Made by a program: the position numbers and the translations under genes
In this document: piece after piece, positions 1 through 32,000 of the stretch
Layout of the letters: each line of letters begins with the position of its first letter
Position numbering within the stretch: the first letter of the stretch is position 1
The notes under the pieces: generated by a model
The model's input: only the letters and a program-made list of their open reading frames with translations
What the model was told of the DNA's origin: nothing
Databases searched by the model: none
Origin: Wolbachia endosymbiont of Dirofilaria (Dirofilaria) immitis
GTDB taxonomy: Bacteria; Pseudomonadota; Alphaproteobacteria; Rickettsiales; Anaplasmataceae
Direction of reading: 5' to 3'
Assembly (NCBI RefSeq): GCF_013365455.1
Contig: NZ_CP046578.1
Span: 840,001 to 872,000 of the forward strand
DNA length: 32,000 nucleotides

Positions 1-1256
1 TAGTTAAGATTAGCTCTACTGACCAGAAGGTAATTCTACGAGCAAGTGGGTCAAGCATATTTTTTGACGGTTTCTACAAAGTTTATAAAGATAACGTAGA
101 TAGTGAAGGTGAAGTCCTTCTACCTACCATGAAAGAAGGTGAGGTATGCAAGCTAATTTCTATCAATTCAAAACAACACTTTACCCAGCCGCCATTACGT
201 TATAGCGAGGCAAGTATCATTAAAAAAATGGAGGAAATCGGCATAGGACGCCCATCAACCTATGCAATAATTATTTCAGTATTGCAGAATCGTGAGTATG
301 TTACACTAGACAATAAAAGATTCATTCCAAGCAGCCGTGGTAAGATCGTTACCATATTTTTAGAAACCTTCTTCCAACATTGTATAGAATATGATTTTAC
401 AGCACAAATGGAAGAGAAGCTTGATTTAATCTCGAATGGACGTACAGATTGGAAAAAAGAACTAAGCTACTTCTGGGTACCGTTTTTTAATCTTGTAAAC
501 TCTGTCAAGCAAATGACACATGAAGAAATTTTCAATGGCATCCACGACCTAGTAGTTGATTGGTTTTGTTCGGAGAAAGGAAAAAAAGAAATAGGTAGGA
601 AATGTTCTGGTTGCTCTAATGGTACATTGAAACTGAATTTTGGAAAAGCTGGGGTATTCCTTGGATGTTCTAACTATCCTATATGCAATTATACAAAAGA
701 AATTACTAGCAACAATTACAATTTAGAATACCCAAAAAGTTTAGGCATAGATAATATAACAGGGCAAGAAGTAGTGATTAAAAAAGGTCCTTTCGGGCTT
801 TATTTAGAATTTAATAGTGAATCAGAAAAGAAAAAAACGGGATTCATACCAAAAGATATGAATATTAATGATATTGATCTGATTACTGCGACACAGTTAC
901 TTTCCTTGCCAAAAATAATTGGAGAACATCCAAAAACTGGAAAGGAAATAAAAATGGGTCTTGGACGATTCGGGTACTATATTTTTTATGATGGTAAATA
1001 CTTCTCTCTTAAGAAGAGCTCCAAAGAAGTATTGGAAACACAGTTAAATGAAGCTGTGCAAATCATTGCAAACGGCTCACGAAAAGAGCTAAAATCTCTT
1101 GGATTTAATGACAAAGGAAAAGAAGTTTTCATTCGCAATGGCAAGTATGGATTTTACATAAAGAGTGGTAAAATAAAAGTCGCTTTGGGCAAAAACGCAG
1201 ATATTGAAGGTATAGACCTGAAGAAGGCCCTAGACCTAATTAAGAACAAAAAGTAA
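1..1256 (+). CDS. topA: DNA topoisomerase I, C-terminal portion (5' end lies outside the window; reading frame 3, first full codon at nt 3)
   Basis: Frame 3 is open from nt 3 (VKISSTDQKVILRASGSSIFFDGFYKVY...) and runs into the listed ORF. It has the TopA motifs FTQPPLRYSEASIIKKMEEIGIGRPSTYA and a C-terminal Cys4 zinc ribbon (CSGCSNGTL...CSNYPICNY). Stop at 1254-1256. Confidence 0.95.
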   Translation, partial: VKISSTDQKVILRASGSSIFFDGFYKVYKDNVDSEGEVLLPTMKEGEVCKLISINSKQHFTQPPLRYSEASIIKKMEEIGIGRPSTYAIIISVLQNREYVTLDNKRFIPSSRGKIVTIFLETFFQHCIEYDFTAQMEEKLDLISNGRTDWKKELSYFWVPFFNLVNSVKQMTHEEIFNGIHDLVVDWFCSEKGKKEIGRKCSGCSNGTLKLNFGKAGVFLGCSNYPICNYTKEITSNNYNLEYPKSLGIDNITGQEVVIKKGPFGLYLEFNSESEKKKTGFIPKDMNINDIDLITATQLLSLPKIIGEHPKTGKEIKMGLGRFGYYIFYDGKYFSLKKSSKEVLETQLNEAVQIIANGSRKELKSLGFNDKGKEVFIRNGKYGFYIKSGKIKVALGKNADIEGIDLKKALDLIKNKK

Positions 1257-2155
1257 ATATTTAAAGAATGTATGCGCTTATAGCTTTTTCATAAAAAACA
1301 CATTAAGATATCAAAATCTATAATTAGAAAAATAACCGTAAATTATTAACTGTACATAGAGATAAAATTACTTTAAATAGTATCAGAGGTTTTTATTTAC
1401 ATAAAATTTAAAAAAAGTATTCATAATAATAGAAATGGATTAATAGACTATGAACGTTAAGTAGGTAACATATTAAAAAAAGCGATTGAAAGAAACAATA
1501 ATTGTATTAAGAAAAGAAGAGTACTATTCCTTAATAGGAATACTAATATCAGAGCCTACTAAAAATAGTGTATGGCGATTAATTTAACTCAAAAGAATAT
1601 CTATGAATATCATGTAATGTCACAACAAACACAAGAAAAGATAAATAATGCAACATATCCTGTAATTAGAAAATCAACAAAAAAGTTTTATCTGGCTAGA
1701 GAAGTACCTAATAATACAAGATAAATTTAGGGATGTTCAATAAACATGGTAGATTGCTAGATAATGGCATCAACATTAATAGCAAAGGTAGCCAGAGTTC
1801 TCACACAGTGAGTAAGGTGCTGTTTCCTTGATAAAAAAAAGAACATAGTAAAATTTCTTTTTAAAGTAGTAGCCGAAATTTACATATAACAGCAAAATCT
1901 CTTTCTTTTGCTAAGAAAATAGAAATAAATAACCAGTTATAATTTAAAAACTTGCCAGCTCACTTTTCTAAGGCTACTCTACAACAGTTTTTTTAGTACT
2001 CTTTTCACTGTTTACGTAAGACGACGCAGCGTGAACTTAGTATATTCTAATATATTTGAAATGTCGTAGATAAAAAACATCCTACTTTTTACTAGTACAC
2101 TTAACCCTAATTTAAAATTCATCAAAAGATGATACAGGAAATAAAAAATATCCCC

Positions 2156-3004
2156 CTAACACAAAAACTTTTTTCTAATTCCAAAGCTTTCACAATCAGA
2201 GCAAATTACCTGACTACGTGAAACTGACTTTAGCCCGTTTGTTGAAACTTGATTTAGGCAGAATATACATTTTATTTTGTCACTTGGGACAAGCGAGTTA
2301 TTAACAGCAATCCTATTATCAAAAACAAAACATTCACCTTTCCAATTACCATTTTTATTATAGGTCTTTTCAAGGTAAGAAAGAATACCACCTCTAAGAT
2401 GATAAATATCATTAAATCCAAGTCCCCTCATATATGCTGTAGATTTTTCACATCTAATTCCACCTGTACAATACATAGCTATTTTTAGATCTTTATCCTT
2501 AGGAAAAGACTTCACCCACTGAGGAAATTCACGAAAATATTGAATATTTGGATTGATTGCATCTTTAAACTTACCTAATTTCACTTCATATCTATTTCGG
2601 ACATCTATCACTAAAACATCAGGTTGAGAGATAAAATCATCCCAACATTCTGGATCAACATACTTACCTTTAAGTGAAATATCAAGATTACTTACACCAA
2701 GGTTTACAATTTCCCTTTTTAATCTCACTTTCATTTTACTAAATGGTTGAAATTCCGCTGCACTTTCTTTCCACACAAGATCTTTTAGCCTATGATCAGA
2801 ATGTAGAAAATCAAATATTCTATCAATTGCATTTCTTTCACCAGAGATAGTTGCATTGATACCCTCTTCTGCAAGGAGTATGGTACCCTTTAATTTAACA
2901 TCATTACATTCAGCTTTTATTATATCTTTCATATCGTAGTAATTAGAGAGCTCTACAAAGTGATAGAAAGTTGCAACAACGAAGCTCATAACTATTAAAT
3001 CCAT
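2156..3004 (-). CDS. trhO: Rhodanese-domain protein of the UPF0176/YceA family (tRNA uridine-34 hydroxylase TrhO)
   Basis: Typical YceA N-terminus (VVATFYHFVEL...GTILLAEEGINATISG) and rhodanese active-site loop CTGGIRCEKSTAYM. The ORF track starts at TTG 3007; the first ATG is 3004 and another is at 2989. Confidence 0.88.
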   Translation of the reverse strand: MDLIVMSFVVATFYHFVELSNYYDMKDIIKAECNDVKLKGTILLAEEGINATISGERNAIDRIFDFLHSDHRLKDLVWKESAAEFQPFSKMKVRLKREIVNLGVSNLDISLKGKYVDPECWDDFISQPDVLVIDVRNRYEVKLGKFKDAINPNIQYFREFPQWVKSFPKDKDLKIAMYCTGGIRCEKSTAYMRGLGFNDIYHLRGGILSYLEKTYNKNGNWKGECFVFDNRIAVNNSLVPSDKIKCIFCLNQVSTNGLKSVSRSQVICSDCESFGIRKKFLC

Positions 3005-3111
3005 CAACTTAAAGCATAATATATAAAATTATAAAAGTATTCAACAGATCTTCTCTGGATATCTTTAGCTTTTACATATAACATTTTAATATTAAGCGTG
3101 GATCGAATTTA

Positions 3112-4710
3112 ATGCCTTTAAGAATATTTAAAAACATATTCTTATTTCTAGTAAGCATATTATTCATTTGTCCTATATTATCATTAGTATCAATTCTACT
3201 TACAGAATCAGCAAATTCAGGATGGGTTATAAGTACACTTTTCCCCGAATATATACTAAATACATTAATTTTAATGATAGGGATTGGAAGTTTATCTTTT
3301 ATATTTGGAGTAGTACCGGCCTGGCTAACCATGTTTTTTTCATTTCCCGGGAGTAGAGTTTTTGAAGTTGCCCTGTTTTTTCCAACATCAATTCCTGGAT
3401 ATATAGTATCTTTTGTCTATGCCAATGTACTAGAGTTTTCAGGTCCAATACAAAGTTTGCTAAGGGAAATTTTTCACTGGAACAAAGGTGATTATTGGTT
3501 TCCTGAGATCAAATCTTTAGGTGGTGGAATACTGGTGATGGGATTTAGTTTGTATCCATATGTTTACATACTAGTCCGCTCAAGTCTAAAAAATGTTAGC
3601 AACTCAGTTACTATTGCATCAACACTTGGAGTTTCCTCATTACGGAGCCTATTTTCTGTTATAATACCCTCTATAAGCCCATCAATTATAGCTGGACTAT
3701 CCTTAGTGCTTATGGAAGTAATCACAGACTTTGGTACACCACAGCTTCTTGCAATTGATACTTTCAGCACAGGAATATATCGCACTTGGTTTTTACTACA
3801 TGATAAATACTCAGCAACTATTTTAGCAATTGCAGAATTAACCTTCATTATAGAACTAACAATAATTGAAAAAATCCTAAAAAAAAAGAGAGTATCCTAT
3901 TCTGCAATCAACACTAATGCAGATTATCACAATAAGCGAAACATAAGTGGTACCTTACCATTGATCTTTGCTTATATCATATGTATATTGCCAATATTAA
4001 TAGGCTTCATCTTTCCAATTATTCCACTCATGTATTGGAGTACAGAAAAAGGTTTTTTCATACACGAGTCAAGGTTCTATAACATAATAGCAAATAGCTT
4101 TAGTTTATCATTTATTACTGCACTAATCTCAATTAGCATCGCAATAATAATTGGATATACAGCACGTAAAAATAAAATAATTAATAGTATTGCACGTCTC
4201 ATTTCTTTAGGCTACGCAATTCCAAACACAATTATTGCAATTAGTATAATAATATTCCTGAGCAAAATATCTTCTCTTGCTACTCAATATATTGAAGAAA
4301 TCAGTTTAGTAGGAACCATTGGCGCTTTAATTTACTCATATTTATTCCGTTTTTTTGCTATATCTTTTAGAGCAATAGAATCAGGACTTAAAAAAATGCC
4401 AAACGAAATTGAGTGGACTGCACACGCTATGGGTCATGGACCTATCTCTACATGTTTGAGTATCCATATTCCTCTCATTAAAAAGAGCATAATATCAGGA
4501 TTTTTACTCGTATTCATGGACACTATTAAAGAGCTCACAGCAACACTTATTATAAGACCATTTAATTTTGAGACCATATCAACTAGAATATTTGAGCTCA
4601 TAAGTGATGAGCGTTACAAAGAAGCTGCCCCATTTTCCTTGATGATAGTTATAATCTGTTTAACCTCTACAATGATTTTATTCAAGCTTGACGATGAAAA
4701 CAAAAAATAA
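3112..4710 (+). CDS. Two-domain ABC transporter permease, Fe(3+)/thiamine-type (FbpB-like)
   Basis: 532 aa and highly hydrophobic. It has two internally repeated permease halves, each with an EAA-like loop (ASTLGVSSLRSLFSVIIPSISP and AHAMGHGPISTCLSIHIPLIKKSI). The size and architecture match iron(III) ABC permeases. Confidence 0.8.
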   Translation: MPLRIFKNIFLFLVSILFICPILSLVSILLTESANSGWVISTLFPEYILNTLILMIGIGSLSFIFGVVPAWLTMFFSFPGSRVFEVALFFPTSIPGYIVSFVYANVLEFSGPIQSLLREIFHWNKGDYWFPEIKSLGGGILVMGFSLYPYVYILVRSSLKNVSNSVTIASTLGVSSLRSLFSVIIPSISPSIIAGLSLVLMEVITDFGTPQLLAIDTFSTGIYRTWFLLHDKYSATILAIAELTFIIELTIIEKILKKKRVSYSAINTNADYHNKRNISGTLPLIFAYIICILPILIGFIFPIIPLMYWSTEKGFFIHESRFYNIIANSFSLSFITALISISIAIIIGYTARKNKIINSIARLISLGYAIPNTIIAISIIIFLSKISSLATQYIEEISLVGTIGALIYSYLFRFFAISFRAIESGLKKMPNEIEWTAHAMGHGPISTCLSIHIPLIKKSIISGFLLVFMDTIKELTATLIIRPFNFETISTRIFELISDERYKEAAPFSLMIVIICLTSTMILFKLDDENKK

Positions 4711-4733
4711 ACCCTCCTATAAAAATTGATGGC

Positions 4734-5138
4734 TTAATGTGGCCTAGCATTTGTATATGGGCTATCCAAAGAAAAAGGTGGTATCATAACCTCAAAAGTT
4801 TTCGCGCTTCCTTCATTTAGAAACTCATACTTACCTTGCATTATTCCAGATGGTGCATTCAAGTACGTTCCGCTTGTGTACTTAAATACTTCTCCAGGTC
4901 TTATCACAGGTTGCTCCCCAATAACACCAACACCTGCAACTTCATTTACCTTTCCTTTATAATCTATTATTCGCCAATGGCGGCTCAGTAATTGAACAGC
5001 TGATGAGCCTTTATTTTTTATCCTAACATTATACACCCAGACATAGCAATTCTCATAAGGGATAGATTGTTCCTCAATATAAACTGGCAGAACTGTCACT
5101 TCAACAGAGTTAGTAGTAAGTGTATATTCTAGAGTCAT
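4734..5138 (-). CDS. apaG: ApaG (DUF525) protein
   Basis: Collinear with E. coli ApaG: [10 protein letters not shown]...[59 protein letters not shown]...MQGKYEF. The ORF track starts at GTG 5144; the first ATG is 5138. Confidence 0.9.
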
Positions 5139-5253
5139 TATCACAATAAGGAAAACAACACTTTATATTTGTACATTATTCTCATGGACTTTTCAAGTAC
5201 ATTGTCATATTCTAATTCAGCTGCAATAATACGAACAGACACTTGGTAAAAGG

Positions 5254-6300
5254 ATGATAGGAATAATAGGCAGTGGACAGTTAGGCAAAATGATTGCTAT
5301 CGCTGCAACAAAGCTTGGACAAAAAACACATATCTTTGCCAACGCTAAGGATGATCCAGCTTGCTCTGTTGCTAATAATTTAACAATAGCAGGTTTGTCT
5401 GACAAAAAGGCACTTGAATCTTTTGCACGGAACATAGACTTAGCCACTATTGAATCTGAAAATATTCCATGTGATGCAGTTGATGTTATATCACAACATG
5501 TGAACTTCTATCCTAGTAAAAAAGCACTATATATTTCACAAAACAGACTTAGGGAGAAAGATTTTATTAGAGGTCTAGGTATAAAAACTGCTGGTTATAA
5601 AAGCATACAAAATTATGATGAGCTGTTAGAAAGTAGTAGAACTCTTAACTATCCAACAAGACTGAAAACAACAGAAATGGGTTACGACGGAAAAGGACAA
5701 TATGTGATCAGGAACGATTCTGAAGCAAGACAACTCGCTTCTTTTAATTGGAATACACAGTACATTCTCGAAGCAAGTATTGACTTAATGAAAGAGGTTT
5801 CAATAGTTGTTGCAAGAGATAGAAACGGTAAAGTAGCTTTTTTCCCTATAGCAGAAAACCATCATGTTAATGGAATACTTGACACTTCAGTTGTGCCAGC
5901 TAAAATAGACAACGAGTTAACTCAAGAGATACACCAAGTTACAAGGAAAGTAGCAGGTGCGCTTAACATAATAGGAATTCTAGCCATTGAATTTTTCATT
6001 ACTAAAAACAATGAGCTGCTAATTAACGAACTCGCTCCAAGGCCTCACAACTCTTGCCACTGGAGTTTAGATGCATGTAACATTAGTCAGTTTGAGCAGC
6101 TAATCAGAGTAATATGCGGATTACCTATGCAAGAAATAGTATTACGCTTTCCTTGCATGACAAAAAACATAATAGGTCATAATATATATGATTTTAATAG
6201 GTATTTAACTGACAAAAAAGCTAGCCTAACAATATATGGGAAAAAAGAGGTTAGAGATAAGCGCAAAATGGGACATGTTAATATAGATTTAAGTTATTAA
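5254..6300 (+). CDS. purK: 5-(carboxyamino)imidazole ribonucleotide synthase (N5-CAIR synthase, ATP-grasp)
   Basis: MIGIIGSGQLGKM N-terminus, ATP-grasp core (GYDGKGQ, ELAPRPHNS) and a length of 348 aa are all typical of PurK. Confidence 0.92.
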   Translation: MIGIIGSGQLGKMIAIAATKLGQKTHIFANAKDDPACSVANNLTIAGLSDKKALESFARNIDLATIESENIPCDAVDVISQHVNFYPSKKALYISQNRLREKDFIRGLGIKTAGYKSIQNYDELLESSRTLNYPTRLKTTEMGYDGKGQYVIRNDSEARQLASFNWNTQYILEASIDLMKEVSIVVARDRNGKVAFFPIAENHHVNGILDTSVVPAKIDNELTQEIHQVTRKVAGALNIIGILAIEFFITKNNELLINELAPRPHNSCHWSLDACNISQFEQLIRVICGLPMQEIVLRFPCMTKNIIGHNIYDFNRYLTDKKASLTIYGKKEVRDKRKMGHVNIDLSY

Positions 6301-6315
6301 TCTACAAGTACCCCC

Positions 6316-7344
6316 TTACAAGTATCCCCTAGTTAAAATCTCTAGAATCTGCACTATATTTAGTGCTGCACCTTTACGCAAGTTATCAGCTACTATCCAC
6401 ATATTTAACCCATACTTGACTGTATTGTCTTGCCTAATACGTGATATATATACTGCATCTTCCTGTACAACGTCGATTTGAGTTATATATTTGCCATCTT
6501 CACGCCTATCATACACTAAAATTCCATTACCCTCAGCCTTACTCAGTATTTCACGAGCTTGCTCCTCAGTAATGTACCTACAAAACTCAACATTTACTGC
6601 TATAGCATGACCAATAAAAACAGGCACCCTAACACAAGTTGCAGTTACTTTTATATCCTCTCCTAAAATTTTTTTTGTCTCCTCCTGCATTTTCCACTCC
6701 TCTTTCGTAGAGCCATTTTTCATAAACTCTCCTATATGAGGAATACAATTAAATGCTATTTGCTTAGGGAATATCTCAGGTTTTTTAGTTTCATTCATGA
6801 AGACTTTCTTTGTCTGGTTGTAAAGTTCATCCATTGCTGCCTTGCCTGCACCAGAAGTTGATTGATAAGTTGAAGCAATAATCCTCTTTATTTTCGCTTT
6901 TTGGTGTAACAGATGCAGTACTAGTAGCATCTGTATTACAGTACAATTTGGATTGCATATTATGTTGTGATTCCTATATTCTATGATTTTTTCCTTATTA
7001 ACCTCTGGAATAATTAGTGGCACGCCCCCTTCCATTCTAAAATGTGAGCTATTGTCTATTACGATACACCCTGCCTTTGTTGCAACTGGTACGTACCTTT
7101 TAGAAACATAACATCCAGCGCAAAAAATAGCTATATTAACCCCAACAAAGTCATAGCCCTCAAGACACAAAACAATTAATTCTTTATCATAAAAACTTAC
7201 CTTTTTTCCTTCTGATTTTTTAGATGCAAACGCAACAACAAAATCTATCGAAATTTTTTTTTCGCCATGAAATTCAGCTAGTATCTTTAGTACTTCACGC
7301 CCTACTCTTCCGGTTGCTCCAATAACAGCAATCTTATGTCCCAT
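6316..7344 (-). CDS. asd: Aspartate-semialdehyde dehydrogenase
   Basis: VIGATGRVGREVLKIL Rossmann N-terminus, active-site region NPNCTVIQM, and STYQSTSGAGKAAMDEL. Length is 342 aa. Confidence 0.95.
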   Translation of the reverse strand: MGHKIAVIGATGRVGREVLKILAEFHGEKKISIDFVVAFASKKSEGKKVSFYDKELIVLCLEGYDFVGVNIAIFCAGCYVSKRYVPVATKAGCIVIDNSSHFRMEGGVPLIIPEVNKEKIIEYRNHNIICNPNCTVIQMLLVLHLLHQKAKIKRIIASTYQSTSGAGKAAMDELYNQTKKVFMNETKKPEIFPKQIAFNCIPHIGEFMKNGSTKEEWKMQEETKKILGEDIKVTATCVRVPVFIGHAIAVNVEFCRYITEEQAREILSKAEGNGILVYDRREDGKYITQIDVVQEDAVYISRIRQDNTVKYGLNMWIVADNLRKGAALNIVQILEILTRGYL

Positions 7345-7484
7345 GCAGATAAATTTCTAACTTTGAATGCATATTATATTCCCACTGATAAAATTTACAA
7401 TTATTTTAATATTTTTACCTTGAAATTAATTGTAATTCAGTTATTATTACATAATATTGACAATATTGCATAACAAAGCAAGAG

Positions 7485-7910
7485 ATGAATAAAGAAAATA
7501 ATGAAATTGTAAAGCCCACATCATCTACCCCTCAAGAAACTGAGAAAATCAATGAACCAAGAGTTCAAAATGTTCTTTCACAAAAAAAATATAAGATAAA
7601 TTTTGATGATAGAAAGTATGCTGTAAAAATTATTAAAACACAATTTACAAAAATAGAACAGCAGCCTTTAAAACCAAAAGGCTTTTTAAAATCAATACCA
7701 GTAATAGGAAAGCTCTTAGCAAAAATTTTCACATCTGAAGGGGAGACATACAAACTAAGATTGCAAACAGACCACTTCAGTAAAGCAAAAAACGAGACTT
7801 GCATAAACAATAAATACACAGAAGGAGTAGGTAGTAAGCTTAAGAAAAGCAATGTTGAACAAGTAGATAAAGAAGAGAAAAACATAAATATCGACCATTT
7901 AAAGTTTTAG
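7485..7910 (+). CDS. Hypothetical Lys/Glu/Asn-rich protein, 141 aa, no recognisable domain
   Basis: ATG-initiated ORF on the purine-rich strand. No TM segment or signal peptide. The opposite-strand ORF 7565..7885 looks like its shadow. I recognised no homology. Confidence 0.4.
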   Translation: MNKENNEIVKPTSSTPQETEKINEPRVQNVLSQKKYKINFDDRKYAVKIIKTQFTKIEQQPLKPKGFLKSIPVIGKLLAKIFTSEGETYKLRLQTDHFSKAKNETCINNKYTEGVGSKLKKSNVEQVDKEEKNINIDHLKF

Positions 7911-7918
7911 CTATCGAA

Positions 7919-9193
7919 TTATGAAGAAACTTTACGATACCAAAACAAGTAAAGAGGTGTACCGCTTACAGTAAATAAGCTTGAGATTAGCAAGGTATTA
8001 ATAGGAGTTTCACATATTATCCAGCAGCAAAAGGTTGTTGCTATAACACCAACTAAAAGCTTGCAATAATTCCTTTCTTCTATAATAACCTTTAAAAAAG
8101 CAAGGCTGCACGTAAGGTAAATAAGTAAAAAGGAAATTACAGAAAAATCAATAATTGATGTAATTTGCTTAGCAAAATTATTACTTGAAGTGAGAATTAA
8201 CAAAATTGCAGTTCCAATTGAGCTTGTTACTATTCCCAAAAAAGGAGAACCATGCTTATTTCTTTTCGCAAAGAATTGTGGCATAAGTTTATCTTCCGCA
8301 AGACCAAAAGCAACTTGTCCACTAGATAAAACCCATGAGTTTAAACTGCCAACACAGAAGATAAATGCAATTATAGAAATAATCAAATGCCAACTACCAG
8401 AAAACATAACCCTTATCGCATCAACATATGGTGCTTTTGAATTCGCCAAATCGTTGCCATTAATTAGTCCCATAATTGTAAAACTATTAATAAAATATAT
8501 AATAGCAACACAGATTGTACCAAGTACTACAGCTTTTGGTATAGTTTTAGCTGGATCATTTATTGACCCTGCAGGTGCTGTTGCCAATTCAACTCCAACA
8601 AAACACCATACAGTCAGGAGTGTAGAACGTGCAAGAATTTGTGATATTGTAAGATTTGAGATTTTTTCACTTATAATAAAGTTGTTTCTATCAAAAAAAC
8701 ACAATGCCACCATAGGTATTGCAAGTAACACAGAAACTTTTATAACTGTGAGTAGGAGCTCAACACGTCCAGCAGCAGCTATTTCTCTTAAATTTATTAA
8801 CGTAATAACTGTAAGCAATAGTAACCCTAAAAGTAACCGCACACTTTGAACGTCTTCATAAAAAAATGGCGTAAGATAACCAACACCTACAATTACTAGA
8901 GCTGTTGTACTAACCCAGGAAATTACCCAATAAGTCCAACCAACAAAAAAGGCCACTGTAGAACCAAAAGCATATTTTGTATAAATATGAGGGCCTCCGG
9001 TTTCTGGAAACTTTGCACATAGTGTAGCGAACACTAAAGAAAGAGACACAGCACCAGTCCCTGATATTATCCAACTTATTAGGCTATAAATACCATATGG
9101 TGCAATGCTAACTGGAAGCATAAAAATCCCAGAGCCAATCTGGCTACTGATAACTAAAGCAAAAACTGTTAAGAAACCTATTTTATTTGACAC
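7919..9193 (-). CDS. APC-superfamily permease, basic amino acid/polyamine antiporter (APA, PotE/AdiC-like) family, paralog 1
   Basis: 424 aa with about 12 hydrophobic segments and the TM1 motif SSQIGSGIFMLP typical of APA antiporters. Starts at GTG 9193; there is no in-frame ATG near the N-terminus. Confidence 0.9.
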   Translation of the reverse strand: MSNKIGFLTVFALVISSQIGSGIFMLPVSIAPYGIYSLISWIISGTGAVSLSLVFATLCAKFPETGGPHIYTKYAFGSTVAFFVGWTYWVISWVSTTALVIVGVGYLTPFFYEDVQSVRLLLGLLLLTVITLINLREIAAAGRVELLLTVIKVSVLLAIPMVALCFFDRNNFIISEKISNLTISQILARSTLLTVWCFVGVELATAPAGSINDPAKTIPKAVVLGTICVAIIYFINSFTIMGLINGNDLANSKAPYVDAIRVMFSGSWHLIISIIAFIFCVGSLNSWVLSSGQVAFGLAEDKLMPQFFAKRNKHGSPFLGIVTSSIGTAILLILTSSNNFAKQITSIIDFSVISFLLIYLTCSLAFLKVIIEERNYCKLLVGVIATTFCCWIICETPINTLLISSLFTVSGTPLYLFWYRKVSS

Positions 9194-9291
9194 AATACCC
9201 CTGATCTATTAACATAGGCTAGCAGTATAACTTAACCACAAGAACCTTAACAAAGAAAAAATTATGTTTTTAAGTTAAGCTTTTAGAAAGG

Positions 9292-10566
9292 TCACCTTAT
9301 AGATTTGCGGTACCAAAGCAGATAAATAGGTGTTACGCTCAGGGGAAAGAGACTTGACATCAATAATGTCCTGATAGGAATCTCATATATTATCCAGCAA
9401 CAAAAAAGTATAGCCACGCCTCCAATCAGTAACTTGCAATATATCTTTTCTTGCATAGCAATCTTAAGAAAGGCAAAACTAGATACTAAGTAGATAAATA
9501 AGAATGAAACCACAGAGACATCAATTATTAAAGTTACTTGCTCAACAAAATTTTTGTTTGACGTTAGAACAAGCAAAACTATTACTCCTAAAGTACTTAG
9601 CATTATTCCATAAAAAGGAGCATCGTACTTATTTCTTCTAGTAAAAAGCCTTGGCATTAACTTGTCCTCTGCAAGACCTAAAGCAATTTGTCCATCAGCC
9701 AAGAACCAAGTATTTAAGTTACTTACAGAAACAATAAAAGCAACAACAGAAACGATTACATGCCAATTACCTTGAAACATAATTTTCACTGCATCAGCAT
9801 ATGGTGCCCTTGAATCAGCTAGGTCATTACCGCTTATTAATCCCATAATTGCAAAATTGTTAATAAAATATATAACAGCAACACAGATTGTACCAAGTAC
9901 TATGGCTCTTGGTATTGTCTTACCTGGATTATTAACAGATCCTGCAGATGCTGTTACTGATTCAAGTCCAACGAAACACCATAGAGCAAGAAGTGTAGAG
10001 TGAGCAAGAATCTGCGATGTTGTAAAGCTTGACAGTTCCTCACTTATAATAAAGTTATTTCTATCAAAAAAAAACAAAGCCGCCATAGGTATTGTAAGTA
10101 GTGCAATTATTTTAATAATAGTTAATAGAAGTTCAACACGTCCAGCAGTAGTCACCCCTCTTAAATTTATTAGCATAATAGCTAAAATCAATACCACTTC
10201 TAAAAGCAAACGTATATTTTGCATATCACTATAAAAAAGAGGAGCTAGATAACCAATACTTGCAATTGTTACAGCTGTTGAACTAACCCACGAGCTTATC
10301 CAATAAGTCCAACCAATAAAGAAAGCCACTGTAGAGCCAAAGGCATATTTTACGTAAACGTGAGGACCTCCAGTTTTTGGAAACTTTGCACAGAGAAAAG
10401 CAAAAACTAAAGCAAAAAATATAGCACCAAGCCCCGATATCATCCAGCTCATAGGACTATATATGCCATATGGAGCAAGACTAATTGGAAGCATGAAAAT
10501 TCCAGAGCCAATTTGACTACTAATAACTAAGGCAAAAACAGTCAAAAACCCTATTTTATCTGACAC
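9292..10566 (-). CDS. APC-superfamily permease, APA (PotE/AdiC-like) family, paralog 2
   Basis: Aligns without gaps to paralog 1 along its whole length. GTG at 10566 (VSDKIGFL) is homologous to the GTG start of paralog 1. The ORF track extends to TTG 10587. Confidence 0.88.
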   Translation of the reverse strand: MSDKIGFLTVFALVISSQIGSGIFMLPISLAPYGIYSPMSWMISGLGAIFFALVFAFLCAKFPKTGGPHVYVKYAFGSTVAFFIGWTYWISSWVSSTAVTIASIGYLAPLFYSDMQNIRLLLEVVLILAIMLINLRGVTTAGRVELLLTIIKIIALLTIPMAALFFFDRNNFIISEELSSFTTSQILAHSTLLALWCFVGLESVTASAGSVNNPGKTIPRAIVLGTICVAVIYFINNFAIMGLISGNDLADSRAPYADAVKIMFQGNWHVIVSVVAFIVSVSNLNTWFLADGQIALGLAEDKLMPRLFTRRNKYDAPFYGIMLSTLGVIVLLVLTSNKNFVEQVTLIIDVSVVSFLFIYLVSSFAFLKIAMQEKIYCKLLIGGVAILFCCWIIYEIPIRTLLMSSLFPLSVTPIYLLWYRKSIR

Positions 10567-10944
10567 AACGTTTTCTGGTTTTAGCAAACAGATTAATAAT
10601 TATTCTTGCCGCTCATGCAAGGTATTCTGTTCCTCAGTAGCTAATTTGTGTTATAGCGGCAAATTTTACTCACTAACAGTAGAGATATTTAGAAAACTTA
10701 AAACCTATCTACAGTCTTTTCCATAAAAGAATTAACCTCAACAAAAAAATATATTTACAAGTAGTGTGAAGATGCATACTTAATTTCATCTTGCATGCAG
10801 TACACTTTTCTAAGTCTTTTTTATAAATGAAATTTCATGCCTAGATTTCAGACACCTAACTTTTTCTCTTCAGCCAAGAGCTCTGACTGTCAATAATTCT
10901 TACATTTATCTTAGTAATCAGAGTTTAGTTAAATAAGATATACT

Positions 10945-11878
10945 TCATACTAAATCTAATATTTTAAACCTAACATTTTCAGTAATACCACCTGGCATAA
11001 CTGAAACCTTCACACCCTTGTTTATTCTCAAGTAGTTTATTAATTCATCAACTAATATATTAGGAGCAGAACCACCTGCAGTAATCCCTAACTTTTCTAT
11101 GCCCTGTAACCAACTCCTATTCACATAGTTATAGTTATCAATTAAATAAGCCCTTCTTCCTCTTGCAGTACACAGATCTAATAAGCGGTTTGAGTTCGCA
11201 CTATTTTTGCTTCCTACAATTAATACTATGTCTACAAACTCAGCTAGTTTTTTTGATAGCACTCTGCCTATTTTGTGTTGCATAGCATATATCTTTTAAA
11301 TTAGGACCTATAATGTTTGGAAATCTAAGCTTTAGGGCAGTAATAATTTTGCCAGTATCATCAACGCTTAGAGTGGTTTGTGTGATATAAGATAAATTAT
11401 CTGGATCTTTAACTTTTAAATCGTATACATCTTCTACAGTTTGTACTAAAGCAATAGGATTATCTACTCTTCCTCTAATTCCCTTAACCTCTGGATGAGT
11501 TTCATTCCCAATTAGAATTAATTCTTTACCATTATCCTCATATCCTTTTGCTTCTTTATGCACTTTGCTAACTAGAGGACATGTTGCATCAACCACTTGG
11601 ATACCCTTCCTTTTTACTTCCTCTTCTATATTTTTTGACACTCCATCTGCACTAAAAACTAATATCCCACCATTATCTTTAATATCCTTAATACTGCTTA
11701 CAAAAATCATTCCTTGTCTTTTAAAATCCTCTACCACATATGTTATTGTGAACAATCTCATGTAGTACATAAACTCGACGATTACCTTTGTATTTTTCTA
11801 AAGCAATAGCCCCAACATAGCCATTGCTCTTTTGACTCCCGCACAAAGCCCGCGTGGTTCAGTTAAAATAATTTCCAT
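10945..11878 (-). pseudogene. ispH: 4-hydroxy-3-methylbut-2-enyl diphosphate reductase (IspH/LytB), split into 4 frame segments by three 1-nt indels
   Basis: The ATG at 11878 gives MEIILTEPRGLCAGVKRAMAMLG, then a frame change at the GGGG run 11810-11813 (stop at 11798-11800). [22 protein letters not shown] follows, then a frame change near 11742. ORF 11240..11770 then reads [10 protein letters not shown]...DATCPLV...[14 protein letters not shown], with a frame change in the A7 run (11248-11254). ORF 10945..11283 completes it ([22 protein letters not shown]...GITAGGSAP). Total length is 934 nt, which is 3n+1. Confidence 0.85.
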
Positions 11879-13292
11879 TTTTTCCAAATTAGATTGGTAT
11901 ACAAGCATTACTCAAAAATAATGCTCAGCCCATTATGTCTTATAGTACTATTATTTTATATAATAGTCATTTTCATATATTTTCTTTAATACTTAATCAG
12001 CTGGGTGTCACAGGAAGCTTAAAAAAGCATACTAAAAATACAGACAGCCTAACATTTCGATAAAAATGGAGCAGTAAATATACTAATAATATTCATTGCA
12101 TATAAGTTCAATAAAAGTAAGAAATCCAGAGAGTATAACAGTACAACTGTATTCTATCTTAGATGGATATATAAAGGTTTATATAAAATGCTTACTTCAA
12201 AGAATTATCTGAATAAAAGAAAACTTAACCTTAAAGAAGCTATTGACAATAAAAAACACAGGTGTGTAAGGAATAGTTTTATGTGAAAACATAATTCTCA
12301 TAGCAATTTGTTTTCACACGTGCTCAGCTGTACTTATATAGATGGAGGAAGCATTACCAGAATTGAAGTGTATATAAATAAAGCTAGATCACAACGCTAT
12401 GTTACTCTGATACCACTAGGCAATCATGTTTAGCCATCTTTAGATCTACAAGTACAAAGTATAAGCACATGAGAAATTAGCTAAAACTATAAACAGGCAT
12501 CAAGCTCCCAGTAGAGTAAGAATTGTTTTAAATGGGAAAACATAAGATTATTTCGATAGTTAGAGTCCATGTAGTTTTAACCCTAATCTACAGAATAAAG
12601 CAAAAGATGCATAAAAGTTTAACCACACTAGTCTATAAGGTACACGTCATGTAGACTATATACTAAAACTCTTTATAACAGAGCTGCAGCATTTGATGCA
12701 TACGTTATAAAAATTAGTGATTTCACAATATATCAAAGTCAATACCTATTAGAGAATATATAATCCACGATCTTTATAAGCTTACCCCCCACCAACATTA
12801 GTGCAGCAAAAAATCGCTGTCAAATTAGGTATTAACAAATAAATAGAACACCTTAAAGATGCGAAGTTATTTTCACTTTTAAAAATAGAAATGCCAGAAA
12901 ATTTATACCAACACCCTAACCAAATAGAGTGAAAGCATTTTAATAACATTATCTTATAGTTAGAATAGCTGTAACTCTCATACACATTATATAAACTGCA
13001 GCAAAATTAGGCAACAGTAGAACATTCCACAACATAACTTCAATATTTAATAAAGAAAGCATTAGAGAACAGATTATTACAAGAAGCCCTCTAGGGGAGA
13101 TAAAAAAACTACTATACACAGCAGTAAGCTGAATCAAATATGATAAAAACATGAATATAGCACCGTTTATAGGAAAACTATACGCTTAACTAGATATATA
13201 TTACCGATAACCTCAGAGTATCATTATATCGAAGAGTGATTGCTGCACTCAGCTAAAAATGGTTATAAATAAAATATCACTTATACTAAGTG

Positions 13293-13658
13293 CTATACTT
13301 GAGGTGTAAATTGTATTTTCTTTATCAAAAACTTAAGTCTATAATTTTGTTTATCTTTATTGATACAAAGAAACCCATCTTCTGTTACTTTACAGTTCTC
13401 AGCGGCAATATCTAAATTGATTTTTTCACCACTTTCATTCATACTAAAACGAACCCTTGGCTCAGAAAAATCAACCACATCAACCCCAACTTTCTTTATT
13501 ACCTTCCCATCTAGAGAAATCAAATCAAACTCCCAAATATTATTTAGATCAATGTTCCCTATATAATAATTACACTTACCATCTGCGCAGTATGAACTTT
13601 CAACTACATAACCTTCACTAGGAAAGTCAATGAAAAAACCCCACAAATCATCTGACAT
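13293..13658 (-). CDS. Hypothetical acidic protein, 121 aa, 4 Cys, no recognisable domain
   Basis: ATG-initiated ORF with composition like neighbouring real genes. It has no TM segment or signal peptide and sits just downstream of a terminator-like hairpin. I recognised no homology. Confidence 0.45.
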   Translation of the reverse strand: MSDDLWGFFIDFPSEGYVVESSYCADGKCNYYIGNIDLNNIWEFDLISLDGKVIKKVGVDVVDFSEPRVRFSMNESGEKINLDIAAENCKVTEDGFLCINKDKQNYRLKFLIKKIQFTPQV

Positions 13659-13685
13659 ATATAGAGTACCTTTACACCTACTATC

Positions 13686-13719
13686 AAAAAGCTAAGTATA
13701 CTTAAAAGTATACTTAGCT
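13686..13719 (-). terminator. Candidate intrinsic terminator after the elbB-like gene
   Basis: Perfect palindrome AGCTAAGTATACTT-AA-AAGTATACTTAGCT (13690-13719, 14-nt arms). On the minus strand it is followed by TTTT (13686-13689). It lies 49 nt downstream of the 13768 stop. The stem is AT-rich and the U-tract is short. Confidence 0.4.
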
Positions 13720-13767
13720 ATAATATACCTCAAAACGTAAAGTCCAACAATTAGTTATGCAAGACAA

Positions 13768-14481
13768 TTACTTAATTCCTCTTGTTAACTTTTTTACCAT
13801 ACTATCAATCATATGCTTTATTCCTTGATATACAGAATACACTCCTTCATCGCTACGTATGTAAGCAGAACAGGAAAACACATTATACTTTTCATCTTCT
13901 ATTGATAACTCTGTATCACACTTTATATGCTCACCACCTAACTTTTCTATCAACTTTTCTCTATCATCTCCTATTGTCACCTTAATTCTATCCTTTCCTT
14001 TACCAATTTTACCACTTAGAATAAAAGCAACTATTGCTGGAGATATACATATTGCCCCTATTGGTTTTTTTGCAATAAAAAATTCAGAGACTAACCTTTC
14101 AAACTCAGGTAGTACTGTTACTATATCTTTGTTCTCAGCTAAGTCAGATAAATTCTTAGCAACCCCATATCCACCTGGTATAACTAACATATCAAAGTCT
14201 TTAACTTTTGCTTCTTTAAGGTCACATATCTCACCTCTCGCGATTCTTGCTGCTTCTATAAGTACATTCCTTTTTTCTTTCACTGCTTCCTTTGCTCTAT
14301 GGTTCATGACCTGTGCAACATCGATATCAGGAGCAAAACATTTAACTTCAACTTCTTGCTGATCAAGAACCAGCAAACTTAAGACTCCTTCTCTTACCTC
14401 AGTGCCGTCAAGGTGACCACACCCTGATAAAACTACAGCAGCTTTTAATTTTTTCTCACCCATAGAATACCTTATTTTCAT
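13768..14481 (-). CDS. elbB: ElbB-like DJ-1/PfpI-superfamily protein (class I glutamine amidotransferase-like)
   Basis: Collinear with E. coli ElbB: AAVVLSGCGHLDGTEVREGVLSLL...CFAPD...NHRAKEAVKEKRNVLIEAARIARGEI...LVIPGGYGVAKNLSD...PIGAICISPA. An alternative start is ATG 14463 (MGEKKLK), which has AAGG upstream. Confidence 0.9.
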   Translation of the reverse strand: MKIRYSMGEKKLKAAVVLSGCGHLDGTEVREGVLSLLVLDQQEVEVKCFAPDIDVAQVMNHRAKEAVKEKRNVLIEAARIARGEICDLKEAKVKDFDMLVIPGGYGVAKNLSDLAENKDIVTVLPEFERLVSEFFIAKKPIGAICISPAIVAFILSGKIGKGKDRIKVTIGDDREKLIEKLGGEHIKCDTELSIEDEKYNVFSCSAYIRSDEGVYSVYQGIKHMIDSMVKKLTRGIK

Positions 14482-15111
14482 ATAATCTAGGTATTGTAAT
14501 ACAAATTCTATATTTGGGAAGAATTAATTACTTATATTAACTATATTATAATTAATAATCAATTATGAATAAAATGCAGCACCTAGCTCAAGATTTAGCC
14601 TTAACTAAAGCGGAAGAATATACTTAATTCATTAAGTAATAATAAGAGCAGGAGGTAGTTGTTAAAAAACAATATTAAAAAATTAATAGAAGTAAAAAAT
14701 TCAAAAGATTAGCTAAATAAGTCAGTAAAGATCGGGTAACAATGAAAAAAAACTGTAATTTTAAACAATCGATCGTTAATCCAAAGAAAATTATAATGGA
14801 ACACAGTATTTAGTAACCGGTTTAATCATAGTAGCTATAGAACTTTATAGGAGAGCCACATATAAACACAGAGATGAAATAAAAAAAAGAGACAATTGGT
14901 ACAGGAAGAAAATTAATGTTTTTAAAAAATTGATAAAATTCTTAAAACTTGAATCTTAAAAAGAAAGAATAACTTTGATAAATTAAATCAGGAATTATCT
15001 AAATTTACTAGAGATAATTATGTATTAGGAAAAGAGAAAAACCAAAAGCCATCAGAAGCATGTTTCACAATGAAAAGCAACGGTAATTATAAAGGGGGGG
15101 AGTAACAAAGA

Positions 15112-15288
15112 ATGAAATTACCCAAAGCTTTTCCAAAAAAAGAATATGGAAAGGCTTATAGAAAAGTGCATTATACTAATGGAAAAGATATAGAAACACT
15201 TAAGGAAGCCCGTGGACAAATTTCAACTGCAATTCGGTCATTAGTAAAAATGAGAAAAAAGCAGAAAAAAAGGCCAACAAAAAAGTGA
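15112..15288 (+). CDS. Candidate small basic protein (58 aa), missed by the ORF track
   Basis: ATG at 15112 is preceded by GGGGGGGAG (15094-15102) at a 9-nt spacing, with an in-frame TAA just upstream. The product is MKLPKAFPKKEYGKAYRKVHYTNGKDIETLKEARGQISTAIRSLVKMRKKQKKRPTKK. It may instead be the last open fragment of a decayed gene. Confidence 0.3.
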   Translation: MKLPKAFPKKEYGKAYRKVHYTNGKDIETLKEARGQISTAIRSLVKMRKKQKKRPTKK

Positions 15289-15416
15289 AGTGCATTCCAG
15301 ATTCTCAAGTAGGCGATCCAAGTTTTCAAGAAATTAATAGGTAAGGAAAGGTAATCAGCCTCAAATAATTTGCCATAGCATAGTACTAATACAATTTTTC
15401 TCTAAAAGAAGCCGCT

Positions 15417-16760
15417 TTACTTCCTACTTAACATATCCATTAAATCAGATTCTTTAAGTCTGCTGTGACCAACTTTACCAAATTTATTAACCATTGCGTT
15501 CATTTGATCATACTGTTTAATTAAAAGATTAATATCTGATACTCTCGTTCCAGAACCTTTAGCAATTCTAAGCCTTCTCCTACCATTTAAAATATCCGGA
15601 TCTAGCTTTTCTTTTTTAGTCATTGAATTTATGATAGCTATATATTTTTTTACTTTATCATCATCTGGCACTCCACTACTTAGCTTTTTTGCGAACGAGC
15701 TTGGGATGAATCTTATTATATTGCTGATACTATCCATTTTTTTTAGGGTTTTTAGCATCCTTACCAGGTCATTTAAATCAAATTTACCTTTTCTTATTTT
15801 CTCTTGCAATTTATCAATTTCTTCCTGACCAACTATCTCAGCAGCTCTTTCAACTAATGAGATAACGTCACCCATGCCGAGTATTCTTTTTGCTATTCTA
15901 TCAGGATAAAAGTCGTCAAGGTCGCTTAATCTTTCACCACAAGCAATGAACTTAATTGGACAATTAGTTGTCATTTTCATAGAAAGGGCAGCACCGCCAC
16001 GTGCATCACCGTCAACACGGGTAAGAACAATACCAGTTACACCTATTATTTCATTAAATGATTTGACAATGTCTACTGCACTTTGGCCAATCATTGCATC
16101 AGCTACTAAAATAATTTCTGCAGGTGAAGTCATTTTCTTTATAGCTTTCAACTCATTCATCATATCATTGTTGATGTGAAGCCTACCTGCAGTGTCTAGT
16201 ATTAACACATCATAATTGCCACTTTTTGCTACTGACAATGCTCTTTTTGTAATTGTAATAGGCTCCTCACCTGTAACTATAGGTAAAGTTTGTATACCTA
16301 TTTGTTTTCCTAGTACTTCGAGCTGTTTTTGAGCAGCAGGCCTATAAATATCCAATGAGGTAAGCATTATTTTTTTCTTCTGTCTCTTTAGCTTTAAAGC
16401 AAGCTTTCCTGAGGTAGTTGTTTTACCCACACCCTGTAAACCTATCATCATAATCACAGTAGGAAGCTTAACTGTTAGATTTAACTCACTTTTTTTTGAT
16501 CCAAGAATCGTAACCAAGTTATCCTGCACAATTTTAATTATCATTTGTACTGGAGAAATACTTTTTATAACTTTCTCCCCTACTACCTTATCTTTAACGT
16601 CATTGATAAATTTTTTTATAACTTCTAGGGAAACGTCAGCTTCAATTAGGGCTATGCGTATTTCACGCATAGCAAGATTGAAATCATCCTCAGAAATGAT
16701 CGATTTTCCTTTAAGTCTATTAAATACAGAATTTAAACTTTCAGTTAATGATTTAAACAT
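15417..16760 (-). CDS. ffh: Signal recognition particle protein Ffh (SRP54)
   Basis: N domain, then the G domain with GLQGVGKTTTSGKLA, DTAGRL and TRVDGDARGGAALS, then a Met-rich M domain. Length is 447 aa. Confidence 0.97.
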   Translation of the reverse strand: MFKSLTESLNSVFNRLKGKSIISEDDFNLAMREIRIALIEADVSLEVIKKFINDVKDKVVGEKVIKSISPVQMIIKIVQDNLVTILGSKKSELNLTVKLPTVIMMIGLQGVGKTTTSGKLALKLKRQKKKIMLTSLDIYRPAAQKQLEVLGKQIGIQTLPIVTGEEPITITKRALSVAKSGNYDVLILDTAGRLHINNDMMNELKAIKKMTSPAEIILVADAMIGQSAVDIVKSFNEIIGVTGIVLTRVDGDARGGAALSMKMTTNCPIKFIACGERLSDLDDFYPDRIAKRILGMGDVISLVERAAEIVGQEEIDKLQEKIRKGKFDLNDLVRMLKTLKKMDSISNIIRFIPSSFAKKLSSGVPDDDKVKKYIAIINSMTKKEKLDPDILNGRRRLRIAKGSGTRVSDINLLIKQYDQMNAMVNKFGKVGHSRLKESDLMDMLSRK

Positions 16761-18292
16761 AACAACACTAGTAGAATACTCATTAAAAAAAGAGAAGAAG
16801 CTGAAACAAAACTCACTGAGTTATAACTTAGCACTTCCTTGAGTTTAACAGCACTATTAAAGCATAAACCAATAAGTGAATCAGTCAAGTTTTGCAGTGT
16901 ACCAGCAGATATTTTTCTCACTCTAAAAACTAATTTATTAAGTAATAAAGCAATATAGGGTATGAGAGCTCTAAAAGTCCAATCGATATCCATTTTAAAA
17001 CTTATTCTTGGCAAAAAGAACTTGCGTAAAGGAATAAACAACAAAGTAGTACATAGTAGTAAATTAAATTGTGACCAGATATTTTCAGCATTGTACACAA
17101 AATTAAAGATTAAAGATTGATTGTAAATAGGTAAATAAGGGTTACCAATTATTACACATATAGATGCCAAAAAAATCATTACTATTTTACTATCCTTTTC
17201 CTTAGAAAGAGTCAACTTACTTTTAGTAATAAATACATAATAGAGAAACTTAAGTCCCACACTTAAATAAATTAATAAGTTAAGAACTTTATATAAGTTC
17301 TTATATAATCTTAAATTAACACCATTCATTTCAATTTCAGCTACAATGCATAACTTACTGATAAACCCAGCAGTTCCAGGAAATCCAGCCATTGTAAGTA
17401 CTGCAATTAAAGCACATATACCTTCAGCTGATACGAGTTTACTCAATCCACTAAAACTAATCATTTTTGTTTGTGAAATAATCGCATTAGCAATTACAAA
17501 CAGTAATGATTGGTAACTAAGAGAGAAAATTATATGTAGTATTAAAACTGGTACTGCTTTTTCCGAAGAGCTAAGCAAGCTTCCTGCAATGATAAGTAAA
17601 CCCATCTGCCCTATGATGTTATAGCATAAAAATCTGCGAATATTTTGCTCAAGAGAAGCAAATATTATGCTATAAATTACAGTTATAGAGCCAAAAAAAG
17701 CTAAAGTTTTAGTATATACGGTATAACTGTGTAAAAGTATAGCTAAAAAAGAAACTTTAGTGGCAAATAAAGAAAGATATGTAGTGCCATGTAACGATGC
17801 AGCAGGGTATGCATCAACAACCCAAAACGAGAAAGGAAAACAAGCACAATTTATTAGTAAACCTACGATTACTAAATTAGAGTTTTGAGTTGCCAACCCT
17901 GCTGTTAATATAACCCCAGCAAAAAAGTGTATACAAGCATATCTTACTGCAGGCCCATTGTCTTTGCTGCCAGCGATCATAAAAGATGCACTAACAGCCA
18001 TCAATTCATAGAATATTATAACCAATATTATCTGCTTAGATAATATTGCACACAATGAACTAACGGTATAAGCAAGAGAAGACAACATCTCCGAAAATCT
18101 CAGGTTTCTTGCTGGTAGAACAATTAGAAATGCAGTCAACAAAAAAGATATTAATATAACGCGAAAAGACAAATCAAAATTTAGAACTGGATACAACCAG
18201 TTTAATGTCATACCCAAGCTTTCAGGTAACATTAGTACTATGATCACTAACACAGCTAGCAGAAGCAATAGTGAAAATTTATAAAACTGCAT
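16745..18292 (-). CDS. Proton-conducting membrane transporter subunit, MrpD/MnhD / NuoN-like (PF00361-type)
   Basis: 515 aa polytopic protein with the family core FPFSFWVVDAYPAASLHGTTYLSLFATKVSFLAILL and a GFPGTAGFISK segment. Its stop overlaps the ffh start by 16 nt. Confidence 0.82.
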   Translation of the reverse strand: MQFYKFSLLLLLAVLVIIVLMLPESLGMTLNWLYPVLNFDLSFRVILISFLLTAFLIVLPARNLRFSEMLSSLAYTVSSLCAILSKQIILVIIFYELMAVSASFMIAGSKDNGPAVRYACIHFFAGVILTAGLATQNSNLVIVGLLINCACFPFSFWVVDAYPAASLHGTTYLSLFATKVSFLAILLHSYTVYTKTLAFFGSITVIYSIIFASLEQNIRRFLCYNIIGQMGLLIIAGSLLSSSEKAVPVLILHIIFSLSYQSLLFVIANAIISQTKMISFSGLSKLVSAEGICALIAVLTMAGFPGTAGFISKLCIVAEIEMNGVNLRLYKNLYKVLNLLIYLSVGLKFLYYVFITKSKLTLSKEKDSKIVMIFLASICVIIGNPYLPIYNQSLIFNFVYNAENIWSQFNLLLCTTLLFIPLRKFFLPRISFKMDIDWTFRALIPYIALLLNKLVFRVRKISAGTLQNLTDSLIGLCFNSAVKLKEVLSYNSVSFVSASSLFLMSILLVLLCLNH

Positions 18293-18407
18293 GATAACTT
18301 AAGCTAAGATAGCTCATTCTATCTAAATGAATAGATAAAAATCAATCTTTATGCAATTACCTTTTAACTACTAGTTAAACTAATCACCATATAATTCATC
18401 AGTGTAC

Positions 18408-18443
18408 AAAAAAATCGGTCAGATTAGCTCTAATCTGACCGAT
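18408..18443 (-). terminator. Strong Rho-independent terminator (minus strand)
   Basis: Stem TCGGTCAGATTA / TAATCTGACCGA (18415-18426 / 18431-18442, 12 perfect bp plus an A14:T43 pair) with a GCTC loop. On the minus strand it is followed by T7 (18408-18414). Confidence 0.6.
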
Positions 18444-19299
18444 AGCTCTAATAGTGAGGTAAGCTTCACTATAACATGTTCATTCTATAGTACTACATCC
18501 GTACACAATTTATTTTAAATTTATACACAAGCATTAGTAAATTATTTACTTCTTAAAAACAAAGTTTAGCATTGCTTTTTTTATAGCAGTACAAAGTTAA
18601 CTGTTCTCTCAGCTTTACGCTATCATATTAAAATGGTTATTGTAATACAAAGTTACTAATAATATATATATAGAATAATAGGTAAAGTACTGAGAAAATA
18701 GCAGTATAACAATTGTAATCTCACACTAGCTAGAGTGAAGAAAACTCTAAAAAGGGAGTTGAGTAACAGAAATTAAACTATAAGATCTTCTGAAAACTGT
18801 ACAGTATATGTTAACATTCCTTTGTGTTACATTCTAAGGAATTGCACAGAATGTTGTTACGTTTCCTTATATTTTACCTTCAGCCATAATAACTATGGTA
18901 ACAAAATTACATTTATCTAGCATACTTAAATACCCTATCGTGTAAATACTTTTTACCATAGTATTCCCTAAAACACTGTTTACACAGTCTGCACTATCAA
19001 CACCAAAAAGCTTTTTACATATTCCTAGATCTTTAACTGCACAGTGTTACATAAGCTTAAATTTATCACCGCCATCTTCACAAAAAGAAAATTTCCTTTT
19101 TTATTCACTACTACAGTTATAAGTCTATTACTTCTTTATCTTTTACTCAAAACTTACTACTACCTTTGCTTATGAAATATTATTCCTTTGAAAGGATAAG
19201 TAGTAAACAATATATTATAAAACTACCTAATAAAAAGAGTCACTATAATATTAATTATATTAATATTATACATTATAGAATAACTAATGTAAAATAGAT
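18444..19299 (-). pseudogene. Probable decayed 3' portion (NAD-binding/Fe-S half of the FNR/PyrK-like module) of the upstream oxidoreductase gene
   Basis: The 971-aa ORF stops 7 codons after the GPTG motif that ends an FNR-like FAD barrel. The same frame continues through many stops as ...LFLLGSFIIYCLLLILSKE*YFISKGSSKF*VKDKEVIDL..., and another frame holds the open fragment HCAVKDLGICKKLFGVDSADCVNSVLGNTMVKSIYTIGYLSMLDKCNFVTIVIMAEGKI. The region ends at the 18408-18443 terminator. The identification is weak. Confidence 0.35.
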
Positions 19300-22215
19300 C
19301 TAATAAACTTCAGTAGGACACCCAGTTGGACCCATAAGAACTATCTGCTCACCTTCTTTAAGGAATTTACATAAATTAGTAGAACCACCGGTTTCAAGCA
19401 CAATCGTAGAAATAATTCCTTTTTTTCTATCTACTTCGGCGCCAGTTACAGCTATACTTTCCATAGCAAGGTCAGCCTTTTTACTATTGGTCTCAAAGTT
19501 TTGTAACTTAAAGAATTGTCCAGGCTGAAAATTTTTTGCAGCAAGAGGTGCTTTAATCATTATCTCTACCACCCTATCAGTTAAATACTGAATTTTTATG
19601 ACCCTTGCAGTAAATTGCTCTCTAATCTTATTAAAAAACTCTTCACGATATCGGTCTCCAAATCTTTCTTGAATCCCAGTACCAGCTACTTGAATAATAC
19701 TACGCTCGGTAGGAGTTCCCCCTATATTACAACATCCATGCAATTGTGTACTTAACGCTGAAACCTGCATTGGAGCAACATCAACTCCACTCAAAAGCTG
19801 AGAAATGATAGGATAGCCGTTTTTAACACTTGCCATGGCTTTTACAACACTGCCTCTATACGAAGGGTGAAGATCACCAAAGAAACTAATCGTTCTACCA
19901 CCTTGTTTATACACTAATATTCTATCCTTATCTTGCATCTTAGGAGAAAATATCTGACTTACTTCTTTCCCTAATGAGTTTAGGTGAGTAAAATACCCAT
20001 TACTTAATTTAAATTTTTTTTCATCCTCTGTTGCAACAATTATATTTGGTTCAGTACCTACTGCTATAAAGACAGAGCGCGCTTTTATATGTTTTACTTC
20101 TCCAGATTTCGTATTTTTTAGTTTTATCGACTCAGCATGGTTATATTTATCCGTTACAATTTCAACTGGCTCCAGATTCTCAATAAAGTAAACTCCTTCC
20201 AATAATGCATTTCGTACCTCCTCACTATTCAGTCGATAACTTGGTGAATCTTCCAGATGTTTTCTATATATAACTTTCACTCCCCCAAAGCTCTGTATTA
20301 ACTCCAATATTTTTGCTTCCCTATTCTCTTTTTTTGCTAACTCTTGTTCTTCTCGAATCAGTTGTGCATGTGATATGAACTCATCTGCAATTTCATATTC
20401 CTCTTCCGTCCAATCTTTTTCAATGTAGTTTTTTCCATATCTAGCAACTAACGTTTCATAGCGAAGAAGAAATTTTTCTATTTGAACCGGATAATATGAT
20501 AAAGCTTCAGTGGCAGTATCAATTGCAGTGAGTCCTGCACCTATAACAACTATTGGCATACGAACTTGTAGATTTGCTACGGAACCAAATTTAAGAGCAC
20601 CAGTAAGCTGTAATGACATCAGAAAATCTGATGCCATACGCACTCCGCGAGCTAACACATTTTTTACTTTGATCATTTTTGGCTTGCCAGAGCCAAGAGC
20701 TAGGGCAATGTGATTAAACCCTAAATTGAATGCATCACTAACAGTTACTGTACCACCAAAGCGAATACCTCCATAAAGAGCAAAATTCTTACGTCTTTCC
20801 AGCAATAATCTGATAACCTTCAAGTAATTCTTATCCCATCTGGAAGTAATGCCATATTCTGCTACTCCACCGAACCCACTGGCAGAACGCTCACTTAACT
20901 TTTCATGTTTAAAATCTTTAATTGGCTGAAAACTGTCCATCAAAGGTTCGATCTTCAATCCATCGATAGCAATAACGTTATGCCCATCATTTAATAAATG
21001 ATAAGCTAAACTAAATCCTGCAGGGCCAAGACCTACAACTAGAATATTTTTGCCAGTGTCTTCTTTCGGTAGTGGCCGCTGAAAATTTAAGGGATTCCAA
21101 CGACTAAGTAGAGAATATATTTCAAAGCCGAATGTTAAACTAAGCACATCATCCAAAATTTTTGTTTCAATCATTGGCACGTTCACAGGCTCTTGTTTTT
21201 GATATATACAAGAATTTGTACAGTCATTGCATATTCTGTATCCAGTAGCTGCACATAGTGGATTGTCTATCATTATAATTGCAAGACTAGCTATACTGTA
21301 CCCTCCACTTTTTACCAGATTCATCTCCGATATTTTCTGCTCTAGTGGACAGCCATGAAGTTCAACTTTAAGTGGAGAAATTTTGAAGGTCATATCATCA
21401 TCCATTAACCCTTTCGAACAGCTATCCTTATCCTGTTTATGACAAAGTATGCAATAGTGAGCGTTATCTAATCCTTCATCCAAACTTACTTTTTCACTTG
21501 TTAAATCAAAACCATATCGTCTTTTTATTTCTTTTGAATATATCACCTCAACTTCTTCTACTTTTTTCCTAGAGAATGACACGAGATTTCTGTAGTCAAC
21601 TCTTCTATGAACACTAAAGAGTATACTCTGTTTACTCTTTACTCTCCATGCTGCATACTGAGCTGCAAGCTCTATTTCTTCTTCATGACTTCCTCTATCC
21701 TCTAACCAGTGCATCACCTGCTCAGCAAAGTTTTTTTCTGTTACTGGTAAAGTAAAAAAATGATTTAGTCTACTAGTAACACAATCGATGTCAATATTTG
21801 CTATATCAGCATACTTCTTCAATGCATAGCGCTGAACAAATAATCTTTTACATTTATATATTACAGCAAAGTCATCATGTTTTCTTTTTAGCTCTTCTAC
21901 TTCTCTCTCAATACTAAAAAGCTTTGTGATAAACTCATCAAGCAAATATGAAAGGTCTATAATCAATTGACTACCCGTCACTTGAATAGTTGATACTGGT
22001 TGTTCCCTAGATCTTAGGGTCAAGCATTGAGATAACGCCAAAGAAGCAGATATTTTTTTTCTCGCTTCAATCAACGAACAAAATAAATTTTCATTGCATA
22101 ATTTAATGTAATCCAAAAATACTTCATCTAATTTTATTAATCCATCGCGAGTATATAGATCTGAAAACGAGATGTTAAAATTTAGCTGCATTATCATATC
22201 ATACAATGCATACAC
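19300..22215 (-). CDS. Large multidomain Fe-S flavoprotein: unknown N-terminal region + Cys clusters + GltD/glutamate-synthase-beta-like pyridine-nucleotide oxidoreductase + truncated FNR/PyrK-like FAD barrel
   Basis: Cys-rich segments are CILCHKQDKDSCSKG, HGCPLEQKI and CNDCTNSCIY. The dinucleotide fold is NILVVGLGPAGFSLAYHLLNDGHNVIAIDG, with a second Rossmann fold IVVIGAGLTAIDTA. The C-terminal barrel is VVEIMIKAPLAAKNFQPGQFFKLQ...GEQIVLMGPTG. The ORF-track start is GTG 22215; ATGs at 22197 and 22191 are alternatives. Confidence 0.85.
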   Translation of the reverse strand: MYALYDMIMQLNFNISFSDLYTRDGLIKLDEVFLDYIKLCNENLFCSLIEARKKISASLALSQCLTLRSREQPVSTIQVTGSQLIIDLSYLLDEFITKLFSIEREVEELKRKHDDFAVIYKCKRLFVQRYALKKYADIANIDIDCVTSRLNHFFTLPVTEKNFAEQVMHWLEDRGSHEEEIELAAQYAAWRVKSKQSILFSVHRRVDYRNLVSFSRKKVEEVEVIYSKEIKRRYGFDLTSEKVSLDEGLDNAHYCILCHKQDKDSCSKGLMDDDMTFKISPLKVELHGCPLEQKISEMNLVKSGGYSIASLAIIMIDNPLCAATGYRICNDCTNSCIYQKQEPVNVPMIETKILDDVLSLTFGFEIYSLLSRWNPLNFQRPLPKEDTGKNILVVGLGPAGFSLAYHLLNDGHNVIAIDGLKIEPLMDSFQPIKDFKHEKLSERSASGFGGVAEYGITSRWDKNYLKVIRLLLERRKNFALYGGIRFGGTVTVSDAFNLGFNHIALALGSGKPKMIKVKNVLARGVRMASDFLMSLQLTGALKFGSVANLQVRMPIVVIGAGLTAIDTATEALSYYPVQIEKFLLRYETLVARYGKNYIEKDWTEEEYEIADEFISHAQLIREEQELAKKENREAKILELIQSFGGVKVIYRKHLEDSPSYRLNSEEVRNALLEGVYFIENLEPVEIVTDKYNHAESIKLKNTKSGEVKHIKARSVFIAVGTEPNIIVATEDEKKFKLSNGYFTHLNSLGKEVSQIFSPKMQDKDRILVYKQGGRTISFFGDLHPSYRGSVVKAMASVKNGYPIISQLLSGVDVAPMQVSALSTQLHGCCNIGGTPTERSIIQVAGTGIQERFGDRYREEFFNKIREQFTARVIKIQYLTDRVVEIMIKAPLAAKNFQPGQFFKLQNFETNSKKADLAMESIAVTGAEVDRKKGIISTIVLETGGSTNLCKFLKEGEQIVLMGPTGCPTEVY

Positions 22216-22236
22216 TACTTCTTAAAGACGGAAATT

Positions 22237-22677
22237 CTATATATTTTTCAACATAGCTAAAATTATTGCTTCAGTAACCTTTTCTTCACCAACATATGCA
22301 ATACACTCAAATTTACATGCACTTAAACGTACATTTTTAATATTAGCTTGAAGAATCAATGTATCTCCTGGAGTAACTGGCTTTCTGAATTTTGCACTTT
22401 CAATAGACATAAAGTAAACAACCTTATTTCCTGTGATGCTTTGACTTTCTTTAGCTAGAACACATACTGCAGATGCCTGAGCTAGAGACTCAACTATTAA
22501 GACTCCTGGCATCATTGGGCGACTGGGAAAGTGACCAACAAAAAATGGTTCATTGAAAGTTACGTTCTTGATCGCTTTGATATTTTTACCAGGATTACAC
22601 TCTACCACCCTATCTACTAAGAGAAATGGATGAGAATGTGGCAGTATTTTTATAATATCACTGATATTAAGCTGCAT
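22237..22677 (-). CDS. fabZ: 3-hydroxyacyl-ACP dehydratase FabZ
   Basis: ILPHSHPFLLVDRV...FFVGHFPSRPMMPGVLIVESLAQ hot-dog motif. ATG 22677 is preceded by AGGGGG (22682-22687). The ORF track starts further upstream at TTG 22695. Confidence 0.95.
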   Translation of the reverse strand: MQLNISDIIKILPHSHPFLLVDRVVECNPGKNIKAIKNVTFNEPFFVGHFPSRPMMPGVLIVESLAQASAVCVLAKESQSITGNKVVYFMSIESAKFRKPVTPGDTLILQANIKNVRLSACKFECIAYVGEEKVTEAIILAMLKNI

Positions 22678-22697
22678 GTCACCCCCTAAAAGCAAAT

Positions 22698-23258
22698 CTA
22701 GTTAATATCTTTTAAAGTACACTCACATACTTCCTTGTTTATACTTCTTAACAAGATATCTGATAAATCAACTTTATCTATAGAGTATAAAATTTGATTT
22801 TTCTTTGGAAGAAAAAGTACTAAATCTATGCTATTTTCTTCTGCAGTTTTTCTAGCAACTTCTTTCACCTTATTAAAAATATCCTCTATTGCATCTCTGT
22901 AGCTTTCTTCTAAATGTGACATTTTTTTAGCATAATCATCTTTAACACTTACAGCATGCTTATTAAATTGATCCGCTTTTTCTTTCTTTGCTTCCTCCGA
23001 TAAAAGTTCAAATTCTTCTTTTGAGGATTTAAACTTTTCTAGCTCATTTTCAAACTCTTGCTGAAGTTTAGAGCTTTGCTCTTTTATTTTCTGTTGTATA
23101 TTTCGCAGAGCAAGAGACTCATTGATAACTTTATCGCTATCAACAATCACAACTTTTGTGTTAAATGCATCTTGAGGTCGCTGTTTTACAGCTTTATAAC
23201 TCGAAAACACCGAAATAACTAAGGCAATAACTGATATAAGCAACTGTGTATATTTCAT
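22698..23258 (-). CDS. skp: Periplasmic chaperone Skp/OmpH
   Basis: 186 aa with an N-terminal signal/anchor, then a long Lys/Glu coiled-coil typical of OmpH. It abuts the bamA stop (TGA then ATG with no gap). Confidence 0.85.
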   Translation of the reverse strand: MKYTQLLISVIALVISVFSSYKAVKQRPQDAFNTKVVIVDSDKVINESLALRNIQQKIKEQSSKLQQEFENELEKFKSSKEEFELLSEEAKKEKADQFNKHAVSVKDDYAKKMSHLEESYRDAIEDIFNKVKEVARKTAEENSIDLVLFLPKKNQILYSIDKVDLSDILLRSINKEVCECTLKDIN

Positions 23259-25601
23259 TCAAACCCCCGTTTCAATAGAAAACTTGATATTTGATGACGG
23301 TGTTATATCATAGGGCTCTTTAACTAAAGGAAAGCCAAAATCTAATCTAAACCTACCACCAAAAGGAGAAGGTGCTGAAAAGCCAAAGCCAGGTGATACT
23401 CTCACAAGCTTACTATCATAATAGTCCTTCTCATATCCATATTTCTTACTTTTATCATCTAGACCAAAAAGCGTTGCATAGTCAACAAACAATGACCCTT
23501 TAACAATAAAATAATCATATAACTTTAGTAGCGGAAAATCCACTTGCTGTGTTAAGTTGAAATAAGTTTTACCTCCTAAGCTTTCATTTTTATCTTTTGT
23601 CCTCGGTCCAATACCAGAAAGGTCAAACCCTCTAATTTCATTACTACCCTTAAAAAAGTGCTGGCTAATATTCAGATTTTTACTAGTATAAGAAAAAATG
23701 TGTCCTGCAGCCATCTTAAAGCGTAGTATTGTATCATTATTAATATTACTTAATATAGGATGTACATAAAAAGACAAAAATTCAGACTTGAGGAAATTTA
23801 CGTTGCCCCCCAGCCCTGAAATATCCTGGCTCAAGCTTAATAAATATCCTTCCCTCGGAGCATAGAGGTTATCCAGCTTACTATATGCTAATGTGTACCC
23901 CAGTGATGAAATATGATGCTCACCTTCTCGATCCCACATCATTTTAGAAATATCACTATTTTTTCCGCCCTTATTATCCGTATGTGTATAGCTATACTTA
24001 TAATAATAACGGAGGAAATTAGTTAAGTTTTCTGTAACTTTATGTGATACTTTTGTAAAAAAGCCCATATTGCAACTATTGAAAGTAGTGTTTAGTCTAT
24101 CTTGCTTTTCATAAAATATACCTACACCTAGTGTAGTATCGGAGTCATTAAAGTTATTCTCAATTACTTCTAAATCAGTTGAAAATACATATTGGCTTTT
24201 CTCAAGGGCAAAAGAAAGCTCTTTCCCGCTACCAAACAAATTACGGTCCTTAAAATCAGCCTTTAAAAATGCTCCGCCAGGAAAAGATACTCCCCCTCCT
24301 AAGTATAACAAAGTAGTGTTTTTTTCTCTGACATTTAAGTCAAGATTCACTGCATTATCATTAATTACGTAGCTATCTATTTTTACTTCCTCAAAAAAAT
24401 CACTACTAATTAATTTTCTATATGACTTCTGAATTTCCAATGTGTTATATGCATCACCTTCTACTATACTAAGCTTACTTCTAATTACTTGATCTAAAGT
24501 ATGGTCATTACCATCAATTGTAATTTGATTTACATAAATCCTCTTGCCTGGCAGTATTTTATAAGTCACATCTACAATATTATCACGCTGTGTATATTCT
24601 GGATTAACCTTTGCAAATATATATCCTCTCTCATTCAAACACTTGTTTATTTTTTCTACTACACTATTAACCTTAACCCTATCAAACACTTTATTATCTT
24701 CTCTAGTTATCAGACCCAATATCTCCTCTTTTAGGTTTAAGTCCTGGATTTTAGCTTTAATACTAACTTCATTATTTCCAAATAAGTATTGTTCCCCTTC
24801 ATCAATCAAAAAAGTTAGAATAACTTGATTATTGTTACCAATTTCAACAATTGGCTGGATGTTATTTTTAATATAGCCATTGGAAGAATAAAAACGATCA
24901 AGCAATTCTTCATTAGTCAACAAATACTGCGGTGAATAATGATTTTTACCTTTAAAAAAGGCCCTAAATAATTTATTAAACACATCATCATTTTGCATTT
25001 TAACAACTCGCTCTAGCTCACTTTCAGAGAAATTTTTATTGCCTATAAACCTTATATCTCTAATCCTAGATGTCTTACCCTCTTTTATTTTAAAAACTAA
25101 ACTAACCCTATTACCTTCAAGCTTGCTCAGGTCATATCCAATTCTAGCACCAATTTTACCACTATTTCTATAAGTTGCGGCTAAATTCAATAGATCACTT
25201 TGCAGCTTTGTTTCAGCAAAAATGGTGAGAGGTTTTGATTGAATCACGTTATTTAGCAGTTCTTTGCTCTTAAATATCCTATTACCTTTTAATGTTATTT
25301 TTTTGATTAGTGGATTTTCCTGAACTTTTATTATTAAGTTTTTTTCATCATCAATATAAGCATTAACACTAGCAAACAGCTTTGTTTTATACAAAACCTT
25401 TATAACTGAATCTAAGTTGTCATCGTCTACATAACTACCAGGCTCTAGCTTTATATAAAAGCCTATTACTTGGCTACTGATCCGCTCATTACCAACAAAT
25501 TTAATATTATTTATTTTAATTTTATTCTCGTTTTCTAAAGCAAAAAGCAGGATAGGAATAGAAATAAAAATTACCATTAGTATGTAAATTAGCCCTTTCA
25601 T
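23259..25601 (-). CDS. bamA: Outer membrane protein assembly factor BamA (Omp85)
   Basis: 780 aa with a signal peptide, repeated POTRA-like units (IKFVGNERIS..., ITLKGNRIFK, IRFIGNKNFS, ITIDGNDHT) and a C-terminal beta-barrel rich in alternating aromatic residues. It sits in the conserved rseP-bamA-skp context. Confidence 0.95.
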   Translation of the reverse strand: MKGLIYILMVIFISIPILLFALENENKIKINNIKFVGNERISSQVIGFYIKLEPGSYVDDDNLDSVIKVLYKTKLFASVNAYIDDEKNLIIKVQENPLIKKITLKGNRIFKSKELLNNVIQSKPLTIFAETKLQSDLLNLAATYRNSGKIGARIGYDLSKLEGNRVSLVFKIKEGKTSRIRDIRFIGNKNFSESELERVVKMQNDDVFNKLFRAFFKGKNHYSPQYLLTNEELLDRFYSSNGYIKNNIQPIVEIGNNNQVILTFLIDEGEQYLFGNNEVSIKAKIQDLNLKEEILGLITREDNKVFDRVKVNSVVEKINKCLNERGYIFAKVNPEYTQRDNIVDVTYKILPGKRIYVNQITIDGNDHTLDQVIRSKLSIVEGDAYNTLEIQKSYRKLISSDFFEEVKIDSYVINDNAVNLDLNVREKNTTLLYLGGGVSFPGGAFLKADFKDRNLFGSGKELSFALEKSQYVFSTDLEVIENNFNDSDTTLGVGIFYEKQDRLNTTFNSCNMGFFTKVSHKVTENLTNFLRYYYKYSYTHTDNKGGKNSDISKMMWDREGEHHISSLGYTLAYSKLDNLYAPREGYLLSLSQDISGLGGNVNFLKSEFLSFYVHPILSNINNDTILRFKMAAGHIFSYTSKNLNISQHFFKGSNEIRGFDLSGIGPRTKDKNESLGGKTYFNLTQQVDFPLLKLYDYFIVKGSLFVDYATLFGLDDKSKKYGYEKDYYDSKLVRVSPGFGFSAPSPFGGRFRLDFGFPLVKEPYDITPSSNIKFSIETGV

Positions 25602-25608
25602 GCTTATC

Positions 25609-26733
25609 TTAAAAAAGATGTCTTATATCGTTTGAGATTGCAATTGCCATTAGTAAAAATAATATGGTAGCGCCAAAAGTAGCTGCACATTTGTGATACC
25701 TAGGGCTTAAATCTTTACGTATAATTACTTCTATAATATAGTTAAACAAATGTCCACCATCCAGTAATGGAATTGGTAGCAAATTAACTGCAGCCAAAGT
25801 AGCTGAAAGGACAGCTATAAAATATAAAACCATAATCAACCCTTTTTTAGTTGATTGTACCGAGTACTTTGCAATTTTTATCGGTCCACCTATTTCATTT
25901 ATACTTCTCTTACCAATGATAATTTGAAAAAGAGTTTTGATTGTTAAATACATAACGTGGTAAGTTTCACTTACCGATAGACTCACAGCTCCAAGAAAAG
26001 ATGATCGCTTTAACCCTGCTATATTCATTGAAGTAATCCCTATAGTTTTTCTTTTTACTTCATCACCAAAAACATCTTTATCCTCAGTTATTAATGGAGT
26101 AAGGACAGTTCTATGCCCCTCGTTGTTCCGACTATATCTGATCTCTACTCTGGCTTCAGGACTTAACATCATCACACGTGAGATATCCTCAAAATGTTTT
26201 ATTTCATATCCATTAATCTGTGTAATAATATCACCTGGCAACAAACCAGCCTGATCTGCTACACTACCCTCAATTACACTTCCAATCACTGGTGGAGTGC
26301 GATAATATCCCGTTACACTAAAAAATACCGTAAAAGCTATAATAGCTAGTACCATATTCGCAAGTGGCCCTGCAGAAACTATTGCTATTTTCTTATATCT
26401 TGATTTTGTATGAAGCGAATACAACTTTTCTTCCTCAGTTAGCTTTTGTTGATTAACTTGAACACTTATTGTACTACTGTCCCCTAGCATTTTAACATAA
26501 CCACCCAATGGGATGGCACTTAGTCTCCACCTAGTCCCAAGATTATCATAGAAACCAAAGATTTCAGGACCAAACCCTATAGAAAAAGACTCAACCCTAA
26601 CTTTGCACCCTTTAGCAATAATATAGTGCCCATACTCATGTACAAATATTACAACAGAGATAATTAAAGAAAATGACAAAAAATAATATATCCAATCACT
26701 AAATTGATGGATAAGACTAGAAATTAACTCCAC
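25609..26733 (-). CDS. rseP: RIP zinc metalloprotease RseP (site-2 protease)
   Basis: HEYGHY zinc motif in TM1, a PDZ region (GSVADQAGLLPGDIITQINGYEI), and C-terminal NLLPIPLLDGGH. The start codon is GTG. Confidence 0.93.
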   Translation of the reverse strand: MELISSLIHQFSDWIYYFLSFSLIISVVIFVHEYGHYIIAKGCKVRVESFSIGFGPEIFGFYDNLGTRWRLSAIPLGGYVKMLGDSSTISVQVNQQKLTEEEKLYSLHTKSRYKKIAIVSAGPLANMVLAIIAFTVFFSVTGYYRTPPVIGSVIEGSVADQAGLLPGDIITQINGYEIKHFEDISRVMMLSPEARVEIRYSRNNEGHRTVLTPLITEDKDVFGDEVKRKTIGITSMNIAGLKRSSFLGAVSLSVSETYHVMYLTIKTLFQIIIGKRSINEIGGPIKIAKYSVQSTKKGLIMVLYFIAVLSATLAAVNLLPIPLLDGGHLFNYIIEVIIRKDLSPRYHKCAATFGATILFLLMAIAISNDIRHLF

Positions 26734-26783
26734 TTATATCTCACATCTTGAATAAAATATTAAGTATATTAAAAAGTCCTTGC

Positions 26784-26812
26784 TTGACAAGCGTTTAGTT
26801 CAACCTTTAAAT
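26784..26812 (+). promoter_or_regulatory. Candidate sigma70-type promoter for sdhE
   Basis: TTGACA (26784-26789), a 17-nt spacer, then TTAAAT (26807-26812), ending 19 nt before ATG 26832. TTGACA sits inside the small palindrome GCTTG-A-CAAGC (26782-26792). AT-rich context lowers specificity. Confidence 0.3.
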
Positions 26813-26831
26813 TAAAGAAAGTTTAATAATA

Positions 26832-27104
26832 ATGACGCATATCTTCTCATTAAAAAGAAAATTGATGTATAGAAGCTGGCATAGAGGATGCAAAGAAACT
26901 GACATACTTTTAGGGCATTTTGCACTAACATACCTTGATAAATTTTCTCTAAATGAGCTAATTGAGTATGAGAAAATAGTTGATCTTGATGACTACGAAT
27001 TATATTGCTACATAACTCGCAAAGTAGATTTCCCTCCTAATATAAATAGTAAGATAATGAATTCAATTACTTGTTTTATTGAAGCTAACCCTTTATTCAT
27101 TTAA
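26832..27104 (+). CDS. sdhE: Succinate dehydrogenase flavinylation factor SdhE/SDHAF2 (DUF339)
   Basis: 90 aa. KRKLMYRSWHRGCKETDILLGHFA matches the RxxYRSxxRGxxExDxLLGxF core of the family, and the downstream ...FEKIV.LDDYELY region also fits. Confidence 0.78.
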   Translation: MTHIFSLKRKLMYRSWHRGCKETDILLGHFALTYLDKFSLNELIEYEKIVDLDDYELYCYITRKVDFPPNINSKIMNSITCFIEANPLFI

Positions 27105-27461
27105 TGATCTTGCTTATCTTATTTAATATTTTAATATTACCTATTCTTTTTTTTATTTTTATGCTTTTCACATTTTTAATTTACTTTATCTAACTTTTTG
27201 TTAACTCTAAGACTTCATCTCAAAAATCAAAGCTGTAGCAAGAAATTTAACACACCTAAGCCCTCAGCCAAATTTTTTTTTGAGATTATAGAATTAACTA
27301 ATTTATCAAAGCTACTAGAAAGATTAAGCAAACGACCCTTCTCTCCATTTTCATAAGACATTTTGTATATCGCGCATAACTATTTTTACTATTCGCATAT
27401 AATGCGAAAAATTCTCAGCATTAAATTTACCCAATTTTTATCCTATTAATAATAGAAATTC

Positions 27462-27734
27462 TTACCCATTTATCAAGTCAGACAATTTTTTACTACCACG
27501 AAAACAAGCTTTAAAGTACTGATCTTTTGTAAACTTCTGTAGTATTAAATGGTCTGTTTTTTTAATTTCTCCTAATTGAAAAAGAGCCAAATCCTCTAAT
27601 TTCAATTCTATTATGGCACTTCAATGCACTTGAAAGTACCTCAAAAAAACTATTAACCGTAGCTTCTATAACTACCTTATCAGGAGAGGACATCTCTTTG
27701 CCATTTTTGTTATTAGATCAGATTTCGTTGCCAT
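27462..27734 (-). pseudogene. ihfB: Integration host factor beta subunit relic (two frameshifts plus internal stop)
   Basis: The ATG at 27734, 22 nt after the rpsA stop, gives MATKSDLITKMAKRCPLL, then a frame change near 27675-27686. DKVVIEATVNSFFEVLSSALKCHNRIEIRGFGSFSIRRN follows, then TAA (27562-27564), then KNRPFNTTEVYKRSV, then a frame change near 27511-27520, then YFKA...KKLSDLING and a stop at 27462-27464. Total length is 273 nt (91 codons), the size of IHF-beta. Confidence 0.8.
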
Positions 27735-27756
27735 TTACACAAAGCTAAAACTCTAA

Positions 27757-29409
27757 TCACTTAGCGGATAGTATTATATTGTATACTTCAACATCTAATA
27801 CTTCCACTTCTATTTTCTCTGATATAGAAAACTTTTTATTTTCTGGTAAATGCTTTTGATCTATTAAAAGAGCTAAACCATTTTCAACTTCAACAACTAA
27901 TCCGCTATCTTCCCTCTTGCTTACAATAGCCTGCATTTTATTACCTACCTTCACTTTCTTTATTAGTTCTATAAGAGGATCATACTCTATTTGCTTTATA
28001 CCAAGATAAATTCTTGCTCGATCTACATTAGCCCTTATTACTTTTGCTTCTATTATATCACCAACATTATACTTTTTTATTTGATCTAACCCATTCTTAG
28101 ACCAACTTATATCTTGTGCATAAACTGTCCCTTCTATATTCCCATCTATTTCATAATCATCAAAGGTAACAGATATATACAAGCCAGTATTGTTTTTAAT
28201 CTTACCAGAAACAATAGAACCAGGAGGATATTTATCAATAAATACTTGCCAAGGGTTATTTACACACCTTTTCATGCTCAAACTCATTCTATTCTTGATC
28301 GTATCAATACTGAGAATCTTGACGGACACTTCCTGTCCTCTGGTTACTAAATTACTAACTGGTAAATTATTCTTAATCCAAGTTATCTCTGATGAGTGCA
28401 CTAAACCTTCAATTCCAGGCTTAAGTTCAACAAATACCCCATAATCTTCTATGCTTGTTACGTGACCTTTATAGACACCATCAATTGGGTATTTTAACTC
28501 TATATCATGCCAAGGGTTATCCTCCAGTTGTTTTATACCTAGAGAAACTTTTGCATTTTCTTTATCTATTTTTATAACTTTGACTTTTATACTCTGACCA
28601 CAAGTAAAAACTGCAGATGGATGGCTCACTCTACTCCAAGAGATATCTGTAATATGCAATAATCCATCTACAACCCCTACTACATCTGATTCATGAATAC
28701 CAACAAATACACCATAATGAGTAATACTTTTTATTTTTCCTTCTATTATATCACCTTCATTTAGAGATTCTAAAAATTTAATTTTTTCACCAGCATGCAA
28801 TTTCTCTAATACCAGCTTCCTTGATACTACAATATTACCCTGTTTCCTATCTACTTTAAGTACAATGAACTTTTGCTCAGCATCAATAAGATGCTTAACA
28901 TCTTTTATTTGTTTCAAATCCACATGGCTCAGCGGTAAAAAAGCACTTATTCCATCACCAAGATCAACAATAAAGCCACACTTAATTGAACGTTTAATAA
29001 TTCCACTCACCTCAGTTTGCGTAGCCGCATCCTCTTCTAATTTATGCCACTTCTCATCTCTAATCGCTTTTTCACGGCTGAGAGCTACATTACCATGATA
29101 GTCTTCAATTCTTTCCACATACACCCTAATTTTAGAACCAACAGCAATCTCATCATTACAACCGAGTTCTTTGATTGGAATCCTACCGTCAGACTTTAAG
29201 CCGACATCGACTACTATGTCGTTAGGATTTATTCGTGTAATTATACCTTCTACTATATCTCCTTCTTTAATTTTCTTGATGAAAGAATCTTCAAATAAAA
29301 TGTTACCTTGATCTTCAAACTGATCTTGATATACCTCTTCTATGAACCTGTTTGACGATAGTCTTTTAATACTAATCGGCAAATTTATAGCTAGATCACT
29401 ACTACTCAT
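27757..29409 (-). CDS. rpsA: 30S ribosomal protein S1
   Basis: 550 aa made of repeated S1 OB-fold motifs (GDIVEGIITRI..., GFIVDLGDGISAFLP, YGVFVGI..., YGVFVELKPGIEGLVHSSE...). Confidence 0.97.
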   Translation of the reverse strand: MSSSDLAINLPISIKRLSSNRFIEEVYQDQFEDQGNILFEDSFIKKIKEGDIVEGIITRINPNDIVVDVGLKSDGRIPIKELGCNDEIAVGSKIRVYVERIEDYHGNVALSREKAIRDEKWHKLEEDAATQTEVSGIIKRSIKCGFIVDLGDGISAFLPLSHVDLKQIKDVKHLIDAEQKFIVLKVDRKQGNIVVSRKLVLEKLHAGEKIKFLESLNEGDIIEGKIKSITHYGVFVGIHESDVVGVVDGLLHITDISWSRVSHPSAVFTCGQSIKVKVIKIDKENAKVSLGIKQLEDNPWHDIELKYPIDGVYKGHVTSIEDYGVFVELKPGIEGLVHSSEITWIKNNLPVSNLVTRGQEVSVKILSIDTIKNRMSLSMKRCVNNPWQVFIDKYPPGSIVSGKIKNNTGLYISVTFDDYEIDGNIEGTVYAQDISWSKNGLDQIKKYNVGDIIEAKVIRANVDRARIYLGIKQIEYDPLIELIKKVKVGNKMQAIVSKREDSGLVVEVENGLALLIDQKHLPENKKFSISEKIEVEVLDVEVYNIILSAK

Positions 29410-29577
29410 ATTTTCTAACTTAAGTTTTATTAAATATAATATATAATATTAACAACCAGTTACAAGTAGTTTTTTTATTAATTCATCAATATACTTCAAA
29501 GAATTACCTAAGCTGCATAATAAAATATAGCTATCAAAATAAACCATTATAGTGCTTACAATATAAAATAATACTAA

Positions 29578-29650
29578 TGGAGGCAAGCGGGATTGAACCG
29601 CTGACCTTCTGCGTGCAAAACAGATGCTCTACCAGCTGAGCTATGCCCCC
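29578..29650 (-). tRNA. tRNA-Ala (anticodon UGC)
   Basis: The reverse complement GGGGGCATAGCTCAGCTGGTAGAGCATCTGTTTTGCACGCAGAAGGTCAGCGGTTCAATCCCGCTTGCCTCCA folds as a 73-nt cloverleaf. The anticodon loop is TTTGCAC, and the G3:U70 identity pair is present. CCA is not encoded. Confidence 0.97.
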
Positions 29651-29817
29651 ACAGTTGCTTATGAGCAATAAACTAACTTAGGCTAAGATATAAGAAGTGC
29701 TAAGCCATTGTCAAGAAGCTATATTATAGTATATACATTCCATATGTATAAAAATTTTAGTTTGATCAAAATAGACAAAAGATGTATTGATGTTTGGTAT
29801 AAATTAAAAAATGAAGT

Positions 29818-29890
29818 GATCCCGTAGCTCAGCCGGTAGAGCAACTGACTTTTAATCAGTAGGTCGCGCGTTCGACCCGCGCCGGGATCA
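29818..29890 (+). tRNA. tRNA-Lys (anticodon UUU)
   Basis: GATCCCGTAGCTCAGCCGGTAGAGCAACTGACTTTTAATCAGTAGGTCGCGCGTTCGACCCGCGCCGGGATCA has a perfect 7-bp acceptor stem, anticodon loop CTTTTAA and a TTCGACC T-loop. CCA is not encoded. Confidence 0.97.
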
Positions 29891-29929
29891 TCAAATATGT
29901 TTTATAAGCTTCTTTTATAATGTTCTTAG

Positions 29930-30927
29930 TATAATAGCATATTTAAATTGCCTACAAATATAGCTTTCCACTTCTAACTGTTTACTTTGAAATTCTCACT
30001 TTCTTCCTATAATTTATAATTTTTACCAATTTTCCAAAAAAGTAAGCACCTATTTATAATTTTAAGAAAAGCAAATAAATTCTTGTAACCCTAAAAGGAC
30101 TAACTTCTTAACATAATTGATTTACTAAATTAGCAATATAACTATACGTTATTTTTCCTATGGAATTAATATTTCTTTAGTCATAGTACAGCGAAGATAA
30201 TAGTTAAGACAAAAATCATATAATATAAACAGTTACTAGAAATGTAATATATAACAAGTACTAAAATAGAATGTCAAAGCTGAGAAATTAGACAAGAATA
30301 GACTTAATATAAATTACAAACTCAATAATCAATTTAGTTACTAAATATATCTGTCAAGGATAAGTTACAAGAATAATAAAGTTTTTAATAAAAAAGGAGC
30401 TAATATTAACGATTAAAGAAAGTGATTACTTAGAAACTTTGCTGTAGCTCCCCCATATACTAATCACCAATATCTCCATCAACCTTAGCTCTCGAAGTTA
30501 ACTGCACTAGAACACATCAAATACTTAACAATATGCAAAGCTTGTTCACTAATATCTGGCTTGAAACCACTAAACCATCAGTGTTCACCTCAAGCTTACA
30601 AGTATACATGATATCCAACGCATGCTCTGCATCAATAACAATAAACGCACATAATTCTCCCTTTCTTCTGCAATCACATGCAAAGCAAGAATAGTTTTAC
30701 AGAACTCTCAGAACTGAATACCTCAATTATCATCCCTTTAGCAACCCTTCAATGCTAAGAGCTAAATTAACGCAATCGACCTTGTGAACATCGTGTCTAT
30801 TCCTCTACAAGATTTTGCCTAAATTTCATTATTGAATCACTACCAAACGCTTTTTCAATTTAACTTATTACACATTGTCTAATGCTCTTCGTTTATTATT
30901 ATCTCTTTCCTCTGAGCTGCTTGCCAT
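29930..30927 (-). pseudogene. recA: recA relic, heavily eroded (many frameshifts and stops; 3' boundary approximate)
   Basis: The ATG at 30927 gives MASSSEERDNNKRRALDNV followed by a stop. Frame-hopping recovers IEKAFGSDSIMKF; VAKGMIIEVFSSESSVKLFLL (Walker A relic at 30692-30715); ALHVIAEE; AFIVIDAEHALD (30613-30648); KPDISEQALHIVKYLMCSSAVNF; GGATAKFLSNH; and NFSALTFYFS (about 30250-30280). All occur in RecA order. Confidence 0.85.
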
Positions 30928-31067
30928 GAATCATTTATTAATTATATAACCTTCATATTAATCGAATATTAATAACTTGCCAAGGGTTTTCTAACAACAA
31001 GAAACATTATCATAAAAAATTAGCTACCAAAAATTACATTAAAATAGAAATCAAACAGGCATTTATA

Positions 31068-31805
31068 ATGCGATATAAAATAATAACAGAATACAATGGC
31101 AGTAGCTTCTCTGGTTGGCAGAAACAGCAGCACTCTGCTAACTCAATCCAGGAAACTATAGAAAACGCAATATTTAACTTCAGTGGCGAGAAAACTACTT
31201 TATACTGCGGCGGAAGAACTGATGCAGGAGTTCATGCTTTAGGGCAAGTTGCTCATTTTGATATGGAAAGAGAATTTGAATCCCATAAAATAAGGAATGC
31301 AATAAATTATTACCTAAAATCGATTCCTGTAGTTATCCTTGATGTAGAAATTGTAGATAATGCATTTCACTCGCGATTTTCAGCAAAAAAAAGACATTAT
31401 GAGTACAGAATAATTAATCGCTATGCCCCTACAGCTTTAGAAGCTGGTTATGTGTGGCAAGTGTTTAACCCACTCGATGTAGATATCATGCGTAAGGCCG
31501 CCAAACACTTACTCGGAAAGCATAATCTTTCAAGCTTCCGTTCAAAAAACTGTCAAGCTAAAAACCCGATAAGAACAATCGATGATATTGAGATAACCCA
31601 AAATGGAAACCATATATACATTAAAATATCCGCTATTTCTTTCTTACATAATCAAGTGAGGATTATTGTCGGTACTTTAGTTAAATTCGGGAAAAATAGA
31701 ACTAATCCACAAGAAATGTTAAATATATTAAATCAACATAAAAGAAAGGCTGCTGGAGTTACTGCACCGCCTTGTGGTTTATACTTGGTAAAAATAGATT
31801 ACTAG
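31068..31805 (+). CDS. truA: tRNA pseudouridine(38-40) synthase TruA
   Basis: YNGSSFSGWQKQ..., catalytic GRTDAGVHALGQVAHFD, and FLHNQVRIIVGTL. Length is 245 aa. Confidence 0.95.
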   Translation: MRYKIITEYNGSSFSGWQKQQHSANSIQETIENAIFNFSGEKTTLYCGGRTDAGVHALGQVAHFDMEREFESHKIRNAINYYLKSIPVVILDVEIVDNAFHSRFSAKKRHYEYRIINRYAPTALEAGYVWQVFNPLDVDIMRKAAKHLLGKHNLSSFRSKNCQAKNPIRTIDDIEITQNGNHIYIKISAISFLHNQVRIIVGTLVKFGKNRTNPQEMLNILNQHKRKAAGVTAPPCGLYLVKIDY

Positions 31806-31809
31806 CAGC

Positions 31810-32000
31810 TTAAATTCTTATTGGCATTACTACATATAATGCATTTGGATCATTTTCATCAGTGATAATTGCAGCACTGTTACTATCAACCAAGGTAAAT
31901 TTACATTTATCTTTTATACAAGATAAAGCATCAAGCAAATACCGCGAATTAAATCCTATTTCTATAGGGGCTCCATTATAATTTACCTCTATAGATTCAG
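31810..32000 (-). CDS. dnaN: DNA polymerase III beta sliding clamp, C-terminal 62 codons (5' part outside the window)
   Basis: The minus frame from 31998 reads ESIEVNYNGAPIEIGFNSRYLLDALSCIKDKCKFTLVDSNSAAIITDENDPNALYVVMPIRI, then a stop at 31810-31812. This is the canonical DnaN C-terminus (IGFN.RYLLD...YVVMP.R.). It is not in the ORF track because it is partial. Confidence 0.9.
   Translation of the reverse strand, partial: ESIEVNYNGAPIEIGFNSRYLLDALSCIKDKCKFTLVDSNSAAIITDENDPNALYVVMPIRI

Follow-up and report, generated by a model that had tools for sequence, protein, structure and literature searches.

We report that the ispH (lytB) locus of wDimm, the supergroup C Wolbachia of Dirofilaria immitis, at positions 10945-11878 on the minus strand of the window (the whole stretch of DNA that was analysed, 32,000 nucleotides), is, with a probability that we put at roughly 0.88, a true orthologous pseudogene, resulting from a loss late in the wDimm lineage, and that this loss would leave wDimm with a prenyl supply from its host and with an MEP pathway that ends blindly or carries little flux. 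Inactivation of the gene, as proposed in an earlier sequence-only reading of this DNA, is borne out by three insertions together with the loss of two diphosphate contacts. A more decayed remnant of ispH at the same slot in Onchocerca Wolbachia is a new context for the locus: loss of ispH is a theme of supergroup C and not a one-off, and since these relatives carry a more decayed copy the wDimm ispH is an ordinary pseudogene in ordinary reductive decay.

The ispH locus of wDimm and its lesions

Translation of the minus strand in three frames gave four collinear IspH pieces that together span 934 nt, compared with 930 nt (309 codons) in the intact Wolbachia orthologues. The frame was repaired by removal of GG and of the C at 11742, which gives the family length of 309 aa and the HNKY motif; an alternative repair (one G added and an A near 11741 removed), giving 310 aa, was dropped after alignment to intact orthologues. 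With the NCBIfam IspH model NF002190 (cut-off 389 bits) the repaired wDimm IspH reached 413 bits, and with TIGR00216 (cut-off 187.85) it reached 286.5 bits; it also matched chains of the E. coli IspH crystal structures (PDB 3KE8, 4H4C) over residues 1-305 with E = 1.4e-86, i.e. with full-length collinear homology. Collinearity is likewise full-length, and the length equal, with intact Wolbachia IspH (wBm, wDcau and wMel-type; 309 aa), and the identity to about 60 intact Wolbachia IspH is 75-80%. The sequence-only reading had assembled the fragments in these 934 nt into a complete, collinear IspH, and the frame translation, NF002190 and the E. coli structures agree with this. Mean identity to other Wolbachia IspH is 78% for wDimm, which is no lower than the 79% of the intact supergroup J genes, and the overall divergence therefore does not show decay.

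The lesions were placed using a codon-level DNA alignment of wDimm ispH with four intact 930-nt Wolbachia ispH genes. Instead of an uninterrupted ORF of ~309 codons, wDimm has four frame fragments separated by three insertions with a net length change of +4 nt (+2, +1, +1), and after repair there is no in-frame stop. All four fragments and all three lesions are given here on the minus strand. Fragment 1 (11798..11878, frame 0) starts with MEIILTEPRGLCAGVKRAMAML and runs from the ATG at 11878 to a TAG at 11800-11798, covering codons 1 to ~23, and it includes Cys12 (PRGLCAG) and the F11L change (codon 11848-11846). Lesion 1, at the G4 run (11810..11813), reads TTGGGGCT where the intact orthologues have TT--AGCT, which is +2 nt and the frame-equivalent of the 1-nt loss that had been suggested for this site. 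Fragment 2 (11721..11809, frame 2) is entered after the G run, keeps His41 and runs into a TAA at 11723-11721. Lesion 2 is a single C inserted at 11742 in the non-repetitive context AATAA[C]ATAT, and it is absent from the Wolbachia of Onchocerca ochengi (wOo, HE660029.1) and of O. volvulus (wOv, HG810405.1) as well as from the intact orthologues. Fragment 3 (11240..11770, frame 0) corresponds to the listed 176-aa ORF from YVVEDF onward, ends at a TGA at 11242-11240, and carries Asp at the position of His74, Cys96, the H121N change (11506-11504), His124, Glu126, Thr167 and Cys197. Lesion 3 is +1 nt in the A7 run (11248..11254), which is A6 in the intact orthologues. Fragment 4 (10945..11283, frame 1) corresponds to the listed 112-aa ORF, in which the IspH reading begins after the A7 run (LAEFVD); it includes Ser225-Ala226-Asn227, the A268G change (11073-11071) and Ser269, and ends in ..LDLV with the native stop TGA at 10947-10945. 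The three indel sites are located where the sequence-only reading had put them, but the first is a gain of 2 nt and not a single-base change.

Relative to intact Wolbachia and E. coli IspH, the wDimm copy differs by the three breaks of the frame and by five replacements (F11L, H74D, H121N, S226A and A268G). Across 59 Wolbachia IspH there are 92 invariant columns, and at these columns the five are private to wDimm; the majority of the 59 have no private replacement there, and one alone reaches the number seen in wDimm. The positions of H74D, S226A and A268G are invariant across 118 homologues. The His74-to-Asp change (CAT to GAT, codon 11645..11647), already noted from the letters, was confirmed by the ortholog alignment, the diphosphate-binding histidine being present in 59/59 other Wolbachia IspH and in 118/118 homologues. 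Ser226, the codon of which (11197..11199) encodes Ala in wDimm and Ser in 118/118 homologues, is a diphosphate contact in the E. coli structures; the diphosphate-binding motif Ser225-Ser226-Asn227 is incomplete and reads S-A-N. The sequence-only reading missed S226A, F11L, H121N and A268G. Also incomplete, with Asp for His74, is the set of substrate histidines His41/His74/His124, which take part in substrate binding while Glu126 and Thr167 belong to the proton relay (PMC9745026). His41, His124, Glu126, Thr167, Ser225, Asn227 and Ser269 are kept. The three [4Fe-4S] cysteines, C12, C96 and C197, are all present in the repaired reading, as had been claimed. In the actual DNA, C12 is in a separate frame fragment from C96 and C197, and no possible wDimm product holds all three.

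Synteny with Onchocerca Wolbachia and timing of the loss

An ispH remnant, with no gene called, is present at the same syntenic slot in wOo, wOv and four draft Onchocerca Wolbachia, and ispH is a pseudogene in 6/6 of the Onchocerca Wolbachia loci fetched. The slot order in these genomes is elbB, a 121-aa ORF, the ispH remnant, two APC permeases and asd, and the neighbours of wDimm ispH are those in wOo and wOv; elbB is also near ispH in WOLB0025, and a class B PBP gene adjoins ispH in four other Wolbachia. The wOo and wOv remnants have the slot, an altered G-run site and the loss of His74 in common with wDimm but are further decayed, with a GTG start, in-frame stops (five of them derived from substitutions), extra indels and a deletion of ~187 nt that removes the QTTLS...Cys197 region including Thr167; in wDimm there are just three indels, and no substitution has created a stop. 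A candidate break in topA at the start of the window was rejected; the window edge truncates the gene, and its alignment to wOo TopA runs end to end.

On the wDimm branch ispH has undergone 18 synonymous and 24 non-synonymous changes, with a pN/pS of 0.36 compared with 0.18 in four intact neighbour genes, a marginal excess (Fisher P = 0.08). The neutral expectation for this branch is 30 +/- 2.8 non-synonymous changes (P = 0.027 for <=24), and the wOo branch is also below its neutral non-synonymous expectation (P = 0.014). Total change on the wDimm branch is 0.059 per site in ispH and 0.058 in intact controls, whereas on the wOo branch it is 0.112 per site in ispH vs 0.044 in the controls, i.e. 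2.5x the intact-gene rate. Between wDimm and wOo the JC distance is 0.115-0.158 in intact genes, rises to 0.19-0.21 in ispH and reaches 0.28-0.34 in spacers. Taken as a record of substitutions, these data indicate that ispH was probably lost late on wDimm's own branch. Purifying selection would then have acted on wDimm ispH through most of the time since the split from the Onchocerca Wolbachia, and the loss in the Onchocerca lineage would have been separate and earlier. Since ispH was lost in both lineages, the need for it would already have been relaxed in supergroup C. The decay had earlier been called young, and this stands in comparison with the class B PBP pseudogene next to it and with the Onchocerca remnant; "recent", however, holds only relative to the wDimm/wOo split, because the substitution analysis places the loss late on the wDimm branch.

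An older loss, in which ispH was inactivated in the supergroup C ancestor by a +1 at the G run and the wDimm copy has since decayed slowly, accounts for several of these observations. The G-run site is altered at the same place in wDimm and in all six Onchocerca loci (ATT-AGGCTATT, i.e. +1, in 6/6 Onchocerca Wolbachia and GTTGGGGCTATT in wDimm, compared with ATT--AGCTATT in intact genes), and one +1 in the common ancestor with a second +1 in wDimm takes fewer indel events than independent hits, which is the most parsimonious course and conflicts with a late independent loss. His74 has also been lost in both lineages, but the two replacements are different codons (Asp in wDimm, Tyr in wOo/wOv). 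Against an old loss are moreover the shortage of non-synonymous changes on both branches, the agreement of wDimm ispH with its intact neighbours in total change, the lack of substitution-derived stops in wDimm compared with five in wOo, and the wDimm-wOo distance of ispH, which is well under that of the spacers; and if the ancestor had one extra codon, in frame, at the mutable G run, and this was then broken independently, both the shared site and the late loss would be accounted for. Because both branches depart from neutrality, we judge a single shared G-run frameshift to be less likely than parallel loss, and an ancestral inactivation to be unlikely.

Assembly error and recoding

It appears very improbable that ispH is intact and functional and that its indels arose as homopolymer or assembly errors, the assembly being PacBio-based. 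Two of the three lesion sites are homopolymer runs (G4 and A7), the wDimm genome was derived from PacBio CCS reads with a filter of >90% predicted accuracy (PMC8116671), and the repaired gene has no in-frame stop and a mean identity to intact orthologues like that of supergroup J. However, the assembly is a hybrid that also used 118 million Illumina reads (PMC8116671), the C inserted at 11742 is outside any repeat, H74D, S226A and the three other replacements at invariant positions are beyond the reach of indel errors, and the sister lineage lost ispH independently. In addition, the independent 2012 draft, wDi 2.2, lists two neighbouring gene models as IspH, peg.67 and peg.68, at wDi22.scaf1:70937-71755 (819 nt vs 826 nt for the two ORFs here), which are followed by a putrescine-ornithine antiporter model, antiporter genes being present likewise here, and the N-terminal ~110 nt of ispH are in no gene model of the draft (PMC4289336 and its supplements). 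As this draft also splits IspH into two adjacent models over a similar span, an assembly error is unlikely; the support that it gives is indirect and consists of gene-model counts and the span of the locus. GroEL is also represented by two gene models in wDi 2.2, and split models in this draft are therefore not always real.

No wDimm IspH protein was found among the database matches, though the BamA and Asd encoded in the window had wDimm matches there at 100% identity, which further speaks against an intact gene at this locus and makes an intact annotated second ispH copy unlikely. In our literature search we found no published report of wDimm ispH as a pseudogene.

Both ispH fragments are transcribed in D. 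immitis adult females at ordinary levels (FPKM ~175; PMC4289336 supplements). Transcription of pseudogenes is common in wOo, where no pseudogene peptides were found even when transcription was high. In a promoter and terminator scan, promoter-like matches were below those in shuffled controls and terminator-like matches were about as expected. Some AT-rich endosymbionts rescue genes with frameshifts by poly(A) slippage. Although one of the lesions is an A7 run and both large fragments are transcribed, it is scarcely credible that wDimm makes a functional IspH through transcriptional slippage, ribosomal frameshifting or association of split polypeptides: three separate corrections would be required, of which 11742 is at a non-repetitive site and another needs a correction of 2 nt, the A7 and G4 runs offer little length for efficient slippage, no fragment has all three cluster cysteines, correction of the frame would still leave His74 and Ser226 replaced, and in wOo even highly transcribed pseudogenes gave no peptides. 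The wDimm ispH does not match the pattern of recoding at a single slippery site within an otherwise intact coding sequence.

Prenyl precursors and the MEP pathway

The wDi 2.2 draft has single RAST gene models for IspC, IspD, IspE, IspG, IspA and UppS (PMC4289336 supplements), and the DXP synthase gene is absent from wDimm, as from wBm (PMC4289336). Isoprenoid synthesis in wOo has been described as "severely restricted" (Darby et al. 2012, PMC3514676), and of the terpenoid-backbone reactions only 2 are on the side of wOv and 12 on that of the nematode (PMC5310847). With ispH inactivated, wDimm would be unable to turn HMBPP into IPP/DMAPP, and its MEP pathway would either be a blind end at HMBPP or carry little flux. 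As wDimm is without the IspH step but has IspA and UppS models, host-derived prenyl precursors are most probable; these would be drawn from the terpenoid-backbone (mevalonate-type) pathway of the nematode, in the same way as Rickettsia draws on its host. Rickettsia parkeri, which is described as dependent on host isoprenoids in Ahyong et al. 2019 (PMC6854040), likewise belongs to the Rickettsiales and is obligately intracellular; it has no IPP/DMAPP of its own and needs prenyl carriers for its envelope, and by analogy such dependence would be a likely outcome for wDimm. Judged from this parallel, uptake of host prenyl precursors would be the likeliest consequence of the loss of ispH, and scavenging of host isoprenoids, which the sequence-only reading had offered as its alternative, is a better-supported consequence than accumulation of HMBPP. 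Rickettsia is not known to have any part of the MEP pathway. In contrast, gene models for IspC, IspD, IspE and IspG remain in wDimm, which would therefore represent an intermediate state.

In lytB-deficient E. coli, which is said, in work by Hintz and colleagues from 2001 and in related studies, to accumulate HMBPP, the missing enzyme is the one that is lost in wDimm. These E. coli are, however, engineered and have the full upstream pathway including Dxs together with a mevalonate bypass, whereas wDimm is without the first enzyme (PMC4289336). Accumulation of HMBPP and stimulation of V-gamma9/V-delta2 cells would need flux from IspC to IspG without a DXP synthase gene. We regard it as quite unlikely that wDimm, as a bacterium naturally null for ispH, keeps the steps from IspC to IspG running and makes HMBPP its end product, which would accumulate or be released to the worm and the mammalian host. 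D. immitis has the dog as its natural host, and it is in primates that V-gamma9/V-delta2 cells reactive to phosphoantigens are established. If HMBPP were a dead end in wDimm, phosphoantigen output from the heartworm would be unusually high, with relevance to human pulmonary dirofilariasis, and wDimm would be a living intermediate in a stepwise loss of the MEP pathway that is further advanced in the Onchocerca Wolbachia.

The heartworm transcriptome paper named the MEP pathway an "ideal target" for anti-Wolbachia therapy and counted IspH as present and weakly expressed (PMC4289336), and similar reasoning led to a test of fosmidomycin in Brugia malayi (PMC7419141). Loss of ispH in wDimm undercuts the MEP pathway as a drug target in heartworm and Onchocerca worms. 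If wDimm has no working last step, and if most of the pathway is gone from the Onchocerca Wolbachia, MEP targeting should be ineffective against heartworm and river blindness, even if it is effective in Brugia, and the host-side prenyl supply would be the relevant dependency instead. Otherwise, we are dealing with ordinary reductive genome evolution, and the practical relevance is modest. For the supergroup, the ispH locus provides a dated snapshot of the erosion of a pathway, in which one gene has been lost in two sister lineages that are at different stages of decay.

Decay of ispH in the heartworm symbiont

Translation of the minus strand of positions 10700-12100 in three frames gave four collinear pieces of one IspH protein in wDimm, the Wolbachia of Dirofilaria immitis. 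IspH (LytB) is the HMBPP reductase that ends the MEP pathway and forms the isoprenoid precursors IPP/DMAPP. The first piece, in frame 0, begins with MEIILTEPRGLCAGVKRAMAML and stops at TAG (11800-11798), the second, in frame 2, stops at TAA (11723-11721), the third is again in frame 0, includes YVVEDF, DATCPLV and QTTLSVDD and stops at TGA (11242-11240), and the fourth, in frame 1, carries GGSAP and ends with LDLV at TGA (10947-10945). From the ATG at 11878 through the final stop the gene measures 934 nt. A DNA alignment with four intact Wolbachia ispH genes (wDcau, WOLB0025 and the symbionts of Pentalonia and Tyrophagus), all of 930 nt (309 codons), revealed three insertions: 2 nt at the G4 run (11813-11810; TTGGGGCT vs TT--AGCT in the intact genes, TT--CACC in wDcau), a C at 11742 in non-repetitive sequence (AATAA[C]ATAT), and one A in the A7 run at 11254-11248, which is A6 in the intact genes. 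The net gain of 4 nt accounts for the length of 934. The sequence-only reading had counted three single-base indels; its frame arithmetic was right, and a gain of 2 nt describes the first lesion better.

Removal of the four inserted bases gave a 309-aa protein with the HNKY motif of the family and no internal stops. A repaired translation scores 413 bits against the NCBIfam IspH model NF002190 (curated cut-off 389) and aligns with E. coli IspH crystal-structure chains over residues 1-305 (E = 1.4e-86). Together with the three-frame translation this establishes that ispH is broken at 10945-11878, as first proposed. The top IspH matches are from Wolbachia throughout (75-80% identity), with supergroup C strains, to which wDimm belongs, absent among them.

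At the 92 alignment columns invariant across 59 other full-length Wolbachia IspH sequences, five replacements are private to the repaired wDimm protein (F11L, H74D, H121N, S226A and A268G, E. coli numbering); 41 of the 59 have none at these columns, and a single one reaches five. His74, Ser226 and Ala268 are invariant in 118 of 118 full-length homologues retrieved, a set including other Anaplasmataceae and free-living alphaproteobacteria, and the change of His74 to Asp (GAT codon, 11647-11645, minus strand) noticed initially is thus borne out, as is the retention of the cluster cysteines Cys12, Cys96 and Cys197. Also kept are His41, His124, Glu126, Thr167, Ser225, Asn227 and Ser269. Ser226 is part of the S-S-N diphosphate-binding motif seen in E. 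coli IspH structures. His74 is one of three substrate-binding histidines (PMC9745026). With two diphosphate contacts lost, and no reading of the DNA giving a product that contains the three cluster ligands together, the locus has the homology and cysteines of the family and lacks an intact reading frame, His74 and Ser226: it is a decayed IspH/LytB family member that works like any pseudogene, i.e. not at all.

Four arguments point to real lesions, not assembly errors. One insertion, the C at 11742, sits outside any homopolymer, and indel errors cannot yield five replacements at invariant positions. The protein collection searched holds the wDimm proteome and has no wDimm IspH, so public annotation appears to give the locus no protein. 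The genome (CP046578) was assembled from PacBio CCS and Illumina reads (PMC8116671), and the independent 2012 draft of the same symbiont (wDi 2.2) has two consecutive IspH models, peg.67 and peg.68 (jointly wDi22.scaf1:70937-71755, 819 nt), followed by a putrescine-ornithine antiporter model (PMC4289336 supplements), just as antiporter genes come after the two large ispH ORFs here (10945-11770, 826 nt); from an intact gene one model of ~930 nt would be expected. Some caution is needed, since GroEL is likewise split into two models in that draft (peg.123 and peg.124; PMC4289336 Table S9), through either a local error or a second groEL-like fragment, and a split model in that draft is by itself no proof. 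Transcripts of both ispH fragments are present in adult females at ~175 FPKM each, similar to many housekeeping genes in the same table (PMC4289336 supplements), and transcription of pseudogenes without protein is documented in wOo, the Wolbachia of Onchocerca ochengi.

Onchocerca remnants and timing of the loss

After wDimm itself, the closest relatives are wOo and wOv (the latter from O. volvulus), with 83-88% protein identity. Syntenic regions were fetched via the Asd proteins from wOo (L082), wOv (L085) and four draft Onchocerca Wolbachia (L083, L084, L086, L087). These loci share with the window the order ffh, elbB, a 121-aa ORF, a gap without called gene, two APC-family permeases and asd, and tblastn and blastn placed an ispH remnant inside the gap. 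Its start codon is replaced by GTG, a TAA lies within the HE(I/V)VHN motif, TAC-TGA stands at the position of His74-Gly, and in addition to several further indels and five substitution-derived stops a deletion of ~187 nt takes out the QTTLS, Cys197 and S-S-N regions. Loss of ispH is thus a feature of supergroup C and not of wDimm alone.

Branch changes were assigned by parsimony with wDcau and three others as outgroups. The wDimm ispH branch has 18 synonymous and 24 non-synonymous changes (pN/pS 0.36, 0.059 changes per site) and that of wOo 33 and 47 (0.39, 0.112), where four intact neighbours (apaG, purK, trhO and asd) have 95 and 67 in wDimm (0.18, 0.058) and 73 and 51 in wOo (0.18, 0.044). 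Change in ispH hence equals that of the intact controls in wDimm and is ~2.5 times the controls in wOo. When the observed mutations were re-dealt over the ancestral sequence, the neutral non-synonymous expectation was 30.0 +/- 2.8 for wDimm and 56.3 +/- 3.9 for wOo (probability of values as low as observed, 0.027 and 0.014), so both copies were under constraint over part of each branch. Between wDimm and wOo the JC distance is 0.115-0.158 in intact genes, rises to 0.19-0.21 in ispH and reaches 0.28-0.34 in alignable spacers.

We read these substitution patterns as two probably separate losses of ispH, an earlier one in the Onchocerca lineage and a late one in wDimm. From the mixture of the two classes of change, synonymous and non-synonymous, and from the three indels, at a rate of roughly one to every ten neutral substitutions, we estimate roughly that the wDimm loss would fall within the last 5-40% of its branch. 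The inactivation, initially called recent, would be late on that branch, and the word holds only in this relative sense, as the wDimm/wOo split is itself old. A frameshift inherited from before that split would explain why the six Onchocerca loci all carry +1 nt (ATT-AGGCTATT) at the very G-run site where wDimm has +2 nt, but the substitution pattern of the branches argues against it and we consider it unlikely. Under independent loss the coincidence would come either from a mutational hotspot or from an extra in-frame codon, already present in the ancestor, that was disrupted twice.

Neighbourhood of ispH

The window has ~32% G+C, a negative GC skew in every 2-kb window past the first (lowest -0.27) and a majority of genes on the minus strand, in line with the marked asymmetry between strands and the conserved synteny described in supergroup C genomes. 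Next to ispH, in head-to-head orientation, the gene of a class B penicillin-binding protein (FtsI/PBP2-type transpeptidase; 11945-13174, plus strand) survives as a heavily decayed remnant, in three or more frame-shifted pieces with only 30-41% identity to the intact ~520-aa gene that adjoins ispH in four other Wolbachia; wOo and wOv keep a shorter remnant of roughly the first 130 codons. Its decay long predates the ispH lesion, and loss of this peptidoglycan transpeptidase in supergroup C may merit separate study.

Just downstream of ispH are two tandem paralogous APC-family antiporter genes of the arginine/agmatine or putrescine-ornithine type (7919-9193 and 9292-10587, minus strand), annotated in one draft Onchocerca Wolbachia as a 912-aa fusion of the two (L084 1207-3945); in wOv the second is called with only 328 aa (L085 8557-9543). 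The 121-aa ORF (13293-13658, minus strand), between elbB and the decayed block, has no NCBIfam match; its conservation without gaps in wOo (82% identity; L082 4564-4929), and weakly in a mite Wolbachia (48%), makes a real small gene probable. An intact ElbB-type DJ-1/PfpI glyoxalase gene (13768-14481, minus strand) lies ~1.9 kb upstream of the dead ispH, as elbB also lies near ispH in WOLB0025 and wOo/wOv; the historical name, "enhancing lycopene biosynthesis", is its only isoprenoid link. Spacers of ~0.9-1.2 kb without ORFs of at least 90 aa occur at 1257-2155, 14482-15416, 18293-19299 and 29893-31067, and the divergence of the elbB-ffh spacer from wOo (JC distance 0.34, many indels) suggests that they are neutrally decaying former genes.

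Isoprenoid precursor supply

The wDi draft has single gene models for each of IspC, IspD, IspE, IspG, IspA and UppS (PMC4289336 supplements), and DXP synthase, the first pathway enzyme, is missing as in wBm, the Wolbachia of Brugia malayi (PMC4289336). wDimm would be unable to convert HMBPP to IPP/DMAPP, yet has kept the consumers, and the most economical explanation would be that it takes up prenyl diphosphate precursors of the worm. The terpenoid-backbone pathway is complete on the nematode side in related filariae (PMC5310847), and the proposed uptake resembles the host dependence of Rickettsia parkeri, which obtains the equivalent from its host (PMC6854040). A natural pathway ending at HMBPP, in which IspC to IspG would still carry flux and HMBPP may build up, is improbable in wDimm, and activation of V-gamma9/V-delta2 T cells through wDimm HMBPP is speculation. 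Such an effect is not known to matter outside primate hosts, and the natural heartworm host is the dog.

Among described cases, wOo and wOv with their eroded isoprenoid pathway come closest: isoprenoid synthesis in wOo is "severely restricted" (PMC3514676), and in a metabolic reconstruction wOv supplies only 2 terpenoid-backbone reactions and the nematode side 12 (PMC5310847), with both of which the Onchocerca remnant agrees. In a literature search no paper described wDimm ispH as a pseudogene; the only one to discuss the MEP pathway of wDi lists IspH among the genes present, calls transcription "extremely low" and regards the pathway as an ideal drug target (PMC4289336). Fosmidomycin was later tried on B. 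malayi. The wDimm pseudogene is one more example, new and of modest use, of a familiar process, and would not surprise a specialist on filarial Wolbachia; it corrects one pathway reconstruction and predicts that MEP-pathway inhibitors would be ineffective against heartworm or Onchocerca Wolbachia.

Follow-up and report, generated by a model that had tools for sequence, protein, structure and literature searches.

The window, by which we mean the whole 32-kb stretch of DNA that was analyzed, carries between a lysine tRNA gene and truA a spacer of 1175 bp with a G+C content of 28% and a longest open reading frame (ORF) of only 53 codons. One boundary of the spacer is tRNA-Lys (UUU), located at 29817-29892 on the plus strand by ARAGORN and Rfam. 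The other is truA (31068-31805, plus strand; NCBIfam TIGR00071, 203 bits), an intact gene for tRNA pseudouridine synthase A and the conserved divergent neighbor of recA across Wolbachia loci. Within the spacer we distinguish a non-coding tRNA-Lys flank that is not derived from recA (29893-30260), an AT-rich stretch at a deletion junction (30261-30424), a recA relic on the minus strand (30425-30927), and a divergent intergenic region of 140 bp (30928-31067). The last of these was delimited by comparison with the loci of relatives, and measures 143 bp in wCtub, the Wolbachia of Cruorifilaria, in which recA is intact. The 53-codon ORF lies on the plus strand (30533-30694) and is an antisense shadow that is also present opposite intact recA.

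The product of the S1 protein gene rpsA (27757-29409), compared over 550 residues in a protein search, is 100% identical to the annotated S1 of the Wolbachia of Dirofilaria immitis, and its next-best matches are the Wolbachia of Onchocerca gibsoni and O. ochengi at 88-89% identity. Judged by this S1 identity, the organism is the supergroup C Wolbachia wDimm, and its gene order is collinear with that of the Onchocerca symbiont wOo. Many Wolbachia fragments are found in filarial nuclear genomes (PMC12693587), and the window might be taken for an insertion of this kind in which bacterial genes are decaying. We give practically no weight to a nuclear origin: nearly all of the large ORFs are uninterrupted (among them rpsA, truA, rseP, ffh, and an ORF of 780 aa that resembles outer-membrane-assembly proteins), the identical S1 is an annotated protein of a 920-kb bacterial contig, and the window carries the GC skew that has been described for wDi and is linked to replication (PMC4703054).

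Similarity of the spacer to recA

RecA-derived fragments are spread over three frames of the minus strand, from 30927 down to ~30425. The first, MASSSEERDNNKRRALDNV, begins at the original ATG (30927-30925) and is followed by IEKAFGSDSIMKF (30859-30821), IIEVFSSESS-KT (~30730-30693), AFIVIDAEHALD (30648-30613), PDISEQALHIV..CSSA (30559-30501), and LTSRAKVDGDIGD*YMG, which reaches ~30451. A tblastn search of the 32-kb window with E. coli RecA returned one significant locus (30859-30451, two frames, combined E of 2e-9). With a Wolbachia RecA query taken from a related locus, the match ran from 30927 down to 30451 and covered RecA residues 1-171 (E of 6e-16). The sole other match in these searches was a weak one to the P-loop of ffh. 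Pfam family PF00154 was detected in two raw frames with stops masked (34.6 and 36.6 bits, cut-off 27) and in the frame-corrected relic (112.4 bits, E of 3e-32), the latter over profile positions 1-166 of 262 only. Past residue ~180, neither tblastn nor Pfam gave any protein-level match to RecA.

We also built a DNA alignment of the relic that includes two intact recA genes and, as decayed counterparts, the wOo and WOLB0982 copies. Its DNA is 76-78% identical to intact Wolbachia recA from the ATG at 30927 to ~30425-30416. By all of these scores, the similarity of the relic to recA is far beyond chance, and protein and DNA alignments together demonstrate that ~503 bp (30927-30425, minus strand) derive from recA codons 1 to ~180 of 355. 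We therefore interpret the spacer, with a probability of roughly 95%, as a non-functional, partly deleted recA pseudogene of wDimm in supergroup C.

A first-pass annotation, made by reading the letters without search tools, had placed RecA landmarks over 29930-30927. This reading holds in three frames for 30425-30927 but fails for 29930-30424, which is tRNA-Lys flank or has no match. The “full series” of landmarks that it described overstates what is left, because the relic stops at codon ~180 and the 3' half is gone. One of the proposed landmarks, ALTFYFS (30280-30260), lies in the AT-rich stretch 30261-30424, where alignment z-scores do not exceed 1.1 and where neither tblastn nor Pfam gives a signal; as a RecA landmark it is unsupported. 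RecA similarity itself was upheld by the frame-corrected PF00154 score and by both tblastn searches. A genuine and meaningful pseudogene was in this case recoverable from raw sequence by tool-less reading.

Lesions in the recA relic

Relative to intact genes, the relic contains nine frameshifting indels (+2, -1, -1, -1, -1, -7, -1, -32, and +2 bp) within 503 bp. An in-frame duplication of 6 bp additionally converts AFIDAEH to AFIVIDAEH. Stops in register with the ancestral frame occur at codon 22 (30862) and codon 168 (30462), and a third, at codon 183, sits at the fading 3' edge of the relic alignment. The longest relic ORF on the recA strand has 33 codons, where an intact gene needs 355.

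The lesions include both nucleotide-binding motifs. Walker A has lost 1 bp between 30701 and 30700, within the codon for the Gly of GKT, and now reads SSESS-KT, with the Lys and Thr codons persisting out of frame; the apparent change of GKT to VKL that was noted at the outset arises from this deletion. The Walker B strand (G-A-I/V-D-V-I-V-V-D-S) is gone through a deletion of 30-32 bp near 30505. The deleted strand is the one on which RecA bears its Walker B aspartate. A catalytic-Glu motif, DAEHALD, can still be read at ~30633-30613. With Walker A frameshifted and Walker B deleted, the ATP-binding core of the relic is destroyed.

It could be argued that recA is intact in vivo and that its frameshifts were introduced by faulty sequencing or assembly, given that some sequencing platforms tend to misread AT-rich homopolymers. 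Such errors have a negligible chance of being the explanation here: the nine indels include losses of 7 and 32 bp, nonsense substitutions are present, and the 3' half is wholly absent. The wOo orthologue, moreover, has decayed independently and shares lesions with the window, and recA had been scored as a pseudogene in a previous wDi assembly, produced independently (PMC4224334). The nine frameshifts, the in-register stops, and the loss of the 3' half thus sustain the original view of a recA that is long dead rather than mis-sequenced.

Loss of the 3' half

A full-length recA needs 1068 bp, and the space from the ATG to tRNA-Lys in the window is 1035 bp. From tRNA-Lys to the recA stop the distance is 0.96 kb in wCtub and 3.3 kb in wOo. 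Default blastn similarity between the window and wOo runs through both tRNAs to window position 30266 (wOo 5928) and restarts at window position 30425, which corresponds to wOo 9337. Segments of the intervening DNA and of the tRNA-Lys flank were scored by local alignment with dinucleotide-shuffle controls. Against the tRNA-Lys flanks of wOo and wCtub, respectively, 29893-30100 gave z-scores of 25.7 and 10.1, and 30100-30260 gave 12.1 and 7.0. The counterpart of 29893-30260 in wOo spans L002 5556 to ~5920. When compared with recA 3' halves, intact or decayed, this same flank reached a z-score of 3.2 at most and never exceeded the best shuffle. The segment 30240-30424 resembled neither the tRNA-Lys flanks (z of 1.1 for wOo and -0.5 for wCtub) nor the recA 3' halves (z of 0.6 at most). 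A lenient blastn setting stretched the wOo flank to 30353; we rejected this extension, which fails the shuffle control past ~30260.

No remains of the recA 3' half were found in 29893-30424, either at the protein level with tblastn or at the DNA level with shuffle-controlled alignment, and 30261-30424 could hold 3' debris that is no longer recognizable. The 3' half of recA is absent from the wDimm lineage, we infer by deletion, and with it has gone the stretch between the gene and the tRNA-Lys flank, which amounts to ~0.7 kb in wCtub and ~2.8 kb in wOo. Absent with the 3' half (residues ~180-355) are the L1 and L2 DNA-binding loops, the GNALKFY region, and the C-terminal domain.

The recA locus in other Wolbachia

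With the truA protein as query, 28 loci were collected from genomes that represent species; 23 of these, at 78-91% identity, are Wolbachia or MAGs resembling it. In the sister-genome comparison of the tRNA-Lys to truA interval that the first reading had suggested, an intact 355-aa recA lies there in six other Wolbachia (wCtub, i.e. L008, together with L011, L012, L015, L018, and L022), ~140 bp upstream of truA and divergent from it. One further locus (L016) has recA beside truA with one early stop, and in four the adjacent recA is broken (L001, from WOLB0982; L002, from wOo; L010; and L013). The gene order rpsA, tRNA-Ala, tRNA-Lys, recA, truA, dnaN is common to the window, wOo, and wCtub. On the basis of this shared locus and gene order, the relic is the orthologous recA at its ancestral position, and not a stray fragment. 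Functional RecA of Wolbachia and other Anaplasmataceae (355 aa; wCtub, wMel-type, Ehrlichia) has the same position of the ATG relative to truA and the nucleotide identity given above over codons 1-180; unlike these genes, the window relic is without an ORF, a Walker A frame, Walker B, and the last 175 codons.

Decay of recA at the truA-adjacent locus also extends to other filarial Wolbachia. The copies of wLsig and wLbra (L013 and L010; supergroup D) are broken, and in wDcau, the Wolbachia of Dipetalonema caudispina (supergroup J; L020 8487-9939), ~100 bp of collinear recA DNA traces remain between tRNA-Lys and truA. The lesions of these copies differ from those of the window, and they belong to different supergroups and represent separate events. 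Since these copies are broken and wCtub, the supergroup J sister, has an intact gene, filarial Wolbachia have undergone several independent decays of recA. What is seen at L013, L010, and L020, where recA is broken or almost erased, agrees with Lefoulon et al. (2020), who found that the pattern of recA loss extends to wLsig, wLbra, and wDcau (PMC8116671).

In wOo, ~2.8 kb of ORF-poor DNA (L002 6035-8826) keeps the recA relic apart from the tRNA-Lys flank. The window has no counterpart of this segment, and among the other loci tested only WOLB0982 has one; its contig (L001) starts at wOo 7998 and matches only the last part of the segment. The idea that the segment contains the RDD-family membrane gene found 3' of recA in an arthropod Wolbachia was considered and rejected, there being no similarity between the two.

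Timing of recA inactivation

The wOo relic is full length (~1030 bp, L002 8826-9857), whereas the copy in the window corresponds to its first ~503 bp. Two lesions recur in all three relics, i.e. those of the window, wOo, and WOLB0982. The first is a nonsense codon at Gln168, where intact genes have CAG, the window TAG, and both wOo and WOLB0982 TAA; the second is a deletion directly after TGTTCT that removes the Walker B strand. In the window this deletion can be aligned either as 32 bp, and is then unique, or as 30+2 bp, of which the 30 are shared. Several other lesions, e.g. an inserted base pair and a codon 6 that reads TGA, are common to wOo and WOLB0982 and absent from the window. The wOo pseudogene thus matches that of the window in gene, locus, lineage, and type of decay as well as in these two lesions, and differs from it in its full length and in the 2.8 kb before the tRNA-Lys flank, neither of which the window has. 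The shared lesions are suggestive of ancestral inactivation; the codon-168 stop could also be a parallel C-to-T change under AT-biased mutation.

Between the window and wOo, the relics are 73.5% identical, compared with 78.5-78.8% at the four-fold degenerate sites of rpsA and truA (genes ~89% identical overall). Relic divergence that is at least as great as that of four-fold degenerate sites implies that both relics have changed at least neutrally fast since the split, which fits ancestral inactivation. Under this scenario, recA would have been dead by the time of the last ancestor that the Wolbachia of Dirofilaria and Onchocerca share, the dead gene would then have drifted neutrally, and its 3' half would have been deleted in the Dirofilaria lineage only. 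An ancestral loss of recA in supergroup C had been inferred by parsimony (Comandatore et al. 2015; PMC4703054). We lean slightly toward the view that the death of recA predates the Dirofilaria-Onchocerca split and that the two relics are a matched pseudogene pair with which rates of neutral substitution and deletion could be calibrated. Since the wDimm-wOo split, more than 1 kb has been lost here in wDimm, and the wOo relic is still full length. If true, an ancestral death and a matched pair would refine known biology without amounting to a new phenomenon.

Survival of the 5' half, near the truA promoter region, alongside deletion of the 3' half might be taken to mean that the relic was kept for a function, whether by giving rise to an antisense RNA or a transcribed leader, by regulating truA in cis, or as the source of a short N-terminal peptide; the conserved 140-bp length of the recA-truA intergenic region would suit this as well. 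The same divergence from wOo, at or beyond that of four-fold degenerate sites, leaves no constraint visible. ORFs on the recA strand of the relic do not exceed 33 codons, Rfam finds only the two tRNAs and nothing over the relic, promoter-like sites are not above shuffles, and terminator-like sites are absent. Pseudogenes are, in addition, normally deleted slowly in such genomes. A retained function is for these reasons very improbable, and neutral decay of a dead recA is the reading that we prefer.

Copy number of recA and consequences for the genome

A RecA search of a collection of 5.8 billion proteins recovered wCtub, the Wolbachia of Mansonella and of many arthropods, Ehrlichia, and Anaplasma, among others, down to ~65% identity. 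None of the best 120 RecA matches bears the name of the Wolbachia of D. immitis or Onchocerca or comes from the 920-kb contig with the identical S1, and the S1 proteins of both are present in the same collection. A protein-collection search of this kind would miss an unannotated second gene. These results provide indirect support for the relic as the only recA copy of wDimm. The relic might instead be a dead duplicate, with an intact recA elsewhere sustaining homologous recombination, as our sequence scan covered the 32-kb window. We see only a very slight chance of this, because the relic occupies the recA-truA position that is held by a single intact recA in other Wolbachia, because wDimm is missing from the top RecA matches and yet represented by its S1, and because three papers describe recA as a pseudogene or as lacking in wDi/wDimm and wOo (PMC3514676, PMC4224334, PMC4703054).

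The loss of recA in the wDimm lineage, and its link to genome stasis, is already known from work published in 2012-2015. Darby et al. (2012) reported that almost all components of homologous recombination, RecA and RecG included, are absent or pseudogenised in wOo (PMC3514676). In Table 1 of Badawi et al. (2014), recA is scored “P” (a pseudogene detectable by BLASTn only) in wOo and wDir, as are recF, recG, recO, recR, and ruvABC, while priA is scored “P” in wDir (PMC4224334). Comandatore et al. (2015) proposed that loss of recA and of IS elements in the supergroup C ancestor stopped rearrangement and let GC skew accumulate (PMC4703054). We did not find the half-gene anatomy of the wDimm relic, or its contrast with the full-length wOo copy, in these published accounts of recA loss; survival of the 5' half only in wDimm, and the possible ancestral lesions shared with wOo, are the small points of anatomy by which the present analysis extends the published record.

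Loss of RecA is rare in bacteria. Without it, and with the other genes of homologous recombination mostly pseudogenised according to the literature, RecA-dependent strand exchange would be impossible in wDimm. Loss of RecA is also the published explanation for stable gene order and strong GC skew in supergroup C, and is accepted as the reason for a gene order that is frozen and for the lack of mobile elements. The genome stasis predicted by the first-pass annotation matches the conclusion of Comandatore et al. (2015), who attributed it to recA loss. In both heartworm disease and onchocerciasis, supergroup C symbionts serve as targets for drugs. Within the window, GC skew is strongly negative, at -0.06 to -0.27 per 2-kb bin from ~2 kb onward, with genes on both strands, and agrees with the replication-linked skew published for wDi (PMC4703054).

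In Buchnera aphidicola and other obligate insect symbionts, RecA loss is likewise tied to genome stasis and strand asymmetry. Buchnera belongs to the unrelated Gammaproteobacteria, and we know of no recognizable recA relic that remains there, whereas the window keeps a legible half-gene. As a precedent, Buchnera is not the sole one, the wDimm lineage itself having been published. The parallel with Buchnera was drawn by Comandatore et al., citing Klasson and Andersson (PMC4703054).

Other duplicated and apparently decayed genes in the window

Two tandem paralogs of APC-family amino-acid/polyamine permeases (7919-9193 and 9292-10587, minus strand) are 67% identical. A matching tandem pair lies beside asd in a Wolbachia of arthropods whose recA is intact (L011 2424-3701 and 3802-5088). 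The proposal that recA loss had frozen the tandem paralogs of the window is made unnecessary by this pair in a recA-proficient Wolbachia, and we rejected it, the copies being just 67% identical. Presence of the pair in recA-intact Wolbachia indicates that the permease duplication is ancient and not a consequence of recA loss.

Just downstream of rpsA lies a dead gene of the HU/IHF family (27462-27734, minus strand), the second gene of DNA transactions to have died here, now in three ORF pieces in different frames, of which a 43-aa piece matches PF00216 (32 bits, cut-off 22.4). The gene is fragmented also in wOo (L002 3136-3391) and wCtub (L008 5398-5565).

The ispH gene (~10945-11876, minus strand) encodes the enzyme that completes the MEP isoprenoid pathway. 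From its sequence it looks disrupted: the ATG at 11876 is followed by a stop 26 codons later, and inspection by eye suggests frame changes around 11850 and 11740 and in a run of seven A (11246-11252). Of the 321 positions of the ispH model, one ORF matches 49-216 and another 214-311.

An ORF of 971 aa similar to glutamate synthase beta/2-polyprenylphenol hydroxylase (19300-22215, minus strand) scores 793 bits, below the NCBIfam cut-off of 1072, with its best stretch covering model positions 1-771 of 1031. It is followed by ~1 kb of ORF-free DNA (18293-19299). The ORF may be C-terminally truncated, or the adjoining ORF-free DNA may hold another relic.
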